The translations under genes and the position numbers were made by a program. This document shows positions 1 to 64,000 of a DNA stretch of 64,000 nt, piece after piece (positions within the stretch are counted from its first letter, which is position 1; the number at the start of each line of letters is the position of its first letter). Source of the stretch: Chloroflexota bacterium (lineage in GTDB: Bacteria > Chloroflexota > DTOL01 > JACQYG01); contig JBFMCB010000001.1 of the NCBI GenBank assembly GCA_040754915.1, forward strand, positions 4,443 through 68,442, written 5' to 3'. The notes under the pieces were generated by a model, which searched no databases, was not told the origin of the DNA, and saw only the letters and a list, made by a program, of their open reading frames with translations.

Positions 1-236
1 TGGGCCCCACTGCCCTTCCTCCATTTGACCTGGTAGTCGCCAACATCATCGCCGGGGTTATCGTGGAGATGGCGCCCGGTCTCGCTGCCGTGCTGGCGAG
101 GGAAGGGATGCTCCTGGCCTCTGGCATCATCGCCGAGAGAGAGCAGGAGGTTTGCCGGGCCCTCCAAGAGGCGGGCTTCGCGATAAGCGAATCGCTTCAC
201 CAAGGCGACTGGGTTACCCTGGTCAGTAGCCGATGA
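1..236 (+). CDS. prmA: ribosomal protein L11 methyltransferase PrmA, C-terminal fragment (5' end outside window)
   Basis: Frame 3 translates without a stop from the window edge to TGA at 234-236 (...LANIIAGVIVEMAPGLAAVLAREGMLLASGIIAEREQEVCRALQEAGF...GDWVTLVSSR*), typical PrmA C-terminus; ATGA overlap with downstream rsmE start at 233. Confidence 0.75.
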   Translation, partial: GPTALPPFDLVVANIIAGVIVEMAPGLAAVLAREGMLLASGIIAEREQEVCRALQEAGFAISESLHQGDWVTLVSSR

Positions 237-1039
237 CGCACCGGTTTTTCGTGCCGGCGGAGTGGCTCCGCGGCGATCCCATTGACATTGCGGGCGGCTT
301 GGCGCATCGAATCGCCGACGTCTTGCGCCTGCGACCGGGTGAGCAGATAGTGCTGCTGGACAACTCCGGCTGGGAATATCGGGTTGAGCTGGTCCGCGTG
401 GCTTCCCTCCAGGCGACGGGGATTATTCGGGGCAAATCCCTGGCCACCCAGGAGCCTCGCACCAAGATCACCCTGTACCAAGCCTTGCTCAAGGGCGACC
501 ATTTTGAGTACGTGCTGCAAAAGGGCACGGAATTGGGCGTCATCGAATTCGTTCCATTGATCTGCGACCGCTGCGTGGTGGCAACCATGAGCCAGGCGTC
601 GGCCAAGCTGGCCCGCTACCAGCGCATCATCCTGGAGGCGGCAGAACAGTGCGGCCGCGCCAAGTTTCCGGCCTTAAGACCGGCGATCCTTTTCCGGCAG
701 GCTTGCGAGCAGAACGCCGGCAGGGGATTATCGCTCATCCCGTGGGAGGGAGAAAGGGTTCAAAGCCTTAAGGGGATCATTGGCGAAAGGGCGGTCTCGG
801 CTAGCAAACAGGCCAGGGAAGGAGAGGGTAGCGTCTCCAGGCCCGGCCTACGGCCCAGGCCCTTTTCTGTGAGCCTGTTCATCGGGCCGGAGGGGGGCTT
901 TTCCCCGGAGGAGGTTAGTTGGGCTCAGCGCTACGGTATAGTTCCTGTGACTTTGGGGCCCAGGATCCTTCGGGCAGAGACGGCTGGGCTGGCGGCCACG
1001 GCGGCCATACTCTATGAATTCGGCGACCTGGGAGGCTGA
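233..1039 (+). CDS. rsmE: 16S rRNA (uracil1498-N3)-methyltransferase RsmE
   Basis: 268 aa ORF; N-terminus MTHRFFVPAEWLRGDPIDIAGGLAHRIADVLRLRPGEQIVLLDNSGWEYRVELVRV is the RsmE PUA-like domain; C-terminal SPOUT-type region (IGPEGGFSPEEV...GPRILRAETAG); conserved prmA-rsmE synteny. Confidence 0.85.
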   Translation: MTHRFFVPAEWLRGDPIDIAGGLAHRIADVLRLRPGEQIVLLDNSGWEYRVELVRVASLQATGIIRGKSLATQEPRTKITLYQALLKGDHFEYVLQKGTELGVIEFVPLICDRCVVATMSQASAKLARYQRIILEAAEQCGRAKFPALRPAILFRQACEQNAGRGLSLIPWEGERVQSLKGIIGERAVSASKQAREGEGSVSRPGLRPRPFSVSLFIGPEGGFSPEEVSWAQRYGIVPVTLGPRILRAETAGLAATAAILYEFGDLGG

Positions 1040-1042
1040 GAG

Positions 1043-1966
1043 ATGGCCCAAATCGGCAAGTGCCGCCTGATCGTGAACCCGGTTTCGGCCAATGGTGCCA
1101 CGGCAAAGAAATGGCCTCGCATCAGAGCGCTCCTGGAAAGACAAGGCCTGTGGTTCGACCACTGCTTCACCGAACGGCCCGGCCATGCCGTGGAACTGGC
1201 GCGACGAGCAGTTGAAGATGGCTGCCAACTGGTGGTGGCGGTAGGAGGAGATGGCACGGTCAATGAGGTAACAAACGGCCTGGTGGGAAGCCAGGGGGAG
1301 ATACCAACCGGGATTGTATTGGGGATGATACCCACGGGCACCGGCGCGGATTTTGGGCGAACATTCGGCATCCCGCGTGACTACGAACAAGCGTGTCAGC
1401 ACCTGGTGGGCGAAACCACCAGGACCATTGACCTCGGCGTGATCGGTTACTCCAACGCGGCCGGCCCAGTGCACCGCTATTACGTGAATGTGGCAGGGTC
1501 GGGATTTGACGGCGAGGTCGCCGAGCGAGTCAATCGCAGCTCGAAGGCCTTGGGTGGCACTATTCCCTATTTGTCATGCCTGGTGGTCACGCTGATCGCC
1601 TACAAAAACAAGATGATTGAAATAATCCATGATGGTCAAAAGTCAACGCGCCGAGCCAACAGCTTGATTGTTTGTAATGGCCGCTATTTCGGCGGCGGCA
1701 TGTTCATCGCGCCTAATGCTGATCCATCGGATGGGTTCTTAGATGTAGTGGTCATCGGCGACACCGGCCGCCTGGAATTCCTACAGGCCGTCCCTCGCGT
1801 CTACAAAGGCACTCATCTGACGCATCCCAAAGTGGAATCCTTTCGCGCTCGAGAGATTAGGATAGAGACCCGGGAACGGATGATAATCCAGGCCGATGGA
1901 GAGCTTTTGGGCCAGGCGCCGGCCACGTTTTCGCTGATTCCTCGGGGCCTGGTGGTCAAGGTATAG
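1043..1966 (+). CDS. diacylglycerol kinase catalytic-domain family lipid kinase (YegS/BmrU-like)
   Basis: 307 aa; motif LVVAVGGDGTVNEVTNGL and IPTGTGADFGR typical of the DAGK_cat family; RBS GGGAGG upstream. Confidence 0.8.
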   Translation: MAQIGKCRLIVNPVSANGATAKKWPRIRALLERQGLWFDHCFTERPGHAVELARRAVEDGCQLVVAVGGDGTVNEVTNGLVGSQGEIPTGIVLGMIPTGTGADFGRTFGIPRDYEQACQHLVGETTRTIDLGVIGYSNAAGPVHRYYVNVAGSGFDGEVAERVNRSSKALGGTIPYLSCLVVTLIAYKNKMIEIIHDGQKSTRRANSLIVCNGRYFGGGMFIAPNADPSDGFLDVVVIGDTGRLEFLQAVPRVYKGTHLTHPKVESFRAREIRIETRERMIIQADGELLGQAPATFSLIPRGLVVKV

Positions 1967-2050
1967 CTCGCACCAACCTGGGCGATCGTCGCCTTGAAGC
2001 TCCTGGTGGATGTTGCGCCACCCCACAAAATGTAGAGAATGGAGGTAAAA

Positions 2051-2413
2051 ATGCCAGCAGTTCCCGCTTTCATGTTAAAAAAGCTGTTCGTGAAGGGCAG
2101 CCTGAAGAACAATCTGGAGGGCTTTGAGTTTCAGTTGAAGAACGTCCTGGCCCCCGGCACTATTACCGGCGTCCTTCCATTAGTGGTGGACGACCAGGCC
2201 TACCAGGCGGAGAGTCTTTACATAATACAAAGCGAGGAGCGAAGGGCCGCCAATCAGATCGGCAAGGAGCAGCCCTTCTCTTTTGCCCTCAACTCCCAGC
2301 TTACCATGGCCGTGAGGGGCCCTCAGCTCCCACCCGGCGCCCACCGCATTGTGATCGACGTGATCACCAAGGAGGCCGGTGAGCTCAAATGGGACGTGAC
2401 CGAAACGCTTTGA
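2051..2413 (+). CDS. hypothetical protein (about 120 aa)
   Basis: ORF 2039..2413 in track; internal ATG at 2051 has a perfect SD (GGAGGT, 5-nt spacing), so 2051 is the likelier start. No motif recognised. Confidence 0.5.
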   Translation: MPAVPAFMLKKLFVKGSLKNNLEGFEFQLKNVLAPGTITGVLPLVVDDQAYQAESLYIIQSEERRAANQIGKEQPFSFALNSQLTMAVRGPQLPPGAHRIVIDVITKEAGELKWDVTETL

Positions 2414-2432
2414 GCGTCAAGCGGGCGCTTCG

Positions 2433-4250
2433 GTGCTGATCCGCAAGTACATCTGGGTCATAGCGTGCGAACTCACCTTTCTGGCAGTGGCCCTATCTTC
2501 AGCCGCGTGGGCCTGGCGTTGGCTGGAGTCGGTGGGCGACTACCGGCCTCCTCTGCGCAGTCGGCCCTCCTTGCAAGGGGCTACCACCCCCGCCGTTCAA
2601 CAGGTGGTACTGGTGGTGTTGGACGGATACGAACCCAAGGTAGCTGAGGCTGCAGGCTTCTTGCCCGACTGGCCAGCGAAGGGTGGTGCTTGTCGCCTGA
2701 GTTATCGGTACGGCGCAGGCTATTTTCCTCCCTGGCTTCCTCTGGTCACCGGTGCTACGGTCGAGTTTGGCGGTGCCGGCAATTGGAAAGGCGTTCTGAA
2801 GAGCGGGCTCCCGGGGCCCTTTGGTTATAGCCTCCCGGGTGGCCCGGGCCGGGCTCGGTCTGAGGAAAGGTTCCAGCCAACCACTATCTTGAAGGCCGCC
2901 AAGAGTGCCGGTTACCTGACTGCGTTCGTGGGGCCTCCGGAGTGGGCCGCTTTCCTTCCTGCGGAGGACGTGACGGCTAGAAATACCATAGCCGCCTCGA
3001 GCCCCCTGGACGCTTTCACGCGGGCCGGGCTTGCTGCCCTGACCGACCTGAAACCCAACCTCCTCTTAACTGCATTGCCCTATCCTGCATCGTATGGCGT
3101 TAGCTCGTCGCCGGCATCCAATGTCGGCCCGGCTGAGAGCGTGGGTGCTTATCTTCGAGCCTTGTATGACGCGTTGGATCCGGCGAACGCTGTTTTAGTG
3201 GTGATAACTATTCCACCAATGATACAACCTGGATGGCGGAACCAAGAGGGCAGGCTATTCCTGGCGGGCGAGAAGGTTCGAGTCGGGGAACATCCCGACA
3301 TGAGGCTGGAGGATGTGGCGGCTGCGGTCATTGCCTTGCTGGGGACGCCAGTGCCGGAAGGTGCTACCGGCTCGGTTCCGTGGCACTTGCTGGCGTTGGA
3401 CGAACGCAGCAAAGCGGTGAAACAGTTGGCCTTTGCTGCCCAACGGGTGGCACTGGCAGATGCATACCTTTTTAGCCTGAAGATGGGAACGTCGGAGGAG
3501 CATGTGGTAAACGATCTGGCCATGTCCAGGAGTGCGCTGAACGTTGGAAATCTGACCGGTGCTTACCGTCTGGCCACCAACGCCATGGCACAAGCTGACT
3601 TGGCCATTGCTAAGGCCAAGGCAGCTAAATTGCAGAAAGACCGTTGGAGGAGGACACCACTCGTGGCTCTGGCGCTGGTGCCACTCGTGCTAGCCATGCT
3701 CGGTGTACTGGCGGTCGTGTTGAATCGATACCGGCCGATACGCGCCCTTCGTCTCTTTCCCCCCTTCGCTCTTTGGCTGGACTCGTCGCCAGGCAGGTTT
3801 GCGGTGGCCTTGGCTGGGTTTGGCGCGGCAATCACGGCTGGCTTTCTGGCAATCCAACCGGGCTCTTCTGTTTACTGGCAGCCGGGAGGCTGGCCAACGG
3901 CCGCCCTGGAGCGTATGCTGGGCGTGTCTTCTTGGTCACTGATCCTGCCATCGCTGGCCCTGGGGTTCTACCTGTTCAGAGAAAGGGTCGAACCGGGAGA
4001 GTTTTTTCGCCTGGGGCTGCTCCTCTCTGCCTGGCTGATCTACCTGGAACTGGTGCCGCTGCTGCTCTTATACTGGCACGACGGTCTGAGGCTGACCTGG
4101 TACATCCCGGACGCCTGGGTGTTATGGTTGTGGCCGACGGCGCTCTCACTCTTGTTCGCTTCGGCGGCCGCTGCTGTCGTTGTTCCGCCGGTCGTGGCCG
4201 CTTTCTATGCCCTGGCCTGGTCATCAAATAGCGACAACCGGAAGCTGTAA
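2433..4250 (+). CDS. hypothetical membrane protein (N-terminal TM, alkaline-phosphatase-like VVLVVLDGYEP segment, C-terminal polytopic region)
   Basis: 605-codon GTG-initiated ORF without stops in 63% GC DNA, far longer than expected by chance; N-terminal hydrophobic helix, Ala/Gly/Pro-rich middle, at least 6 C-terminal hydrophobic helices. Function not recognised. Confidence 0.55.
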   Translation: MLIRKYIWVIACELTFLAVALSSAAWAWRWLESVGDYRPPLRSRPSLQGATTPAVQQVVLVVLDGYEPKVAEAAGFLPDWPAKGGACRLSYRYGAGYFPPWLPLVTGATVEFGGAGNWKGVLKSGLPGPFGYSLPGGPGRARSEERFQPTTILKAAKSAGYLTAFVGPPEWAAFLPAEDVTARNTIAASSPLDAFTRAGLAALTDLKPNLLLTALPYPASYGVSSSPASNVGPAESVGAYLRALYDALDPANAVLVVITIPPMIQPGWRNQEGRLFLAGEKVRVGEHPDMRLEDVAAAVIALLGTPVPEGATGSVPWHLLALDERSKAVKQLAFAAQRVALADAYLFSLKMGTSEEHVVNDLAMSRSALNVGNLTGAYRLATNAMAQADLAIAKAKAAKLQKDRWRRTPLVALALVPLVLAMLGVLAVVLNRYRPIRALRLFPPFALWLDSSPGRFAVALAGFGAAITAGFLAIQPGSSVYWQPGGWPTAALERMLGVSSWSLILPSLALGFYLFRERVEPGEFFRLGLLLSAWLIYLELVPLLLLYWHDGLRLTWYIPDAWVLWLWPTALSLLFASAAAAVVVPPVVAAFYALAWSSNSDNRKL

Positions 4251-4277
4251 CGTTCTGCTAGGCACTTTCGTTATAAT
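4245..4277 (+). promoter_or_regulatory. ECF-sigma-type promoter (TGTAAC-N17-CGTT) plus overlapping TATAAT, upstream of the sigma gene at 4315
   Basis: AAC at 4248-4250 and CGTT at 4268-4271 with 17-bp spacer, the AAC-N16/17-CGT architecture of autoregulated ECF promoters; TATAAT at 4272-4277. Confidence 0.45.
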
Positions 4278-4314
4278 GGGTGAAGGCTGCCCCTTCACCT
4301 CAAAGGTAGAGGGC

Positions 4315-4842
4315 ATGCCGGAGGAAGTTGAGCTGGTGCGCCGGGCCGTGCGGCGCGAGGCGGAAGCCTTTGCCCGGCTCTACGAGCTGCATTTGGACGA
4401 GGTATTCCGCTACGTTTACTATAAGACCGGGGATACAGCGGAGGCCGAGGACCTGACGGAGCAGGTTTTCCTGAAAGCCTGGGAATCCATCGATCGCTTC
4501 CAGTGGCGGGGGACCCCTTTCAGGGCCTGGCTGTTGCGTCTGGCCCACAATCTGGTAGTTGACCGCTGGCGAGGTCGAAGGGAAACGCTGTCCTTAAATG
4601 ATGTTCAATCCGCGCCTACGCCTGGTCCGGAGGGCCAGGCCTACAAGACACTGGAGGCTCAGGAGCTGCGGCAGGTGCTCCTTAGCCTTTCGCCGGAGCA
4701 GCAGCAGGTCCTCATCCTGCGTTTTGTGGAGGACTTGAGCTACCAGGAGATCGCCTCGATCATGGGCAAATCCGAAGGCGCTCTCCGGGTGATCCAGCAC
4801 CGGGCTTTGGCCAATTTGCGAAAGGCCATGGCTGAGAGTTAG
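4315..4842 (+). CDS. ECF-type RNA polymerase sigma-70 family sigma factor
   Basis: Region 2 (FARLYELHLDEVFRYVYYKTGDTAEAEDLTQEVFLKAWE) and region 4 (LSPEQQQVLILRFVEDLSYQEIASIMGKSEGALRVIQHRALANLRK) motifs; start set at ATG 4315 (RBS AAGGTAGAGGG) rather than the track's upstream ATG 4180. Confidence 0.85.
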   Translation: MPEEVELVRRAVRREAEAFARLYELHLDEVFRYVYYKTGDTAEAEDLTEQVFLKAWESIDRFQWRGTPFRAWLLRLAHNLVVDRWRGRRETLSLNDVQSAPTPGPEGQAYKTLEAQELRQVLLSLSPEQQQVLILRFVEDLSYQEIASIMGKSEGALRVIQHRALANLRKAMAES

Positions 4843-4867
4843 CGCGCGTCAAAGCATGGGCGAATAG

Positions 4868-5815
4868 ATGAAAGCAATCGAACGCGCATTGTGGGACTGC
4901 CTGATCGAGATTCAAGACAAAGGCCGCTCGGTGGAGGAGTGCCTGGCTCGCTATCCTGAACTGGCCGACGAACTGGCTCCGCTGGTGCACACGGCCACTA
5001 TGGTGCATCAGGTGCCGCATCCTGAGCCCTCGCCCGGGTTCCGAAGTGGGGCCAGCGTCAGGCTCTTGAACCGGATTCAGGCCTGGGAGACGGCACGTTC
5101 CTCCCCAGGCGGTGCCATGCGGTGGTTCCCGTGGCTGGCCCGGCGGCGCTCCTGGGCGGTGACGTGGTTGGCTCGGGCCATGATCGCCATGATGTGTGCG
5201 GCCCTCTTCGGCGGCGGCGTGGTATTGGCGGCCAGGGAGAGCCTGCCGGATAGCCCCCTTTACGGGACTAAGCTGGTCATGGAGCGGGTACAGCTCAGGC
5301 TGGCAGTCACCGAGGGGACCAGGGCCACGCTGCTCATGGGGTTTGCCGATGAGCGCGTGAGGGAGATGCAGGCCCTGGCGGCCAAGGGCAAGGGTCGGGA
5401 GGCAGCCCAACTGGCGGTCCAGTATGCGAAGGACGTGACGCAGGTGCAGAAGTCAATTGAAAGCGGCCCGGAGGGGAACGGGAAGGCCCTGGAACTACTC
5501 CTGCGGTTTGATGCTCAGGTAAGACGGCATGAGGGTGCTTTGGACCGGGTGCGGCAGCAGGTGCCCGAGGAGGAGCGGCCCGCCATCAACGAAGCCCTGG
5601 AGGCCTCCCGGCGTGGCCAGGCCAAGGCCCGGGAGGCCATAGAGAAGCGAAAATCGCCTCCCGGCCAGGAGAAAAGGGAGACACCTCCACCGGGCAAGGA
5701 TCAGCCACCCGGACAGAGGAAATGGAGCTCATCGAATAGGGAGCGTGGTCACCTCACCGTTATGAGTTCCGTGAACACCTGCCGCCCTACCGCTAGCGTT
5801 ATGCTCTCGATTTGA
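4868..5815 (+). CDS. anti-sigma factor, single-pass membrane protein with DUF5667-like periplasmic domain
   Basis: Directly downstream of the ECF sigma gene; cytoplasmic N-terminus, one TM helix (AMIAMMCAALFGGGVVLAA), then DSPLYGTKLVMERVQLRLA... coiled, charged region typical of sigma-associated DUF5667 proteins. Confidence 0.65.
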   Translation: MKAIERALWDCLIEIQDKGRSVEECLARYPELADELAPLVHTATMVHQVPHPEPSPGFRSGASVRLLNRIQAWETARSSPGGAMRWFPWLARRRSWAVTWLARAMIAMMCAALFGGGVVLAARESLPDSPLYGTKLVMERVQLRLAVTEGTRATLLMGFADERVREMQALAAKGKGREAAQLAVQYAKDVTQVQKSIESGPEGNGKALELLLRFDAQVRRHEGALDRVRQQVPEEERPAINEALEASRRGQAKAREAIEKRKSPPGQEKRETPPPGKDQPPGQRKWSSSNRERGHLTVMSSVNTCRPTASVMLSI

Positions 5816-6030
5816 TACCTCTGGCGAAACATATCTAAAGGCTGCGTTTCCAATAACTCGTAGCTGTGGTCGCCAAGCATCCGGCTGTTGCCCGCCAGCG
5901 CCCGGGCCCGACGCTTTGAGGGCTGCCTCACGCCCAAGGCGGGCATGACCTTTGCCTGCCGTAGCTTCCCCGTCTGGGCCAGGGCCCCTTGCACTATAGA
6001 ACTGGAGAGGCAACCGGTCTTGCACCGGCG

Positions 6031-6059
6031 TAGACTTTTGATCCAAAATAGGGTACAAT
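6031..6059 (+). promoter_or_regulatory. possible sigma-70 promoter TAGACT-17-TACAAT upstream of lplA
   Basis: Read directly; imperfect hexamers with 17-bp spacing. Confidence 0.3.
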
Positions 6060-6078
6060 CTCCGCCGGACCCTGGCTG

Positions 6079-6930
6079 GTGAATCTTCTTCTCATGGCAG
6101 AGGAGCCATTGTCAATCAACCTCCCACAGTGGCGTTTGCTGCGCACCGCCCCCCGGCAGGGTGCCTGGAATATGGCGGTTGACGAGGCGCTATCCCTGCT
6201 GGTAGCGGAGGGCCGGGCGCCATTTACCTTTCGGCTCTATCGCTGGCAGCCTCCCTGTCTTTCTCTGGGATATTTTCAGGAGATAGGCCGGGTGAACCTG
6301 GAGGCCTGTGCTCGACGAGGTGTCGACGTAGTGCGGCGACCCACCGGTGGGAAGGCTATCTTGCACGATCGTGAGCTGACCTATAGCCTCGTGGTAGCCG
6401 AGAGCGAGCCTCAGGTCGCAGGCTCAGTGGTGGAGTCCTATCGCAAGATCAGCGCGGGGCTCGTTGCCGGGCTCCGCAGGCTGGGAATCTTAGTTGAGCT
6501 GGGGCTGGCCCAGCCTAACCCCTCCAATAGTGGAGGCGGGTCCCTCTGCTTCGAAACCCCGTCAGACCATGAACTCGTGGCGGCAGGCAAGAAGATCGTC
6601 GGCAGCGCCCAGATGCGCCGCAACGGCGTAATCTTACAACATGGCTCCATCCCTCTGGACTTTGCTGCCGCTCGATTACTCGAGCTGTTCAACTATCCAG
6701 CCCAGGAGCGTGCCAGTTTGGAGATACTACGCCAGCGCGCCACCTCCCTCAATGAGATACTGGGACGGCCGGTGGGCGTGGCCGAGGTCGAGGCAGCCCT
6801 GGTGGCAGGTTTCCAGGAAGCCCTGGGCGTGAGTCTGTTCCCGGGAGACCTTCAGCCCGATGAATTGAAGCTGGCCGATGAACTGGTCCAATGCCGGTAT
6901 AGCACCCGGGATTGGCTTCATCGGAGGTAG
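6079..6930 (+). CDS. lplA: lipoate-protein ligase A / octanoyltransferase family protein (BPL_LplA_LipB domain)
   Basis: 283 aa; RRPTGGKAILHD and KIVGSAQMRRNGVILQHGSIPL motifs of the LplA/LipB catalytic domain; GTG 6079 or ATG 6094 start. Confidence 0.8.
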   Translation: MNLLLMAEEPLSINLPQWRLLRTAPRQGAWNMAVDEALSLLVAEGRAPFTFRLYRWQPPCLSLGYFQEIGRVNLEACARRGVDVVRRPTGGKAILHDRELTYSLVVAESEPQVAGSVVESYRKISAGLVAGLRRLGILVELGLAQPNPSNSGGGSLCFETPSDHELVAAGKKIVGSAQMRRNGVILQHGSIPLDFAAARLLELFNYPAQERASLEILRQRATSLNEILGRPVGVAEVEAALVAGFQEALGVSLFPGDLQPDELKLADELVQCRYSTRDWLHRR

Positions 6931-6936
6931 GCACGG

Positions 6937-7764
6937 ATGAGCCTGAGTCCGTTTGTTCCATGGCGCCTGACCAGAATCATCGCGGGGCAGGCTTCAACTG
7001 TTCACGGAAGCGTCGTGGCCGAAGAGCCGCTGGAGATACAGCTCAATGGAGAGCCCGTAGCGGTTCTGATGCGTCTTCCGGGAGATGAAAAGGCGCTGGC
7101 CATCGGATTTTGTATCACTGAGGGATTGATCGCCCACTACGCGGACATTCGACTGGTCTTTCATTGCGGCAGTGCCACGGAGGGCGAGAGCGTGCCCGGT
7201 GAGGACTCCGCGAACCGCGTGCGCATCGTGGCCGACCGGACCGCGCCTGATCCGGCGGCAAAGCTCCTGAGGCTGATTCGATCGGGGTGCGGTGGGATCG
7301 AGGTGACTGAAGTTGCGGCGGACATCCCGGCAGTGAGCAGTGACCTCCATGTTTCCCCTGATGTGCTGTGGGCCTTGCCCAAGACGATGGCCGCGTCCCA
7401 ACGCTCCTACCGGGCGGCGGGAGGCGTACACGCCGCAGCGGTCTTCGACTCCGAGGGTCGCCTGGTGGTGGTTAAGGAGGACATCGGCCGCCACAATGCT
7501 GCGGATAAGGCCATCGGCGAGTGCATCATTCAGGGGGTGGGGCTCCAAGACAAGATCATGCTTATCACTGGCCGCGCCAGCCACGAAATGGTGATGAAGG
7601 CCGCCCGGGTCGGGATGCCGGTGCTGGTTTCTCTATCGTCCCCCACATCATTGGCCCTGCAGATGGCCGAGCGGCTCAATTGCACTACCATCGGCTATCT
7701 CCGGGGGCACCGCATGAGCGTGTACACCCATCCGTGGCGGGTGGCAGAGTCTCCCTCTAAATAG
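6937..7764 (+). CDS. fdhD: formate dehydrogenase accessory sulfurtransferase FdhD
   Basis: 275 aa; signature EDIGRHNAADKAIGECI and C-terminal ...LVSLSSPTSLALQMAERLNCTTIGYLRG; RBS GGAGG upstream. Confidence 0.85.
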   Translation: MSLSPFVPWRLTRIIAGQASTVHGSVVAEEPLEIQLNGEPVAVLMRLPGDEKALAIGFCITEGLIAHYADIRLVFHCGSATEGESVPGEDSANRVRIVADRTAPDPAAKLLRLIRSGCGGIEVTEVAADIPAVSSDLHVSPDVLWALPKTMAASQRSYRAAGGVHAAAVFDSEGRLVVVKEDIGRHNAADKAIGECIIQGVGLQDKIMLITGRASHEMVMKAARVGMPVLVSLSSPTSLALQMAERLNCTTIGYLRGHRMSVYTHPWRVAESPSK

Positions 7765-7820
7765 TCCGGTGCCTGGCCGTGCTCAGGTCGGCGTTCACCC
7801 GGTTGAGATAGAGAATATCC

Positions 7821-10442
7821 ATGAAGAAGGCCTCCTACCTGGGTATCCTCGTCCTGCCACTGGCGCTTTCCCTCCTCTTGTGGTCTAACCCTCGCAACTC
7901 CCTGGCCATTGCTCCTTCATTGGCCTCAGGTAGTGCCAGGATCCCGGTATTCTTCCTGGGCAGGGAAGGCAGTGTAAGAAGGGCCCTCTCCATATCTCCA
8001 GAGGTCAGCCTGGTTTCCCAGCCCTCTGATGTCAGGGCGGTGGTGATCGACAACGACCTGCTGGAGGAGGCCCAGGCACGGAGGCTGAACACAACCGTCC
8101 AGGCTGGCACAGGGATGGTGATCTTCCTGGGAAACCAGATCACCTCGTCCATGCTGGAGGCGTTGCTGGGAACCCCTGTGTCCCTGGAGCCGCGCTCTCA
8201 GGTGGAAAGCATTGTGGCCAACAAGGCCTTGGCCGATGCGCTCCTGAGCCAGATCACCTGGAACTCGGCCCCCCAGGTCCGCGAGAGGTCCGTACCGAGG
8301 TTTCGAGAGCTGCAGCCGCAGGCCCTGGTGCAAACCTACAAGGTGACCGACGCGGAGCCGGTGATCATGCGTTTCGTCGTGGGAAAAGGGACCGTCTACC
8401 TGCTCACCCCCTGGCTCTCCGAGAGGGCCAACGTACACCTGCAGCAGTGGCCGTATTTTAACTACCTGGTGTATCACCTCACCGCCCGGGCCGCTGGTGA
8501 CGAGGCCATGTCCTTTGCCGATTACCCGGTTTCGCCGGTCCCCCATTCCAACGAAAAGCTATTTCTGGTTTTCACACTGGTTCTAATGATCAGTACTACG
8601 GTGGGCGTTTTCATTGTCGTTCGTCGGTATAGTCTGAGACACCCGGAGAAGCTGCAACAGATCGTGGTCAACGGTGAGGGATACCAACAAGCGGAGACGG
8701 CCGAGTGGGAGGAGATAGGCTTCCACCGTCCCCTGGCCGGCTTTTTGCTCCTGCTGGCCATGGGGCTTGTGCTGTTCATCCCGCTGATGGTCTATCAGAG
8801 CATCGTCTTACCCCGGTTTCTTTTGCCCTCGGCCCAGGCCATCGGCATCACCTGGGCCGTCCCCCGCTTTTTCGAGCTCTTCTGGGTGCTGTTTGATTGG
8901 GGCACCAGCATCGCGCTGATCAAGTACTTCGCCGAATACCGTGTGGATCAGCCCGAGCGCGGCATCAAGTACGTCCAGCTCTTCGTCTGGTGGCAGGCCA
9001 TCACCGGTACCATCCAGTTAAGTTGGGTGGCCCTTCTGGCCGCCTTCGTAGTGCCCAACACCGCCTACGCCTATCTTTCCTACTACTTTGTGATTCACGC
9101 CATCATCCAGTTTCCTGGTTTCTTGCGGGTTTACCAGTACGTATTGCGGGCCTTCCAACGGCTGGACTACGATCAGATCTTGAACATCCTGGCGACCTTG
9201 GCCCCCGTAGTTGTCCAGACCGCTACCGTGTGGTTTATGGTCCGCTGGGGTATGGGCAACCCGGTCTTTGGGGAGGCCATGGGCGGGGTCTTCGGCGTGG
9301 GTTTGAGCCTGTACCTGATCGAGGTGAGCGTCTTCCTGGTGGGTTTTTGGCTGTACAGGCGCCTCGGCTACGGTGCCAGCGTGATCTTCCTGGCCCACTT
9401 CGACTGGGAGACGCTGAAAAGGGCCCTGAGGTTCGGGTTCGCGGTAACCGTGGCCGGGATATTCGGCTCCCTGGGCTGGGCCGTCCAGATAGTCTTGATG
9501 GAACGTTACCTGGTGAATTACTCCGAGGTGATGGGGAACTGGAACGTGGCCTTTGGGCTCATCCTGGCTTTCGCCGCGTTGGGCGGGCTCTACCAGGGGA
9601 TGATGCCGGGCATCTCTGAATCCTTCAGCCACAAGCGCCAGGAGTTGACGGCCTACTACGTAGCCCAGGGCTTCAAGTACGGGGGTTGGTTCAGTGGCTG
9701 GATCGGCGGCGCTCTCCTGGCGGTCTGCGACCGTTTCATCTTGGGCTCCCTCGGTAGCGAGTGGGCCAGGGCCGCGGAGATCGTGGGGGTATTGATCGTC
9801 TGGGGGGCAGTGCAGTACCCGGCCTGGTTTGCCGACCGGGTCCAGGAAGGCACGGGCAAGCCTTACCTCATGGCACTTCTCCTGATCATGGAACAGACCC
9901 TGCGCATCGTCCTCATGTTTGTGTTCGTCCCCACACTTCAGCTCTGGGGTCTCATCCTGGCCTATTTGATCGCCCTGCCGACGAAGGATGTGGTCGCCTG
10001 GCTGGTGAACTGGAAGCTCATCATCAGGCCCCGGATCTACTGGTGGCAGTCTTTCGTGGCTCCGCTCCTGGCAGCGGCGGTTACGTACCTGGCCCTGCGG
10101 TCCTTGGGGGACCTGCTCTGGCGTAGCGACATCGTCGCGAGCATGCTCCTCTTCTTCATCGCCATCCTGCCCTCTTTACCTTTCTTCTGTTTCTTCAATG
10201 GCCTCTTCGGTGGGTGGGAGGACCACGGGCTCCTGGAGCTGAGAAAGGCCGCCTCCATGAGCAGCTTCGCCCGGCCTTTTTCCTGGATGATCTACTGGTC
10301 TACGTACTGGGGGGCCAGGATATCGCCCCTGCACAACCGTTTTCCGATGGTGGTTTCCCCAGCCCTGGCCGAGGCCCGCTCCCTTACCAAGGAGAAGGTC
10401 TCTCTGGTGGGGCGGCCTCTGCCGGCCCAGCACGGGTCCTGA
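7821..10442 (+). CDS. large polytopic membrane protein with N-terminal periplasmic domain (possibly MOP-flippase-like); function unknown
   Basis: 873 aa; signal peptide (MKKASYLGILVLPLALSLLLW), roughly 250-aa soluble N-domain, then at least 14 predicted hydrophobic helices. No catalytic motif recognised. Confidence 0.6.
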   Translation: MKKASYLGILVLPLALSLLLWSNPRNSLAIAPSLASGSARIPVFFLGREGSVRRALSISPEVSLVSQPSDVRAVVIDNDLLEEAQARRLNTTVQAGTGMVIFLGNQITSSMLEALLGTPVSLEPRSQVESIVANKALADALLSQITWNSAPQVRERSVPRFRELQPQALVQTYKVTDAEPVIMRFVVGKGTVYLLTPWLSERANVHLQQWPYFNYLVYHLTARAAGDEAMSFADYPVSPVPHSNEKLFLVFTLVLMISTTVGVFIVVRRYSLRHPEKLQQIVVNGEGYQQAETAEWEEIGFHRPLAGFLLLLAMGLVLFIPLMVYQSIVLPRFLLPSAQAIGITWAVPRFFELFWVLFDWGTSIALIKYFAEYRVDQPERGIKYVQLFVWWQAITGTIQLSWVALLAAFVVPNTAYAYLSYYFVIHAIIQFPGFLRVYQYVLRAFQRLDYDQILNILATLAPVVVQTATVWFMVRWGMGNPVFGEAMGGVFGVGLSLYLIEVSVFLVGFWLYRRLGYGASVIFLAHFDWETLKRALRFGFAVTVAGIFGSLGWAVQIVLMERYLVNYSEVMGNWNVAFGLILAFAALGGLYQGMMPGISESFSHKRQELTAYYVAQGFKYGGWFSGWIGGALLAVCDRFILGSLGSEWARAAEIVGVLIVWGAVQYPAWFADRVQEGTGKPYLMALLLIMEQTLRIVLMFVFVPTLQLWGLILAYLIALPTKDVVAWLVNWKLIIRPRIYWWQSFVAPLLAAAVTYLALRSLGDLLWRSDIVASMLLFFIAILPSLPFFCFFNGLFGGWEDHGLLELRKAASMSSFARPFSWMIYWSTYWGARISPLHNRFPMVVSPALAEARSLTKEKVSLVGRPLPAQHGS

Positions 10443-10498
10443 AACCTGATATTAGATGTTTCGGTATATATTATGTTGCTAACATTTTCCGGCAGATT

Positions 10499-10508
10499 GT
10501 GCTATAAT
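10499..10508 (+). promoter_or_regulatory. extended -10 element TGcTATAAT in the AT-rich region upstream of nfnA
   Basis: Read directly, 31 nt upstream of the GTG start; no well-spaced -35. Confidence 0.4.
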
Positions 10509-10539
10509 TAACAACTTAGTAAACAGGAGGAGGTTTTAG

Positions 10540-11439
10540 GTGTTCAAGATCGTGGCCAGAGAAGACCTAGCGCCGGGTTTGGAACAGTTCGTCATTGCCG
10601 CGCCAGCGGTGGCCAGAAAGGCCCGGGCCGGCCAGTTCGTCGTGATAAGGGTGGACGAGTATGGCGAAAGGGTGCCTCTCACCATCGCCGACTGGGACGA
10701 AACGCAAGGCACGGTGACGATCGTTTCCCAGGAGGTGGGCGTTACCACCCGGAAGCTCGGCCGGCTTGGGGCCGGCGATTCGGTGCTGGACTTCATTGGC
10801 CCCCTGGGGCTGCCCAGCGAGGCGGAGCACTTCGGAGACGTGGTGGTCGTCGGCGGGGGCGTGGGCATCGCCGTGGCATACCCGGTGGCACGGGCCATGA
10901 AGGCCAACGGCAATCACGTCATCTCGATCATCGGCGCTCGTTGTCAAAACCTGATCTTCTGGGAAGATAGAGTTCGCGCGGTGAGCGATGAGGTCATTGT
11001 CACCACCGACGATGGTTCCTACGGCCGCAAGGCGCTCGTGACCCAACCGCTGAAGGAGCTCCTGGAGATCGGCAGAGCGATAGATCGTGTCATTGCCATT
11101 GGGCCCTCGATCATGATGAAGTTCGTGGCCAAGACCACAGAGCCCTTTGGCGTCAAGACCATCGTCAGCATCAACTCGATCATGGTGGATGGCACCGGCA
11201 TGTGCGGCGCCTGTCGCATTAGCGTTGGCGGCCAAACCAAGTTCGCTTGTGTGGACGGGCCGGATTTCGACGGCCATCTGGTGGATTGGGAACTCTTGAT
11301 GGCCCGGCAACGCATCTATCACGACGAAGAGAAGCGTGCCCTGGAGCTATTCCAGGAGAAGTGCCAATCGTGCCGTGAGGAGGAACGGCGTGTCGCAGCC
11401 CATCGACCAGACAAAATTGCTACCGCGGTGCGCGTGTAG
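10540..11439 (+). CDS. nfnA: NADH-dependent reduced ferredoxin:NADP+ oxidoreductase subunit A (NfnA / sulfide dehydrogenase SudB-like, FAD/[2Fe-2S])
   Basis: GTG start after strong SD (ACAGGAGGAGG); ferredoxin-NADP reductase-like fold (GQFVVIRV, VVVGGGVGIA) with C-terminal Cys cluster MCGACRISVGGQTKFACVDGPDF; paired with a GltD-like gene downstream. Confidence 0.8.
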   Translation: MFKIVAREDLAPGLEQFVIAAPAVARKARAGQFVVIRVDEYGERVPLTIADWDETQGTVTIVSQEVGVTTRKLGRLGAGDSVLDFIGPLGLPSEAEHFGDVVVVGGGVGIAVAYPVARAMKANGNHVISIIGARCQNLIFWEDRVRAVSDEVIVTTDDGSYGRKALVTQPLKELLEIGRAIDRVIAIGPSIMMKFVAKTTEPFGVKTIVSINSIMVDGTGMCGACRISVGGQTKFACVDGPDFDGHLVDWELLMARQRIYHDEEKRALELFQEKCQSCREEERRVAAHRPDKIATAVRV

Positions 11440-11453
11440 GAAAGGATGAATCA

Positions 11454-12842
11454 ATGCCAGTCAATCTTGAACGGCAGCCAATGCCCCATCAGAAGCCCCA
11501 GGTACGGGCGCGCAATTTCGAAGAGGTAGCCCTAGGCTATACCTGGGAGATGGCCATGGCCGAGGCGGCGCGCTGCCTGCAGTGCAAGAAGCCTTTCTGC
11601 CGTCAGGGGTGCCCGGTGGAAGTGGAGATCCCGAGCTTTATCAAGCTCCTCAGAGAGGCTGACATGCTGGCCGCGGTGGCGGCCCTGAAGAGCAAAAATA
11701 ACCTGCCAGGCATCTGCGGCCGGGTTTGTCCCCAGGAGACCCAGTGTGAGGAGCTGTGCGTCCTGAATAAGAAAGGTGCGCCGGTGGCCATCGGCCGGCT
11801 GGAACGTTTTGTGGCCGATTGGGAGCTGGCTAACGGGGTCAAGGAGCCGGAGGCCCCGCCCTCCACCGGCAAACGAGTAGCAGTGGTGGGGTCTGGCCCG
11901 GCCGGCGTCACTGCGGCGGCAGACCTGGCCCGCCTGGGACACCGGGTCACCGTCTTCGAGGCCCTGCACGTGCCCGGCGGGGTGCTCATGTATGGCATCC
12001 CGGAGTTCAGGTTGCCCAAGCGCATCGTCCAGGTCGAACTGGACTACGTACGTAAGCTGGGGGTGGACATCGTCGTGGATTCGGTGATCGGGAGGATAAA
12101 CACGGTGGACGAACTCCTGGCCGACGGCTTCCATGCAGTATTCCTGGGCACAGGGGCCGGCCTCCCTCAATTCCTGGGGATCCCTGGCGAGAACGCCAAC
12201 GGCGTCTACTCGGCTAACGAGTTTTTGACCAGGACCAACCTGATGAAGGCATACCTCTTCCCGGAGTACGACACCCCCATCAAGGTTGGGAAGAAGGTCG
12301 CGGTGGTGGGCGGTGGCAACGTGGCCATGGATGCCGCCCGCTGCGCTCTGCGCCTGGGAGCAGACCAGGTGACCATCGTCTATCGGCGGTCCCGGGCCGA
12401 GATGCCGGCCCGCCGCGAAGAGGTGGAGAATGCCGAGGAGGAAGGCATTGTCTTCAAACTGCTAACCAATCCCGTGCGCATCCATTCCAACGAGAACGGC
12501 TGGGTGACCGGCATGGAGTGTTTGGAGATGGAACTGGGAGAGCCCGATTCCAGCGGCCGGAGACGGCCCATTCCCAAACCGGGCTCAGAGTTCGTGCTGG
12601 AGTGCGATGTGGTGGTCATCGCCATCGGCACCAGCCCCAACCCCTTGGTGCCCCGGACCACCAAGGGCCTGGAGACCACCAGGCACGGTACAGTGGTGGC
12701 CGATGAGATCACCGGCGCCACCACCAAACCTCGGGTTTGGGCCGGGGGCGACGTGGTGACCGGCGCCGCCACGGTCATCAGCGCCATGGGCGCGGGCAAG
12801 CGGGCGGCGGCATCCATCGATGCCTTCCTGAGGTCAGACTGA
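11454..12842 (+). CDS. nfnB: NfnB / glutamate synthase small-subunit-like NADPH-dependent FAD oxidoreductase with two [4Fe-4S] clusters
   Basis: 462 aa; N-terminal Cys motifs (CLQCKKPFCRQGCPVEVEIP, CGRVCPQETQCEELC), dinucleotide-binding VAVVGSGPAGVTAAADLARLGHRVTVFEA and second Rossmann VAVVGGGNVAMDAARCALRLGA: the GltD/NfnB architecture. Confidence 0.85.
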   Translation: MPVNLERQPMPHQKPQVRARNFEEVALGYTWEMAMAEAARCLQCKKPFCRQGCPVEVEIPSFIKLLREADMLAAVAALKSKNNLPGICGRVCPQETQCEELCVLNKKGAPVAIGRLERFVADWELANGVKEPEAPPSTGKRVAVVGSGPAGVTAAADLARLGHRVTVFEALHVPGGVLMYGIPEFRLPKRIVQVELDYVRKLGVDIVVDSVIGRINTVDELLADGFHAVFLGTGAGLPQFLGIPGENANGVYSANEFLTRTNLMKAYLFPEYDTPIKVGKKVAVVGGGNVAMDAARCALRLGADQVTIVYRRSRAEMPARREEVENAEEEGIVFKLLTNPVRIHSNENGWVTGMECLEMELGEPDSSGRRRPIPKPGSEFVLECDVVVIAIGTSPNPLVPRTTKGLETTRHGTVVADEITGATTKPRVWAGGDVVTGAATVISAMGAGKRAAASIDAFLRSD

Positions 12843-12883
12843 GCGTAAGGAACGCGAGTACGCGTTTATCTCAGCCTGAGCCG

Positions 12884-13195
12884 ATGAACGTAGTTGACAG
12901 AAGGGACGGCACAGCCCTCACGTGCACGCTCACAGTCAAGGTCATCCCTCGATCCGGTCGCGACGAGATCGTCGGCCTGAAAGCTGATGGCGCTTGGAGA
13001 ATCCGCCTAAAAGCCCCACCGGTGGAGGGCCGTGCCAACGAGGCCCTGGTCAGTTTTCTTGCTGATAGTCTAGGCGTGGCGAAGGACCAATTGGAGATCG
13101 TAGCCGGACACGCCGGGCGCCGCAAGCTCCTCCGCCTGACCGGTCTGGCCGCCAGTGAAGCGGGGGGGCGGCTCGCCGCGTTCCAGCGGTCTTGA
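12884..13195 (+). CDS. DUF167 (YggU/UPF0235) family protein
   Basis: 103 aa from ATG 12884: MNVVDRRDGTALTCTLTVKVIPRSGRDEIVGL...RLKAPPVEGRANEALVSFLADSLGV matches the DUF167 pattern (KV.P.S.R..I........L.V.V...P..G.AN..L..FLA). The track ORF's upstream part overlaps nfnB and is not coding. Confidence 0.75.
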   Translation: MNVVDRRDGTALTCTLTVKVIPRSGRDEIVGLKADGAWRIRLKAPPVEGRANEALVSFLADSLGVAKDQLEIVAGHAGRRKLLRLTGLAASEAGGRLAAFQRS

Positions 13196-13539
13196 CAAAT
13201 CTGCTATAATGGATACATCGAGTCCAGTATTCCCAGGCCTCGATCCGCGCTATGGTAGCGCGGTATCGAGCACAGACGTCGGGACAGCGCTGCCCCTCGC
13301 AACGCAGCCTCTGTGCTTAGCCGCCTTTGATTCGCCGATCTCCCATGCTCCAATAGTCTGGCACTAGGTTGGGCCAGGCGTCTGAAAATATAGCGGGGCC
13401 GTGAGACTTTTCATCGAGGCTCTGAGGAGCAGTGTCTACGAAAGGAGGGCTTAGCCGCAAAGATAGAAAGGGAACACATAGCCAGGACGCCAGCTTTGAC
13501 CATTCGAAGTTTTTAGAGAAAGCCAGACTGGAGGGTACA

Positions 13540-14415
13540 ATGCTGTTGGATAATCGAAGGAAAGTTGTTCTAGGTACTATCGTGACCCTTATAGTAGCGC
13601 TGTCGCTCCTGGCGTGCTCCTTCGGGGCGGCGCCGACAGCACCCACCGCTACCCCATCGGCCGCCAAGCCCACGCTGCCGTCTGCAGCCACCCCTGTGCC
13701 GCCGACGCCTACGCCGGCACCTAAGCTATTCGGTGACCTTTGGACAGAGGCCCTGAATAAGGCCAAGACGGCCACCAAGTACCGGATGGCTATGTCGTTT
13801 ATCATTGGAGCGACTGAAAAGGGACAGTTCAAGGAACAACCGTTCATCGTGATGGAAGGCATAGTCGTTGACAAAGATTCTCAGCAAACCTTCACCGGCG
13901 GTTTGCTGAACGAGCTTTTGGGTGGCGCGAAGATCGAGATGGTCCAGGTTGGCGGCAAGTCGTACATGAAGGGCATGCAGATGTTCGGCATGACCGATCC
14001 GAACAAGTGGTACATCATGCCGGATACTTCGCAGTCCAAGCCGCCGGTCGAACCCGACGACATGTTTAACATGGCCGGTCAAGACCTGAAAGGGTCTAAG
14101 CAAGTTGGCACGGAGACGTTGGATGGCCAGGCGTGCCAGGTCTGGGCGTGGGACATGAAGTCCATCACGGCGCTGACCGGCTTCCTCGTCAGCCCGGAAG
14201 CGAAAGGTGAATTTAGTGCCCTTGACAAGGCCGAGGTCAAATCGTGGCTCTGCGCCGATGGCTATGTCCACCAAGTCGCGATGGAAATCGCCGGACACGA
14301 CGCCAAGGACCCCACCGCGAAGGGCTCCATGAAGATCAAGACGCGCATGTGGGACTTCAACAACCCAACGCTTTCGGTCAAGGCTCCGGAAGGTGCGGTG
14401 CCTTTCGCCCCGTAG
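13540..14415 (+). CDS. putative lipoprotein (LppX/LprG/LolA-like fold?), lower-GC gene
   Basis: ATG 13540 with SD GGAGGG; signal peptide with lipobox (LIVALSLLAC-S), Pro/Thr/Ala linker, then about 230-aa soluble domain. Local GC visibly lower than neighbours. The track's longer 13432 start adds a hydrophilic 36-aa extension and is less likely. Confidence 0.6.
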   Translation: MLLDNRRKVVLGTIVTLIVALSLLACSFGAAPTAPTATPSAAKPTLPSAATPVPPTPTPAPKLFGDLWTEALNKAKTATKYRMAMSFIIGATEKGQFKEQPFIVMEGIVVDKDSQQTFTGGLLNELLGGAKIEMVQVGGKSYMKGMQMFGMTDPNKWYIMPDTSQSKPPVEPDDMFNMAGQDLKGSKQVGTETLDGQACQVWAWDMKSITALTGFLVSPEAKGEFSALDKAEVKSWLCADGYVHQVAMEIAGHDAKDPTAKGSMKIKTRMWDFNNPTLSVKAPEGAVPFAP

Positions 14416-14432
14416 TCAGAAGCGAAAACAAG

Positions 14433-14458
14433 TAGGGCAGGGGGAACCCTGCCCTACT
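14433..14458 (+). terminator. GC-rich hairpin immediately after the lipoprotein stop (11-bp perfect stem GTAGGGCAGGG/CCCTGCCCTAC, GGAA loop); putative U-tract-less intrinsic terminator
   Basis: Perfect inverted repeat read directly from the sequence, 18 nt after the stop at 14415. Confidence 0.45.
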
Positions 14459-14677
14459 GCGTCAATGGCGGCTATTCATCGTCCTCAATACATTGTTAAG
14501 TTCACCCTCGTGCCCTTGCCCTCACCCGCGCTTCAGGGAATAGTCCAATATCCCGGCGACGATAAATACCAACCCCCTTCACCGCTTGTTGGTTATGAGG
14601 CGGCACTTCCATGCCGGGCTGGAGATCTCTAGAAGTGCAGCCGAAAAGCCGTTTTTACCGCAGAGCCCGCTGCCTGT

Positions 14678-14700
14678 GTCCCGGAGTGCAACTCCGGGAC
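14678..14700. repeat. palindromic repeat copy (GTCCCGGAGT-GCA-ACTCCGGGAC), inner-arm version of the window's REP-like family
   Basis: Perfect 10-bp arms; same inner arms as copies at 14737, 57540, 57746 and 58621. Confidence 0.7.
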
Positions 14701-14736
14701 GAGCGCAGAGATAGAAGAAAGATCCTTGCGAGCTCT

Positions 14737-14765
14737 GATGTCCCGGAGTTCAACTCCGGGACATC
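14737..14765. repeat. palindromic repeat copy (GATGTCCCGGAGTT-C-AACTCCGGGACATC)
   Basis: 29-bp perfect palindrome, 36 bp from the 14678 copy (paired arrangement like a BIME). Confidence 0.75.
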
Positions 14766-14854
14766 ACGTGGGGTTCTCGGCCGCATCTCTAGGACCGGCT
14801 AGATAGGGGAGATCAAGGCGCCCAAGTGATAGTTGGGAACAGAGTGAGAGCGAA

Positions 14855-14895
14855 GCGGGGAAGGATGGTGGAAATCCTTCCCCGCTTTCTTTTCG
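14855..14895. terminator. bidirectional intrinsic-terminator-like hairpin between convergent genes (GCGGGGAAGGAT-loop-ATCCTTCCCCGC followed by TTTCTTTTCG)
   Basis: 12-bp stem, 7-nt loop, T-rich tract on the plus strand; lies between the plus-strand lipoprotein gene and the minus-strand M1 peptidase gene whose stop is at 14905. Confidence 0.6.
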
Positions 14896-14904
14896 TGTTT
14901 CCTG

Positions 14905-16515
14905 TCACCTTCTCTTTCTCCCATGGCTGGGGCTTTTCAACAACCAGAACCAAACCAGGGAGGCCGATAAAACCAGGCCAATGAGCATTGCATACAGGAG
15001 CACCTCAGTAGTGGGATCACGTTCGCCCGGCGTGGCCGCTAACGTAGGTATCCCGGTGGCTGGTTTGGTGGCGGCCAGGGCTGGTAACACGGTCGCCGTG
15101 GCTGCTGCCGAGGGCGTAGCTGCGGGCCAGGACAGCCCCTTAAGCCAGGGATAAGTAAAGTATCTGGTGAAGAGCGGCCTCAAGTCCACCTCGCTCTGCC
15201 TTTGTGCCTGAGCGAAGAAACTCTGGGGGGTGGCGATGTCATAGGAGAAGTCGTTGACATAATCGCGTAGCAGCCTGAAATATGCTTCGTCGCCCAGGCT
15301 ATCACGTAGCTCCTCCAGGAACAAGGCCCCTCGGCGGTAGACCATGGCGAAATAGTAGAGCTCATCATCGTAGTCATAGATCGAAGTATTGACTGGCCTA
15401 TCGCCTTTCTCCAGGTGATATTTCTCGTATCCGTCGTTAACCCGGGAGCTCCAAAGGCTGGGGAAGGCCGTGGGATAATCTTGCTTGAAAAAGGCAAGGG
15501 TCGTATGGGTGGTGAGAGCTTCGTCGAGCCAAGGGTCGTTGACCTGATCGTTTCCCACCAGGCCGTAAAACCATTGATGGCCGATCTCATGAGCTACCAG
15601 GTAGCTCAGGTAGTCACCCATCCCCCCAGGATTGGCGTAGGGACCGCTGGCGACGAAGACCAGGTTGGGATATTCCTGCCCGGAGCCGATCCAGGTGGGG
15701 GCATAGATCTCAGCCACCCCCAGACTCGGGTATGGGTATCGCCCCAGGGTGGAACCGAACCAGCGCAGGCTCTCGGCGGCCGCCCGGAGTGCCAGCTCGC
15801 CGCCAGCCCGGTGCTCGGGCAAAAAGTAAGAGGTCACGATAGTCCCATCGACCTGCTGCGATGCAGATTGATAGTGCTTGCTGATCGCCAGGGCAAAGTC
15901 GCGGACCTTTTCTGCAAGGAAGACCCACTGGTTACCATCATGGCTGACCTGGGTGCCGCTGTGGGCCACTGTTACCGGCTCTGAAGACCACAAGGTCACC
16001 CGGTAGTCCACCACCTCGGTGTAGAAGGCGTCGCCAATTTCCACGTACTGATGGCGATCCCAGTCACCGTTGAAGACGGCCAGGACCGGATACCAGTTTC
16101 CCAGGGCAATGATGCCGTTGCCAACGCCAAAGCGCCCCTGGTGCGGTGGCACGACCAAGGTGAAAGCCATCTCCACCGTGACCTGGGCCTCCGTTTGCAA
16201 GGGCTCAGGTAAGGTGGCTTCCAACACTACGCCCTGCAACTTGTAGGGGATATCCTTGCCTTCGATGGAAATCCTTTGGAGACGGAAGGCCTGGTAGTAA
16301 GCGGGAGTGACGTTGAAAACCAAGGAGGAAAGGCTCTGCCCGGTACGGTTGTAGTAGGTGATTTTCTCCACGACCTGAAACGAGGCCGTGGCATAGTCCA
16401 GCGAGACCTGAAGGTCGTAGCTGGTCCTGGCCTCGGAGGCCTGGATGCACGGTGCAGACAGAGCTGAGCCGATAACCAGGAGAAAGACGTAGACGAGAGA
16501 GAGGGACTTGTTCAT
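14905..16515 (-). CDS. secreted/membrane-anchored M1-family zinc aminopeptidase (gluzincin, aminopeptidase N-like)
   Basis: 536 aa; signal peptide; HEIGHQWFYGLVGNDQVNDPWLDEA gives HExxH plus downstream E of M1 peptidases; C-terminal Pro/Thr/Ala linker and hydrophobic anchor (LLYAMLIGLVLSASLVWFWLL). Confidence 0.8.
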   Translation of the reverse strand: MNKSLSLVYVFLLVIGSALSAPCIQASEARTSYDLQVSLDYATASFQVVEKITYYNRTGQSLSSLVFNVTPAYYQAFRLQRISIEGKDIPYKLQGVVLEATLPEPLQTEAQVTVEMAFTLVVPPHQGRFGVGNGIIALGNWYPVLAVFNGDWDRHQYVEIGDAFYTEVVDYRVTLWSSEPVTVAHSGTQVSHDGNQWVFLAEKVRDFALAISKHYQSASQQVDGTIVTSYFLPEHRAGGELALRAAAESLRWFGSTLGRYPYPSLGVAEIYAPTWIGSGQEYPNLVFVASGPYANPGGMGDYLSYLVAHEIGHQWFYGLVGNDQVNDPWLDEALTTHTTLAFFKQDYPTAFPSLWSSRVNDGYEKYHLEKGDRPVNTSIYDYDDELYYFAMVYRRGALFLEELRDSLGDEAYFRLLRDYVNDFSYDIATPQSFFAQAQRQSEVDLRPLFTRYFTYPWLKGLSWPAATPSAAATATVLPALAATKPATGIPTLAATPGERDPTTEVLLYAMLIGLVLSASLVWFWLLKSPSHGRKRR

Positions 16516-16891
16516 GGCACCAGTATAGCAAAAAAAGCCCGAGAAGCAAGGGCCCTTATACGATGTCCATCTTGCCCTCCTCTGAAAATAACATTAGCAG
16601 TCGGAGTGCAGCCTTTAGGCTGCCCGTGTCAGAAATCATCGCCCTCCAGGTAATCAATAACCGGCTGACGTTGCCAGCAATCGGGCAGGCATTGACAGGC
16701 TGAAGCCTGTACTCCAGTCATTTTGGAAAGGTTTTGCGAACTTTGCGTATCCTCTGAAAATAACCATCATTTTCATGCGTCGTGGTGCACCGCGGCGCAT
16801 GGATAACTCTCCTGTATCTGCACCCGGTTTAAACCTAACTGCAGCGGGCCGAAGGCCTTGGCCCCAATTGTGGCTTGCAGCCTGCTTCTCC

Positions 16892-16917
16892 TTGCAACCA
16901 TTTGCGGTATAATACGT
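16892..16917 (+). promoter_or_regulatory. ECF-sigma-type promoter (GCAACC-N16-CGTA) overlapping a TATAAT box, upstream of the sigma gene at 16940
   Basis: AAC at 16895-16897, CGTA at 16914-16917 (16-bp spacer); TATAAT 16908-16913. Confidence 0.45.
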
Positions 16918-16939
16918 ATAGGCAAATGCGAGGGGACAT

Positions 16940-17560
16940 ATGAATGAGGGAGCCCTGGTCACCAGGGCGTTGGCCGGTGATCAGCAAGCCTTTGCGGCAT
17001 TGGTGGAAGCCTATCAGACCCCAGTCTACAACCTAAGCTATCGCATGTTAGGCAACGCGGCGGAGGCCGAAGACGCTGCCCAGGAGGCCTTCTTACGTGC
17101 CTATTTGCAACTAAAGACCTACGATCCAGCGAAAAGGTTCTCCACCTGGCTGTTCTCGATAGCCGCTCACTATTGCATCGACCAATTACGACGGCGGCGA
17201 TTCTCGTGGTCCACCCTGGAAAGCCTGGTGGGAAGGGATCGGCAGGACTTTGACGCCCTGGATCCAGAGGCTCGTGCCTTGCACAACGAGGAGGGCCGCG
17301 ACTTGCAGCGGGCACTGATGTTGCTGCCGGAAAGCTATCGCCTGGTACTGATCCTTCGCTACTGGCAAGACCTATCGTATGAGGAGATCATGGCCGTAAC
17401 CAGGCTATCGGAAAGCGCCCTTAAGACCCGCTTGCACCGGGCCAGAGAGATGCTAGCCGATAAAATGCGGGGCGGTCGGGCTACCCCTGCCGTGGCACAA
17501 GGGCTGGTCCAGACGGTCAACCGGAAGGAAGAGGGAGACGGTGTCTTGTCGGGATGTTAG
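16940..17560 (+). CDS. ECF-type RNA polymerase sigma-70 family sigma factor
   Basis: 206 aa; region 2 (AQEAFLRAYLQLKTYDPAKRFSTWLFSIAAHYCIDQLRRRR) and region 4 (LLPESYRLVLILRYWQDLSYEEIMAVTRLSESALKTRLHRAREML). Confidence 0.85.
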   Translation: MNEGALVTRALAGDQQAFAALVEAYQTPVYNLSYRMLGNAAEAEDAAQEAFLRAYLQLKTYDPAKRFSTWLFSIAAHYCIDQLRRRRFSWSTLESLVGRDRQDFDALDPEARALHNEEGRDLQRALMLLPESYRLVLILRYWQDLSYEEIMAVTRLSESALKTRLHRAREMLADKMRGGRATPAVAQGLVQTVNRKEEGDGVLSGC

Positions 17561-18101
17561 CAAACTCATGTCACTGCGACTGGATGGCCTCCTATGCTCG
17601 GAGGACAGCGCGGCCTTAGAGGGCCACCTGACCCGTTGCAGCACCTGTTGGGCGCATTGGCAGAACTGGCAGCATATTGACCGGCGTTTGCGTGAAGTGC
17701 CCTTAGCCACTGCACCCGGTGATTTCGTGCCAGAGGTCATGCGGCGGATCTCCCGGTACCAGGTTTTTCCCGTGCCCGCAGTCAGGGCGCCTGGCTGGGC
17801 CATCCTCGGTGCCAGTGCCCTGGCCGTGGTTTCTTTTGCCGCGTGGGTCATTTTCGCTGCCATCAGCGTTTACTGGCAGATGGACACGGTATGGTACCTG
17901 GGGCTCTGTGCCTTGAAGTCGGCGGGGGTGGCCCTTTCGGTAGTCGATGCACTCACGCTGACCGGTCGGTCACTGCTTTCAAAGTTGCTTGCGCCCACTA
18001 CAGTGGCTGGCCTGGTCAGTCTATCCGGGTTGTCCGTACTGGTTTTGGTAATCTGGTTGAGGCTCGTGACAAAATACTCTACTTGGCGGCGCGTGGCCTA
18101 G
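17541..18101 (+). CDS. membrane-bound anti-sigma factor (zf-HC2 type)
   Basis: GTG start overlapping the sigma stop by 20 nt with SD GAGGGAG; N-terminal zinc-finger-like motif (C..V..L.S..LDGLL......LEGHLTRCSTCWAHW), followed by 3-4 hydrophobic helices. Confidence 0.75.
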   Translation: MSCRDVSKLMSLRLDGLLCSEDSAALEGHLTRCSTCWAHWQNWQHIDRRLREVPLATAPGDFVPEVMRRISRYQVFPVPAVRAPGWAILGASALAVVSFAAWVIFAAISVYWQMDTVWYLGLCALKSAGVALSVVDALTLTGRSLLSKLLAPTTVAGLVSLSGLSVLVLVIWLRLVTKYSTWRRVA

Positions 18102-18128
18102 CCAGCGATTCTATAGGAGGTCCAGGCA

Positions 18129-19169
18129 ATGAAGAGAACCGTGTTTTTGCTCGTGCTCTTAGCGCTTCTTCTGGCTGGCTGTGCCCCTCAGGAGGGGGAC
18201 AGGGTGTTGTTTTCCCAGACCGGAGACGTGGTAGCTTTCGGCCGCGACGTGAATGTGACAGCCAACGAGGTGGTTAATGGCAGCGTGGTGGCCTTTGGCG
18301 GCATGGTCAACGTTCAGGGCAAGGTCTTGCGAGATGTGGTGGCCTTTGGCGGAAACGTCTCGATCTCCGGCGAGGTATACGGTGATGTGGTGGCTTTTGG
18401 CGGAAACGTGCACCTCCAACCCACTGCCGTTCTGCACCAAGACCTGGTGGCTTTCGGTGGGGAGGTGACAAGGGAAGAGGGGGCAAAAGTCCGGGGAAGC
18501 ACGGCATGGCCCCCGGAGTCTGTGACCCGGGTCTGGCCCACACCGCTACCAACAGTGCCTCAGATCAAGCTCGAGCTTCCATTCACCACGCTGTCGACTA
18601 TGGCGGTCTATCGAGGTTGGGAGGCAGTGATTGGCTTCATGTTGGGCTTGATCAAGGGCATTCTCTCCGCCCTGGTGTTGGCGGCCCTGGCTTTCTTGGT
18701 GGCGGCCCTATTCCCAGGGCAGGTCCAGGTGGTGAAGGACACCGCGGTTGCTCAGGCCGTGCCCAGCGCGCTCGTTGGCTTCGCTACCATCTTCCTGGCC
18801 ATGGTCCTGACTATACCGGTGATGCTCTTGACCATTTGTTTATTGGGACTGGGCGCACTGGCGATGTGGGCAGTGGTGGTCATCGCTGGGTTGCTCGGCA
18901 TCACTGCGGTGGGGGCCATGGCCGGAGAGAGTATATTGGTGGCGTTCAAAGTCTCCGGCTTCACTGTGCCGGTAGCGGCTATGGTGGGTGTCCTGGCGAT
19001 TTCGCTGGTGCTTTCGCTGGTGAGCCTGGTGCCCATCGTGAACTGCGTGGGCTGGCTGTTGTGGCTGATCTTCATCACACCGGGCCTGGGTGCTGCCGTG
19101 TTGAGCAAATTCGGCACCGAGCAGCTCCGAGTTCCACCTGGCGAGCCTTCGGTTCAGCCGGGCCAGTGA
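18129..19169 (+). CDS. lipoprotein with repeated (D)VVAFGGxV beta-strand-like repeats and C-terminal polytopic membrane domain
   Basis: Signal peptide plus lipobox (LLLAGC); at least 6 repeats of VVAFGG(N/M/E)V in residues 30-115; C-terminal about 200 aa strongly hydrophobic; third gene of the sigma/anti-sigma locus. Confidence 0.65.
   Translation: MKRTVFLLVLLALLLAGCAPQEGDRVLFSQTGDVVAFGRDVNVTANEVVNGSVVAFGGMVNVQGKVLRDVVAFGGNVSISGEVYGDVVAFGGNVHLQPTAVLHQDLVAFGGEVTREEGAKVRGSTAWPPESVTRVWPTPLPTVPQIKLELPFTTLSTMAVYRGWEAVIGFMLGLIKGILSALVLAALAFLVAALFPGQVQVVKDTAVAQAVPSALVGFATIFLAMVLTIPVMLLTICLLGLGALAMWAVVVIAGLLGITAVGAMAGESILVAFKVSGFTVPVAAMVGVLAISLVLSLVSLVPIVNCVGWLLWLIFITPGLGAAVLSKFGTEQLRVPPGEPSVQPGQ
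18230..18450 (+). repeat. intragenic degenerate tandem repeats (about 30-nt units containing GTGGTGGCCTTTGGCGG) encoding the VVAFGG repeats
   Basis: gtggtagctttcggc / gtggtggcctttggcgg (x3) / ctggtggctttcggtgg visible at roughly 30-nt period. Confidence 0.6.
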
Positions 19170-19181
19170 TGCTCATTCGGT

Positions 19182-20573
19182 TTACAGGCTCACTGTCTCT
19201 CCGCGCTCGGGCACCAGGATATTACGCACCCCCAGTTCCTGTATTCCCTGGGCCAGGGCCCGGGCTGGCCCCTCTTCACCGTGGACCACGTAGACGCCTT
19301 TCAGGCTGTCTTTGGTCCGCGAGATCCACCCCAGCAAATCGTTCCGATCGGCGTGAGCGCTGAAGCCATTGATCGCCTCCACCCTGGCTCTGACCTCATA
19401 CTCCTCGCCGAAGATGCGGACGATCTTCTCCCCATCTATCAGGCGGCGGCCCAGGGTGTTCTCCGCCTGGAAGCTCACGATCAGCACCGTGTTCCGTGGG
19501 TCGCCGACGTTATGAACCAGGTGGTGCCGGATCCGGCCGGCCTCACACATACCTGAGCCGGAGATGATGATGCAGGGCTCTTTGAGGCTGTTGAGGGATT
19601 TTGACTCCTGGGAATCGCGGATGTAATGGAGCTTTTTGAAGCCAAAGGGGTCTTCGTGTCGGGCAATGTACCCGCCGGTCTCCGGGTCAAAGCACTCGGG
19701 GTGCCGGCGAAAGACCTCCGTGGCCTCCAGCGCCAGGGGGCTGTCCACGTAGATCGGCAGGCCTGGCATCTTCCCGGCTTCCCGGAGCGAATGGAGGGTT
19801 AAGACGATTTCCTGGGTACGGCCCACTGAGAAGGCCGGGACCAGGACCTTTCCCCTCCGCTCAAAGGTCTCATTTATCACCCTCTGGAGGTCATCGGCGG
19901 TCTCCTCGATGGAGCCATGAAGGCGGTCCCCGTAGGTGCTCTCGATGATGAGATAGTCCGCGTCCTTCAAAGGCACGGGGTCGCGAATGATCGGCAGGTT
20001 CTTACGACCAAGGTCGCCGGTGAAGGCCAGTCTCACCGTCTTGCGATCCTGGGTGTGCTCCAGCAAAACTATGGCCGAGCCCAGGATGTGGCCGGCATCC
20101 AGGAACGTCAGGCGGCCTGCGTTTCCCAGGTTCACCCACTGGCCGTAGGGCACGCCTTTGAACAGCGGTAGCGCCCGTTCCACGTCGGCAACGGTGTATA
20201 AGGGCTCCACCGGCGGCAGGCCGCCCTTGCTCCTTCGAAAGCTGACGTACTCGGCGTCAGCTTCCTGGATATGCCCGCTATCGCGCAAGACGGCGGTGGC
20301 CAGGTCGGCGGTGGCTGAGGTACACAAGATGTCTTTATCAAACCCCTGGCTCACCAGATTGGGGATGTTGCCGCTGTGATCGATGTGGGCATGAGAGAGG
20401 ATCAAGAGATCTATAGAGTCAGGTCGGAAGGGGAAGCGGGTGTTTCGCTCGATGCTCTCGGCCCGGTGTCCTTGAAACAGCCCGCAATCCAGCAGGATGC
20501 GCTTGTCCGCCGTCTCCAGCAGGTGTATAGAGCCGGTGACTGTTCGGGCAGCACCCCAGAAGGTGATCTTCAT
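19182..20573 (-). CDS. MBL-fold beta-CASP ribonuclease (RNase J family, TTHA0252-like)
   Basis: Start at ATG 20573 (MKITFWGAARTVTGSIHLLETADKRILLDCGLFQG); LILSHAHIDHSGNIP and TYGDRLHGSIEET... match T. thermophilus TTHA0252-type beta-CASP RNases as I recall them. The track's 5' extension (Pro/Arg/Ser-rich) is not coding. Confidence 0.85.
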   Translation of the reverse strand: MKITFWGAARTVTGSIHLLETADKRILLDCGLFQGHRAESIERNTRFPFRPDSIDLLILSHAHIDHSGNIPNLVSQGFDKDILCTSATADLATAVLRDSGHIQEADAEYVSFRRSKGGLPPVEPLYTVADVERALPLFKGVPYGQWVNLGNAGRLTFLDAGHILGSAIVLLEHTQDRKTVRLAFTGDLGRKNLPIIRDPVPLKDADYLIIESTYGDRLHGSIEETADDLQRVINETFERRGKVLVPAFSVGRTQEIVLTLHSLREAGKMPGLPIYVDSPLALEATEVFRRHPECFDPETGGYIARHEDPFGFKKLHYIRDSQESKSLNSLKEPCIIISGSGMCEAGRIRHHLVHNVGDPRNTVLIVSFQAENTLGRRLIDGEKIVRIFGEEYEVRARVEAINGFSAHADRNDLLGWISRTKDSLKGVYVVHGEEGPARALAQGIQELGVRNILVPERGETVSL

Positions 20574-20595
20574 GCCAACACCCCTTTGCAGAATT

Positions 20596-21465
20596 CTATT
20601 GGTGGTTGGATGATCCTGGCTGCGACTCCTGGCTCCAACGGGCCGGGTGGGCATAACAATACAGGCAGGAATGCCAACAGACCTGGGAGTAGGCTCCGAT
20701 GTCGATGCTCTCGGTACAGCCGCACAGCTTACGCTGCCCTCTATCCTTAAGCAACGAGGCCGGCTCGCCACGAGGATGGAGGCTGGCCAGGAGCTGGCCA
20801 TCGATACAGCGCCCCTGGTGGATGTCCTCCAGGCCGAGCGCCTCTTGAGCGCAGATATAAAGCTCCACTTTAAACGGGGCTGCCATTTCCAGGAGGCGAC
20901 GGACTATCTCTCGCCTCTCGCCCGATGGGGGATCATACCACTCCACGCCCCGAGACCGCATTTTCGGGTAGATGGTGGCGAAGGAAAAACGGAAGCGGGT
21001 GACGCCACAGGCTGCGGCGGAGGCGAAGATGTCGTTGGCCAGGTCGACGTTGCTTCGCACCACGTTGCCTTGTTTCCACATCACTATGGGGTCGAAGCGC
21101 ACGCTGACGCGATCGGGGCTGCCGGTCAGGTCTATCAGTTCAGGGAGCTGATTCAAAGCCTGGGAGGGCCTGGGTGCCTGGGGCTCCATCTCGCCTCCCC
21201 CCAGGCCGGTGATGGTGATAAAGGCATAGAGTTGCTCGTAGGGCTGGAGCGCGTCGCGCACGCTGGCCAGGTTGTCCAGCAGAGGGCGGTAGTCCTTGGA
21301 CCAAAGCACCAGGGTGTGCACAGAAGATGGTGAAAGGTCCACCCGGCGTTCTCCGCCGTAGGGCAACGCCACCGTCACCTGGCCTCGCCTCAGGGCCTGG
21401 GCCAGCCAGGGCGAATACCAGCGCGGCACGTCGGTTCGGCGTGAGCAGGAGATGACGTTTTTCAT
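20596..21465 (-). CDS. DUF1848 family protein (putative Fe-S protein)
   Basis: 289 aa; C-terminal Cys cluster (CGCTESIDIGAYSQVCWHSCLYCYA) as described for DUF1848. Confidence 0.7.
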   Translation of the reverse strand: MKNVISCSRRTDVPRWYSPWLAQALRRGQVTVALPYGGERRVDLSPSSVHTLVLWSKDYRPLLDNLASVRDALQPYEQLYAFITITGLGGGEMEPQAPRPSQALNQLPELIDLTGSPDRVSVRFDPIVMWKQGNVVRSNVDLANDIFASAAACGVTRFRFSFATIYPKMRSRGVEWYDPPSGERREIVRRLLEMAAPFKVELYICAQEALGLEDIHQGRCIDGQLLASLHPRGEPASLLKDRGQRKLCGCTESIDIGAYSQVCWHSCLYCYAHPARWSQESQPGSSNHQ

Positions 21466-21648
21466 GACCGTGAATCCAGTATAGCACAGGGCAAAATGGC
21501 GAGCAATAAATCACTCCTTGTTTCCACCAACAAAAGGTGATAAACTACGGGACGTGGCCGCCGTGGACGGCGGGGGCGGGGCGGTACAAAGTCCCCTGCG
21601 GATCCACCTGATGGGCCGATCACTGCGTTTGCTCAGGTGCTGTAACTA

Positions 21649-23058
21649 ATGACTAAAAGCTTTGACGAGGAGGTCAAACAGGCTATGGGCAATTACTTTG
21701 TCGAGCCATTCCGCATCAAAATGGTGGAGCCTATCAAGCTGACCAGCCACCAGGAGCGAGAGAGGCTTTTGATGGAGGCCGGTTATAACCTCTTCCGGTT
21801 AAAGGCGGAGGATGTCTACGTCGACCTCCTCACCGACAGCGGCACCGGAGCCATGAGCGACTACCAGTGGGCGGGGATCATGCAGGGCGATGAGTCCTAC
21901 GCTGGCTGCAAGAACTTCTACCATCTGGATGAGACCATCAAGACCATATTCGGCTTCCAGCATTTCGTGCCCACCCACCAGGGCCGGGCGGCGGAGCATG
22001 TCCTGTTCTCTATTCTGGTGAAGCCGGGGCACGCCGTTCCGTCCAATATGCATTTCGACACCACCCGGGCCAATATTGAGGCGCTGGGCGGTAGGGCGGT
22101 TGACTTGGTCATAGACCAGGCCTACGACCCCCAGGTCCCCTTGCCTTTTAAGGGCAACATTGACCTGGATAAGCTGGAGAACTTCATCGAGCACTGGGGC
22201 GCGGACAAGATCCCCCTGGCCATGCTCACCATCACCAACAACTCCGGCGGGGGCCAGCCCGTCTCTATGGAAAATATATCCGGCATGAGTGCCATTCTCA
22301 AACGGCACAAGATCCCTTTCTTTATCGACGCCTGTCGTCACGCCGAAAACGCCTATTTCATCAAGCAGAGAGCCCCTGGGTACGGCGACAAGACGCCCTT
22401 GCAGATCGCCCAGGAGACATTCTCTTACGCCGACGGATGCACCATGAGCGCTAAGAAAGATGGGCTGGCGAACATCGGGGGCTTCCTGGCCATGAACGAC
22501 GGCGCCCTGTTCGAGAAGGTGTGTCAAAGGCTGATCCTGGTGGAGGGTTATCCTACCTACGGGGGCCTGGCCGGCCGGGACCTGGAGGCCATGGCCAGGG
22601 GTTTAATGGAAGCATTGGACGAGGGCTACCTGGCCTACCGCATTGGGCAGGCCCGTTACCTGGGAGAGTGCCTGCTGGAGGCGGGGGTGCCCATCCTTGA
22701 GCCCATTGGCGGCCATGCGGTCTACCTGGATGCCAGGCGCTTCCTACCGCACCTGCCACAAAGCCAGTTTCCGGCCCAGGCCCTGTCGTTGGAGCTTTAC
22801 CTGGAGGGAGGGGTACGAGCAGTGGAGATCGGCGGGGTGATGTTTGCCAGGAAAGACGAGAAGGGAGAGACCATTTACCCGTCCCTGGAGCTGGTACGGT
22901 TGGCCATTCCGCGGAGGGTGTACACTCAAAGCCATCTGGATTACGTGGTCGAGACCGTCACGCGGGTCTACGAGAGGAGGGCCCAGATCCGTGGCGTGAC
23001 GATCACCCGGGAGCCACCGGCCCTGCGCCATTTCACCGCTCAGTTTGCCTGGGCATAG
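21649..23058 (+). CDS. tnaA: tryptophanase / tyrosine phenol-lyase family PLP-dependent beta-eliminating lyase
   Basis: 469 aa alignable along its whole length to E. coli TnaA and Citrobacter TPL as I recall them ([72 protein letters not shown]). Confidence 0.85.
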
Positions 23059-23065
23059 GCGATGG

Positions 23066-23449
23066 TCAGAGGTCTTCCGGAGACCCCAGATCTGGCTCAG
23101 CCAGGCCCATGGCTCGCTCGACGCTCTCCGGGTCTTCGCCGGCCTCCAGCCGGCCCACCATTTCATCGAATTCGGGGCCCAGATCCTCACCGACCTGTTT
23201 GCTCATCTTCCGGGCCCACCGGGCCACCGATCTGGGATCATTCTCGTCCAGGTCGCCAAGCTGGCTGGGGTCCGCCAGGGCTTCCAACTGGCTTTCCTCG
23301 GAGCGCACCACGGAGAAGCGCGAGATCAGTCGGTTAGCCCGCTCGCTGCCACAGGATGGACAATGAGGGCTCGGCGGGGAGGAGAAGCCCCGGATCAGCA
23401 GGCTGAAACGTTTCTGGCAATTGAGGCAGCGATACTCGTAAATCGGCAT
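23066..23449 (-). CDS. FmdB/CxxC zinc-ribbon family putative regulatory protein
   Basis: MPIYEYRCLNCQKRFSLL...HCPSCGSERANRLIS: the FmdB zinc-ribbon signature; acidic C-terminal tail. Confidence 0.75.
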   Translation of the reverse strand: MPIYEYRCLNCQKRFSLLIRGFSSPPSPHCPSCGSERANRLISRFSVVRSEESQLEALADPSQLGDLDENDPRSVARWARKMSKQVGEDLGPEFDEMVGRLEAGEDPESVERAMGLAEPDLGSPEDL

Positions 23450-23482
23450 GAGTGAAGCCCTCTCTGGCCAGGTACAGTAAAT

Positions 23483-24592
23483 CTAGGAACCCTCGAGCAT
23501 TCTCAATTCCCAAGGGCCTACCCGCCAGCCAGGCGGCCTGGGGTTCTTGCCAGGAGGCGATTTTCCAAGAGGGGCACCGGCTGCCCCTGGTTCACCGGCA
23601 CTGGCAGGAGGTCCCGGATATACCAGGTTCAACTTCTTTACAAAGGTTGGCAGTGAATCGCCCCCATGAATGCGGAGGCGTTGCCACTCATACCGATCAA
23701 GAGCGGAATGGATGGCACCGTAGATGATGGTCACCGCCGCCTGGTAGCCCTGCTCCCTGGTAACGTCGATCACCGTCTGATTGTACTTGCCGGCTGGGTA
23801 TGACAGAAAGCGCACCGGCCTTTTGAGCTGAGCCTCCAGCATTTCCCGGGAGCCTTTCAACTGCCAGGTTATCTGCTCTCGGGAGCTTTTGGTTAGGTCC
23901 CGATGGTTGCGGGTGTGAGACTGGAAATCCATTCCCGTCTGAGCCATCTCCTGGATTTGCTTCCAGGAAAGATACTCGCCCTTCCCGACGAAATCGGTTA
24001 TCACGAAGAAGACGCCTATCAGGCCATGCCTCTTTAGAACGGGCCAGGCGCGGTGATACATTGTGTCGTAGCCATCGTCGAAGGTCAGGATGACCGGCTT
24101 TGGCGGGAGCGAGCGGCCCCGCTCCAGATAGTCAAGTAGGTCTTGTAGGGTCACCGAATGGAAACCGTTATCGGCCAGGTAGGCCATCTGCGACTCGAAG
24201 GCCTCCGGCGAGACGGACAGGTCCTTCCGAATGGCGTCAGCCGAGCCAGCGGGCACGTGGCCCACACGGTGATACATCAGGATCGGCACCACCGCTGACG
24301 GATTAGCCGGCACCTCTTTCCGGGGGCGGAGGTCCCTGGGCCATCGGTCCGGTAGATACACCGGCTCGGCGGTTGGCTCCACAGTCAAAATCGAATCGCC
24401 CATTTCCGGCTCGGGCTTGACGGCAGTTGATTGCGGGGGTGAGGCCATTGGAGAGCCTACCAGCAGTAGTGCCAAGCCGACGACCGCCAGGCTGGCCGGG
24501 CCTGGCAACAATCGGAAATGGTGCTTGGGCAAAACGCTCCTTTCCAACCGGGCGGAAGGGCCAATGATCGCGGGGTATAATAATATAATCAC
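23483..24592 (-). CDS. polysaccharide deacetylase family protein (NodB homology domain), secreted
   Basis: NodB motifs (ILMYHRV, LTFDDGYDTMYHRAWPVLKRHGLIGVFFVITDFV, LSYPAGKYN); signal-like N-terminus; GTG start at 24592 (start uncertain). Confidence 0.75.
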   Translation of the reverse strand: MIILLYPAIIGPSARLERSVLPKHHFRLLPGPASLAVVGLALLLVGSPMASPPQSTAVKPEPEMGDSILTVEPTAEPVYLPDRWPRDLRPRKEVPANPSAVVPILMYHRVGHVPAGSADAIRKDLSVSPEAFESQMAYLADNGFHSVTLQDLLDYLERGRSLPPKPVILTFDDGYDTMYHRAWPVLKRHGLIGVFFVITDFVGKGEYLSWKQIQEMAQTGMDFQSHTRNHRDLTKSSREQITWQLKGSREMLEAQLKRPVRFLSYPAGKYNQTVIDVTREQGYQAAVTIIYGAIHSALDRYEWQRLRIHGGDSLPTFVKKLNLVYPGPPASAGEPGAAGAPLGKSPPGKNPRPPGWRVGPWELRMLEGS

Positions 24593-24640
24593 CCGCGATC
24601 GTCAAGGCATTTCGCTCTTAGACCAGTAAGGAGGCAGAAA

Positions 24641-25615
24641 GTGCGAGCCATTGCATTGGGGGAAAGGCTTGAGGTCCTGGCCGACGTTCCCGTGCCCGAA
24701 AGACCGGCGGGTGAGGCCCTGGTGAGGGTCTCGCTCGCGGGCATCTGCAATACCGACCTGGAGATCATCAAGGGTTACCTGGGGTTTCGGGGGGTGCTGG
24801 GGCACGAATTCGTGGGGCTGGTGCAGGAGGCGGATGACCAAGGGTTAATAGGCGCCCGGGTCGTGGGCGAGATCAACGTCTATTGCGGGCAATGCGAGTA
24901 CTGCGCTGACGGCATGTTCACTCACTGCCTTCGGCGTACGGTCCTGGGAATCCATGGCCGCCACGGTGCCATGGCGGAGTACCTGGTGCTGCCCGAACGC
25001 AACCTGCACCGGGTCCCCGCCTCGGTTACCGATTCGGAGGCGGTTTTCACCGAGCCGCTGGCAGCAGCCCTGGAGATACTGGAGCAAACCCGGGTCAAGC
25101 CGTCCTCTGAGGTCGTAGTCATAGGAGATGGGAAACTGGGACTATTGGTGGCGCAGGTCCTGGCCCTCACCGGAGCCCGGGTGGTAGCCCTGGGCCGGCA
25201 TTCCAACAAGCTGGCCATACTGGCTGAAAGGGGCATCGAGACGCACGGCGAGGGCGACGCTTACGAGCGCAAGGCCGACGTGGTGGTGGAGTGCACCGGC
25301 CACCCCGGGGGCTTCCTGCACGCTCGGAGCCTGGTGAAGCCCAGGGGAACCATCGTTTTGAAGAGCACCTATCATGACACCAGTGAACTGGCTTTGTCGC
25401 CGATGGTGGTGGATGAGGTAAGTCTACTGGGGTCCCGGTGTGGGCCCTTCGCCCCGGCGCTGCGGCTCTTGCAACGCCGGCTCGTAGATGTGGAATCCCT
25501 GATCAGCGCCGTTTATCCGTTGGAGCGTGGGCTGGAGGCGTTCGAGGCGGCCAGGAAGAGGGACAACATCAAGGTACTGCTATCTAACCAGCAGACTGGT
25601 CCATCGCGACTTTAA
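24641..25615 (+). CDS. zinc-dependent alcohol dehydrogenase family (MDR) oxidoreductase
   Basis: GTG start after SD AAGGAGG; GICNTDLEIIKGYLGFRGVLGHEFVGLV, structural zinc CGQCEYCADGMFTHC, Rossmann VVVIGDGKLGLLVAQV. Confidence 0.85.
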   Translation: MRAIALGERLEVLADVPVPERPAGEALVRVSLAGICNTDLEIIKGYLGFRGVLGHEFVGLVQEADDQGLIGARVVGEINVYCGQCEYCADGMFTHCLRRTVLGIHGRHGAMAEYLVLPERNLHRVPASVTDSEAVFTEPLAAALEILEQTRVKPSSEVVVIGDGKLGLLVAQVLALTGARVVALGRHSNKLAILAERGIETHGEGDAYERKADVVVECTGHPGGFLHARSLVKPRGTIVLKSTYHDTSELALSPMVVDEVSLLGSRCGPFAPALRLLQRRLVDVESLISAVYPLERGLEAFEAARKRDNIKVLLSNQQTGPSRL

Positions 25616-26366
25616 GCTGTTGGGAGAGCCGAGCCACCTTAGGCAATGTTCGGCTTACGTCGCCTTTGACCAGCACCGTCGCCCGCGAATCGTAGGTGGT
25701 CCGCCCCCGGTTGAAAATGGCCAGCTTGGCACCGTGAGCCAGGGCAACCCCGGGCAGGTCCGCCGCCGGGGCTACCTCCAGGGAGGAGCCGACGACGATC
25801 ATCAGGTCACAACGCTCTACCATCTCCTGGGCCCGGTAGAAGGGGCCTACCGGCAACATCTCCCCGAAAAGCACCACATTGGGCTTTAGAACCGCGCCGC
25901 AATGGCACCGTGGGACCTGCCCATCACTCAGGAAACCGGCCAGGAAGCTGGCGGCGGGCACCAGGGAGTAGCATCTCAAGCAAGTGGCCTCGCGGAAATT
26001 GCCGTGCAGTTCCAGCACCGTTTTAGAACCGGCCTTTTGGTGCAGGTCGTCGATATTCTGAGTGATTACTCCCCGCAGCATGCCTGACTCCTCCAATTCC
26101 GCCAGGGCCAGATGGGCGGGATTGGGGTGGGCGCGCCAGGCCATCTCAGCCAGCGGTCGGAGCCAATCGTAAAAGGCCTGGGGTTGGCGCTGGAAGGCAT
26201 ACAACGAGGCCACTTCCATGGGGTCGTAATGGGCCCATAGCCCGGAACGGGGCGAACGAAAGTCGGGTATGCCCGAAGGGGTGGAGATGCCGGCCCCGGT
26301 GAGCGCCACCGCATAACTTGACCCGGCGATCAGTTGTGCCGCTCGTCTAAGCTCGCCTGATCTCAA
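25584..26366 (-). CDS. cobB: NAD-dependent protein deacylase, Sir2 family (CobB/sirtuin)
   Basis: 260 aa; GAGISTPSGIPDFRS, QNIDDLHQKAG, zinc-ribbon CLRC...CHCG, VVLFGE and VVGSSLEV motifs of class III/U sirtuins. Confidence 0.85.
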   Translation of the reverse strand: MRSGELRRAAQLIAGSSYAVALTGAGISTPSGIPDFRSPRSGLWAHYDPMEVASLYAFQRQPQAFYDWLRPLAEMAWRAHPNPAHLALAELEESGMLRGVITQNIDDLHQKAGSKTVLELHGNFREATCLRCYSLVPAASFLAGFLSDGQVPRCHCGAVLKPNVVLFGEMLPVGPFYRAQEMVERCDLMIVVGSSLEVAPAADLPGVALAHGAKLAIFNRGRTTYDSRATVLVKGDVSRTLPKVARLSQQLKVAMDQSAG

Positions 26367-26391
26367 TGGCTTTACTCTTGAGTCCCATCTG

Positions 26392-27090
26392 CTATAGTTC
26401 GAATAACGACCTCTGCCTTGGCTTCTCTTCGCCGCGGGCCTCGCCCGCCGCCAGGTGCGCCAAGCGCGTGGTTTCCGGCAGGCGGTTGTTCCGGCAGCAG
26501 GATAGGACGTAGTGAATGGCCGTGGGAAGATCGATCTTATGGCCTATAGAGACGAAGAGAGGGTCGGCGTCCGCTTTGCTGCGGACCACTGCGCCGATCA
26601 CCTCGCCTTGATCGTAAAGCCAGGACCAGGCGCCGGGCTCATTGCCCGGTTCCTGGTGCTCCCCACAGAGGCGGGACTTGGCACATCCAATGGACGGAAG
26701 GTCCAGGAAGACCCCCACGTGCGAAGCGATGCCCAGGCGCCGCGGGTGTGCCAGCCCCTGGCCGTCGAAGATAACCAGGTCCGGTATCACCGCGAGCTTT
26801 TCAAATGCCGCCAATATCGCCGGCGCCTCCCGGAAAGCCAAAAGCCCCGGCACATACGGGAACTGGACCGGCAGCTCAGCGGTGGCCCTCTCCTCCATGG
26901 CCAAATCAGGATAAGAGAGCACCACCACCGCTGCCCGGGCCAGGTTATGCCGAAAGCCGATGTCCACCCCGGCCACCGTTCTCACCGGCCCTAGCACGTT
27001 AACCGCCACGACCTTGTGGCGTAGCCTCTCCTGGATGCTCATTGCCTCCCGTGGAGACACATTCCAGCCGTGAGGGACAACTACTTTCAT
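26392..27090 (-). CDS. nfi: endonuclease V (deoxyinosine 3' endonuclease)
   Basis: 232 aa; GVDIGF, FPYVPGLLAFREAPAILAAFEKL, IFDGQGLAHPRRLGIASHVGV hallmarks of Nfi. Confidence 0.85.
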   Translation of the reverse strand: MKVVVPHGWNVSPREAMSIQERLRHKVVAVNVLGPVRTVAGVDIGFRHNLARAAVVVLSYPDLAMEERATAELPVQFPYVPGLLAFREAPAILAAFEKLAVIPDLVIFDGQGLAHPRRLGIASHVGVFLDLPSIGCAKSRLCGEHQEPGNEPGAWSWLYDQGEVIGAVVRSKADADPLFVSIGHKIDLPTAIHYVLSCCRNNRLPETTRLAHLAAGEARGEEKPRQRSLFEL

Positions 27091-28526
27091 GGCACGTTCG
27101 TGTTTTCTGTAGCCTCGTGTTGCGCTCGGCCGAATCTGGTGATCGCCACGGCCAGCCCCGTATAAAGCCAGAACATACCGACGGTATGGGGAAATTGCAG
27201 ATTGAAGAAGTAGTGGTCGAAGATGCCTGCCACCATGGCACCCACCAGGGCGGCGGTGAGGCCCAAAAGGGTGTTTTGCAAAGCCTGATCCGTCACCTGG
27301 CCCAGGCAGCGCCAGACATGGACGAAGAAAAGGCCCACCACTGAGAGGAAAACGCCCAGCCCGATGAGGCCCATCTCCTCGGCGATCAGAAGATACACAT
27401 TGGAGACCCCACGATACACATCAACAGAGGGAGCCTCGCCGAAGCCGATGCCAAATAAAGGATACCTGGAGATCAACGTCAGCGCGTCCCGATATTCCCC
27501 AAGGCGCATGGCCGCTGCCCGGTCCTCGAACTTGACCCCGGAAACGAGATGGCCAACGAAGATGTCCGCCTGGGGCAGGAGAAGCAGCATTGCCGTAAAG
27601 ATCAGGAGAAGCAGCCATAATCGCCGGTACTTCACGGTGGCGATGAACAAGAGGGCCGCGGCCAGCCCTACCCAGGAGCCGCGAGAATAGGTGAGGAGCA
27701 GGCAGATCACCATGGCCGTTCCCATGGGGACCAGGAGCCAACGGTTAACGGCTGGCTTCGGGGATAGAAGCTGGCTCGTGGCCAGGGTAGTCACCAATAC
27801 CAGTAAACCGCCCAAGACGTTGGGGTCAATGGATGTGGAGATGGCCCGCATGGGCAGGTTCGGGTCGTCGTTGATGAATCTCAATACTGAACCGCTGGGA
27901 TAGTTAAAAACCCGCAGGCTGGATAGCAAGGCGATGGCCGTGGTACGAGGAAGGAAATAAAGGACGATGCCAATGGTCGCCGCCGCGAAGCCACCGAGTA
28001 TGGCCAAGCGGACGATGCGCTCCAACTGCCCCTGGTTCTTTACATTGTTCACCACGCCGAAGTACAAGGAAACAGCCATCACGATCTCGACGAAGTGGCG
28101 CACCGTCTCCTGGGAAAACGAATAAGCGGAGCCCAGTACAAAAGACACAAAAGCCAGACCCAGGAAGACGATGAGCGGGACGTCCAAGGGAGTGCTGGCC
28201 AGCTTCTCCTCCGGCTCCGCCAGCAGGCGCAGAAGCCAGACCCCGAAGAAGAGCAGCATGGTCAGGTCCAGGAAAGTGGGTGTGAAGCCGATCTTCACTG
28301 GCAGCGCGGCGAAGGGTAATAGACAGGCAATAGCCACGAAGCCGAAGAGGCCCCACTGGGCGCTAGTGAGCGCCAGCAGGCCCCCAATTAGTGCCAAGAG
28401 GGCGGCGAAAACGAACCAGGGAGAGGTGGAAGCCACCAGGACACCCAGGCCCAGGCCCAGGGCAATCGCTGAAGCGATCCAGACCGCCACGGCGATCTTG
28501 CGATTGGAGAGGACATTCAATGCCAT
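27087..28526 (-). CDS. O-antigen ligase / polymerase family membrane protein (Wzy_C-like)
   Basis: 479 aa, 10-12 hydrophobic helices, large periplasmic loop near the C-terminal third; overlaps neighbours by 4 and 10 nt (operon). Confidence 0.7.
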   Translation of the reverse strand: MALNVLSNRKIAVAVWIASAIALGLGLGVLVASTSPWFVFAALLALIGGLLALTSAQWGLFGFVAIACLLPFAALPVKIGFTPTFLDLTMLLFFGVWLLRLLAEPEEKLASTPLDVPLIVFLGLAFVSFVLGSAYSFSQETVRHFVEIVMAVSLYFGVVNNVKNQGQLERIVRLAILGGFAAATIGIVLYFLPRTTAIALLSSLRVFNYPSGSVLRFINDDPNLPMRAISTSIDPNVLGGLLVLVTTLATSQLLSPKPAVNRWLLVPMGTAMVICLLLTYSRGSWVGLAAALLFIATVKYRRLWLLLLIFTAMLLLLPQADIFVGHLVSGVKFEDRAAAMRLGEYRDALTLISRYPLFGIGFGEAPSVDVYRGVSNVYLLIAEEMGLIGLGVFLSVVGLFFVHVWRCLGQVTDQALQNTLLGLTAALVGAMVAGIFDHYFFNLQFPHTVGMFWLYTGLAVAITRFGRAQHEATENTNVP

Positions 28527-29746
28527 GGCACTCCTGGATCGGTCTGGCCCATGATCGCTTCGTAGGCTTTCACCGACAGTCGGGCGATGTTGTCCCAGGT
28601 GAAGGCTTTGGCCAGGTGGCTGGCGCCTGAACCGAGCCTGGTGGATAGACTTGCCGAGCCGACCAATGCCTCCACTGCCTCGGCGATCTGGCCCGGGGAG
28701 CCCGGCGGCACCAGAAAGGCGTTCTCGCCATGAACGAGTTCAGGGAGACCGCCCGGACAAGGACGCCATGGTCCTGGAGGCGTCGTAGTGATGACCGGCA
28801 GGCCGTGAGCCAGGGCCGCCATCAGGCTCCCTCGCCTGAATGATGCACCGTCCCGATAAGGCAATACGCACAGGTCCGAGGCTAACAGGTTCGCCGTAAC
28901 CTCCTCTGGGGAGGTGTATCCCGTCCAACACACGTAGTCCCCCAAACCCAACGCCTCGATGAGGCCCTCTATTTTCTGTAAATAAGCTACGTTGGTTGGA
29001 TCGCTGTCCCCAACCTGCCCGCCCACCATGATTAACTTGACCGCCTGGCCCTTCTGGCGCAAGATCGCCATGGCCTTAACCAGGTCCTCGCCGCCTTTGC
29101 TCGAGTTCAGGAAGCCAAAGTATGAGATCAGCGTCTCGCCCTCAGTCACCGCCAGTTTCTCCCGCCAGGCGGCGCGGTCGTAGCCGGGTGGAGGTGAGGG
29201 CCTGATGTTGCTGCCAATGGGGATCAGCCTGACCGGATGTCGCGTATGATACTCTGCCGCTTTAACATAGTCACCCTGGTTGGTCACGATGGCCAGGTCG
29301 GCGCTTCGAGCCAACTCCCGGTTCACCCACTCCCTCATGGGGCCCGCCCCCTTGAAGAGAAAGGGCACCAGGAGATCGTGAAAAGTAACCGCCACTTTAA
29401 ACGGGGCGCGCTGGAAAGAAAGCCACCGGGGCAGGAAATTGATCGCCGGGTGCATGCCGTAGGCGGCGGTCTGATACTGGATGTGCAACACTTGCGGGGC
29501 CCACTCCCGCGCAATCTGATAAATCAACCCCCAGCTTCGCCAGTCCCAGACCGAGACCCGCGCGTAGACTAGTGGCTTGATCCTGGCGACCGCTGCCGGC
29601 TGGCTATCCTGAACCCGGCCAGAGGTTACAACGGCAACCTGGACGCCTTGTTCCATTAGGGTCCGGCTCAATTCCCTGGTGTAGTCGCCCATACCCCCCT
29701 GCATGGGCGGATACTCGCCGGTGACGAAGCAGACCCTCATGCTCAT
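28517..29746 (-). CDS. glycosyltransferase family 4 protein
   Basis: Start MSMRVCFVTGEYPPMQGGMGDYTRELSRTL (GT4 N-domain), C-terminal ...GLPVITT...E.V..GENAFLV.PG; ATGA overlap with the upstream GT2 stop. Confidence 0.8.
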   Translation of the reverse strand: MSMRVCFVTGEYPPMQGGMGDYTRELSRTLMEQGVQVAVVTSGRVQDSQPAAVARIKPLVYARVSVWDWRSWGLIYQIAREWAPQVLHIQYQTAAYGMHPAINFLPRWLSFQRAPFKVAVTFHDLLVPFLFKGAGPMREWVNRELARSADLAIVTNQGDYVKAAEYHTRHPVRLIPIGSNIRPSPPPGYDRAAWREKLAVTEGETLISYFGFLNSSKGGEDLVKAMAILRQKGQAVKLIMVGGQVGDSDPTNVAYLQKIEGLIEALGLGDYVCWTGYTSPEEVTANLLASDLCVLPYRDGASFRRGSLMAALAHGLPVITTTPPGPWRPCPGGLPELVHGENAFLVPPGSPGQIAEAVEALVGSASLSTRLGSGASHLAKAFTWDNIARLSVKAYEAIMGQTDPGVPWH

Positions 29747-30756
29747 GGTGTCTTCAACCCTGAACGCAACACGGCCAGATAGGCGCCCATGCGCTCTCGC
29801 CGCAGCCGGCGCTTGTGGCCCAGGAGCCATTTTGCCGATTCCACCAGAAGCTGGATCACAAACGTGCAGAGAAGGAAGGCTCGCAACGCCTCACCCTGCC
29901 AGCGGCCGAAGTGCTTACGGAAATAGTGCACCTTGCTGGAATTGAAGTAGATATGCCGGGAGGCCACGGCCTGCTCGCTGCTCTTGCCTTCGTGGTGGAT
30001 CACCTGAGCCGTGGGGAGATACACCACTTTCCACCCTTTTCGTTTGATCCGATAGCACCAGTCCATCTCTTCCGAGTACATAAAGAAGTGCTCATCCAAG
30101 GAGCCAACCTCTTCCACCACCTGCCGTTTGACCATCAGGCAAGCGCCGACCAGCCAGTCTACTTCCTGGGGCAGGTCCTCGGGCACGTCTCGGACATAAT
30201 AACGGCTCAGGAGGCGGCGCTGCGAGCACCAGGGCTGGACGATGGTGCTCTCTACAAAGGCCGTGGCCAGGGTGGGAAATCGGCGTCGGGAGGGCTGCAC
30301 AGAGCCATCGGCATTGAGTAGCTGAGGGCCCAGAACTCCCACCTCAGGATGGGCCTCCATGTAGCCAACCATTCTCGCCAAAGCATCTCCCAGGACCTCG
30401 GTGTCGGAGTTGAGCAAAAGGATGAATCGTCCCTGGCTCTTGGCGATGGCCTGGTTGTTGGCCCGGGCAAAGCCAGCGTTGGTGGGGTTGGCGATCAGTT
30501 GCACCTGCGGATGGCTTTCCCTCACCAGTTGAGCGCTGCCGTCAGTGGAGGCGTTATCGACGACGATGACCTCGATAGTCAAAGGTCGACAAGCGGTGGA
30601 AGACACCCCAAGGGGCCTCTGGCCCCTTGGTGACTCCAGAGGAGATGTCCCGAGTTTTTCGACCTTTTGGGAGAGGCTGGCGTAGATGGATCGTAGGCAT
30701 CTGTCCAGCAGAGGGGCCACGTTCCAACTGACGATGGCTACGGAGAGATCGACCAT
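29743..30756 (-). CDS. glycosyltransferase family 2 protein
   Basis: Start at ATG 30756 (MVDLSVAIVSWNVAPLLDRCLRSI...); VVDNASTDGS...ANPTNAGFARANNQAI...LLLNSDTEV are GT2 DXD-region motifs; 10 nt downstream of the polyprenyl synthase stop. Confidence 0.8.
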   Translation of the reverse strand: MVDLSVAIVSWNVAPLLDRCLRSIYASLSQKVEKLGTSPLESPRGQRPLGVSSTACRPLTIEVIVVDNASTDGSAQLVRESHPQVQLIANPTNAGFARANNQAIAKSQGRFILLLNSDTEVLGDALARMVGYMEAHPEVGVLGPQLLNADGSVQPSRRRFPTLATAFVESTIVQPWCSQRRLLSRYYVRDVPEDLPQEVDWLVGACLMVKRQVVEEVGSLDEHFFMYSEEMDWCYRIKRKGWKVVYLPTAQVIHHEGKSSEQAVASRHIYFNSSKVHYFRKHFGRWQGEALRAFLLCTFVIQLLVESAKWLLGHKRRLRRERMGAYLAVLRSGLKTP

Positions 30757-30766
30757 TCTCAGGGCC

Positions 30767-31792
30767 TTAGACCCGCCGCTCGATGACGTAGTCGGCCAGC
30801 TCCAAAAGGGTGTGGCGATATCCAGTGTCGGGCAGAGCCAGGGCGGCTTCCTTGGCTCTGGAAATGAATTCCCTGGCATTATCATAGGATAGTTCAATGG
30901 CCTTGGAGCCGATTATACATTGGACGGCGGTCTGCAGGGCATCATCCCGGCCTTTCGCATCACTAGTGTTCGCCAGGTAGTGCGACACGGGGTTGTCCCC
31001 TGGGTTGGCCCGAAGATAGTGAATGGTCGGCAGGGTGATGGTGCCCTGGCGCAGATCACTCCCCACGGGCTTGCCCAGTTCCCCTTCCGTCCCAGTGAAA
31101 TCCAGTATGTCATCGACGATTTGAAAGGCCATACCAAGATGCAAGCCGTAATCGTGCAGGGCCTGGCAGTGCGCCGGGGTTGCCCCGGCCAGAACCGCGC
31201 CGGACTTGCTGGAGGAGGCGAAAAGAGAGGCGGTCTTGCTGAATATCCGCTCCAGGTATTCGGAGATCGTCGGTTGGCTATTTCCAATGCTGAAGGCCTG
31301 CCTCAGTTCACCGCGGCAGATCACGCCCAGGGTCTGGGCGAATAGAGAGGCCACCTCGGTGGATTCCGACTCTGCAGCCAGCTCGGCGGCCTTGGCGAAG
31401 AGGTAGTCACCCACCAGGACCACCACCCCGCCGTGCCATCTGGTGTTCATGGTGGGGTTGCCGCGGCGCAGGAGAGAATTATCGATCAGGTCGTCGTGCA
31501 CCAGGGTAGCCGTATGCAGGGTTTCCACCGCCGCGGCCAGAGGTATCAGGCGGGAGCGGTCATAGGTGCCAAAGTGGCCGGCCAATAGCACCAGGGCCGG
31601 ACGGAGCCTTTTGCCGCCGCTTCGGAACAGGTCGGCCAGCATGGTCGCCAGGATAGGAAATTCCACCTGCGCGATCTGGTGCAGGCGTTGCTCCACGCGT
31701 TGCAGGTCCTCAGTAACGGCGCCCAAGATGGTTAGCGTCTTCAAATTCGGCCTTTCCTCAGCTATGGTTGAAGTCGAAGAGGAGCTTGGCAT
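30767..31792 (-). CDS. polyprenyl diphosphate synthase (trans-isoprenyl diphosphate synthase, IspB-like)
   Basis: First DDxxD (LVHDDLIDNSLLRRG) and second DDxxD (QIVDDILDFTG) motifs. Start could alternatively be TTG 31744, coupled to the tatD stop, instead of ATG 31792, which overlaps tatD by 35 nt. Confidence 0.8.
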   Translation of the reverse strand: MPSSSSTSTIAEERPNLKTLTILGAVTEDLQRVEQRLHQIAQVEFPILATMLADLFRSGGKRLRPALVLLAGHFGTYDRSRLIPLAAAVETLHTATLVHDDLIDNSLLRRGNPTMNTRWHGGVVVLVGDYLFAKAAELAAESESTEVASLFAQTLGVICRGELRQAFSIGNSQPTISEYLERIFSKTASLFASSSKSGAVLAGATPAHCQALHDYGLHLGMAFQIVDDILDFTGTEGELGKPVGSDLRQGTITLPTIHYLRANPGDNPVSHYLANTSDAKGRDDALQTAVQCIIGSKAIELSYDNAREFISRAKEAALALPDTGYRHTLLELADYVIERRV

Positions 31793-32567
31793 TTATGGTG
31801 GTTTGTTTGCGCACGATCGCCGGGCTTAAGTTGCGCAGCTCTGCCACCTGGTCGGCCACGTAACGGACATAGGCCGGTTCATTGCGCTGGCCCCGGTGGG
31901 GCTCCGGGGCCAGGAATGGGCAATCGGTCTCTAGCAGCAGCCTATCCAGGGGGATCTTCTGCGCCATGTCTTTAGTCGCCCGGGCATTGGCGAAGGTCAC
32001 CGGGCCCGCCAGCGAGATGAAAAACCCCATTTCCACCACTCGCTGGGCCATGGCCAGGTCCCCGGAGAAACAGTGCAGGACCCCTACAGGTTTGGCCGGG
32101 CCTCTGGTGTTAGCCTGCGACTGGGGCAGCCACTCGGCGAACGTAGACATAACATCTGAGTGGGCGGCGCGGTCGTGGATGATCACCGGCAGCCCCATCT
32201 GGCTTGCCAGTTCCAACTGCTGCCGGAAAGCCGCGAGCTGGGCTTTGCGGGGAGAGAGGTTCCGATAAAAGTCCAGGCCGATCTCTCCCACTGCCACCAC
32301 CCTGGGATGGCGGCACAGCTCTCGCAGGCTGGCGATGGCCGCCCAGTTCATGGACTTGGCCTCGTGAGGGTGCACCCCCACTGCGGCACGAACGCTCGCA
32401 AACCTTTCGGCGATGCCGATGGCTTTTCGGCTGGTGGGCAAGTCTACCCCCACGGTGACTATGCCCTGGATACCAGCCTGGCCGGCTCTCTCGATCACAC
32501 TTTCCAGGTCATGGGCGTACTCATCTGAATCTAGGTGAGCATGTGTATCTATCAGTTGAGACATCAC
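31758..32567 (-). CDS. tatD: TatD family metal-dependent DNase/hydrolase
   Basis: MMSQLIDTHAHLD...VAVGEIGLDFYRN...PVIIHDR...VLHCFSG...ETDCPFLAP. Confidence 0.85.
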   Translation of the reverse strand: MMSQLIDTHAHLDSDEYAHDLESVIERAGQAGIQGIVTVGVDLPTSRKAIGIAERFASVRAAVGVHPHEAKSMNWAAIASLRELCRHPRVVAVGEIGLDFYRNLSPRKAQLAAFRQQLELASQMGLPVIIHDRAAHSDVMSTFAEWLPQSQANTRGPAKPVGVLHCFSGDLAMAQRVVEMGFFISLAGPVTFANARATKDMAQKIPLDRLLLETDCPFLAPEPHRGQRNEPAYVRYVADQVAELRNLSPAIVRKQTTINAKLLFDFNHS

Positions 32568-32630
32568 AAGCCAGGCCCGCTGTTCCCGTGCCTAGATAGA
32601 AACCTGGTTTCTGGCCAAAGTGGCCGGCGG

Positions 32631-34292
32631 TTACTTCCCCAGCCTGGCCACCTCCTCTTCGGCCAGGGTCTCGTCTAGCTTCTTGAACAGCGGTGTGGGG
32701 TCGCGCAAGACCTGCCCCGCGGGCAATTCACTCCACCGCCAGTCCCCTGGGCCGATCGGTTCGTTGTACCCCAGATAACCCTGGAGCCTCTGAGAGCTGA
32801 AGGGCAGAAAGGGGTAGAACAGGAGCTTCAGCGCGTTGATCACCTGGAGGGCCACGAACAGGCTCGTGGCAGCGGCAGGACGATCGGCCTTGATCTGTTT
32901 CCAGGGAGCCCTGGCGTCCAGGTAGCGGTTGGCCTCCTGGGCCAGCCCCATGATCTCGCGGAGGGCGGCCTTGAACTGGCAGCCGGCCAGGAGTCCATCC
33001 ACTACCGTGAGAGTGGCCCGGGCCCGGTCCAGCATGGCCTTATCCGCCTCCTCCAGATTGGCTGGCTTAGGGACCTGGCGATCGAAATTCCGATAGGTGA
33101 AGGTCAGGACCCGGTGAACCAGGTTGCCGTAGGTGGCCACCAGTTCGTCGTTGTTGCGCCGGACGAATTCCCGCCAGGTGAAGTCGGAGTCGCTGGTCTC
33201 CGGGGCATTTGCCGCCAGATAGTAGCGCAGCGGATCGGGTTCGTACCGGGACAGATAATCAGGGATCCAAACCCCCCAATGTCGGCTCTTGGAGATCTTC
33301 TGTCCCTCCAGGTTCAAAAACTCGTTAGCTGGCACGTCGTACGGCAGATTGTAATCCCCATGCCCCATGAGCATGGCTGGCCAGATTACGGTGTGGAAGA
33401 AAATGTTATCTTTGCCGATGAAATAGTAGGTCTTTGCCTCTTGCTGCCACCACTCCCGCCATTTCTCCGGCTGCCCTTGGCGCTGGGCCCACTCGATGCT
33501 GGCCGACAGGTAGCCGATCACCGCCTCGAACCAAACGTAGATGCGCTTGCTCTCGAAACCGGGAAGCGGCACAGAAATGCCCCAATCGATGTCCCGGGTT
33601 ATGGGTCGGCTGCGGAGCCCGGAATTCAATATGTTGAGCGTGAAAGCACGCACGTTGGGCCGCCAGTGGGCCTGCCGATCCACCCAGGCGCGCAGCCTAG
33701 CCTCGAAGGCCCCCAGATCCAGGAAGAAATGCTCGGTGTCGCGGATCTCGGGGGTGTGGCCGCAGAAGCGGCAATGAGGCTCCAGGAGATCTATGGAGTT
33801 GAGCGGCTTGCCGCAAACATCGCACTGATCGCCGCGAGCGCCTGGAGCCCCGCAATAGGGACACTTCCCTTCCACGTAGCGATCGGGCAGGTAACGGTGA
33901 CAACGCTCGCAGTAGAGAGATTGCATCACCTCTTTGTGAATGTAGCCCTTGTTCAAGAGTGTCAGGAAGATGTCGTGGGCGACTTGCTTATGGTTTTCGG
34001 TTTCAGTCTTGGTGAACAGGTCATAGCTGATCCCCAGTTTCTGCCAGGATTCCAGGAAGCTCTCGTGGTAGAACTCGGCCACCTCTTTGGGTGACCTGCC
34101 TTCCTGCTCGGCGGTCACGGTGATCGGCGTGCCGTGTTGGTCGCTGCCGGAGACCATGAGCACCAGGTTGCCCTTGGCCCGGTGATAGCGGCCAAAGACG
34201 TCGGCCGGAAGGTACGCGCCGGCGATGCCGCCGGCATGAAGGTACCCAGCGGCGTAGGGCCAGGCCACGCAGACCAGTATATGCTCTGGCAT
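32631..34292 (-). CDS. metG: methionine--tRNA ligase
   Basis: Start at ATG 34292 (MPEHILVCVAWPYAAGYLHAGGIAG = HIGH region), KISKSRHWGV = KMSKS, Cys-rich zinc knuckles (CERCHRYL...CPYCG...CDVCG). The track's 27-codon 5' extension is translation of a palindromic repeat and is rejected. Confidence 0.9.
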   Translation of the reverse strand: MPEHILVCVAWPYAAGYLHAGGIAGAYLPADVFGRYHRAKGNLVLMVSGSDQHGTPITVTAEQEGRSPKEVAEFYHESFLESWQKLGISYDLFTKTETENHKQVAHDIFLTLLNKGYIHKEVMQSLYCERCHRYLPDRYVEGKCPYCGAPGARGDQCDVCGKPLNSIDLLEPHCRFCGHTPEIRDTEHFFLDLGAFEARLRAWVDRQAHWRPNVRAFTLNILNSGLRSRPITRDIDWGISVPLPGFESKRIYVWFEAVIGYLSASIEWAQRQGQPEKWREWWQQEAKTYYFIGKDNIFFHTVIWPAMLMGHGDYNLPYDVPANEFLNLEGQKISKSRHWGVWIPDYLSRYEPDPLRYYLAANAPETSDSDFTWREFVRRNNDELVATYGNLVHRVLTFTYRNFDRQVPKPANLEEADKAMLDRARATLTVVDGLLAGCQFKAALREIMGLAQEANRYLDARAPWKQIKADRPAAATSLFVALQVINALKLLFYPFLPFSSQRLQGYLGYNEPIGPGDWRWSELPAGQVLRDPTPLFKKLDETLAEEEVARLGK

Positions 34293-34306
34293 TTCAACTC
34301 CAGTTA

Positions 34307-34329
34307 GGTTCAGGAGTTCAACTCCTGAA
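34307..34329. repeat. 23-bp perfect palindrome GTTCAGGAGTT-C-AACTCCTGAAC (variant of the CCGGAGTT-N-AACTCCGG family) in the metG 5' region
   Basis: Read directly; flanked by partial outer symmetry (caactccag...aacaactccagg). Confidence 0.65.
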
Positions 34330-34399
34330 CAACTCCAGGCATGGTCATGAAACCCTTGCCCCAGATGGCGCATATTCTATCACAAACCAGTAAAAAACT

Positions 34400-35260
34400 C
34401 TAACCGCCTGGCGGCCGCTTCTCCGGGTGTTTCTCTCTCCGGCTTGACCAGACCCGGTATACATCTCTCTTGGATCGCCCCGATTCCCGGGCTACCTGGG
34501 CGGTGGCCGTCTTGCGGTCCAGGCCCGAGGCCTGCAGGTGGGCCAGGCGCTCCTGGAGTTCCTGGTCGGTGGTGGTCACCGAGTCCTCCTCTCGGGCCCC
34601 TTCGATCACCAGCGTGAACTCTCCCCGGGGCCTGGTCGTGGCAAAGTGGGCCACTTCTTCGGAGATGGTGCTACGCCGGATCTCCTCGTAAACCTTGGTG
34701 AGCTCTCGAGCAACCACGATCCTCCGGTTGCCCCAGGCCTCCCGCATCGCCTGCAAGCTGGACTCAAGACGGTGGGGTGCCTCAAACACCACCAGGGTCC
34801 TCTTCTCGTGGGCAACTGATTTCAGGAACCCCTCCCTTTTCCTAGCCTGGCGAGGGAGGTAGCCAAGGTAGACGAATTGGTCCGTGGGCAGACCGGATAC
34901 AGCCAGGGCGCTGATCAGGGCCGAGGGCCCGGGGACCGGGACCACCGGTATGCCCCGGGCAATGACCGCAGAAACCAGCTCAAAACCGGGGTCGGAAATG
35001 CCTGGCATTCCCGCATCCGACACCAGGGCCACGTCCATGCCGTCTTGGAGCACAGACAGGATCTGGCTCAGCTTGCTCAGCTTGTTGTGTTCGTGGTAAC
35101 TGGTGACCGCTGTGGCAATCCCGTGCCGGGACAGTAGGAGCCTGGTCCTCCTGGTATCCTCGGCGGCGATAAGCCTCACCTCCCGGAGCACCCGGAGGGC
35201 CCGCAGGGTGATGTCCTCTAGGTTGCCGATAGGTGTGCCGACCACAAAGAGGGTGGACAT
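34400..35260 (-). CDS. rsmI: 16S rRNA (cytidine1402-2'-O)-methyltransferase RsmI
   Basis: MSTLFVVGTPIGNLEDITLRALRVLREVRLIAAEDTRRTRLLL... tetrapyrrole-methylase fold; classic tatD-metG-rsmI neighbourhood. Confidence 0.85.
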   Translation of the reverse strand: MSTLFVVGTPIGNLEDITLRALRVLREVRLIAAEDTRRTRLLLSRHGIATAVTSYHEHNKLSKLSQILSVLQDGMDVALVSDAGMPGISDPGFELVSAVIARGIPVVPVPGPSALISALAVSGLPTDQFVYLGYLPRQARKREGFLKSVAHEKRTLVVFEAPHRLESSLQAMREAWGNRRIVVARELTKVYEEIRRSTISEEVAHFATTRPRGEFTLVIEGAREEDSVTTTDQELQERLAHLQASGLDRKTATAQVARESGRSKRDVYRVWSSRREKHPEKRPPGG

Positions 35261-35280
35261 TTTCTCTACTAGTAAAGAAA
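35261..35280. repeat. CTAG-centred palindromic motif TTTCTCTACTAGTAAAGAAA (copy 1 of 3)
   Basis: Immediately upstream of the rsmI start, in the divergent promoter region with the 35400 gene; near-identical to 55671..55690 and 57785..57802. Confidence 0.6.
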
Positions 35281-35399
35281 CGTGCTGTAGGCCAGCCCGC
35301 CGAACAATCTGGCCGGCTATTGAAAAGCGCTTGTCACCGGAAAGGCAAGACGGTATAATCTAGGCCGTATTTTAGCACAGTATCCGGCCGAATGGAAAT

Positions 35400-35864
35400 G
35401 TGATTTTTGGTACGACCCTAGGCCGAAATGGTGACACAGTGAAAATCTTCCTATCCGGCATAATTCAAGGCTCTAATCTGGGCCGGGAGCTCAACGACCA
35501 GGGTTACCGCCACGCGATCAAGGCTATCCTGCGGGCTCACTGTCCCGCGGTCGAAGTCGTCTGCCCCATGGACCTTCATCCCGATAGCGTAGACTATGCC
35601 CCGGACCTGGGGAAGGAGACGTTTCTCACCCTGGTTCAGGAAGCGAAGGCTGCTGACGCCCTCATCGCCTACCTGCCCAGTGCCAGCATGGGCACGGCCA
35701 TTGAGATCTGGGAGGCCTATCGTGCAGGCGTGCCTATCTACACTATCACCCCCATGACCACGAACTGGGTGATCAATTTCTTTTCCACCCGCGTCTTCGA
35801 GACTTTGCCGGAATTTGAATTTTTCGTTTCTCAGGGTGGGTTGGATTGGTTGGCGAGAAAATAG
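35400..35864 (+). CDS. hypothetical protein, nucleoside 2-deoxyribosyltransferase-like (flavodoxin-like) fold suspected
   Basis: 154 aa; KIFLSGIIQGS near the N-terminus and ADALIAYLPSASMGTAIEIWEAYRAGVPIYTI resemble the NDT/LOG-like pattern (KIYLAG...AD.V.A......D.GT..E.G.A.A.GKPV). Start uncertain (ATG 35400 or GTG 35439). Confidence 0.45.
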   Translation: MIFGTTLGRNGDTVKIFLSGIIQGSNLGRELNDQGYRHAIKAILRAHCPAVEVVCPMDLHPDSVDYAPDLGKETFLTLVQEAKAADALIAYLPSASMGTAIEIWEAYRAGVPIYTITPMTTNWVINFFSTRVFETLPEFEFFVSQGGLDWLARK

Positions 35865-37459
35865 GACAGGGTGGCGCCAGGGTGTTGGTGGCCCTGATGC
35901 TGGCCACAGCGGCGGTGTCCATCTTGGTGGCTGATGGGTGCACCCCGAGGGCCCGGACCCTGGTCGCCCCCTCACCAACCGCTTGGGTCAGGCCGACCGG
36001 GCTAACCACACCGACAGCGCCGCCCACCACGCCGCCCGTGACTACCTCAGCCACAGAAACCAGGTTTCTAGAGCCGACGGCGACTGCGGTGGCGAGGGCT
36101 TCCCCCTCTCCGGCGCTGACCCCCACCCCTTCTCCGCCGGGAAAGACCACCAAGATGACTGTTTCCACCCTGTCGATCCCCGCCTATCCCTATCAGAGGT
36201 ACCTGCACGATGCTCGAGATGAGGCCAAGAACGTGGTCTATAAGACCTTGGACTGGGATGCCTACCATGCGGCGCAGCCTTTCCCCCAGACGAAGAGCTT
36301 CACTGCCCTGGTTTTGGAGAACGAATACCTGCGCCTGACCATCCTGCCGGAGCTGGGAGGGCGGATATACTCTTTGATCTTCAAACCCACCGGGGCCGAC
36401 CAATTCTATCGTAATCCGGTGCTGAAGCCCACCCGCTGGGGACCGGCGCAGCAAGGCTGGTGGCTCGCCGCCGGCGGGATGGAGTGGTGCCTGCCGGTGG
36501 AGGAGCACGGCTACGAATCGGCCATGCCCTGGAGTTACACGCTGGGCGGCTCTCCCCGCGAGGCCACGGTCACGGTCCGAGACACCGCCGAGGGTGGGCG
36601 GCTGCGGGCCAGTGTGACCATTTCCCTTCCGGCCAATAGGGGTTACCTCCAGGTGACGCCGCGTCTGGAAAACCCCACTGGCCAAAGGCTCCAATTCAAG
36701 TTCTGGCTCAATGCCATGCTGGCCCTGGGCGGGGCGAATCGGGTGGGCGAGGACACGGAGTTCATTTTCCCCAGCGAGCAGGTGGTGATCCACTCCAGCG
36801 GCGATAGGTCCTTGCCGGGTGAGCGCCAGTTGATGTCGTTTCCGACCTTCAACGGGGTGGACTACGGTTGGTACCGAAACTGGGGGCGCTCCTGGCTGGG
36901 CTTCTTCGCCTGGCCCCAGACCCGGCAAGGCTACGCTGGGGCTTATGACCACCGGAGCCAGCAGGGCATGGTGCGAGTTTTCCCGGCCCAGTCGGCCCGA
37001 GGTCTCAAGCTGTTCGCGGGAAAGGGCCTGGACCCCAAGCTTTGGACCGACGATGGCTCGAGCTATTTTGAGCTCCACGGCGGCGTGGCTCCGACCTTCT
37101 GGGACGAGGCGACGCTGGGGCCAGGGGAGGCCTTTAGCTGGACCGAATACTGGTATCCGATCTGGCAGATCGGTGGCTTCGACTACGCCACCTCCGAGGC
37201 GGCGGTGAAGCTGGCACTGCTGCCCGGCAAAAGGGTCTGGGTCGGCGCCTTTGTTACCGCCGCAGAGGCGGCAACAGTCGTGCTTTCAGCTAACACCCAG
37301 GAGATAATCCGGCGCCAGGTAGCCCTGAGCCCAGCGTTGCCTCTGGCCTGGGAGATAGCGCTGCCCGCCGAAGCCCCTGACAGCGGGACCTACCTTCTGA
37401 GCCTGATCGGCCAGAATGGGAAGGTGCTGGCTCAGATCGCAAAGAGCTTCCGGTGGTAG
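35846..37459 (+). CDS. secreted protein with Pro/Thr-rich linker and DUF5107-like C-terminal domain (function unknown)
   Basis: 537 aa; likely real start GTG 35882 (MLVALMLATAAVSILVADGC, lipoprotein-type signal); PTxPPT linker; domain containing LENEYLRLTILPELGGRIYS. Confidence 0.6.
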   Translation: MVGEKIGQGGARVLVALMLATAAVSILVADGCTPRARTLVAPSPTAWVRPTGLTTPTAPPTTPPVTTSATETRFLEPTATAVARASPSPALTPTPSPPGKTTKMTVSTLSIPAYPYQRYLHDARDEAKNVVYKTLDWDAYHAAQPFPQTKSFTALVLENEYLRLTILPELGGRIYSLIFKPTGADQFYRNPVLKPTRWGPAQQGWWLAAGGMEWCLPVEEHGYESAMPWSYTLGGSPREATVTVRDTAEGGRLRASVTISLPANRGYLQVTPRLENPTGQRLQFKFWLNAMLALGGANRVGEDTEFIFPSEQVVIHSSGDRSLPGERQLMSFPTFNGVDYGWYRNWGRSWLGFFAWPQTRQGYAGAYDHRSQQGMVRVFPAQSARGLKLFAGKGLDPKLWTDDGSSYFELHGGVAPTFWDEATLGPGEAFSWTEYWYPIWQIGGFDYATSEAAVKLALLPGKRVWVGAFVTAAEAATVVLSANTQEIIRRQVALSPALPLAWEIALPAEAPDSGTYLLSLIGQNGKVLAQIAKSFRW

Positions 37460-37474
37460 AAGGTGGGCCATCGG

Positions 37475-40216
37475 CTACGCCGGCTGGCGATCCGCCAGGG
37501 GCGCTGCCGCCAGCCAGGCTCTGACGAAGGCCATCTCGTCCTCCAGTGATTCCACCTTCCCGTTCAGTTTAGCCTGATAAAGATCGTTTAAGAGGCGACG
37601 ATACACGGGCCCGGGCCGGAGGCCAAAGCTTTTCAAGGTTTCACCATTAACCTGGACCTTGAGCCACTTGAGCTTGTGGAGAAATAGCTCCACCGATTCT
37701 GAGACCGCAAACGGTAGCGGTTCCTCCGGTTTCCCGGGAACCTCATCGGTGAACCATAACACGTAGAGCAGTTCGGCTGGCGATTTCTGGTAGAGCGCGT
37801 AGATCGCTGTCGGCGACGGCCCTGGCTGTAGCGTTATCCTGGCCTTGCTAGAAAATTGTCCCAGCTCGCGCAGCAGCCGACTATTCTCACCGGTTATCTT
37901 CAGCCGACCGGTGAAGTCTACGACCTGGTCCTCTCTCATCGGGTATACCAGTAGCGCCAGGTAGACTCTAGGCAAGGAGCGCTGTGGCGCCAGGGCTGCG
38001 CGCGGGAATCGTTCGTTCCATTCCGCTATCTTCTCTCGGGCCTGAGCACAGTGCGAGCCCAGCCAGTCAGTATAGCGCAGCTCTCGATGCAGGTAAGCCA
38101 AGAGGCCGCACTGATCCAGTCGGCGGAGTATCTTCTCCGGCTCTTCTTCCTGCAGCGATAGATATAGTTCATGCCGCAGTCTCTCCCCGGAGACCCGTTC
38201 CAGGAGGTCCCGGGCGTCAACCATTAGCTCCTCCGTTCGTTTCTCGATCCTGAAGCCAAGCCTTTGCTCCAATCGCACCGCCCGGAGTATCCGGGTGGCA
38301 TCCTCCACGAAGCTCAGGCTATGAAGGACACGGATCAGTTTGCGATCAAGGTCCTTCTTGCCGCCGTAGAAGTCCACCAGCTCGCCATAGCGCTCGCGAT
38401 CCAGGCAGATGGCCATGGTGTTTATGGTGAAATCCCTGCGATATAGATCCTGCTTGAGAGAGCCGGCTTCCACCTCCGGCAGGGCCGCAGGGTGTTCGTA
38501 AAACTCGGTGCGGGCGGTCACGAAATCGATGGCCAGGGCGGCATGGCTGGAGGCCAGGCGGCGCTCGCTCACGTCGCCTATCTTCTCCCGGGGATGGCTG
38601 GGGGCCAGGGACAGCACCTCCCCGGGAGCCACCAGGGCTTCGGGCACTAACCATTTGGCTGTGCCGAAGCGCTCGTGAGCCTTGACCCGGCCGCCCAGCT
38701 CGGCCGCCAGCATACGGGCCAAGGCGATGGCGTCTCCCTCGACCACCAGGTCCAGGTCGAAGTTCGGTATGCCCAGGAGCAGGTCTCGCACTATGCCCCC
38801 TACCAGGTATAGGGAAGATCCCATATGCCTGGCAGCATGGCTGGCCCCTTGCAGGAGCTTCCGCAACGATGGTTGGAGGGCCTGGTCCAGTTGCGCCGCC
38901 AGATTGGGGTAACCCTTGGACCTGCCCGGGGGTAGCCCGCCCCAATGTGCGATGACGTCGGTGCGGGTCACTATGCCCACCAGTTGCCCGTTTTCCACCA
39001 CCGGCAACTGCCCCGCATCGTGCTCCATCATCAACTGCATGATCCTGGGCACCGGGAGGTCGGGGCTGATGGCCGGCACGTTCACGGTCATGTACATCCG
39101 CACCGCCGCGTTGCCCAGCCGGTGGTGTATGGCCCGGTCCAGGTCCCGGCGGGTGACGATGCCCATCAACCTCCCGTCCTGCACCACCGGCAGGCCTTCG
39201 TGGCCGTATCGCACCAAGAGAGATGCGGCCTCGCTAATGGTAGTATCCGGGGAAACACTTCGAGCCTGGCGGGTCATGATGGTGGAGGCCGTGGCGGCAG
39301 GCTTAATCTGGGAGCGAAGGCCCTGCCGCAGGCTTTCGGCGACCAAAGACAGCTCTCGGTCCTTCAACAGCGCCGCCGCGGCGCGATTGTGGCCGCCGCC
39401 TCCCCACGGGCGCAATATGGCCGCCACGTCGACGTAGTCGCTCTTGCTGCGGGCGACGATCTGCAGGTGGTGGCCCATCTGAACCAGGACGAAGGAGGCC
39501 TCGGCGTCGTAGAGCTCGTTTAAGCGGTGGGCCACGGTGGAGACCTCCTCCACGTATTCGGGGGACTGGGCAGCGGCGATGAGCACGTGGTGTCCCTGGA
39601 TGTCCTCGATCTTGGCCTCCCTGGCCAGTTGGTCGTAGAGCAATCGCTGTTTGCCGGTCAGGGGCCGGTTCAGGAAGCTGTTCAGCACTTGCAGGCTGGC
39701 CTCATGGGTCAGGAGCCAGGCTGCGCACCGGACGTCCTGGGAGGTGGTATTGATGTAGGTGAGGGAGCCCGTGTCCTCGTAAATGCCCAGCAATAGCAGG
39801 GTGGCCTCGGCCGGGGACAGCGGGACCTTCTTCTCCATGAGTTGCCTGACCAGAATGGCCGTGGTGGAGGCGACCTCTTCAGTGGTGTATGACATGCCTT
39901 CCGGTAGCTCCCGGTCCAGGGGGTGGTGGTCGATTATCTCCACCGGCAGCCCGGGCCGATGGATCCCGCTCTGAAACCCCTCCACCGCGGGCAAGTACTG
40001 GGTGTCCACCAGGATCACAGAATCTACGTCCTTATCAGGCAGCTCGTCGAGCTTTCTGAAGGGCAGATCGCCCCCGTACAGGGCCAGAAAGTCACGGAGG
40101 TTGCGATTGACGGCGCCCACCAATACCGGGATGGCGCCGGGGTAGAGCTTGGCCGCCGCCAGCATGGAGGCCAGGCCATCGAAGTCGGTATTAGGATGGG
40201 TCAGTATGAGACGCAT
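37475..40216 (-). CDS. multidomain DHH/DHHA1 phosphoesterase - tandem CBS - poly(A) polymerase/tRNA nucleotidyltransferase (CCA-adding family) protein
   Basis: Start at ATG 40216 (MRLILTHPNTDFDGLASMLAAAKLY = DHH); DHHA1 GGGH (RPWGGGGHNRAAA); two CBS domains; pol-beta NT motif LYLVGGIVRDLLLGIPNFDLDLVVEG and head-domain RRDFTINTMAI. Confidence 0.8.
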   Translation of the reverse strand: MRLILTHPNTDFDGLASMLAAAKLYPGAIPVLVGAVNRNLRDFLALYGGDLPFRKLDELPDKDVDSVILVDTQYLPAVEGFQSGIHRPGLPVEIIDHHPLDRELPEGMSYTTEEVASTTAILVRQLMEKKVPLSPAEATLLLLGIYEDTGSLTYINTTSQDVRCAAWLLTHEASLQVLNSFLNRPLTGKQRLLYDQLAREAKIEDIQGHHVLIAAAQSPEYVEEVSTVAHRLNELYDAEASFVLVQMGHHLQIVARSKSDYVDVAAILRPWGGGGHNRAAAALLKDRELSLVAESLRQGLRSQIKPAATASTIMTRQARSVSPDTTISEAASLLVRYGHEGLPVVQDGRLMGIVTRRDLDRAIHHRLGNAAVRMYMTVNVPAISPDLPVPRIMQLMMEHDAGQLPVVENGQLVGIVTRTDVIAHWGGLPPGRSKGYPNLAAQLDQALQPSLRKLLQGASHAARHMGSSLYLVGGIVRDLLLGIPNFDLDLVVEGDAIALARMLAAELGGRVKAHERFGTAKWLVPEALVAPGEVLSLAPSHPREKIGDVSERRLASSHAALAIDFVTARTEFYEHPAALPEVEAGSLKQDLYRRDFTINTMAICLDRERYGELVDFYGGKKDLDRKLIRVLHSLSFVEDATRILRAVRLEQRLGFRIEKRTEELMVDARDLLERVSGERLRHELYLSLQEEEPEKILRRLDQCGLLAYLHRELRYTDWLGSHCAQAREKIAEWNERFPRAALAPQRSLPRVYLALLVYPMREDQVVDFTGRLKITGENSRLLRELGQFSSKARITLQPGPSPTAIYALYQKSPAELLYVLWFTDEVPGKPEEPLPFAVSESVELFLHKLKWLKVQVNGETLKSFGLRPGPVYRRLLNDLYQAKLNGKVESLEDEMAFVRAWLAAAPLADRQPA

Positions 40217-40314
40217 GTCGGTTCCGCCGCCCGCACGCCTTAGAGCCTGATTAGGAGATGAGATCACTCCATAACCATTATAACACAAACTGCTGCATCT
40301 ATGCCCGCAGGCTG

Positions 40315-40342
40315 TTGACAAAAGTTCCCTCTATGGTATAAT
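40315..40342 (+). promoter_or_regulatory. consensus sigma-70 promoter (TTGACA-16-TATAAT) for the GntR-family gene
   Basis: Perfect -35 (40315-40320) and -10 (40337-40342) hexamers with 16-bp spacer, 39 nt upstream of ATG 40381. Confidence 0.65.
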
Positions 40343-40348
40343 GAATAT

Positions 40349-40370
40349 TGTATACGATATATGATATACA
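40349..40370. promoter_or_regulatory. AT-rich inverted repeat TGTATAcgatatatgaTATACA between -10 box and RBS; candidate GntR/FCD autoregulatory operator (contains GT-N-AC core GTATAC)
   Basis: 6-10-6 inverted repeat read from the sequence; FadR/FCD-type operators have a (T)nGT-N-ACn(A) core. Confidence 0.4.
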
Positions 40371-40380
40371 GGAGTTGCCA

Positions 40381-41052
40381 ATGGAATCCCCTTTTCAGTT
40401 GGCCAGGGTTGAAGGGCCACTCTCGCTTAAGGACAAAGCCTACGCCGCCATCAAAGATGCCATACTCTCCCTCCAACTCAAGCCAGGCGAACCGCTGGTG
40501 GAAACCGAGTTGGCTGAGCAATTGGGCATTAGCAAGACGCCGGTGCGAGACGCACTACAGCAGCTGGAGCGAGGGGGATTCGTCACCCGGGTCCTGTTCA
40601 AGGGGACCTACGTTACCGAGGTGACCTTGAAGGACGTGAAGGAAGTCTTCCAACTCCGGGCTGTTTTGGAGGGCTTGGCCGCCCGCCTGGCCGCCCCCCT
40701 TCTTACCCCTGAGGAATGGGACGAGGGGGAGCGGCTGATCGGCACCGCAGAGGCTGCCCTGGCTCAAGGAAACCGGGAACTCTGCTCCCAACTGGGAAAA
40801 CAGTTCCACAACCTGGTCATCCAGAAGACGGACAACCAGCGTCTGATACCCATCCTCCACAATCTGGATGACCACCTGCAGCGTTTCCGTCTGGTCTCTG
40901 ACCAGATCAGCGGTCGCTTGGAGAAATCGGTCCAGGAGCATCGTCGGGTGTTGGAAGCGCTGCGGCAACGCGACCCCGCCCTGGCCGAGCAGGCCATGCG
41001 CGATCACCTTCACAGTGTGCTGCAAGATCTGTCTGAGGAGAAGGAACAATGA
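40381..41052 (+). CDS. GntR family transcriptional regulator (FadR/FCD subfamily)
   Basis: Start ATG 40381 after SD AGGAG; wHTH (LKPGEPLVETELAEQLGISKTPVRDALQQLERGGFV) and FCD-type helical C-domain. Confidence 0.85.
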   Translation: MESPFQLARVEGPLSLKDKAYAAIKDAILSLQLKPGEPLVETELAEQLGISKTPVRDALQQLERGGFVTRVLFKGTYVTEVTLKDVKEVFQLRAVLEGLAARLAAPLLTPEEWDEGERLIGTAEAALAQGNRELCSQLGKQFHNLVIQKTDNQRLIPILHNLDDHLQRFRLVSDQISGRLEKSVQEHRRVLEALRQRDPALAEQAMRDHLHSVLQDLSEEKEQ

Positions 41053-42779
41053 GAGGCAGCCAGGCTGTCGTGGAGATGCTCAAGGCGCACCAGGTGAGGT
41101 ATATCTTCGGCTTGCCCGGCGACACCAGCATGCCCCTCTATGATGCCCTGTATCGGGCCCGGGGTGAGGTCACCCATGTGCTGACCCGCGACGAGCGCTC
41201 GGCTTCCTTTATGGCCGATGTCTATGCGCGGGTGAGCTACCGTCCTGGCGTGTGCGAGGCTCCCAGCGGGGCCGGGGCTACCTACCTCGCCCCCGGGGTG
41301 GCCGAGGCCCATGCTTCCTCGATTCCGGTCATCGCCCTTACTACCGACATCCCTCTCTCCAACGAAGGCAAGAACGTGCTCACCGCTCTGAACCAGGAGG
41401 CGCTTTTCTCTCCCATTACTAAGTGGCGCGCTCTAGTCAAGAAAGCCGATCTGATCCCGGACATCATGCGCCGTGCCTTCCGCCTGGCCACGACTGGTCG
41501 TCCTGGGGCGGTGCAGATCACCTTGCCCAATGATGTACTGGATGAAGAGCTGGCCCATCCTGCCCTGCACGGCGATGATAACTGCACTGTCTATCCCGCT
41601 TACCGCATCCGCCCCAATGGCACGGTTGTGCGGCAGGCGGCGGAACTCCTGCTCCAGGCCGAGCGCCCGATCATCGTCGCTGGCGGGGGAGTGGTCAGCT
41701 CCCAGGCCTGGGCCGAATTGACCGCCCTGGCTGAGGCCTTGTCCATTCCCGTGGGCACCACCATCACCGGCAAGGGCGACATAGCCGAGGATCATCCGCT
41801 CAGCATTGGTGTAGTGGGAGGCAACGGGGGGCGGGACTACGCTAATTGCCTGGTGCAGGAGGCTGACCTCATCCTGTACGTGGGTTGCAAGACGGACTCG
41901 GTGACTACGGTCAACTGGACCCTGCCGGCCCCGGAGGCGGGCAAGACCATCATCCACCTGGACGTGGACCCGGGCGAGATTGGGAACAACTACCCCAGCG
42001 CGGTGGGCCTGGTCGGCGATGCCCGGCTGGCCCTGGCTGACCTACTGGAAGCGGTGCAGGTCAGGGCCGGCGGTAGTTCGGCCCTCGGTCAGGCCCGGCG
42101 GGATGAGATCGAGAAGCTGAGTCGCCGCTGGTGGTCCGAGGCCCAGGAAAAGATGACCTCCGACAGCGTGCCCATCAAGCCGCTGCGGGTGATCAAGGGG
42201 TTGGTCGACGCCCTGCCCAGGGACAGCATCATCGTCGCCGATGCCGGCACACCCACCCCCTTCGTCGCCGCTTACTTTGTCAGCCGGGCTGGGCGCCAGG
42301 TCATCATCCCGCGTGGCTACGGGGGACTGGGTTACGCCCTGCCCGGTGTGGTGGGAGCCAAGCTGGCCCAGCCGAAGGCCATCGTAGTCGGTCTTATGGG
42401 TGATGGCAGCTTCGGCATGTCCGCCGGCGAGCTGGAGACCATCGCCCGCCTGAAGCTGCCGGCGACCATCATCCAGTTCAACAACGCTTGCTTTGGCTGG
42501 ATCAAAGCCTTGCAAGAACTGTACCACCAGGGCAGGTATTTCTCCGTGGATTTCTCCGCCGATACCGACCACGCCGCCATTGCGCGGGGCTTCGGGCTGA
42601 ATGGCCTGCGGGTCGAGCAACCAGGCCACCTGGAGCCGGCCATCCGGCAAGCCCTGGCCAGCGATGTGGCCACCTTCATCGACGTGATCACCGAGTCGGA
42701 AGAGACCGAACTGCCACCGGTGACAAAGTGGGTTGAAGCAGCCAAGGGCAGAAAGCAAGAAAAAGCTGAATTGGCATAA
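41049..42779 (+). CDS. thiamine pyrophosphate-dependent enzyme (acetolactate synthase large subunit / sulfoacetaldehyde acetyltransferase-like)
   Basis: 576 aa; N-terminal Pyr domain (QVRYIFGLPGDTSMPLYDAL), central domain, C-terminal TPP-binding GDGSFGMSAGELETIARLKLPATIIQFNNACFGWI. ATGA overlap with the GntR gene. Confidence 0.8.
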   Translation: MRGSQAVVEMLKAHQVRYIFGLPGDTSMPLYDALYRARGEVTHVLTRDERSASFMADVYARVSYRPGVCEAPSGAGATYLAPGVAEAHASSIPVIALTTDIPLSNEGKNVLTALNQEALFSPITKWRALVKKADLIPDIMRRAFRLATTGRPGAVQITLPNDVLDEELAHPALHGDDNCTVYPAYRIRPNGTVVRQAAELLLQAERPIIVAGGGVVSSQAWAELTALAEALSIPVGTTITGKGDIAEDHPLSIGVVGGNGGRDYANCLVQEADLILYVGCKTDSVTTVNWTLPAPEAGKTIIHLDVDPGEIGNNYPSAVGLVGDARLALADLLEAVQVRAGGSSALGQARRDEIEKLSRRWWSEAQEKMTSDSVPIKPLRVIKGLVDALPRDSIIVADAGTPTPFVAAYFVSRAGRQVIIPRGYGGLGYALPGVVGAKLAQPKAIVVGLMGDGSFGMSAGELETIARLKLPATIIQFNNACFGWIKALQELYHQGRYFSVDFSADTDHAAIARGFGLNGLRVEQPGHLEPAIRQALASDVATFIDVITESEETELPPVTKWVEAAKGRKQEKAELA

Positions 42780-42813
42780 TGGCGGTGTCTGGTCTCCGCC
42801 CAGGGAGAAAGCG

Positions 42814-44100
42814 ATGCCAAGGGTTGTGGTCATCGGTGGTGGATGGGCCGGCTGTGCGGCGGCCATGTCGGCCAAACAGGCCGGGGCCGAGGTGATCTTG
42901 CTGGAGAGGGCCGACACCCTGTTGGGCTCGGGCCAGGTGGGTGGCATCATGCGCAACAACGGTCGCTTCACCGCCGCCGAAGAGATGATCGCTATGGGCG
43001 GCGGTGACCTGTTCAGGCTGACCGACCAGAACGCCCGGCATACGAACATCGAGTTTCCTGGCCACAAACACGCCAATCTGTACGATGTGGCCACCATGGA
43101 AGCCATCGTCCGCCGCTACCTGCAAGAAAAGGGGACGGAGATCTGGCTGATGGCCCGGGTGACCGAGGTGACCAGGGATGACGGCGCTATCGCGGCTGTC
43201 GCGGCAGAGAACGGGGATGCCATCGAAGGCGACGTGTTCGTGGAAACCACCGGCACCATGGGGCCCCAGGGCAACTGCCGCAAGTATGGCAACGGCTGTG
43301 CCATGTGCATCACCCGCTGCCCCAGCTTCGGCGGCCGCGTCAGCATCGCCGCCCGGGCTGGGGTGAAGGAGGTGATGGGACGGCGGCCCGGCGGGGGCTT
43401 CGGAGCCATGAGCGGCTCGTGCAAACTGAACCGGGAATCGGTGGATAGAAACATCGTCCGAGAACTCGATCGCACCGGCGTGGCGGTGATCCCGGTGCCC
43501 AAGGAACTGGCAGAGAAAGAAAAGGGACTGTTGGCCGTCAAGTGCTGCCAGCAATACGCTCTCAAGGAGTTCGCCGAGAATGTGGTGCTGCTCGACACCG
43601 GCCACGTCAAGCTGATGACGCCCTTCTATCCTCTAGCCGACCTGCGACGCATCCCCGGCCTGGAGAACGCCCGCTACGAAGATCCCTACGCCGGCGGCAT
43701 CGGTAATTCAATTCGCTACCTGGCCATGTCGCCGCGAGACAACACCCTCAAGGTCGAAGGCCTGGAAAACCTGTTCTGCGCTGGCGAGAAAGCAGGGCTG
43801 CTGGTGGGCCACACCGAGGCCATTTGTACCGGCGTCCTGGCCGGCCACAACGCCGTGCGCCACGCCCTGGGCAGGCCCCTGCTGGAGCTGCCGCGCAGCA
43901 CGGCCATCGGCGATGCCATCGCCTTCGTGCGAGAGCAGATGCAGACCGAGGAGGGGCTGATGCAGAAGTACACCTTCTCCGGTTCGGTGTACTTCGAGCG
44001 CATGAAGGAACTGGGGCTCTACACCACAGACGCAAACGCCATCCGCCAACGCGTGCGGGCAGCAGGCTTCGAGAACTTCTTCGCCCATCACGTGGTATAA
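42814..44100 (+). CDS. FAD-dependent oxidoreductase, short GidA/TrmFO-like family
   Basis: Start ATG 42814 (SD GGGAGA); VVVIGGGWAGCAAAMSAKQAGAEVILLE FAD-binding motif; C-terminal LFCAGEKAGLLVGHTEAICTGVLAGHNAV resembles the GidA-family C-terminus; Cys-rich insert CRKYGNGCAMCITRCP. Confidence 0.65.
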   Translation: MPRVVVIGGGWAGCAAAMSAKQAGAEVILLERADTLLGSGQVGGIMRNNGRFTAAEEMIAMGGGDLFRLTDQNARHTNIEFPGHKHANLYDVATMEAIVRRYLQEKGTEIWLMARVTEVTRDDGAIAAVAAENGDAIEGDVFVETTGTMGPQGNCRKYGNGCAMCITRCPSFGGRVSIAARAGVKEVMGRRPGGGFGAMSGSCKLNRESVDRNIVRELDRTGVAVIPVPKELAEKEKGLLAVKCCQQYALKEFAENVVLLDTGHVKLMTPFYPLADLRRIPGLENARYEDPYAGGIGNSIRYLAMSPRDNTLKVEGLENLFCAGEKAGLLVGHTEAICTGVLAGHNAVRHALGRPLLELPRSTAIGDAIAFVREQMQTEEGLMQKYTFSGSVYFERMKELGLYTTDANAIRQRVRAAGFENFFAHHVV

Positions 44101-44208
44101 CCGTCTCTGCGATCGGGTGGATCTTTCCGGGGAAGCAAGGAGGTGAGATATGACAAGAGCCCATTGCTAACCTCCATGTATCTCGGTTCATGAAGAGGAG
44201 AGAAACAG

Positions 44209-45771
44209 ATGAAAGCAAGGTTCTATTGGCTACTGACCATGGTGGTTCTGGCTTCGCTGTTGCTGTCCGCCTGCGGGCCAACGCCCACGCCGGTGCCCCC
44301 CACGCCCGTACCACCCGCGGCCACACCGGTGCCTCCAACTCCCACGCCCAAACCAGTGCAGGTGGTCATCGCCATCGGCGGCGACCCGTCCACCCTCGAC
44401 CCCCAGTACGCTGATGACGGGAACGAGCGGGCAGTGAACGACAACGTCTATGAGATGTTGCTCTTCCGCGATCCTAAGACCATGGCCATTGCGCCCGGCC
44501 TGGCCGAGTCCTACAAGCAGGTCGACGCCACCACCTGGCGCCTGACTTTGAAGAAGGGGATCAAGTTCCACAACGGGGAAGAGCTCAACGCCGCAGCCGT
44601 CGTCTTCAGCGTCAAGCGGATTCTTGATCCGGCCTTCAAGTCGCAGCAACTATCCTACGTGGAAGGCATCACCGACGCCAAGGCGGTGGACGACTACACG
44701 GTGGACATCATCACCAGCGGCCCGCTGCCCATCCTGCCGGTCCGCCTGACCTGGCTGAAGATCGTGCCGCCAAAGTATGCCACGGAGAAGGCGGCCGAGT
44801 TTCCCAACTACCCCGTCGGGACCGGGCCCTACAAGTTCGTGGAGTGGAAGAAGGGCGATCACGTCACCCTGGAGGCCAACCCGGCCTACTGGGGTGGAGC
44901 ACCCAAGATCAATAGGGTGATCATACGCCCCATCCCGGAGGAAGCCACACGGCTGGCGGCGTTGAAGGCCGGCGAGGTGGACCTGGTGAGGGGCCTCATC
45001 CCCGAGTACGTCAAGGATGTGCCCAAAGCAGCCCACATGCCTGGATTGGAGTTTCCCTGGATCCGCATCAACACCAGGAAGGGTAAACTGGCAGACCTGA
45101 AGGTGCGCCAGGCACTGAACCACGCCGTTGACAAAGAGGCCCTGGCCAAGAGTCTCTATGGTGGCTTCGCCGTGCCTGCCGATGGGCAACTGCTGACCAA
45201 AGGGCACTTCGGCTACAACCCGGGGGTCAAGGCTTTCCCCTATGACCTGACCAAGGCCAAGGCGCTGCTCAAGGAGGCTGGAGCGGTGGGGATGTCGGTG
45301 GATCTCATTGGCGAGAGCGGCCGCTGGCTCAAGGACAAGGAGCTGATCGAGGCCGTGGCCGGGCAGCTCACCGAGGCCGGGCTCAAGGTCAACGTCAAGA
45401 TCGTGGAATGGAAGGCCTGGCTAGATCTGCTCTTCGCCGGCGCGGAGAAGGCTCCCGATCTCCAGTTCTCTTCCCACGACAACGAGCTTCTAGATGCCAG
45501 CCGCACCCTTTCCGGGCTCTTCACCAGCAAGGGCAGCCAGGCCGCCTATGCCAATCCTGAGGTGGACAAGCTCGTCGAGGCGGCGGCAACGGAGACCGAT
45601 CCGGCCAAGCGGGAGGACATGTACCGCAAGGCGGTCAAGATCATCAACGAGGAGGCAGCCTGCATCTTCCTGCTCAACCTGGAGAACATCTATGGGCTGT
45701 CCAAGCGTCTGGAGTGGACGCCACGGCTTGACGGCCGCGTGTTGGTCAAGGAAATGACGGTCAGTCAGTAA
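44209..45771 (+). CDS. ABC transporter substrate-binding lipoprotein, family 5 (peptide/nickel/opine type)
   Basis: 520 aa; lipoprotein signal (LLLSAC) plus Pro/Thr linker; SBP_bac_5 features (TLDPQ..., GPYKFVEWKKGDHVTLEANPAYWGG). Confidence 0.85.
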   Translation: MKARFYWLLTMVVLASLLLSACGPTPTPVPPTPVPPAATPVPPTPTPKPVQVVIAIGGDPSTLDPQYADDGNERAVNDNVYEMLLFRDPKTMAIAPGLAESYKQVDATTWRLTLKKGIKFHNGEELNAAAVVFSVKRILDPAFKSQQLSYVEGITDAKAVDDYTVDIITSGPLPILPVRLTWLKIVPPKYATEKAAEFPNYPVGTGPYKFVEWKKGDHVTLEANPAYWGGAPKINRVIIRPIPEEATRLAALKAGEVDLVRGLIPEYVKDVPKAAHMPGLEFPWIRINTRKGKLADLKVRQALNHAVDKEALAKSLYGGFAVPADGQLLTKGHFGYNPGVKAFPYDLTKAKALLKEAGAVGMSVDLIGESGRWLKDKELIEAVAGQLTEAGLKVNVKIVEWKAWLDLLFAGAEKAPDLQFSSHDNELLDASRTLSGLFTSKGSQAAYANPEVDKLVEAAATETDPAKREDMYRKAVKIINEEAACIFLLNLENIYGLSKRLEWTPRLDGRVLVKEMTVSQ

Positions 45772-45844
45772 GGGCCTGTCCGAAGACCCGGGCGGTGAGC
45801 CCTCGGCCTCGACCAGTTTCCAGATCGGCACCAAACGGCACGCA

Positions 45845-45883
45845 GCGCTCAGGCGAGGGTTCGATCCTCGCCTGAGCGCCATC
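45845..45883 (+). other. intercistronic perfect hairpin resembling a tRNA acceptor-stem/T-arm minihelix with 3' GCCA (GCGCTCAGGCGAGG-GTTCGAT-CCTCGCCTGAGCGC-CA)
   Basis: 14-bp perfect stem, 7-nt loop containing TTCGA; 3' strand reads CCTCG (T-stem) + CCTGAGC (7-nt acceptor strand) + G + CCA; located between the SBP and first permease genes. Confidence 0.5.
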
Positions 45884-45896
45884 AGCAAATTGGGGG

Positions 45897-46823
45897 ATGA
45901 CGATGACCAACTATCTGATCAGACGTCTCATCTGGTCGGTCCTGGTGGTGGTGGGCGTCTCGTTGATCGTCTTCATCGTCACCCATGCCATCGGTGACCC
46001 AGTGCGCATCATGCTTCCCCTCGAGGCCAGCCAGGAGGAGTACCTGACCATGCGCCACGCCTGGGGCTTCGATGACCCGCTGTACGTGCAATTCTGGCGC
46101 TTCGCCGTCAAGGCAGCGCGGGGAGACTTCGGTGACTCCCTGTGGCAGCGCACGCCGGCCCTGGCTCTGGTCATAGATAGGTTGCCGGCATCCTTCCTGC
46201 TATCCTTTGTGGCCATCGCCCTCGCCGTTCTCGGCTCCATCCCTTTGGGTATCCTGGCCAGCTTGAGACTCCGCTCGCTCCTCGATCGTCTATGCGTCAT
46301 GGGATCGCTCCTGGGGGTCTGCATCCCTGTCTTCTGGCTGGGTATCATGCTCATCATGTTCTTCGCCGTGGACCTGGGTTGGTTCTACACCTCCGGTTAC
46401 GGTACCTGGAAGCACCTGGTGCTACCGGCGGTGACCCTGGCCGCCCTGCCCATGGGCCGCATCACCCAGATCGTGCGCTCCAGCATGCTGGACGAGCTGC
46501 ACCGCCAATACATGACCACGGCTCGGGCTAAGGGACTGGCCGAGGGCTATATCATCGTCCGCCACGCTTTGAAGAACGCCGCCATTCCCATCGTCACCCT
46601 GGCGGCCTGGGAACTGACCCGTATGCTGGCCGGCTACACCATCATTGTGGAGAAGGTCTTCGCCTGGCCGGGCTTCGGATTGCTGGCCATGCAGGCCATC
46701 GAGCGCCACGATCTCCCGCTCATCCAGGCTGACGTCTTCGTAGTGGCTCTGATCGTGGTGGTGCTCAACATCGTCATTGATTTCGTCTACGCGGCGCTGG
46801 ACCCGAGGGTTCGCTTTGAGTGA
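45897..46823 (+). CDS. ABC transporter permease (DppB/OppB-like)
   Basis: 308 aa; N-terminal YLIRRLIWSVLVVVGVSLIVFIV, EAA-loop region (ARAKGLAEGYIIVRHALKNA), 6 TM. Confidence 0.85.
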   Translation: MTMTNYLIRRLIWSVLVVVGVSLIVFIVTHAIGDPVRIMLPLEASQEEYLTMRHAWGFDDPLYVQFWRFAVKAARGDFGDSLWQRTPALALVIDRLPASFLLSFVAIALAVLGSIPLGILASLRLRSLLDRLCVMGSLLGVCIPVFWLGIMLIMFFAVDLGWFYTSGYGTWKHLVLPAVTLAALPMGRITQIVRSSMLDELHRQYMTTARAKGLAEGYIIVRHALKNAAIPIVTLAAWELTRMLAGYTIIVEKVFAWPGFGLLAMQAIERHDLPLIQADVFVVALIVVVLNIVIDFVYAALDPRVRFE

Positions 46824-47788
46824 GGAGAGTAACGGCCATGAAAAGTTCACCGGCCAGTGCGGCGGTCCTGCCGCGAGTGAGGGCCATCGAGGAAGAACGG
46901 TTTGTCTACTGGCGCAACCTCTGGAAGCTGATTCAGGATCTGATCCGGGATCGGGTGGCTCTGTTGGGTGTTCTCATCGTCCTCACCGTGGTTTTCGCGG
47001 CGGTGGCTGCACCCCTGGTCGCGCCCTATGACCCCACCAAGCAGAACATCGCCAGGCGACTGACGCCGCCGGCCTGGGCCGCCAAGGGAGAGGCCGGGTA
47101 CTGGCTGGGCACAGACCAGTTGGGGAGAGACGTGTTGAGCCGCATCATCTACGGCGGCCGCGTGTCCCTCACCGTTGGCCTGAGCGTGGTGGCCATCGCC
47201 GGCAGCTTTGGCATTCTTCTCGGCCTCGTCTCCGGCTACTTCGGCGGCCGTGCCGATGACGTTCTCATGCGCCTGACCGACGTCCAGACCGCCTTCCCCG
47301 GCCTGCTTTTGGCCCTGACCATCATTACCATGATCGGGCCCAGTGTGCGCAACATCATCATCGTCCTGTCCATCAACGGCTGGATGGTCTACGCCCGCAT
47401 CACGCGGGGCATCATGCTTTCTTTGCGCGAGACACCCTTCATTGAGGCAGCTCGGGCCATCGGCTGCTGCGACCGGCGCATCATCTTCCGCCATGCTCTG
47501 CCCAACCTGCTGTCGCCCTTACTGACCCTGGGCACCCTGGAACTGGCGCGCATCATCCTGGCCGAGGCCTCGCTGAGCTTCCTGGGGCTGGGGGTGCAGC
47601 CGCCAGCCGCCTCGTGGGGCTTGATGATCGCCGACGGGCATCAGTATATCACCCGTGGTTGGTGGCTGGTGACTTTTCCCGGCCTGGCCATCGCCATCAC
47701 CGTCTTCGGGGTGAACCTGGTGGCCAGTTGGCTCAGGACATATTCCGATCCCAGTCAGCGGTATCGTCAGATCAGGACGGTGGAGTAA
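46820..47788 (+). CDS. ABC transporter permease (DppC/OppC-like)
   Basis: 322 aa; ATGA overlap with the previous permease; conserved region GTDQLGRDVLSRIIYGGRVSL and EAA-like motif. Confidence 0.85.
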   Translation: MRRVTAMKSSPASAAVLPRVRAIEEERFVYWRNLWKLIQDLIRDRVALLGVLIVLTVVFAAVAAPLVAPYDPTKQNIARRLTPPAWAAKGEAGYWLGTDQLGRDVLSRIIYGGRVSLTVGLSVVAIAGSFGILLGLVSGYFGGRADDVLMRLTDVQTAFPGLLLALTIITMIGPSVRNIIIVLSINGWMVYARITRGIMLSLRETPFIEAARAIGCCDRRIIFRHALPNLLSPLLTLGTLELARIILAEASLSFLGLGVQPPAASWGLMIADGHQYITRGWWLVTFPGLAIAITVFGVNLVASWLRTYSDPSQRYRQIRTVE

Positions 47789-47807
47789 ACGAATCACAGG
47801 GAGGAAG

Positions 47808-48350
47808 ATGTTCAAGAAGATAATGGTTCCATTGGATGGCTCAGAGCTGGCCGAGGCGGCACTGCCGGTGGTGGAGGGACTGGCGACCTGTCTGGGGTCA
47901 GAGGTCATCCTGGTACAGGTGGTTCCAAGTCCCCGGGGACGTTCCGCGGCCAAGTTTCGCCCCTTTTCGGCCGATCTTCCCGTGGCCGTCCCCCGCGCCC
48001 GGGAGGATGTGGAGATGGCCCGGCATCCCATCTACAAAGACCAGGAGATGATCAGCCTGAAGGCGAAGGCGAAGGTTTCCCTGGCCCGGGCCGAGAAGCG
48101 GCTGCGGGATCAGGGCATCCAGGTGAAGGTGGATGTCCTCTTCGGCCGGCCGGCCGAGGAGATCATCGCCTACGCTGAGCAGGCGGGTGTGGATGTAATC
48201 CTCCTCTCCACCCATGGAGAAAGCGGCCTGGGTCCCTGGAACATGGGGGCTACGGCCGAGCGGGTGCTGCGGGGAGCCAACGTTCCTGTCCTTCTGGTGC
48301 GGCCGGCCCAGGCGCGGGTCCGGCGGGGGGACTGGCCGGGTTCTCTATAA
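47808..48350 (+). CDS. universal stress protein UspA family
   Basis: KKIMVPLDGSELAEAAL...VDVILLSTHGESGLGPWNMGATAERVLRGANVPVLLVRP (ATP-binding G-2x-G-9x-G(S/T) motif). Confidence 0.8.
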   Translation: MFKKIMVPLDGSELAEAALPVVEGLATCLGSEVILVQVVPSPRGRSAAKFRPFSADLPVAVPRAREDVEMARHPIYKDQEMISLKAKAKVSLARAEKRLRDQGIQVKVDVLFGRPAEEIIAYAEQAGVDVILLSTHGESGLGPWNMGATAERVLRGANVPVLLVRPAQARVRRGDWPGSL

Positions 48351-48368
48351 TTCTAAGGAGGTCTCACA

Positions 48369-49280
48369 TTGCGACCAACTGGCTCCTGGGTGGCCCTGGT
48401 CACCCCCTTCACCGAAGCCAGCGAGGTGGACTTTGCCGGCTTCGAACGCTTGATAGACTTCCAGGTCGGGAACGGCACCGCCGGCCTGCTCCTCATGGGC
48501 TCCACCGGCGAGCCGACGCTGCTCGCTTTGGACGAGCGGCGGGAGATCCTCGACCGGGTGTGTGCCTACGCCAAAGGCAAGATCCCCGTCTTCGCCGGCA
48601 CCACCTGCGGCAGCACCGGCGAGACCATCGCCCTAAGCCGCTACGCCGAGCGAGCCGGGGCCGACGGGCTGCTCCTGGTCGTCCCAGCCTACAGCCAGCC
48701 GCCCCAGGAGGGCCTCTACGCCCACTTCAAGGCCGTGGCCGAGGCGGTGAGCATCCCCATCGCTATCTACAACAACCCCTCCCGCGTGGGGGTGAACATT
48801 GACCCGGCCACCATCATCAGGTTGGCCGAGCTGCCCAACATCGTAGCCGACAAAGAGGCTACGGGCAACATCGGCCAACTGGTGGAGGTGCTCAGGGGCA
48901 CCAACGGCCGGCTGCATCTTCTTTGCTGCGATTACCCCGGCTATGGGTTGATCATCCCTACCCTGGCTATGGGCGGTCACGGCACGGCCAACATCGCCGG
49001 CAACGTCATCCCCCGGGAGATGGCCGAGATGTCCCAGCCGTGGCGGTCGTGGGACGACGTAGGGCGGACGAGAGGGCTCTATTTCAGGTTCGTGCCTTTG
49101 CTCTCGGCCTTGTACAGCCTGTCCAATCCCATCGCCGTGAAGGCGGCCCTGCGGCTGATGGGCCTGCCCGGCGGCCCGGTGCGCCGCCCGCTGGTGGAGC
49201 TGGGTGGCGACAAGCTGCGTCAGCTTGACCAGTTGCTGGAGAGCCTGGGGGTAAAGGCGGAGTATGGTGTCGGTGTCTGA
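48369..49280 (+). CDS. dihydrodipicolinate synthase (DapA) family lyase (exact substrate unknown)
   Basis: TTG start after SD AAGGAGG; VALVTPF, GLLLMGSTGE, catalytic-Lys region IVADKEATGN, Tyr region YNNPSRVG. Confidence 0.75.
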   Translation: MRPTGSWVALVTPFTEASEVDFAGFERLIDFQVGNGTAGLLLMGSTGEPTLLALDERREILDRVCAYAKGKIPVFAGTTCGSTGETIALSRYAERAGADGLLLVVPAYSQPPQEGLYAHFKAVAEAVSIPIAIYNNPSRVGVNIDPATIIRLAELPNIVADKEATGNIGQLVEVLRGTNGRLHLLCCDYPGYGLIIPTLAMGGHGTANIAGNVIPREMAEMSQPWRSWDDVGRTRGLYFRFVPLLSALYSLSNPIAVKAALRLMGLPGGPVRRPLVELGGDKLRQLDQLLESLGVKAEYGVGV

Positions 49281-50655
49281 CCTCCGGCCAGGTCCTCATC
49301 CCCGCCGCTGGCTGATCCTGGCCACCGTCCTCATCGGCACCCTGACCGGCACCCTGGGCAACAGCATGGCCAACGTGGCCCTGCCGGCCATCATGGACCA
49401 CTTCTCTGTGGACATCGGCCAGGCCACGTGGGTGGTGACGGTCTATATCCTGCTCTTCGCCGTGCCCCTGCCCGTCTTCGGCCGCCTGGGCGACATGTAT
49501 GGCTACAAGCGCATCTACCTGGTCGGCATGAGCGTCTTCGCCTTCGCCGCCCTCCTGGCTGCCCTGGCCCCCACTTTTCCCGCCCTCATCGCCTTTCGCG
49601 CTCTGCAAGGATTGGCCAACGCTCCCACCTTGCCCTCGGTCATGGCCATCGTTGCCTACGTTTTCCCGCCCCAGGAGCGGGGCCGGGCCATGGGGGTGTG
49701 GGCCCTGGTTAATAGCTCGGCCCACGCCATCGGCCCGCCCCTGAGCGGCTTCCTGACACAGTATCTGGGCTGGCCGGCGATGTTTTACGTCAATGTCCCG
49801 CTCTGTGTCGTGGGGGCGATATTCATCTGGCGTCTGGTGCCGCCCGATGCCAGGCGCGGTGGCGGCAGCTTCGACTACATCGGGGCCATCACCCTCACCC
49901 TGGCCACCCTGACCCTCATGTTCAACCTGACCCAAGGGCGCAAAGCGGGTTGGGCTTCGCCGACGGGCATCGCCTTGTGGGCGATCTTCATCGGCCTGAT
50001 GGGGGCTTTCCTGATCGCCGAGAGGACCGTCAGGTCGGCCTTCGTCGAGCTGAGCCTTTTTGGCAACCGCCCCTACACTGCGGCCACGGTCGTGGTATCG
50101 TTGCAACTCTTCTGCCAGTTCGGCCTGGCTCTGATCATGCCTCTCTTTCTCATTCGCATCCAGGGCTACACCAGCGGCCAGGCAGGACTATTGGTCTTTC
50201 CTTTGCCTATCGCCATGGCCCTGGTGGCACCTCTGGCCGGCCGCCTGACCGATAGCTACGGCTGTCGGCTGTCCTGCATCAGCGGGATGGGGCTTGTGGC
50301 CCTGGCGGGGTTAGGGCTGCTTCCCCTGGGGGCGGGCACACCGGCCTGGTACGTGGCGGCTGCACTCATGCTGATGGGTGTGGGCATGGGCATGATCCAA
50401 TCGCCTACGGCGGCGGCGGTGACCCATGCAGTGGCTCAGGAGCGGTTAGGGTTGGCCCTGGGGCTGTTCAATATGTTCCGCTTCGTGGGAGGGACCCTGG
50501 GGGCGACGGTGTTCGGCATGATCCTGGGGAGCTTCAGCGCCAGCCTGGACCTGGTCGGTGCCTTCCACCTGGATTTCGGGCTGGTGGTGGGACTAGCCCT
50601 GGTAGCCTCCCTAGTGGCACTGAATGTGCCGGAAAGGGTGAAGGACGAACGATAG
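49264..50655 (+). CDS. MFS transporter (DHA2-like, 14 TMS)
   Basis: 463 aa; motif A-like GRLGDMYGYKRIYLVGM, many hydrophobic helices. Confidence 0.8.
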   Translation: MVSVSDLRPGPHPRRWLILATVLIGTLTGTLGNSMANVALPAIMDHFSVDIGQATWVVTVYILLFAVPLPVFGRLGDMYGYKRIYLVGMSVFAFAALLAALAPTFPALIAFRALQGLANAPTLPSVMAIVAYVFPPQERGRAMGVWALVNSSAHAIGPPLSGFLTQYLGWPAMFYVNVPLCVVGAIFIWRLVPPDARRGGGSFDYIGAITLTLATLTLMFNLTQGRKAGWASPTGIALWAIFIGLMGAFLIAERTVRSAFVELSLFGNRPYTAATVVVSLQLFCQFGLALIMPLFLIRIQGYTSGQAGLLVFPLPIAMALVAPLAGRLTDSYGCRLSCISGMGLVALAGLGLLPLGAGTPAWYVAAALMLMGVGMGMIQSPTAAAVTHAVAQERLGLALGLFNMFRFVGGTLGATVFGMILGSFSASLDLVGAFHLDFGLVVGLALVASLVALNVPERVKDER

Positions 50656-50663
50656 GAGGTAAG

Positions 50664-51137
50664 ATGCCCAAGGAACCACATCTTGGGGGGATACTGGACA
50701 AGTACCCCTACGCCGCCAAGGACGACGTGGAGGGCCGAGTCGTGTGCCTGCTGGAGGCCCAGTCGGAGAACCGGGGCATGGAGTTGGCCACCCACCTCTC
50801 CCGGGCCGTGCCTCGAGGCCAGATTCACGAGCTGGTGCTGACCGACCAGGCCGAGGCGGCGCCGGGTAGCGTGGTGGATCGGGTGGCCTACGTTGGCTTC
50901 TTCGAAGTGGAGCATGGCGGGCTGATCCTGGTCGGAGACCGGGTGACAGTAGACGGCCAGGAACTGGGCAAGGTGGCAGGGTTCGATGAGACTCACTTCC
51001 CCAACCACATGAACGTGCTGCTCAAGGCCCGGGTGCGACAGACGGGGGTGGAATTAGGGGTGAAGCTGGGGGCCAAAGTAGTGTTCAGGATGGCGGAGCA
51101 GGCGGCTCACAACTATGGTATAATGTTGGGGTTTTAG
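50664..51137 (+). CDS. hypothetical protein (157 aa)
   Basis: Clean ORF with ATG and plausible RBS; no motif recognised with confidence. Confidence 0.5.
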   Translation: MPKEPHLGGILDKYPYAAKDDVEGRVVCLLEAQSENRGMELATHLSRAVPRGQIHELVLTDQAEAAPGSVVDRVAYVGFFEVEHGGLILVGDRVTVDGQELGKVAGFDETHFPNHMNVLLKARVRQTGVELGVKLGAKVVFRMAEQAAHNYGIMLGF

Positions 51138-51168
51138 GCCTGGTCAGCCTTCGTTGTTCGGGGATTAG

Positions 51169-51954
51169 ATGGTGGAAGCGGTCAGCCTGCCCGCCGGGGC
51201 CGGCCCATATCAGGTGAACCTGATGGTGTTCCAGGGGCCTCTGGATCTGTTGCTCCAGCTGGTCGAGCAGCGGAAGTTAGACATAACTACAATCTCCCTG
51301 GCCCAGGTAGCTGACCAGTACGTGGAGTACATCGGCCGAATGCCAGAGCACGATCCGGAGGTGCTGTCCGGGTTCCTGGTGGTTGCCGCCAAACTGCTCC
51401 TCTTGAAATCCTGGGCGCTCTTGCCCCGCCCCCCACAGGAGACGGCCGAGGAGGAGGGCGATCCTGGAGAGGAGCTGGCTCGCCAGCTTTTGGAGTACAA
51501 ACGGTTCAAAGAAGCGGCGGCGCATCTCAGGGCCTGGGAGGAACGGGGAGAACGTAGCTACGTCCGGATCGCGCCGCCCCCTAAGGTCGTCGGTGAGCTG
51601 CGTCTGGAGGGGGTGACCCTGGCCGACCTGGCCCAGGCCGTCAGGCGGGCCCTGGCGACGATGCCTGGCCAGGAACCGGGCCGCCTGGTGCTTCCCGAGA
51701 TCTTCTCCATCGACGACAAGATGGGACTCATCGAAAGCCTGCTGGACGGGCAGGGAGAGGTCGCCTTCTCTAGCTTGCTTTCTGCCGCCGCATCCAAGCT
51801 GGAGGTCATCGTGACCTTTTTGGCTTTGTTGGAGCTCCTGAAACAAGGGCGGGCCTTTGCCTATCAGCACTGCGTCTTCGGTGAGATCAGAATCGCCAGG
51901 GCCGAAGGCGATGCCGTCGAAGCATCTCTGCCGGGTCCGGCCCTGGCGTCTTAA
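51169..51954 (+). CDS. scpA: segregation and condensation protein A
   Basis: LMVFQGPLDLLLQLVEQRKLDITTISLAQVADQYVEYI is the ScpA N-terminal signature; length 261 aa. Confidence 0.85.
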   Translation: MVEAVSLPAGAGPYQVNLMVFQGPLDLLLQLVEQRKLDITTISLAQVADQYVEYIGRMPEHDPEVLSGFLVVAAKLLLLKSWALLPRPPQETAEEEGDPGEELARQLLEYKRFKEAAAHLRAWEERGERSYVRIAPPPKVVGELRLEGVTLADLAQAVRRALATMPGQEPGRLVLPEIFSIDDKMGLIESLLDGQGEVAFSSLLSAAASKLEVIVTFLALLELLKQGRAFAYQHCVFGEIRIARAEGDAVEASLPGPALAS

Positions 51955-52007
51955 GCCAAGGAGAAACAGCCATGGCGATTTTTGATCACTGATTATGGAG
52001 CAGGCCC

Positions 52008-53171
52008 ATGGGTTGGAGCACAGCGAGGGCGCCGTTGCCCCCGGGAAGACACCTATGGCAGGGCGATGAGGCCTGCGCTGAGGGGGCCATCGCGGCGGGC
52101 TGCCGGTTCTATGCCGGCTATCCCATTACCCCGGCCAGCGAGATCATGCAGCGGATGGCCCGTCGCTTCCACGAGATGGGCGAAGGCGTCTTCATTCAGA
52201 TGGAGGACGAGATCGCGTCCATGGCCTCGGTCATCGGGGCCTCCTGGGCCGGGGCCAAGGCCATGACTGCCACCTCGGGCCCGGGCTTCACCCTGATGCT
52301 GGAGAACATCGGATATGCCATTATGACCGAGACCCCCTGCGTGGTGGTGGACGTTCAAAGGGCCGGCCCCAGCACAGGGCAGGCCACCCGCCCTGCCTCT
52401 GGCGACGTGATGGAGGCCCGTTGGGGGACCCACGGGGATTTCGAGATCATCGCCCTCTCCCCATGGTCGGCCCAGGAGATGTTCGACCTGACAGTTCGTG
52501 CCTTCAATCTGGCCGAACGATTCCGGGTGCCGGTCTTCGTCCTGGCTGACGAAGCGGTGGGCCACATGCGAGAAAATGTGGTGACTCCGGCGGAGATCCA
52601 GGTCTACGAGCGCGAGCGAAGCGCGGGCCTGGCCCCTTTTGGCAGCGAGGCCGATGATGGTGTGCCGCCCATGCCGGCCTTCGGCCAGGGCGAGAGGCTC
52701 CTGGTCACCGGTTCCACCCACGACCCCTGGGGCTACCGCAAGGTCAGCGATTCGGCAGTTCAGGACAGGCTCACTCGGCGGTTGGTGCAGAAGATACGGG
52801 CCCATCAGGGCGAGATCATTGCCACCGAGCCCTACATGGCCGATGAAGATCTGGATGTGCTCGTGGTCGCCTACGGCTTCACCGCCCGCAGCGCCCGCCA
52901 CGCGGTCAAGCTGGCCCGACAGGCTGGCATAAGGGCGGGGCTCTTGAGGTTGATTACGTTTTTCCCCTTTGCCGAGGAGGCGGTCCTGCACCACGGGGAG
53001 AAGGCACGCAACATACTGATCCCGGAGATGAACCAGGGCCAGGTGGTCCGGGAAGTGCAGCGGGCAATGGCGGGCAATGCCAATCGAGTGCACCTGTACG
53101 CTCAAACCAACGGGGAGGTGATCTGTCCCCTGAGGATCTTATCTGAGATCAAGAGGCTGGTGGAAACATAG
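52008..53171 (+). CDS. korA: 2-oxoacid:ferredoxin oxidoreductase subunit alpha (KorA/VorA-type, without fused gamma domain)
   Basis: 387 aa; GDEACAEGAIAAGCRFYAGYPITPASEI and ATSGPGFTLMLENIGYAIMTETPCVVVDVQRAGPSTG are OFOR alpha domain I/II motifs. Start uncertain (ATG 52008 or TTG 52035). Confidence 0.85.
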   Translation: MGWSTARAPLPPGRHLWQGDEACAEGAIAAGCRFYAGYPITPASEIMQRMARRFHEMGEGVFIQMEDEIASMASVIGASWAGAKAMTATSGPGFTLMLENIGYAIMTETPCVVVDVQRAGPSTGQATRPASGDVMEARWGTHGDFEIIALSPWSAQEMFDLTVRAFNLAERFRVPVFVLADEAVGHMRENVVTPAEIQVYERERSAGLAPFGSEADDGVPPMPAFGQGERLLVTGSTHDPWGYRKVSDSAVQDRLTRRLVQKIRAHQGEIIATEPYMADEDLDVLVVAYGFTARSARHAVKLARQAGIRAGLLRLITFFPFAEEAVLHHGEKARNILIPEMNQGQVVREVQRAMAGNANRVHLYAQTNGEVICPLRILSEIKRLVET

Positions 53172-53939
53172 ATGAGCAGACAGTTGTACGGCTATTTCCG
53201 AACCGAATCCTTTCCGACGCCGTTTTGCAGCGGATGCGGCCACGGCACGCTCATGGCGGCCTTGATCCGGGCCATTAACTCTTTGAACTGGGACATGAGT
53301 GAGGTGCTCTTCGTCTCCGGCATCGGCTGCGCCGGGTGGATACCCAGCCCTCACTACGCCGCCGACACCCTGCATACCACTCACGGCCGGCCCATCGCCT
53401 TTGCCACCGGAGCTAAGCTATTCAATCCCCGGTTGAAGGTGGTGGTCGTCGGAGGCGACGGTGACATTGCCTCCATCGGCGGTAACCACCTGATCCATGC
53501 TGCCAGGCGCAACACCGACCTCACGGTGATATGCGCCAATAACATGATCTATGGCATGACCGGGGGACAGGTAGCGGCGACGACCCCACCCGGGGCGATA
53601 ACCGCCACCACCGAGGCAGGCAACCCCGACCGGGCCTTCGACCTCTGCCGCCTGGTAGAGGCCGCCGGTGCCACGTACGTAGCCCGCAGTACGGTTTATC
53701 ACGTGGTGCACCTGGTCAAGGTCTTGAAGAATGCGCTGCAGCACCGGGGTTTTGCCTTTGTGGAAGTGCTCTCCTCCTGTCCCACCCACTACGGCCGGCG
53801 CAACAGTGCGGCCTCTCCCACGGACATGCTGAACCTGTACAAGGGCCTCTGCGTCGGCCTGGATTCGGCGGCCCGAGACTCGGCGGCGATTCAAGGGAAA
53901 ATCCTCATCGGCGAGTTCGTAAGAGGTGGCCGAGCATGA
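53172..53939 (+). CDS. korB: 2-oxoacid:ferredoxin oxidoreductase subunit beta (TPP-binding)
   Basis: FCSGCGHG, TPP-binding GDGD (VVVGGDGDIASIGGNHLIHAARRN), CANNMIYGMTGGQ. Confidence 0.85.
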   Translation: MSRQLYGYFRTESFPTPFCSGCGHGTLMAALIRAINSLNWDMSEVLFVSGIGCAGWIPSPHYAADTLHTTHGRPIAFATGAKLFNPRLKVVVVGGDGDIASIGGNHLIHAARRNTDLTVICANNMIYGMTGGQVAATTPPGAITATTEAGNPDRAFDLCRLVEAAGATYVARSTVYHVVHLVKVLKNALQHRGFAFVEVLSSCPTHYGRRNSAASPTDMLNLYKGLCVGLDSAARDSAAIQGKILIGEFVRGGRA

Positions 53940-54262
53940 GAATCAAGGTGCGAATGGGGGAACCTCTGTGGAAAGCCGTGGGCCAGAAGATGATAACGCT
54001 GGCCCTTCCGGACAAGGACAACACTCTAGCTGACGTGCTAGAGGCCCTGGTGGCCACCTACCCCAATCTGGAAAGCGAGCTCCACGGCAGCGGTGAGAGG
54101 CGGGAGTTCTATTACACGCTTTTCCTGAACGGCCAAATCGCGAGTTTTTCCGAGAGGGCCAAGGTGCCGGTTCAAGAGGGAGACGAGGTGTTGATCCTGC
54201 TCCCAGTGGCCGGGGGCTCAGGCTATATTTCTTTACTAGATGAAGAAAGCCAGAGCCGTTGA
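53936..54262 (+). CDS. MoaD/ThiS-family beta-grasp (ubiquitin-like) protein with internal GG followed by a 14-aa C-terminal tail
   Basis: 108 aa, ATGA-coupled to korB; ...EGDEVLILLPVAGGSGYISLLDEESQSR: a Gly-Gly where MoaD/ThiS proteins normally end, plus extension. Confidence 0.6.
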   Translation: MRIKVRMGEPLWKAVGQKMITLALPDKDNTLADVLEALVATYPNLESELHGSGERREFYYTLFLNGQIASFSERAKVPVQEGDEVLILLPVAGGSGYISLLDEESQSR

Positions 54263-54287
54263 CTTCTTTGGATCATTGTGCTAGTAT
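54259..54287 (+). promoter_or_regulatory. sigma-70-type promoter TTGACT-17-TAGTAT (with TGn extended -10) for the acyl-CoA dehydrogenase/etf operon, giving a roughly 230-nt leader
   Basis: -35 at 54259-54264 overlapping the moaD-like stop, 17-bp spacer, -10 at 54282-54287. Confidence 0.5.
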
Positions 54288-54523
54288 CGTGTGCGTATAT
54301 TTTCACAAGCTTCGTCATTTCACAGGCAGTTTTGGCATTCCAAAGCCGGGACAAGCATCCTGAGGCCAGAAAAAGGAAAAATAACCTGGAATGAAGCAAG
54401 TTGCTTTCGAACGGCTGATGCCTGGATAGGCTAACCCCTCTTCCTTTTCCGCACCATCTTTCCCTCGTCTCAGGGCTCCGCGCCCAGATTTCGAAAACCA
54501 AAAACACCTAAGGAGGGACAAGG

Positions 54524-55666
54524 GTGTACCGGCTAGCCGATGCGCAAAGGATGCTCCAGGCTGTCGTTCGCGAGCTGGCTCAGGAGAAGATCGCGCCCCG
54601 GGCGGCGGAGATTGACGACAAGGGCGAGTATCCCTGGGACATGAAAGAGCTCCTGGCGCGACAGGACCTCCTGGCATTGCCCTTTCCCGAGAAGTACGGC
54701 GGCACCGGATCGGACCTATTTACTTTTTGTTTGGTAGTGGAGGAGATCGCCAAGGTTTGCGCCTCTTCGTCGCTCATCGTCCTCGTCCAGGCCCTGGGCT
54801 CCTTTCCGATCCTGATCGCCGGGACAGAGACCCAGAAACAGAGGTATTTCCCCAAGCTGGCCTCCGGGGATTGGCTTGCTGCCTTTGCCCTGACCGAGCC
54901 CGGCGCGGGCTCCGATGCAGCGGCCATGAAGACCAGGGCGGTCCTTGAGGGAGACCATTACGTCCTGAACGGCAGCAAGTGCTTCATTACCAACGCCGGC
55001 ATCGCCCAGGTCTACTCCGTCTTCGCCATGACCGATCCCCACAAGGGAGTGAAAGGCATCAGCGCCTTCATCGTGGACGCCGATTCGCCCGGCTTTCGCC
55101 TGGGCAAGATCGAGCACAAAATGGGCATCCGAGGCTCCCAGACCGGTGAACTGGTCTTCGACAACTGCATAGTTCCGGTGGGTAACTTGCTGGGCAACGA
55201 GGGCGATGGCTTTAAGATCGCCATGATGACTCTGGACAAATCACGCCCGGGCGTGGGTGCCCAGGCCGTGGGCATCGCCCAGGGTGCTCTGGACTACGCC
55301 GCCAGGTATGCCAAGGAACGGGTTCAGTTCGGCGCTCCCATTGCCAACCTGCAGGCCATCCAGTTCATGCTGGCGGACATGGCCATGCAGGTGGAGGCGG
55401 CCAGGTGCCTGGTATACGAGGCCGCGGCCAGGGTGGACGCCGGAGAGAAGGGAATCACCATGTCCTCGGCCATGGCCAAGTGCTTCGCCGGGGACGTCGC
55501 CATGCGGGTCACCACCGATGCCCTGCAGGTGTTGGGGGGCTATGGTTACATGAAAGAATACCCCCTGGAGCGCATGATGCGAGATGCCAAGATAACGCAG
55601 ATCTACGAGGGCACCAATCAGATCCAGCGCCTGGTCATTGCCCGGGCCTTGTTGGCCAGCTATTAA
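54524..55666 (+). CDS. acyl-CoA dehydrogenase (short/medium-chain, butyryl-CoA dehydrogenase-like)
   Basis: GTG start after SD AAGGAGGG; LTEPGAGSDAAAMKTRA, catalytic-glutamate region IYEGTNQIQRLVIARALL at the C-terminus. Confidence 0.9.
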   Translation: MYRLADAQRMLQAVVRELAQEKIAPRAAEIDDKGEYPWDMKELLARQDLLALPFPEKYGGTGSDLFTFCLVVEEIAKVCASSSLIVLVQALGSFPILIAGTETQKQRYFPKLASGDWLAAFALTEPGAGSDAAAMKTRAVLEGDHYVLNGSKCFITNAGIAQVYSVFAMTDPHKGVKGISAFIVDADSPGFRLGKIEHKMGIRGSQTGELVFDNCIVPVGNLLGNEGDGFKIAMMTLDKSRPGVGAQAVGIAQGALDYAARYAKERVQFGAPIANLQAIQFMLADMAMQVEAARCLVYEAAARVDAGEKGITMSSAMAKCFAGDVAMRVTTDALQVLGGYGYMKEYPLERMMRDAKITQIYEGTNQIQRLVIARALLASY

Positions 55667-55670
55667 GAGA

Positions 55671-55690
55671 TTTCTTTGCTAGTAAAGAAA
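55671..55690. repeat. CTAG-centred palindromic motif TTTCTTTGCTAGTAAAGAAA (copy 2 of 3), 5 nt after the acdh stop
   Basis: One mismatch (G/A, G-U compatible as RNA) from a perfect 20-bp palindrome. Confidence 0.6.
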
Positions 55691-55734
55691 TCACCACGGA
55701 CGAGGCAAACTAATCATCATCGCGGAGGTGTGAA

Positions 55735-56514
55735 TTGAACATCGTCGTTTGCGTCAAACAGGTCCCCGATACCACGGCCGAGAAGCGGCTGGACGCCAAT
55801 CTACGGCTGGACCGGGCCAGCGTGGACAACATCATCAATCCCTTCGACGAGTATGCCATTGAGGAAGGCCTGCGCCTCCAGGAGGCCCACGGCGGTGAGG
55901 TGGCGCTGCTCTGCATGGGCACGGAATCGGCCCAGGAGACCCTACGAAAAGGACTGGCCATGGGGGCCGATCGGGGCGTGTTGGTGACCGATCCAGCGTT
56001 AGCGGGCTCCGACGCCTGGGCCACTTCCTACGTACTGGCCCAGGCCTTGAAGAGGATGAGCTATGACGTGATCCTCTGCGGCATGCAGACCACCGACTCC
56101 GGCACCGCTCAGGTGCCGGGGGGAGTGGCCGAGTTTCTGGGCCTGCCCCAACTGACCTGGGCCAACAAGGTGGAGATCTCCGATGGAAAGGCCACCATCC
56201 AGCGACAGAGCGATGCCGGCTACGACGTGGTGGAGGCACCGCTGCCGGTGGTGATCAGCGTGATCAAAGGCATCAATGAACCCCGCTATCCATCTCTCAA
56301 AGGGATCATGCAGGCCAGACGCAAGGAACTGCAAATCTGGTCCCTGGATGACCTGGGGATCAGCCAAGACATGGTGGGAGTGCTGGGCGCCAAGACGAAG
56401 GTGCTGGGTTACTCCCGGCCGGCGCCCCGGGCGAAAGGCCAGCTCATCCAGGAGGATAGCCAAACGGCAGCGACCAGGATCGCCGATTTCCTGGTCCAAG
56501 CCAGGGTGCTGTAG
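55735..56514 (+). CDS. etfB: electron transfer flavoprotein subunit beta
   Basis: TTG start after SD GCGGAGGTG; (M)NIVVCVKQVPDTTAEKRLD... is the EtfB N-terminus; 259 aa. Confidence 0.9.
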   Translation: MNIVVCVKQVPDTTAEKRLDANLRLDRASVDNIINPFDEYAIEEGLRLQEAHGGEVALLCMGTESAQETLRKGLAMGADRGVLVTDPALAGSDAWATSYVLAQALKRMSYDVILCGMQTTDSGTAQVPGGVAEFLGLPQLTWANKVEISDGKATIQRQSDAGYDVVEAPLPVVISVIKGINEPRYPSLKGIMQARRKELQIWSLDDLGISQDMVGVLGAKTKVLGYSRPAPRAKGQLIQEDSQTAATRIADFLVQARVL

Positions 56515-56545
56515 AGACGCTCAATTTACTTTAAGGAGGACTGCC

Positions 56546-57532
56546 TTGGGCACGGCGAATGTCATATGGGTCTATGCCGAGCTGAGCGGCAAGGAGCCCA
56601 AGAAGATTGCCCTGGAGCTCATGACCAAGGCCCGGGAGCTGGCCGAGGCCATGGGCGGCAGTGCCGCTGCTGTGGTCCTGGGAACCGGGGCCAGGACCGC
56701 CGCGGAGAAGCTGGCGCAGCACGGGGCCAGTGTGGTCTACGTGGCTGAGGATGAACGGTTCGGCAATGTCCTGACCACCCCCCACGCCGACGCGCTCTCC
56801 GGCCTGATCAAAGAGAAGTCGCCCCGGGCCGTATTATTCGGCGCCACTAACTCCAGCAAGGACATCGCGGCCAGGGTTTCAGCCCGCCTGGGGCTGGGTG
56901 TGATCGCCGACGCTATTGCCATACAAGTAAACGGTAACGAGCTACACGTGGTCAACCCGGCCTTCGGAGGCAGCCTGCTGGTGACCAGCACCTTTACCGA
57001 TGCCAACACCGCCTTCATCATCGCCCGGGCCAAGGCCTTTGCCGCCGAGGAGAGGCCCCAGCCACTGAAGATAGAGGAGGTAAAGCCAGTTTACACCGCA
57101 GCGCCCCAAGCCAGGATCACCGGTGCGGTGGCCCAACCGGAGGCCCGGGTCAGCCTGGAGGAGGCGAACGTCATCGTCTCCGGGGGCCGGGGGCTGGGGG
57201 CGCCGGAGAACTTCAAGCTGGTGGAGGAGCTGGCCCAGGCGTTTGAGGCAGCGGTAGGGGCCTCCCGTGCGGCCGTGGATGCTGGCTGGATCAGCTACCC
57301 CCATCAGGTAGGACAAACGGGCAAGACCGTCAAGCCCAAGGTCTACATCGCCTGTGGCATCTCCGGGGCCATCCAGCATAAGGTGGGCATGCAGACCAGC
57401 GACATCATCATCGCCATTAACAAAGACCCTGATGCGCCGATTTTCAGCTTCGCCGACCTGGGTGTGGTGGGCGATCTCCACCAGATCGTCCCGCTCCTGG
57501 CGAAGGAGATCAGGAAGCGCAAAGGGGCTTAG
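56546..57532 (+). CDS. etfA: electron transfer flavoprotein subunit alpha
   Basis: TTG start 56546 after SD AAGGAGGA (5-nt spacing); ...ANVIWVYAELSGKEPKKIALELMTKAREL; C-terminal FAD-binding region (KVYIACGISGAIQHKVGMQTSDIIIAINKDPDAPIFSFADLGVVGD). The track ORF's 5' part overlaps etfB out of context and is rejected. Confidence 0.9.
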   Translation: MGTANVIWVYAELSGKEPKKIALELMTKARELAEAMGGSAAAVVLGTGARTAAEKLAQHGASVVYVAEDERFGNVLTTPHADALSGLIKEKSPRAVLFGATNSSKDIAARVSARLGLGVIADAIAIQVNGNELHVVNPAFGGSLLVTSTFTDANTAFIIARAKAFAAEERPQPLKIEEVKPVYTAAPQARITGAVAQPEARVSLEEANVIVSGGRGLGAPENFKLVEELAQAFEAAVGASRAAVDAGWISYPHQVGQTGKTVKPKVYIACGISGAIQHKVGMQTSDIIIAINKDPDAPIFSFADLGVVGDLHQIVPLLAKEIRKRKGA

Positions 57533-57539
57533 GCCGCCG

Positions 57540-57576
57540 CCCCGATGTCCCGGAGTTGAACTCCGGGACATCGGGG
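57540..57576. repeat. 37-bp perfect palindrome CCCCGATGTCCCGGAGTT-G-AACTCCGGGACATCGGGG (full-length REP-like copy), intergenic etfA / Fe-S oxidoreductase
   Basis: Read directly; 18-bp arms. Confidence 0.8.
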
Positions 57577-57602
57577 TCATCCTCGTCCCATAGGGGGCTT
57601 TC

Positions 57603-59684
57603 ATGGGGTCGATCTTCCGCGACACCTTCTGGAACGTACCGGTGTGGGCTCAGGCCGTCCATTACCTCCTGTCCATAGCCGCCCTGCTCATTCTCAGCTA
57701 CGGCGTCTACCGGCGGGTCTCCCTCTGGCGCCAGGGCCAGAAAACCCCCCGATGTCCCGGAGTTAAACTCCGGGACATCGGGGGTTCTTTACTAGTAAAG
57801 AAGCGGGTGAAGGCCTTTCTGCTCTACGCCATCGCACAGTTGCGCCTGCTCAGGGAGAGGTATCCGGGGATAATGCACCTCTTTATCTTCTGGGGCATGG
57901 TGGTCCTCTTCCTGGGCACGGCCACGGTCACCCTGGACTATGACGTGGCCCACCTGATATTCCGGACCCAGTTTCTAACCGATGGATTCTACCTGGTTTT
58001 CAAGCTTACTTTGGACATCTTAGGCGCCTTGCTCATCGTTGGCGTGCTCCTGGCGGCTTACCGGCGCTACGTCCTCCGCCCTTCGAGGTTGGATAACCTC
58101 TGGCAGGATGCCTATCAGCTCGGGATGCTCTTCGCCATCGGGCTCATGGGCTTTCTCCTGGAGGCCATGCGCCTCGCGGCCTTTAAGCAGCCGGAGGTGG
58201 CCATCTGGTCTCCGGTGGGCTATCTTCTGGCTCAGCCCTTCTGGGGCGTCACTAAGGAGACCATCCGGCCCTACTATGTGGGAACCTGGTTCGTCCACTC
58301 CACCATGGCCCTGGTCTTCATCGCCAGCCTGCCCTACACTAAGCTCTGGCACATCGTCGCCTCTCCGACCAACATCTTCTTCCGCTCCTTGAGGCCAGCC
58401 GGGGAGCTCTTGCCCATCGAGAACCTCGAGGAACAGGAGACCTTCGGTGTGGGGAAGTTCGAGGAATTCACCTGGAAACAGCGCCTGGATTTCGATGCCT
58501 GTACCCGCTGTGGCCGCTGCCAGGACGCCTGTCCGGCCTGGGCCAGCGGCGCCTCGCTCTCCCCCAAGAAACTGATCCTGGAGCTGCAGCAATGCATGCT
58601 GGAAAAGCCCACCCTGGATACCCCCGATGTCCCCCCGATGTCCCGGAGTTCAACTCCGAGACATCGGGGGACATCGGGCTCGAAAGACCTGCACGGGAAG
58701 GTGGTGGCCGCCGACGAGCTCTGGGCCTGCACCACCTGCCGCGCCTGTGTGCAGGAGTGCCCGGTCTTCATCGAGCACGTGGATACCATTGTGGACATGC
58801 GCCGCTATCTCACCCTCTCCGAGGGGGCGGTGCCGGCGACTACCGCCACCACCCTGAAGCAGATGACTAACCAAGGTAATCCATGGGGGCTCTCCAAGAA
58901 TGACCGGCTGAAGTGGGCTGAGGGTCTGGACGTGAAGGCCATCGCCCCGGGCCAGGAGGTGGAGTATCTCTATTGGGTGGGGTGTTCGGCAGCTTACGAC
59001 GCGCGAAACCAGAAGGTGGCAAAGGCCATGGTGCGGGTGCTTAAGGCGGCCGGGGTGGACTTCGCCATCCTGGGCAACCAGGAGAGATGCTGTGGGGACT
59101 CTGCCCGGCGCTTAGGTGAGGAGTACCTCTTCCAGACTCTGGCCATGGAGAACATCGATAATCTAAAGAAATACCGTTTCCAGAAGATCGTCACTGCCTG
59201 CCCCCACGGCTACAACACGATCAAGAACGAGTACCCGCAGCTCGGCGGAAATTACACCGTCATCCACCACACTGAGTTATTGGCCCAGTTGGTCCAGGAG
59301 GGAAGGCTCGAGCTTTCCAGGCCTTTATACAAGAACATCACCTACCACGATTCGTGCTACCTGGGCCGGTACAACGACATCTTCCAGGCACCCCGCCAGG
59401 TATTGGCCGCCCTCCCCGGCGCTCTGCTCAAGGAGATGGACCGGTCTGGCGATCGGGGCTTCTGCTGCGGCGGTGGCGGCGGCCAGATGTGGATGGAGGC
59501 CAAGGTAGAAAAACGGGTGAACCACATTCGGCTGGAGGATGCCCTGTCGATCAAGCCGGACTGTGTGGGCACCGCCTGCCCCTTCTGCCTGACCATGTTC
59601 GTGGACGCGGCGAAGGTCAAGGGCATCGAAGACTCCTTACCGGTAAAAGACGTGGTGGAGCTCATCGCCGAAGCCTTGGTTTAG
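57603..59684 (+). CDS. membrane-anchored Fe-S oxidoreductase (NarI-like N-terminal membrane domain, 2x[4Fe-4S] ferredoxin motifs, two CCG/HdrD-like Cys-rich domains); putative Etf:quinone oxidoreductase
   Basis: 693 aa; 5 N-terminal hydrophobic helices; CTRCGRCQDACP and CTTCRACVQECP cluster motifs; CCG-domain motifs (CSAAYDARNQ...CCGDSA; CYLGRYN...GFCCGGGGG). Gene order acdh-etfB-etfA-FeS matches syntrophic butyrate oxidiser loci as I recall them. Contains two in-frame palindromic-repeat insertions. Confidence 0.85.
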   Translation: MGSIFRDTFWNVPVWAQAVHYLLSIAALLILSYGVYRRVSLWRQGQKTPRCPGVKLRDIGGSLLVKKRVKAFLLYAIAQLRLLRERYPGIMHLFIFWGMVVLFLGTATVTLDYDVAHLIFRTQFLTDGFYLVFKLTLDILGALLIVGVLLAAYRRYVLRPSRLDNLWQDAYQLGMLFAIGLMGFLLEAMRLAAFKQPEVAIWSPVGYLLAQPFWGVTKETIRPYYVGTWFVHSTMALVFIASLPYTKLWHIVASPTNIFFRSLRPAGELLPIENLEEQETFGVGKFEEFTWKQRLDFDACTRCGRCQDACPAWASGASLSPKKLILELQQCMLEKPTLDTPDVPPMSRSSTPRHRGTSGSKDLHGKVVAADELWACTTCRACVQECPVFIEHVDTIVDMRRYLTLSEGAVPATTATTLKQMTNQGNPWGLSKNDRLKWAEGLDVKAIAPGQEVEYLYWVGCSAAYDARNQKVAKAMVRVLKAAGVDFAILGNQERCCGDSARRLGEEYLFQTLAMENIDNLKKYRFQKIVTACPHGYNTIKNEYPQLGGNYTVIHHTELLAQLVQEGRLELSRPLYKNITYHDSCYLGRYNDIFQAPRQVLAALPGALLKEMDRSGDRGFCCGGGGGQMWMEAKVEKRVNHIRLEDALSIKPDCVGTACPFCLTMFVDAAKVKGIEDSLPVKDVVELIAEALV
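57746..57784. repeat. 39-bp perfect palindrome CCCCCGATGTCCCGGAGTT-A-AACTCCGGGACATCGGGGG located in-frame inside the Fe-S oxidoreductase CDS (encodes TPRCPGVKLRDIGG)
   Basis: Read directly; lies in the loop after the first TM helix; reading frame uninterrupted. Confidence 0.8.
57785..57802. repeat. CTAG-centred perfect palindrome TTCTTTACTAGTAAAGAA (copy 3 of 3), in-frame inside the Fe-S oxidoreductase CDS immediately after the REP-like copy
   Basis: 18-bp perfect palindrome abutting 57746..57784; encodes SLLVKK. Confidence 0.6.
58621..58678. repeat. about 58-bp nested palindrome (CCCCCGATGT + CCCCCCGATGTCCCGGAGTT-C-AACTCCGAGACATCGGGGG + ACATCGGG) in-frame inside the Fe-S oxidoreductase CDS between the two ferredoxin-type Cys motifs
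   Basis: Outer-arm unit CCCCGATGT duplicated; one arm mismatch (CCGAG vs CCGGG); encodes ...DTPDVPPMSRSSTPRHRGTSGS... Confidence 0.8.
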
Positions 59685-59706
59685 AGGCTCAAAAGTGTCA
59701 GAGGCA

Positions 59707-59726
59707 TCCCCGATGTCGACATCGGG
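59707..59726. repeat. 20-bp perfect palindrome CCCCGATGTC-GACATCGGGG (outer-arm-only 'minimal' copy), intergenic Fe-S oxidoreductase / acdh
   Basis: Shares the CCCCGATGTC outer arms of the long copies but lacks the CCGGAGTT inner arms. Confidence 0.7.
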
Positions 59727-59754
59727 GCGATTCTGCGAAAGGGGGTAAACGACT

Positions 59755-60966
59755 ATGGAATTCAGACTGACCACGGAGCAGGAGCTGTTCAAGAAGATGG
59801 TCCGGGAATTTGTGGACAAGAAGGTGTTCCCCCGGGCTAGAGAGATTGACTCAAGCGATGCCAATCTGCCAGAAGACATTCTTAGAGAGATGGCCGGCCT
59901 GGGCATCTTCGGCGTGACCATCCCGGAGAAATACGGCGGCACGGCGATGCCCGGCGAGGAGATGGTGTACGCCATGCTGGCGGTGCACGAACTCGCCCGG
60001 GGCGACATATCGATGTCCCTGCCGGTGTACACGCTGTTGTGCCTGGGCTGGGGCTATCTGGTGACTCGCTTAGGCACCGAGCAACTGAAAAAGGAACTTC
60101 TCCCCAAGGTCGCTGCGGGCCAGGCCTTCCTGGGCATCTGCACCACGGAGCCTAGCGGCGGCTCTGACCTGGCAAGGATCACCACGACAGCGGTCAAGAA
60201 GGGTGACGGGTACGCCCTTAACGGTGAAAAGGTGTACATCTCCGGCTGCAAAGAGGCGGCCAAGCGCGGCGGCGGCCACCTCACCCTGTTCCGCACCGAC
60301 CCCGCGGCAGGCATCAGGGGCATGACCTTTGCCTACGTGCCGGTGGACACCCCCGGTCTCGCCTGGAAGATGTACGAGGACATGGGCCGGGGCGGCCTCT
60401 CCACCAGCGGCATCATCTACAAAGGCGTGGAAATCCCCAGCTACTACGTCTTGGGCCAGGAAAACCGGGGGTTCCACGCCGCGATGGAAGGCTTCAACGT
60501 CGCCCGGACCCTGGTGTCAGCGGCATGCACCGGTGGTGCCGAAAAATCCCTGGAGATGGGTGCGGAGTACATCAAACAGCGAAACCTGTTCGGGCAGCCA
60601 TTGGCCAAGTTCCAGGGAATTTCGTTCGAGATCGCCGAGGACCGGGCCAAGCTGTACATGCTGATGAACACGCTGCTCAAAGGCGCCTGGATGATCGACC
60701 AGTTCTACCGGAATGGCAGCTTCAGCCGCAAGGAGATCAATGAGATCGTCGCCATCTGCAAGCTCACCGCGCCATCCCTGGCCCTGGACATCGTCAAGCA
60801 TGCCATGACCTACTACGGAGCCTTCAGCTTCACCAAGGACTGCCCGCTGGAGATGTGCTTGCGGGGCCTGATGTCCTACGTGGTGGGCGCCGAGGGGGGC
60901 GCGAACATCATGAAGATCATCATCGGCCGGGAGTTCATCGGCGACATTTCTGTGGCGTATCGATAA
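59755..60966 (+). CDS. acyl-CoA dehydrogenase (second paralog)
   Basis: 403 aa; IPEKYGGTAM, CTTEPSGGSDLARITTTA, C-terminal ANIMKIIIGREFIG region. Confidence 0.85.
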   Translation: MEFRLTTEQELFKKMVREFVDKKVFPRAREIDSSDANLPEDILREMAGLGIFGVTIPEKYGGTAMPGEEMVYAMLAVHELARGDISMSLPVYTLLCLGWGYLVTRLGTEQLKKELLPKVAAGQAFLGICTTEPSGGSDLARITTTAVKKGDGYALNGEKVYISGCKEAAKRGGGHLTLFRTDPAAGIRGMTFAYVPVDTPGLAWKMYEDMGRGGLSTSGIIYKGVEIPSYYVLGQENRGFHAAMEGFNVARTLVSAACTGGAEKSLEMGAEYIKQRNLFGQPLAKFQGISFEIAEDRAKLYMLMNTLLKGAWMIDQFYRNGSFSRKEINEIVAICKLTAPSLALDIVKHAMTYYGAFSFTKDCPLEMCLRGLMSYVVGAEGGANIMKIIIGREFIGDISVAYR

Positions 60967-60978
60967 ACCAAAAGCAGG

Positions 60979-61057
60979 GTAGTCCGTAGTCCGTGGTCCA
61001 TAGTCCGTTGACTAACGACCACGGACCAATGACCAATGACTAGGGACCAAGGACTAC
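60979..61057. repeat. heptamer-periodic inverted array: GTAGTCC GTAGTCC GTGGTCC ATAGTCC GTTGACTAAC GACCACGGACCAATGACCAATGACTAGGGACCAAGGACTAC
   Basis: Four direct (R)TAGTCC-like 7-mers followed by their imperfect inverted counterparts (GGACCAA/GGACTAC), immediately upstream of the fixC RBS. Confidence 0.6.
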
Positions 61058-61068
61058 ATAAGGAAACT

Positions 61069-62364
61069 ATGGAAAGGGTCGACGTAGTCATAGTGGGCGC
61101 AGGGCTGGCGGGGCTGGCCTGTGCCTACGCCCTGGCTGGCAATGGATTGGACGTGATGGTGGTGGAACGGGGCGACTACCCGGGTGCGAAAAACGTTTCG
61201 GGTGGCCGCCTCTACCTGGGGCCCGTGCGCCCCTATCTGCCGGAGGATCTCTGGGACCACGCCCCCTTTGAGCGCATCGTCAGCAAAGAGCGGCTGACCA
61301 TGATGGCCGATGGCGGCTCCACCACCCTGGAGTTGTCCAGCGTTGCCTTCCGTCGTGGCACTCCGCCTCACAGCGTCACCGTGCTGCGAGGCAAGTTGGA
61401 CCGCTGGCTCGCTGACGTGGTGGCGGAAAAGGGCATTTTGATCATCCCCAAGTACAAGGTAGAGGAACTCCTGTTACAGGATGGCAAGGTATCAGGCATC
61501 CGGGCCGGCGGTGAGGACATCGGCGCGAGTGTGGTGGTGGCCGCGGACGGCGCACTCTCGTTCATCGCCGAGCAGGCTGGGTGGTGGGGCAACCACCAGC
61601 CCCGCAACTTCGCTTTAGGTTTCAAGGAGATCATCGAACTCCCGGCTAAAACCATTGACGATCGGTTTGCCGTTTCCCCCGGCCAGGGCGCAGCACAGCT
61701 TTTCTTTGGTAGCATCACCCAGGGCCTGTTTGGCGGTGGCTTCCTCTATACCAACCGGGAGAGCCTGTCCCTGGGCCTGGTGCTGGGCATCCAGGGACTC
61801 ATGGACCGCCAGCCGCCGGTGGAGGTCCACACCTTGCTGGACGCCTTCAAGGAGCGGCCGGAGGTTGTTCCCCTCATCGACGGCGGCACGACGGTCGAGT
61901 ATTCCGCCCACATCATCCCGGAGGGGGGCATTAACGCCCTTCCGAGGCTCTACGGTGACGGCTTCCTGGTGGTTGGTGACGCGGCCGGGCTGGCGCTGAA
62001 CATGGGCCTGACGGTGCGGGGCATGGACTTTGCCCTGGCCTCCGGCGTCATCGCCGGCCGGGCCATCCTGGCCGCCAGGCAGCGCGGTGATTTCTCTGCT
62101 GCGTCCCTGGCCCAGTACGAGGCGCTCTTGAAAAACAGCTTCGTTCTTAAAGATTTAGCGACCTTCAAGAAGGCCCTCCAGGTGCTGGACAACCCTCGGC
62201 TATACACCGTCTACCCTCAGGCCGTCACCGGTATTCTTGAGCAGTTGTTGACCATTGGCCCGGGGCCGAAGGGGAGATTGTCGGCGACGGTGATTGGAGA
62301 GATTAGAAGGCGGCTGCTAAGCTGGGAGACGGTGCGAGATGCCGTTGGTTTTCTGAAGATGTGA
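61069..62364 (+). CDS. fixC: electron-transfer-flavoprotein:quinone oxidoreductase FixC family (FAD-dependent)
   Basis: Start ATG 61069 (SD AAGGAAA): MERVDVVIVGAGLAGLACAYALAGNGLDVMVVERGDYPG (FAD motif); length and downstream fixX fit FixC. The track's 61036 start lies in the repeat array. Confidence 0.85.
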   Translation: MERVDVVIVGAGLAGLACAYALAGNGLDVMVVERGDYPGAKNVSGGRLYLGPVRPYLPEDLWDHAPFERIVSKERLTMMADGGSTTLELSSVAFRRGTPPHSVTVLRGKLDRWLADVVAEKGILIIPKYKVEELLLQDGKVSGIRAGGEDIGASVVVAADGALSFIAEQAGWWGNHQPRNFALGFKEIIELPAKTIDDRFAVSPGQGAAQLFFGSITQGLFGGGFLYTNRESLSLGLVLGIQGLMDRQPPVEVHTLLDAFKERPEVVPLIDGGTTVEYSAHIIPEGGINALPRLYGDGFLVVGDAAGLALNMGLTVRGMDFALASGVIAGRAILAARQRGDFSAASLAQYEALLKNSFVLKDLATFKKALQVLDNPRLYTVYPQAVTGILEQLLTIGPGPKGRLSATVIGEIRRRLLSWETVRDAVGFLKM

Positions 62365-62429
62365 GACGATCGCGAAGCAACCGGGCAAGCCAGTGAAAGT
62401 CAGTATCCTCCGTGCAGGGGAGAAACCCC

Positions 62430-62705
62430 ATGAACATCGAGGCTAAACTTGGCCTGGACGTCTTTGGGCTGGACAAAAAGCCTCACATTGCCATCGATCA
62501 GCAAGTCTGCCAGGCGATCTGCAAGCTCCGACCGTGCCTTTTCGTTTGCCCGGCACACCTCTACACCTTGGACCCAGAGGGTCGGGTCCAGGTCAACTGG
62601 GAAGGTTGCCTGGAGTGCGGCGCCTGCATGATCGCCTGTCAGGATAAGGGCCTGGAGTGGCACTATCCCCGGGCCGGCTTTGGGGTACAATACCGGTTGG
62701 GATAG
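62430..62705 (+). CDS. fixX: ferredoxin-like protein FixX
   Basis: 91 aa from ATG 62430 (SD GGGGAGA); Cys motifs CQAICKLRPCLFVCP...CLECGACMIAC typical of FixX. Confidence 0.8.
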   Translation: MNIEAKLGLDVFGLDKKPHIAIDQQVCQAICKLRPCLFVCPAHLYTLDPEGRVQVNWEGCLECGACMIACQDKGLEWHYPRAGFGVQYRLG

Positions 62706-62742
62706 ATGCTCGGGCTGCGCTGGTGACACTCCCACGACGCAG

Positions 62743-62808
62743 CAACGTTGAACAATCCTCCCGCAGGTTCCAAACCTGCGGGAGGATTAGGCTTTGGACG
62801 TTCAACGC
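62743..62808 (+). terminator. long nested hairpin after fixX (inner perfect 16-bp stem AATCCTCCCGCAGGTT-CCAA-AACCTGCGGGAGGATT; outer arms ACGTTGAAC/GTTCAACG); terminator/attenuator candidate
   Basis: Inner stem 62754..62789 read directly; followed by GGCTTTGG. Confidence 0.55.
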
Positions 62809-62867
62809 GTACCGTGGTGTCGGAGCCTCACCAGGCGAAGGCCCCGAGTTGTCTACCAAGGCATGAC

Positions 62868-63608
62868 ATGACCACAAACATATACGAGCAGTCGTGGCAG
62901 GGACGAGAGCGGGCCCGGCAGTGGGAACGGCGGGCGGATCTAGTCATCCCCAAACGCCAGGAGATCTTCAGCGTGATGGTCCAGGTGTTGCCGTTCAATG
63001 AGGAAGCACCTTTACGGATGCTCGATCTAGGCTGCGGCACCGGCTCGCTGGCGGAGGTGGCCTTGGCCCGCTATCCCAACGCTACCGTCACCTGCCTGGA
63101 CAACTCTTTGGAGATGTTGGAGATTGGCCAGGCCAAGTACGTGGACCAGACCGAGCATGTCCGTTTCCTGCTGCGGGACCTGGAGCAGCCCGACTGGAAC
63201 AACGATCTGGGCGACGGCTACGACGCCATACTGTCCTGCCTGGCAATTCACCTGATCAGCGATGATGCTAAGCGCCGCCTTTACCGCCAGGCGTTCCAGA
63301 TGCTCACGCCGGCGGGTTGTTTCGTCTCCGCGGACCGGCTGAGGGCGGCCACGCCAGCCTTGGATGTGCTGTACCATGAACTCTGGCTCCAATTCATCGT
63401 CCGCCGCACCAAAGAGGTTTTGGATAAGGACGTACCGCTGGAGACGGTGCGGGAGCGACAAAGGACTATGGATGCCAGCGCTGGCCTTAAATGCGTGACC
63501 CTGGAGGAGAACCTGGCCTGGCTGCGGGAGGCGGGGTTCCCGGTGGTGGAGTGTTTCTGGAAGGATTATCAACGGGCAGTGTTTGGGGGTTTCAAGGTAG
63601 ACAGGTGA
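62868..63608 (+). CDS. class I SAM-dependent methyltransferase
   Basis: Start ATG 62868 (MTTNIYEQSW...); motif I MLDLGCGTGSLAEVAL, post-I LDNSLEML. The track's 5' extension is translation of the hairpin and is rejected. Confidence 0.8.
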   Translation: MTTNIYEQSWQGRERARQWERRADLVIPKRQEIFSVMVQVLPFNEEAPLRMLDLGCGTGSLAEVALARYPNATVTCLDNSLEMLEIGQAKYVDQTEHVRFLLRDLEQPDWNNDLGDGYDAILSCLAIHLISDDAKRRLYRQAFQMLTPAGCFVSADRLRAATPALDVLYHELWLQFIVRRTKEVLDKDVPLETVRERQRTMDASAGLKCVTLEENLAWLREAGFPVVECFWKDYQRAVFGGFKVDR

Positions 63609-63644
63609 GCCGGGATGCCCTGCTCCCTTCGAAGGAGACGTACC

Positions 63645-64000
63645 ATGGAGGTTGTGGTCTGTATCAAGCAGGTGGTAGACTTAAAACAGGTTCGCATCAA
63701 ACGAGACACCCGGGAGCCGGTGCTGGAGGGACTGCCGCTGGTCTTGAGCGATATTGACAAGAATGCCCTGGAGGAGGCCGTACGCCTTAAGGAGAGGTTG
63801 GGCGAGGCGAAGGTCACGGCTCTGTCTCTGGGCAGCGGCAAGTTACGGGAGACCATTAAAGAGGCCTTGGCGATAGGGGCGGATGAGGCGATCTTAGTCA
63901 CCGATCCGGCCCTGCAAGGCGGCGATCCTTCCATCACGGCCAGAGCCCTGGCCGCCGCCGTTGGCAAGCTGGGCCACGTTGACCTCGTGCTCCTCGGTGA
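63645..64000 (+). CDS. electron transfer flavoprotein beta subunit (second copy, FixA-like), 5' fragment continuing beyond the window
   Basis: ATG 63645 after SD GAAGGAG; MEVVVCIKQVVDLKQVRI...ALSLGSGKLRETIKEALAIGADEAILVTDPALQG is an EtfB/FixA N-terminus; no stop before the window end. Confidence 0.8.
   Translation, partial: MEVVVCIKQVVDLKQVRIKRDTREPVLEGLPLVLSDIDKNALEEAVRLKERLGEAKVTALSLGSGKLRETIKEALAIGADEAILVTDPALQGGDPSITARALAAAVGKLGHVDLVLLG

Follow-up and report, generated by a model that had tools for sequence, protein, structure and literature searches.

The GC-rich repeats in and around a membrane Fe-S oxidoreductase gene of an uncultured Chloroflexota bacterium are probably (at roughly 70%) copies of a miniature, non-coding mobile element. 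The element is a perfect palindrome, of 37 nt in its full form and 20 nt in its outer-arm form, which resembles REPs and SDRs, is tolerated rather than functional, and is active in a population of closely related uncultured Chloroflexota. Alignment of the same locus in other assemblies shows that the copies are recent and polymorphic among near-identical strains.

The window (the whole stretch of DNA that was analyzed, 64 kb) contains the palindrome CCCCGATGTCCCGGAGTTNAACTCCGGGACATCGGGG at 57540-57576, 57747-57783 and 58633-58669. The full element of 37 nt has perfect 18-bp arms, and the central base alone is asymmetric. A preliminary description of this DNA had placed four copies within 2.2 kb, and all four are there. 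Site 1 (57540-57576) is a 37-nt copy with perfect 18-bp arms and a central G, located in the spacer that separates etfA from the Fe-S oxidoreductase gene (RNA hairpin of -38.2 kcal/mol, z = -6.7). Site 2 (57746-57784) spans 39 nt, with one extra C/G pair and a central A (-39.9 kcal/mol); it is in frame and supplies P49-G61 (PRCPGVKLRDIGG), within the loop that follows TM1. Site 3 (58621-58678) is nested: a full copy at 58633-58669, with a central C and one arm mismatch, is enclosed by the outer arms CCCGATGTC and GACATCGGG at 58623-58678 (-48.1 kcal/mol). This site is likewise in frame and encodes T340-G359 (TPDVPPMSRSSTPRHRGTSG) between the two 4Fe-4S motifs. Site 4 (59707-59726), in the spacer ahead of the downstream acyl-CoA dehydrogenase gene, is the 20-nt form and retains the outer arms only (CCCCGATGTC followed by GACATCGGGG), with a weak hairpin (-13.9 kcal/mol, z = -2.0). 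The start-to-start distances are 207, 886 and ~1075 nt. On folding, the RNA hairpins of the full copies range from -38 to -48 kcal/mol, with z about -7.

The 37-nt pattern, at three or fewer mismatches, matches the window three times compared with none in 100 shuffles. The 9-mer CCCGATGTC occurs ten times (0.9 expected), every time within 57541-59726. The family extends beyond the four copies of the preliminary description, as three further members were found in the window, all of them intergenic. The first is a 31-nt perfect palindrome, TGATGTCCCGGAGTTCAACTCCGGGACATCA, between convergent genes at 14736-14766 (-25.6 kcal/mol); 36 nt upstream of it lies the variant GTCCCGGAGTGCAACTCCGGGAC with the inner hairpin only (14678-14700). 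The third, GTTCAGGAGTTCAACTCCTGAAC at 34308-34330, between rsmI and the likely true metG start, is a possible diverged relative that has the 13-mer GGAGTTCAACTCC in common with the family, and both of its arms depart from the family consensus in paired fashion. Four of the seven copies in the window thus fall inside 2.2 kb. Dispersed intergenic copies are also present in another contig (L003). Rfam at gathering thresholds assigned no family in the window, and ARAGORN found neither tRNA nor tmRNA in it.

An exact-pattern scan for the full and half element gave no match in one genome per GTDB species; evidently the species representative lacks exact copies, or the lineage is not represented. In JGI, the exact-pattern scan returned only three contigs with the element, all from one sample. 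The exact pattern was absent from the viral contigs scanned, and blastn against plasmids and phages returned nothing meaningful. Comparison of the peptides of the three reading frames with 5.8 billion cluster representatives gave no candidate, a result that speaks for 90%-cluster representatives only; the host protein of the window is a non-representative cluster member, and the peptide search is blind to such members. Exact-protein look-ups for the Fe-S oxidoreductase, acd, rsmI and a 327-aa protein gave no match.

Filled and empty sites among near-identical strains

We compared the same locus in the window and five other assemblies, six haplotypes with 94.5-97% nucleotide identity. Every one of the four sites is empty in at least two strains. 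Strains L007 and L009 have no copy at any site, L001 is filled at site 4 only, L006 at sites 1 and 3, and L004 at sites 3 and 4; the window haplotype is filled at sites 1-3 and has a remnant at site 4. The alignment check proposed in the preliminary description, which had suspected a lineage-specific insertion, was run, and orthologues 94.5-97% identical do lack the peptide segments at the palindrome borders. The absence is as predicted, but its exactness at the borders is not, as 4-17 target bases are lost at most sites.

Site 1 is empty in L001, L007 and L009 and filled, with a central C, in L006. Comparison of L006 with these three empty strains discloses a clean 38-nt insertion that duplicated two target nucleotides at most. 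In the window, 11 nt to the left of the copy (GCGGGCAAGCT) are also gone. Site 2 is empty in L001, L006, L007 and L009, which have two codons there instead (KI, KV or KP), for a net gain of 33 nt in the filled allele. Site 3 is empty in L001, L007 and L009 (AKSQKPC/AKAQKPC) and filled in L006, in the orientation of the window, and in L004, where it is reverse-complemented; the net gain is 39 nt. Site 4, empty in L006, L007 and L009 (AAAGGCGTTGT), has a full 37-nt copy at the identical place in L001 (central G) and L004 (central C). The copy that the preliminary description called minimal is hence of full length in two other strains.

Apart from the clean pair, the filled/empty pairs lack 4-17 target bases, with losses at sites 2, 3 and 4 and at a further copy in contig L002. 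These comparisons show that a new copy enters whole, duplicating no more than 2 nt of the target, and that 4-17 neighboring bases are usually lost along with its arrival or afterwards. We considered simple target replacement at every site, and this is ruled out by site 1 of L006, where a clean insertion was followed by the 11-nt deletion in the window lineage. The distant homologues have no insertion after TM1 and match the empty alleles in length there, which argues that the filled alleles arose by insertion rather than that the relatives lost sequence. Their linker from one Cys motif to the other is variable and usually shorter, in agreement with the shorter linker anticipated for HdrD-like proteins.

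At the three sites that are filled in two strains, one strain has G as the central base and the other has C. The site 3 copy of L004 has an edit distance of 5 when compared directly and of 2 after reverse complementing; its peptide changes from PPMSRSSTPRHRG to PRCPGVELRDIGG at constant length, and the element is read in different frames in the two strains. On this alignment evidence, the G/C difference suggests that the element flips end for end in place. The two internal copies of the window (P49-G61 and T340-G359) are also read in different frames, as had been described, and the differing frames of the copies argue that the peptide itself is not selected.

Palindromes of this kind could be artefacts of sequencing or assembly, through chimeric palindromic reads or misjoins, or the debris of a degenerate CRISPR array. 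Libraries can generate palindromes, and the contigs of relatives often end near the host region (L001, L004 and L005, the etfB match in L005 ending before site 1). However, identical elements stand at the same base positions in independent assemblies of different projects (this MAG, GCA_016234455.1, and JGI Ga0315314 and Ga0352973), the reading frame is kept, and the copies hold point differences specific to strains. The preliminary description had already set aside a CRISPR array, and we concur: the spacing is irregular, two copies lie in a coding sequence, cas genes and cas domains are absent, and there is no Rfam match. We attach practically no weight to either origin.

The host gene and its tolerance of the copies

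The host gene (57603-59684, + strand) encodes 693 amino acids, and the open reading frame runs through both internal copies, as first described. Its product, identical to NCBI MEW6230731.1, presents an N-terminal helical membrane domain (helices at residues 14-259 in the structure model), two CxxCxxCxxxCP motifs and two CCG domains. Pfam matches comprise CCG twice (3.6e-36) and Fer4 families, with a NarI-like match of 20.7 bits just below the cut-off, and homologues number more than 7000. The gene cluster is acd-etfB-etfA-[Fe-S oxidoreductase]-acd-fixC. By its domains and neighbors, the gene fits the EtfAB-linked membrane Fe-S oxidoreductase type (HdrD-like, "DUF224"), which is its predicted function; this is the family known from Syntrophomonas wolfei (PMC3582634, PMC5101538).

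The gene is constrained, with dN/dS of 0.19-0.22 between strains. The loop location proposed for both internal copies is borne out by the model, with pLDDT below 50 at residues 45-61 (site 2) and 336-361 (site 3). The spacing of about 65 residues between the Cys motifs is likewise correct (C310 to C376, 65 residues). As this locus demonstrates, a constrained gene can accommodate 11-13 added residues along with a hairpin of -40 to -48 kcal/mol. Intragenic copies would survive only by passing a filter, namely that their net length be divisible by three, that the frame in use contain no stop codon, and that they lie in surface loops the protein can do without. The locus points to frame, stop codons that depend on the central base, and loop location as the filters that decide survival.

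A structural role for the hairpins had been offered as one of two explanations. They could be mRNA stabilizers, processing sites or attenuators that balance etfBA, the Fe-S oxidoreductase and acd, or translational pauses at domain boundaries. Their stability (-38 to -48 kcal/mol) would suit such roles; the intercistronic spacers on either side of the gene, where sites 1 and 4 lie, are the classic location of REP-type stabilizers (PMC3733652); site 2, alone among the sites, forms with its T-rich tail (TTCTTTAC) a terminator-like pattern 150 nt into the coding sequence; and several strains have made independent gains in the same 2.2 kb. But L007 and L009, at 94.5-96% identity and with the same operon, have no copies and an equally constrained gene (dN/dS ~0.2), and the positions vary by strain. 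Moreover, no T-run follows the hairpin at sites 1 and 4, site 4 of the window is weak after loss of the inner 17 nt, and translating ribosomes would melt the copies within the coding sequence. A function is disfavored by these data, and we judge it very improbable; the hairpins of a tolerated mobile palindrome would have no function that the gene needs.

A second palindrome family and possible routes of spread

One nucleotide to the right of site 2 sits an unrelated AT-rich palindrome, TTCTTTACTAGTAAAGAA (57785-57802), which is perfect, 18 nt long and in frame, and encodes SLLVKK. Further copies are GATTTCTTTGCTAGTAAAGAAATC at 55669-55692, between acd and etfB of this operon, and TTTCTCTACTAGTAAAGAAA at 35261-35280, one nucleotide before the start codon of rsmI. 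These are three window copies against none expected, and others occur in L002 and L008. The copy at 57785-57802 is absent in L009, which, within DNA that is otherwise ~96% identical, has unrelated sequence of the same length there (5 of 21 bases matching). The palindrome overwrote a segment of the gene as long as itself, an equal-length replacement seen in the comparison of L009 with L001. L007 has a symmetric variant, TTCTTTACCGGTAAAGAA. The copy at 55669-55692 is present in L005 and L006, and the L007 spacer is different.

The two families meet in a second intragenic case. L002 carries a GC-rich copy in frame in the gene of a small zinc-ribbon membrane protein; L008 (87% nucleotide identity) lacks it, and the comparison places the copy in the center of an AT-rich palindrome. 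Copies are therefore shown to occur both in the center of an earlier copy (site 3) and in that of an AT-rich palindrome (L002/L008), and the AT-rich family appears to act as a landing site for the GC-rich element. Hairpin-prone DNA as a general insertion target was considered and rejected, as the empty sites are ordinary, with 29-95% of background windows folding as well or better; the link of insertion to the AT-rich palindrome specifically is the sole part of the idea that stands. No sequence motif stands out as a conserved target where the six insertions occurred.

With a mobile palindrome as the preferred reading, mobilization would be in trans, by an enzyme encoded outside the window. The likeliest candidate would be a recognizer of single-stranded DNA hairpins, for instance a Y1/HUH transposase of the sort invoked for REPs, or an enzyme of similar activity. 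Neither transposase, RAYT (Y1_Tnp), integrase nor reverse transcriptase was found among the ~55 ORFs of the 64-kb window, and so this enzyme is one that we purely infer. Once in place, the palindrome would itself bring about secondary changes by hairpin-mediated template switching or slippage, namely flips, deletions in the flanks and the loss of its central 17 nt.

The copies might also spread by local templated copying and no transposase, in which a strand being synthesized in replication or break repair jumps to a palindrome close by, or to its own hairpin, takes it as template and goes back, so that a short stretch of the target is overwritten. New copies would then lie near old ones and target bases would be replaced. 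The clustering of four of the seven window copies, the target loss at sites 2, 3, 4 and in L002 together with the AT-rich block swap, the G/C central differences and the lack of a transposase in 64 kb all accord with such copying. So do the perfect arms and their paired changes (TGATGTC...GACATCA, CAGGAGTT...AACTCCTG and ACTAGT/ACCGGT), which hairpin-templated correction predicts. It is disfavored by the clean site 1 of L006, which lost no target, by filled sites that vary (only site 4 in L001, only sites 1 and 3 in L006) such that no single local donor suffices, by unlinked copies (at 14.7 kb, in L002 and in L003), and by junctions that on inspection have no convincing microhomology between donor flank and target. 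We consider templated copying unlikely, even if, for the clustering and for the gain of different sites here by different strains, local templated copying or selection on the locus fits at least as well as genome-wide transposition.

As most events replace target sequence, and the AT-rich palindrome overwrote a block as long as itself, the pattern looks more like patch conversion than transposition. A broader and doubtful proposal is that the two unrelated families of tiny palindromes (37-nt GC-rich and 18-nt AT-rich) spread by hairpin-directed "patch-writing" and not by classical transposition. Such a process would overwrite or insert short DNA, preferably in or beside palindromes, would flip freely, and would act within coding sequences; it would account for the block swap between L009 and L001, the GC-rich copy within the AT-rich palindrome, the nesting at site 3 and the G/C central differences. 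If true, the proposal would point to how SDR-like repeats, the smallest of mobile elements, spread.

Little is understood so far of how tiny palindromes such as REPs and SDRs move and how frequently they enter genes. Here the process is seen under way in a natural population, with every combination of empty, filled, flipped, nested and decayed copies among six haplotypes, two of the copies being in frame in the gene of a conserved, predicted respiratory enzyme; the MAGs and their reads form a data set on which transposase and template-switch models can be set against each other. Such elements also break metagenome assemblies and yield strain-specific protein lengths that annotators may misread.

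Comparison with known small repeats

The other explanation in the preliminary description, a tolerated MITE-like invasion, is supported in its first part: the data favor a tolerated invasion, but strictly speaking the element is no MITE. Bacterial MITEs such as Correia, Nezha and Chunjie measure 100-400 bp; their core lies between terminal inverted repeats, and they have clear IS-derived target-site duplications (PMC3184786, PMC10969869). The Chloroflexota element resembles them in being non-autonomous, in its stable hairpin, in filled/empty polymorphism and in occasional in-frame ORF fusion. In contrast, it consists of a single 37-nt palindrome, lacks the arrangement of a core between terminal inverted repeats, and duplicates no more than 2 nt of its target.

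The Rickettsia RPEs were a fair precedent to name, although the precedents are broader and include intragenic REPs in several species (PMC3733652). As summarized in the papers that cite Ogata et al. 2000 (PMC3184786, PMC3733652), RPEs are selfish palindromes that have entered protein-coding genes in frame. Both kinds of element are in-frame palindromes at places compatible with protein function. In those accounts, RPEs measure ~100-150 bp, add 30-50 residues, and are old and fixed in an intracellular lineage; the Chloroflexota element is of 37-58 nt, varies among free-living strains that are nearly identical, and at one site is read in more than one frame. With a different size and no sequence relation, it would be an analogue of the RPEs and not a member.

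REPs are GC-rich palindromes of 20-40 nt, mostly between co-directional or convergent genes and variable among strains (PMC3733652; Bertels & Rainey 2011, PMC3116915). Intragenic REPs occur even twice per ORF and add 20-30 residues (Di Nocera et al. 2013, PMC3733652). The element shares with them a short, stable, GC-rich palindrome that varies by strain and sometimes lies in ORFs. Unlike a REP or REPIN, it has no GTAG or CGTC tag at the flanks of any copy (by the definition in PMC3733652). Its perfect arms give it no inherent direction, it does not pair two individually palindromic REPs in a doublet, and the RAYT gene that goes with REPs and REPINs is missing from the ~55 window ORFs.

The SDRs (SDR1-8) of Nostocaceae cyanobacteria are reportedly very small hairpin repeats of ~21-27 nt; they are said to have been recently mobile, judging from filled and empty sites, and to nest within their own copies. 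No transposase is known to be associated with them. One SDR family inserts into the short palindrome HIP1 (PMC5861425). Like an SDR, the Chloroflexota element is far below MITE size, forms a hairpin, is mobile, and is inserted both in itself (site 3) and in another palindrome (L002 versus L008). Unlike the SDRs, it belongs to another phylum and has no sequence similarity to them, is longer (37 nt), is an exact palindrome, lies in frame in coding sequence, has a central base that is G or C depending on the strain, as flipping in place would produce, and frequently costs its target bases. By analogy, then, the element would work like an SDR while standing outside the known SDR families.

Palindromic copies at the Fe-S oxidoreductase gene

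A repeat finder returned a 37-40-nt unit three times (57538-57577, 57745-57784 and 58631-58670), each unit itself palindromic, with arms of 18-19 bp and a single base at the centre. The region 57300-60000 was also inspected directly. The pattern CCCCGATGTCCCGGAGTTNAACTCCGGGACATCGGGG (≤3 mismatches) is matched at three places in the window but in none of 100 shuffles, and the outer 9-mer CCCGATGTC occurs ten times, exclusively within 57541-59726, against 0.9 expected. Sites 1 and 4 of this GC-rich element (hereafter the GC element) lie in the spacers on either side of the gene, and sites 2 and 3 lie inside it. At site 3 the copy is bracketed by an additional outer-arm pair (9-mers at 58623-58631 and 58670-58678), and site 4 (59707-59726) consists of the outer arms alone, as the palindrome of CCCCGATGTC and GACATCGGGG. 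The ORF (57603-59684, 693 aa) stays open across both internal copies. The preliminary description had placed four copies here, two of them in frame; direct reading, the repeat finder, the pattern and 9-mer counts and the ORF check bear out all its coordinates. It was also right to dismiss a CRISPR array, as the spacing is irregular and cas genes are absent. The RNA hairpins of sites 1-3 are highly stable (-38.2, -39.9 and -48.1 kcal/mol; z about -7 to -9).

The host protein and NCBI MEW6230731.1, which comes from a Chloroflexota MAG, are identical. Two CCG domains (3.6e-36) and several 4Fe-4S families were detected with Pfam, and a NarI-like match fell slightly under cut-off. The neighbours encode an acyl-CoA dehydrogenase, EtfB, EtfA, a second acyl-CoA dehydrogenase and a FixC/ETF-QO-like flavoprotein. 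As judged from its sequence, the gene is of the membrane-bound, cysteine-rich Fe-S oxidoreductase type, which adjoins etfAB in syntrophic fatty-acid oxidisers (PMC3582634, PMC5101538). As mechanically listed (56276-57532, 418 aa), etfA overlaps etfB by ~240 nt; it has 328 aa in the gene calls of three related strains (L006, L007 and L009), so its true start is probably near 56546.

Homologues of the host protein number more than 7000, mostly of 660-670 aa. In an AlphaFold2 model built from a 16-sequence alignment (mean pLDDT 72), five segments fall below pLDDT 50, and two of these (residues 45-61 and 336-361) match the inserts P49-G61 and T340-G359, both modeled as coil. The family varies most in length at the linker joining the two Cys motifs. 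Among the window, L001 and L007, dN/dS is 0.19-0.22; thus the gene, its insert-bearing allele included, evolved under purifying selection.

Filled and empty sites in related strains

The 90% protein cluster has five members; DNA was compared for four, together with one JGI contig from the pattern search. Across L001 (GCA_016234455.1), L009 (GCA_016208345.1), L007 (GCA_020723545.1), L006 (JGI Ga0352973) and L004 (JGI Ga0315314), the locus is 94.5-97.0% identical to the window. Site 1 is filled in the window (centre G) and L006 (centre C), and empty in L001, L007 and L009; site 2 is filled in the window alone (centre A), and empty in L001, L006, L007 and L009. L004 does not cover these two sites. 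Site 3 is filled in the window and L006 (centre C) and in L004 (centre G), and empty in L001, L007 and L009. Site 4 holds only the outer 20 nt in the window, is filled in L001 (centre G) and L004 (centre C), and is empty in L006, L007 and L009. Independent assemblies exclude an assembly artefact. After TM1, distant homologues agree with the empty alleles in having zero extra residues, and the filled state is therefore derived. That the copies are functional is very improbable, as strains with zero copies speak against it. All four presence/absence combinations of sites 3 and 4 are represented, which requires inter-strain recombination or repeated gain and loss.

In L006, a 131-nt frameshifting deletion (at 9112, equivalent to window 57804-57934) begins 1 nt past an AT-rich palindrome and divides the gene into ORFs of 58 and 579 aa; either the strain has a pseudogene here or the assembly is in error. 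Related-strain contigs (L001, L004 and the etfB contig L005) tend to terminate at or near the locus: L005 ends within etfA, and L004 begins shortly before site 3. Short-read assembly may be disrupted at this point by the palindromes or by polymorphism among strains.

At site 1, L006 carries a clean 38-nt insertion, which adds one T to the 37-mer or involves an ambiguous TC duplication, bordered by GGGCAAGC on one side and TCATCC on the other; the window allele has further lost 11 nt (GCGGGCAAGCT) left of the element. At site 2 the element stands in place of ~4 nt (AAA and one T) of the empty alleles (net +33 nt), at site 3 ~56 nt stand in place of 17 nt (net +39 nt), and at site 4 the element stands in place of ~11 nt (AAAGGCGTTGT). 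Arrival thus usually goes along with the loss of a few bases from the flanks, or precedes it. Within the CDS, the net changes seen are multiples of three only. At site 4 of the window, exactly the 17 innermost nt (CCGGAGTTNAACTCCGG) of the full element have been lost, and at site 3 a second outer-arm pair encloses a full copy at its exact centre; the palindrome centre is therefore a place of sequence gain and loss.

Centre base, reading frames and a second palindrome family

At all three sites filled in at least two haplotypes, strains differ at the sole asymmetric base, one having G and another C. Given ~4% background divergence, we estimate the chance of three complementary changes at <1e-4. 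The arm spacing of site 3 is asymmetric, 11/10 nt in the window and mirrored as 10/11 in L004, and the edit distance between these two elements falls from 5 to 2 after reverse complementing. The most likely account of these comparisons is inversion of the element in place, or its re-insertion in the opposite orientation. The inner peptide of site 3 is PPMSRSSTPRHRG in the window and L006 and PRCPGVELRDIGG in L004, where the downstream frame is kept because the length is unchanged. Translation of the three frames by hand indicated that frame a (RCPGV-x-LRDIG) is open except with centre T, frame b (PDVPE-x-NSGTSG) whatever the centre, and frame c (PMSRS-x-TPGHRG) provided that the centre is C or T. 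All copies seen conform: window site 3 is frame c with centre C, and site 2 is frame a with centre A, whose flipped form would give TAA.

Elsewhere in the window, the GC family has an intergenic 31-nt perfect palindrome (14736-14766) and an intergenic inner-hairpin variant (14678-14700); a 23-nt intergenic hairpin (34308-34330) is a possible diverged relative. The latter is bracketed by two CAACTCCAG copies. In the region 34260-34373 the metG ORF is listed from 34373 and conserved MetRS sequence starts at MPEHILVC (~34292), so this hairpin is probably in the 5' leader. A half-element metagenome scan found three contigs, all from sample Ga0315314: L004, L003 (where a copy between convergent genes is decaying) and L002, with a copy in frame within a small zinc-ribbon membrane protein (TRCPGVELRDIGE). 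The L002 copy is absent from the closest relative (P0125, contig L008; 87% nt identity), so the Fe-S oxidoreductase gene is not the only one in which a copy survives in frame.

Directly right of site 2 lies a perfect 18-nt AT-rich palindrome, TTCTTTACTAGTAAAGAA, encoding SLLVKK. The window holds three copies (57785-57802, 55669-55692 and 35261-35280, with matches at 57785, 55672 and 35262) against 0 expected, all within 2 kb of a GC copy. Others lie at L002 1108-1125 and L008 3172-3189 and 3432-3449, two of them inside zinc-ribbon genes, so that the settings comprise spacers and in-frame positions within three different genes. The L009 oxidoreductase gene lacks this palindrome and has an equal-length block, AAACCCACCGCGTACATCAGCGAG (KPTAYISE), where L001 has AAAATTTCTTTACTAGTAAAGAAG (KISLLVKK). 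Only 5/21 bases match, in surrounding DNA that is ~96% identical, and L009 retains the family's conserved E-R; the AT palindrome therefore overwrote a gene stretch with length unchanged. At precisely the position of the GC element in L002, L008 has the AT palindrome; in L002 the GC element took the place of the palindrome's central 12 nt. The GC element thus occurs beside or inside an AT palindrome at two independent loci (chance ~1e-4, our estimate), and the AT palindrome may be a landing site for it. The AT centre varies symmetrically (ACTAGT/ACCGGT) at two loci. Insertion into generally hairpin-prone DNA, tested at the target sites, was unsupported.

Other hairpins were noted in the window. 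In an ABC transporter operon, a 35-nt near-perfect one (45845-45879, GCGCTCAGGCGAGGGTTCGATCCTCGCCTGAGCGC) occupies the spacer between the gene for the solute-binding protein and that for the first permease. The tip of this hairpin looks like a tRNA T-arm (GGTTCGATCC), but ARAGORN calls no tRNA there; the hairpin may be an intercistronic mRNA stabiliser. Long perfect hairpins at gene ends (62754-62788, 16-17-bp arms; 14853-14887, 15-bp arms), unrelated to either family, are probably terminators; the former overlaps the listed start (62748) of a methyltransferase ORF. For two long ORFs of high GC3 (2433-4250, 605 aa; 7821-10442, 873 aa), Pfam gave nothing at E ≤ 1e-5.

Mobility and relation to known repeats

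Transposase, integrase and reverse-transcriptase domains are absent among the ~55 window ORFs. The GC element carries no GTAG or CGTC tag and no terminal repeats around a core, and any target duplication is ≤2 nt; it therefore fails the definitions of REPs and MITEs (PMC3733652, PMC3184786). We regard it, with a probability of about 0.7, as a mobile, tolerated hairpin element. Less securely, it would be non-autonomous, with an activity that recognises single-strand hairpins moving it in trans, and the palindrome itself would then give rise to flips, central deletions and flank deletions. The main rival, which we consider unlikely, is transposase-free template switching that writes a nearby palindrome copy over the target. 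Such switching better explains why 4/7 copies cluster within 2.2 kb, why target bases were replaced and why the AT replacement kept the length equal, but accounts less well for the clean insertion at site 1 and for copies at unlinked positions.

Among known repeats, the cyanobacterial small dispersed repeats (SDRs; Elhai, 2008) are reportedly tiny and hairpin-forming, nest in themselves and insert in a short palindrome. Their insertion into HIP1, a short palindrome, is documented (PMC5861425). The GC element, also tiny and hairpin-forming, behaves as they do in self-nesting and in landing in a short palindrome. In-frame palindromic insertions (RPEs, intragenic REPs) and very small nested hairpin repeats (SDRs) are already known. 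New here are the phylum, an architecture that is an exact palindrome, its pairing with another palindrome family that overwrites sequence, the six-haplotype population snapshot, and a centre base that is complementary (G/C) when strains are compared at one site. This last feature goes with a frame switch in a coding insert and in our reading would reflect in-place flipping.

Follow-up and report, generated by a model that had tools for sequence, protein, structure and literature searches.

The analysed stretch of DNA (the window, 64 kb in full) carries a gene cluster in which an acyl-CoA dehydrogenase gene (acd) is followed by fixC, and the spacer between these two genes contains an array of 7-nt units that can fold back on itself. 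The closest named relatives, judged by FixC, are Chloroflexota MAGs, and NCBI gives the name Chloroflexota bacterium to cluster members of the nearest FixC; an exact record look-up returned no entry for the window's FixC or ACAD, nor for P0123. The genes of the cluster and the features of the spacer are as follows:

56276-57532, etfA (Pfam-based cluster annotation)
57603-59684, membrane FeS/CCG oxidoreductase (Pfam-based cluster annotation)
59755-60966, acd (Pfam Acyl-CoA_dh_N/M/1)
60964-60966, + strand, stop codon TAA of acd (ORF list, Pfam, sequence)
60967-60975, + strand, left flank ACCAAAAGC, common to all three spacer alleles (alignment of six spacers)
60979-61006, + strand, left arm, four tandem heptamers GTAGTCC GTAGTCC GTGGTCC ATAGTCC (sequence, Tandem Repeats Finder)
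61007-61008, + strand, GT separating the two arms (fold)
61009-61057, + strand, right arm, seven heptamers of the reverse-complement type (sequence, Tandem Repeats Finder, inverted repeats, fold)
61036-61038, + strand, in-frame ATG within the array, a spurious fixC start (ORF list, homologue starts)
61060-61071, + strand, fixC Shine-Dalgarno sequence AAGGA (61060-61064) and true ATG (61069-61071) (sequence, alignment, Pfam)
61069-62364, fixC (Pfam DAO, ETFQO_UQ-bd)
62412-62705, fixX, followed by a methyltransferase gene (Pfam-based cluster annotation)

Read along the sequence, the spacer consists of the acd stop, ACCAAAAGCAGG, the left arm, GT, the right arm, AT, AAGGA and ATG, with the right-arm units running 5' to 3' as TGACTAA CGACCAC GGACCAA TGACCAA TGACTAG GGACCAA GGACTAC. 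The initial annotation had described an approximately 80-bp heptamer-periodic fold-back array between the acd stop and the fixC ribosome-binding site, and the sequence, Tandem Repeats Finder and the predicted fold all bear this out. Tandem Repeats Finder reports a period of 7 in both halves (GTAGTCC in 4.3 copies on the left, TGACCAA/GACCAAG in 4.6-5.4 copies on the right), and an inverted-repeat search finds pairings of 20-27 nt that are 73-90% complementary, in several registers shifted by 7 nt. The unit counts given earlier stand for the left arm (four, although one unit is GTGGTCC) but not for the right arm, which has seven units rather than four.

The array was also said to have no counterpart elsewhere in the window, and this proved correct. 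A degenerate three-unit pattern has six matches in the window (0.35 expected by chance), all of them within the array, and heptamer pattern searches found no array-like sequence in the rest of the 64 kb. An assembly artefact can be dismissed, since an independent metagenome contig (L129, described below) has it too. It also accounts for a false fixC start in the annotation. The in-frame ATG at 61036, which had rightly been taken for an artefact of the array, lies upstream of the start used by close homologues, all of which are 431 aa long from MERVDVV, at the position of 61069; spacer alleles that lack the heptamer array also lack this ATG.

Transcribed from the + strand, the array folds with a predicted energy of -35.9 kcal/mol (z -3.3), and from the - strand with -42.9 kcal/mol (z -4.2); on either strand, 0 of 200 shuffles was as stable. 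A GC-corrected sliding fold places the region within roughly the ten most stable distinct places of the window. The stem begins 12 nt past the acd stop and stops 3 nt short of the fixC Shine-Dalgarno sequence, the apical loop of the minimum-free-energy fold is CGUU (61006-61009), and the right arm can pair with the left in several 7-nt registers. The long imperfect hairpin of 7-bp units proposed for this spacer is thus supported by the fold. An Rfam 15 scan of 58000-64000 at E<=1 gave no family match at the gathering score; mir-325, the sole match, is a chance one, scoring 28 bits where the gathering score is 89.

Such a hairpin could be an intrinsic terminator or a transcriptional attenuator that insulates fixCX from acd, as had been suggested, and a stable stem-loop that folds significantly better than its shuffles and lies directly 3' of a stop codon speaks for this. 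However, the stem is followed by ACAUAAGGAAAC instead of a U-run, and scans for promoters and terminators found no consensus of either kind at the array. There is also no promoter-like site downstream from which fixC transcription could restart, and the fixC Shine-Dalgarno sequence follows only 3 nt past the stem, in an operon-like layout. Neither an upstream leader peptide nor an alternative antiterminator pairing was found, and attenuation through sequestration of the Shine-Dalgarno sequence is not indicated, because that sequence is unpaired in the minimum-free-energy fold. A role in termination or attenuation is therefore very improbable.

Conservation was assessed in seven contigs from related Chloroflexota, whose fixC genes are 95-98% identical to that of the window at the nucleotide level (98% in L001 and L126, 95% in L125, L127 and L128). 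The right flank, consisting of the fixC Shine-Dalgarno sequence (AAAGA in L125) and start codon, is kept in all seven, and the left flank, ..TATCG(A/G)TAA(A/C)CCAAAAGC, in all those with collinear upstream sequence available. Identity in the flanks is 95-99%, and in the spacer alignment they are identical or nearly so across alleles. Between them lie three mutually unrelated forms, and in an alignment of six spacers the allele-specific sequence begins directly 3' of ACCAAAAGC:

Allele A, the heptamer dyad: found only in the window and metagenome contig L129, among the window and the seven contigs
Allele B, a dyad of 3+3 nonamers ACCGCAGAG: L001 2290-2381, L126 5899-5990, L127 1437-1528, L128 806-897 and L382 1-46 (this last contig begins inside the allele)
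Allele C, three CAGGTAGA octamers and then a 9-bp GC stem: L125

Six of the seven related contigs thus lack the heptamer array in this spacer. The array's one other carrier, L129, has three left-arm units where the window has four, one GTAGTCC fewer, so that between strains the array gains or loses whole 7-nt units. L129 also has T for C at 61022, a change that retains a G-U pair in the + strand RNA. A conserved 23-mer from the 5' part of fixC was found in a single contig in a metagenome scan. Because allele B occurs in both the 98% and the 95% groups, the heptamer array is the derived state. The alleles do not track the phylogeny of the flanking genes either: the acd of L129 is 99.3% identical to that of the allele-B contigs, which is closer than L129 as a whole is to the window (96.9%), and the spacer allele is hence uncoupled from its flanks. 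This pattern suggests recombination within one population. In L127, allele B and fixC sit behind leuB rather than acd, which makes the spacer a rearrangement boundary as well.

A fold-back structure is shared by some of these spacers. Allele B folds with a predicted -45.7 kcal/mol (z -4.2), and an imperfect direct repeat, CGGTAAACCA / CGGTAAAGCA, flanks its dyad. We considered whether a hairpin as such is required at this site, and the spacers do not establish such a need: A and B fold strongly, but allele C does not (z -0.45), and a distant orthologous locus (L003, 58% nucleotide identity) has a 56-nt spacer with neither the array nor a strong hairpin (z -1.27). A hairpin is therefore not universally required between acd and fixC.

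These comparisons bear directly on the suggestion that the array binds a multimeric regulator controlling fixCX, either on DNA (iteron-like or response-regulator-like, as proposed in the initial annotation) or on RNA (a GGA-binding protein of the CsrA type, or one of the cold-shock type). Phased tandem units immediately 5' of a Shine-Dalgarno sequence and start codon, with several GGA motifs in the 3' arm near the former, do look the part. Regulatory roles have been proposed for heptamer repeats near start codons in Beggiatoaceae (PMC4679880), and modest reporter effects have been seen in Nostoc (bioRxiv 10.1101/2022.06.06.494920). However, six of the seven related contigs have unrelated sequence at the site and the two carriers differ in unit number. 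The periodicity is not conserved across related genomes, an outcome that had been set in advance as counting against a functional array. The window holds no second copy, Pfam annotation revealed no regulator gene in the acd-fixC cluster, the GGA motifs lie in the stem and not in loops, and in viral contigs arrays of shuffled heptamers are about as common. Judged from these sequence comparisons, the array is not a conserved regulatory site, and control of fixCX by a protein bound to it is quite unlikely. More generally, phased repeats beside a start codon should not be read as operators before close relatives have been checked.

The array is probably a slippage-prone heptanucleotide simple sequence repeat (SSR) in dyad form, similar to the short tandemly repeated repetitive sequences (STRR) of cyanobacteria and the long simple sequence repeats (LSSRs) of other bacteria. 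A single species-level population of Chloroflexota has at least three alleles of this spacer, the array being one. The array consists of tandem units at a non-coding site, shows 7-nt polymorphism and is present sporadically, as heptanucleotide SSRs are. Under this reading, replication slippage would expand and contract the heptamer units, intrastrand template switching on the quasi-palindrome would keep the two arms roughly complementary, and homologous recombination through the conserved flanks would spread the allele between strains. Transcribed as part of an acd-fixCX message, the array would form a stem-loop with several possible registers and an energy of about -36 kcal/mol. At most, this might act as a generic intercistronic hairpin that blocks 3' exonucleases, marks a processing site or decouples translation, and allele B and the hairpins in other spacers of the cluster could fill the same generic role. 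The locus offers a natural example of spacer turnover: within one species-level population of Chloroflexota, the spacer takes three unrelated short-period-repeat forms, and the window and L129 appear to capture a slippage step of 7 nt between two strains.

Slippage alone does not account for everything, as the replacement of about 90 nt is complete and its boundaries are fixed, with AAAAGC to the left and the Shine-Dalgarno sequence to the right. This clean swap could instead reflect a miniature mobile element (a MITE, REP or REPIN-like cassette) inserted in a hot-spot spacer, where it displaced allele B. The uncoupling of the allele from the flank phylogeny and the direct repeat around allele B would agree with such an insertion, and the genome has an active family of small palindromes with presence/absence polymorphism. 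Enterobacterial REP and BIME elements are likewise extragenic imperfect palindromes between co-directional genes that vary between strains and could stabilise upstream mRNA, and in these respects the array resembles them. REP elements, however, are conserved in sequence, dispersed in hundreds of copies and associated with RAYT transposases. The array, made of tandem units, occurs once in the sequences searched, which comprise the 64 kb and about 45 kb from relatives, and apart from the heptamer it shows no family consensus. BLAST of alleles A, B and C against all fetched loci revealed no dispersed copies, allele A matching only generic heptamer arrays of other phyla, and a pattern search found no copy of the allele B arm in the window. 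Nor is there a target-site duplication around allele A, and dyads elsewhere share only the heptamer with it. Finally, AAAAGC immediately precedes each of the three alleles in the alignment, and A and C share the opening AGG(G)TAG, which fits an in-situ expansion from a common seed. We consider a mobile origin fairly unlikely, and return to the slippage-prone SSR as the preferred reading.

Arrays of this kind are already known from cyanobacteria and other bacteria. Heptanucleotide repeats are the most abundant class of long SSRs in most genomes, with slippage as the proposed mechanism, according to the account of Mrazek (2007) given in PMC4679880. Intergenic TAACTGA arrays, known from Beggiatoaceae, Cyanobacteria and Bacteroidetes, differ between strains mostly by "indels in 7 nt increments" and are absent in the closest relatives (MacGregor, PMC4679880), and the GGGAATC arrays of Xanthomonas include convergent inverted pairs (Rehm et al., PMC4692102) that could form stem-loops, as the dyad of the window does. 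With these LSSRs the array shares its period of 7, sporadic distribution, intergenic bias and 7-nt strain indels, and in both cases the closest relatives often lack an array at the same site. It differs from the TAACTGA and GGGAATC arrays in its unit, in having contiguous arms that make one compact dyad, and in its intra-operon position 3 nt from a Shine-Dalgarno sequence.

The cyanobacterial STRR too consist of tandem 7-nt units at intergenic or intercistronic sites and are often able to form hairpins (PMC2670836). Several cyanobacteria have STRR hairpins with 7-bp units in the hupS-hupL intergenic region, for which roles in transcript stability or translational coupling have been proposed (PMC2670836). 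In Nostoc 7120, eight copies of GAC(C/T)AAT abut the recO start, and the right-arm units TGACCAA and TGACTAA of the window are rotations of this unit (bioRxiv 10.1101/2022.06.06.494920). Four cyanobacterial loci in our searches (L033, L043, L114 and L115) have TRGTCC arrays followed by inverted TGACNAA-type arrays, resembling the window. To our knowledge, the left-arm unit GTAGTCC is not among the classical STRR units, and we did not find it in the papers on heptamer repeats cited here. STRR also occur at high genomic density, whereas the host here is a member of the Chloroflexota with about 61% GC and one array in 64 kb. As this remains the sole heptamer array when about 45 kb of relatives' sequence is added, the species is not repeat-rich like the STRR-bearing cyanobacteria. 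In the strict sense, STRR belong to filamentous cyanobacteria with many arrays per genome, and the array falls outside that definition.

Another parallel comes from Geobacter metallireducens, for which PMC2700814 describes 49 elements of four heptamers with the consensus GGACCGG. Like the left arm, these have four tandem heptamers and a GGACC core; unlike the array, they are dispersed in many copies and also lie inside genes, and we found no report of a dyad arrangement for them (PMC2700814). They are annotated there as putative regulatory elements, unsupported by experiments (PMC2700814).

To place the array among other genomes, we searched with the four-unit pattern TRGTCCNTRGTCCNTRGTCCNTRGTC, for which we estimate about 0.3 chance occurrences in 596 Gb; the search gave at least 120 loci in genomes of many phyla. 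Hosts among the matches listed include Acidobacteriota, Verrucomicrobiota, Planctomycetota, Gemmatimonadota, Bacteroidota, Cyanobacteria, Chloroflexia, Geomonas and Streptomyces. The array of the window and these matches together extend STRR-like heptamer dyads to the Chloroflexota as well as to the Acidobacteriota, Planctomycetota, Gemmatimonadota, Verrucomicrobiota and Bacteroidota. In the 852 kb around the matches listed, Tandem Repeats Finder reports 268 arrays of period 7 and at most 31 of any other period, with diverse units. Among these matches, most arrays are not contained in an open frame: 52 of 120 lie fully inside one, compared with 1081 of 1200 random segments.

The commonest unit among the matches listed (L005-L124) is CCCTAGT/ACTAGGG, with 35 arrays. 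It contains CTAG, a tetranucleotide that is usually avoided in bacterial genomes. At least three units in tandem suffice for CTAG to create stop codons in each of the six frames.

The TRGTCC unit is not special in itself. In the viral contigs, the one collection on which shuffled-unit controls were run, the real unit was found at 51 loci and the four controls at 43, 28, 16 and at least 120, although the fourth (CCTGRT) and the real pattern overlap in part, with loci L132, L141 and L144 in common. Because shuffled units are about as frequent there, we rejected the notion of TRGTCC as a privileged heptamer; tandem heptamers as such are common.

An inverted partner arm lies within 150-200 nt in about 13% of the arrays among the matches listed, and the resulting dyads share the heptamer alone, not loops or ends. 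The order of the arms is strongly biased: of 18 dyads among the matches listed (L005-L124 and L130-L180), 17 have TRGTCC in the 5' arm and GGACYA in the 3' arm (binomial p 1.4e-4). The array of the window, with its TRGTCC arm 5', has the majority order. The shuffled-unit controls yielded 0-2 dyads per set, too few to show whether heptamers of any kind form dyads. Neutral slippage would not predict the arm-order bias, which hints at some constraint. Perhaps dyads of the form 5'-(N TRGTCC)n-loop-(GGACYA N)m-3' make up a cross-phylum class with fixed arm order, the acd-fixC spacer being a cassette-like hot spot in which heptamer, nonamer and octamer dyads interchange at fixed boundaries, but this seems unlikely to us. 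If true, a fixed arm order would imply an orientation-specific process, be it an unknown protein, a function at the RNA level or a polar template-switch mechanism. Should the bias hold across genomes, it would point to a mechanism behind bacterial heptamer repeats.

The acd-fixC spacer is not the only structured one, as each intercistronic spacer of the cluster has one of the most stable local folds of the window. Two of the palindromes in these spacers belong to a REP-like family with the core GTCCCGGAGTTNAACTCCGGGAC, often lengthened to CCCCGATGTCCCGGAGTT|AACTCCGGGACATCGGGG, of which the window has five copies against 0 expected. The palindromes are as follows:

57540-57576, perfect 18+18 palindrome in a spacer of the cluster, also a copy of the REP-like family
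57741-57789, REP-like copy
58632-58670, REP-like copy
14677-14763, REP-like copy
59708-59727, 20-nt palindrome in a spacer of the cluster, a shortened REP-like form
62754-62788, perfect 16-bp stem AATCCTCCCGCAGGTT / AACCTGCGGGAGGATT with loop CCA, between the fixX stop and the methyltransferase gene
L001 6784-6806, REP-like copy in a relative
L126 2644-2666 and 3571-3593, REP-like copies in a relative
L129 1217-1239, REP-like copy in a relative

The region at 62754-62788 folds to a predicted -56.4 kcal/mol (z -4.8), and this stem is a possible weak terminator because AGGCUUUGG comes next.

Two of the REP-like copies lie in frame within the FeS/CCG oxidoreductase gene, adding about 11 and 13 residues to its product. 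These residues are missing in some relatives: L126 lacks PRCPGVKLRDIGG, and L125 is shorter around residues 340-359. Such in-frame copies resemble palindromic elements that insert into coding sequences, for example the RPEs of Rickettsia. In L126, the oxidoreductase is called as two genes, of 62 aa (2700-2888) and 579 aa (2876-4615), and the split surrounds the site of the palindromic-element insertion in the window's gene (57603-59684); either a frameshift or some assembly effect at the repeat may underlie it.

Elsewhere in the window, an AT-rich segment at 40300-40370, a short way upstream of an ATG at about 40382, contains ttgaca...tatggtataat together with an imperfect period-7 run (consensus TATGATA, 5.3 copies, 65% matches). 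This segment resembles a promoter region more than a repeat element.
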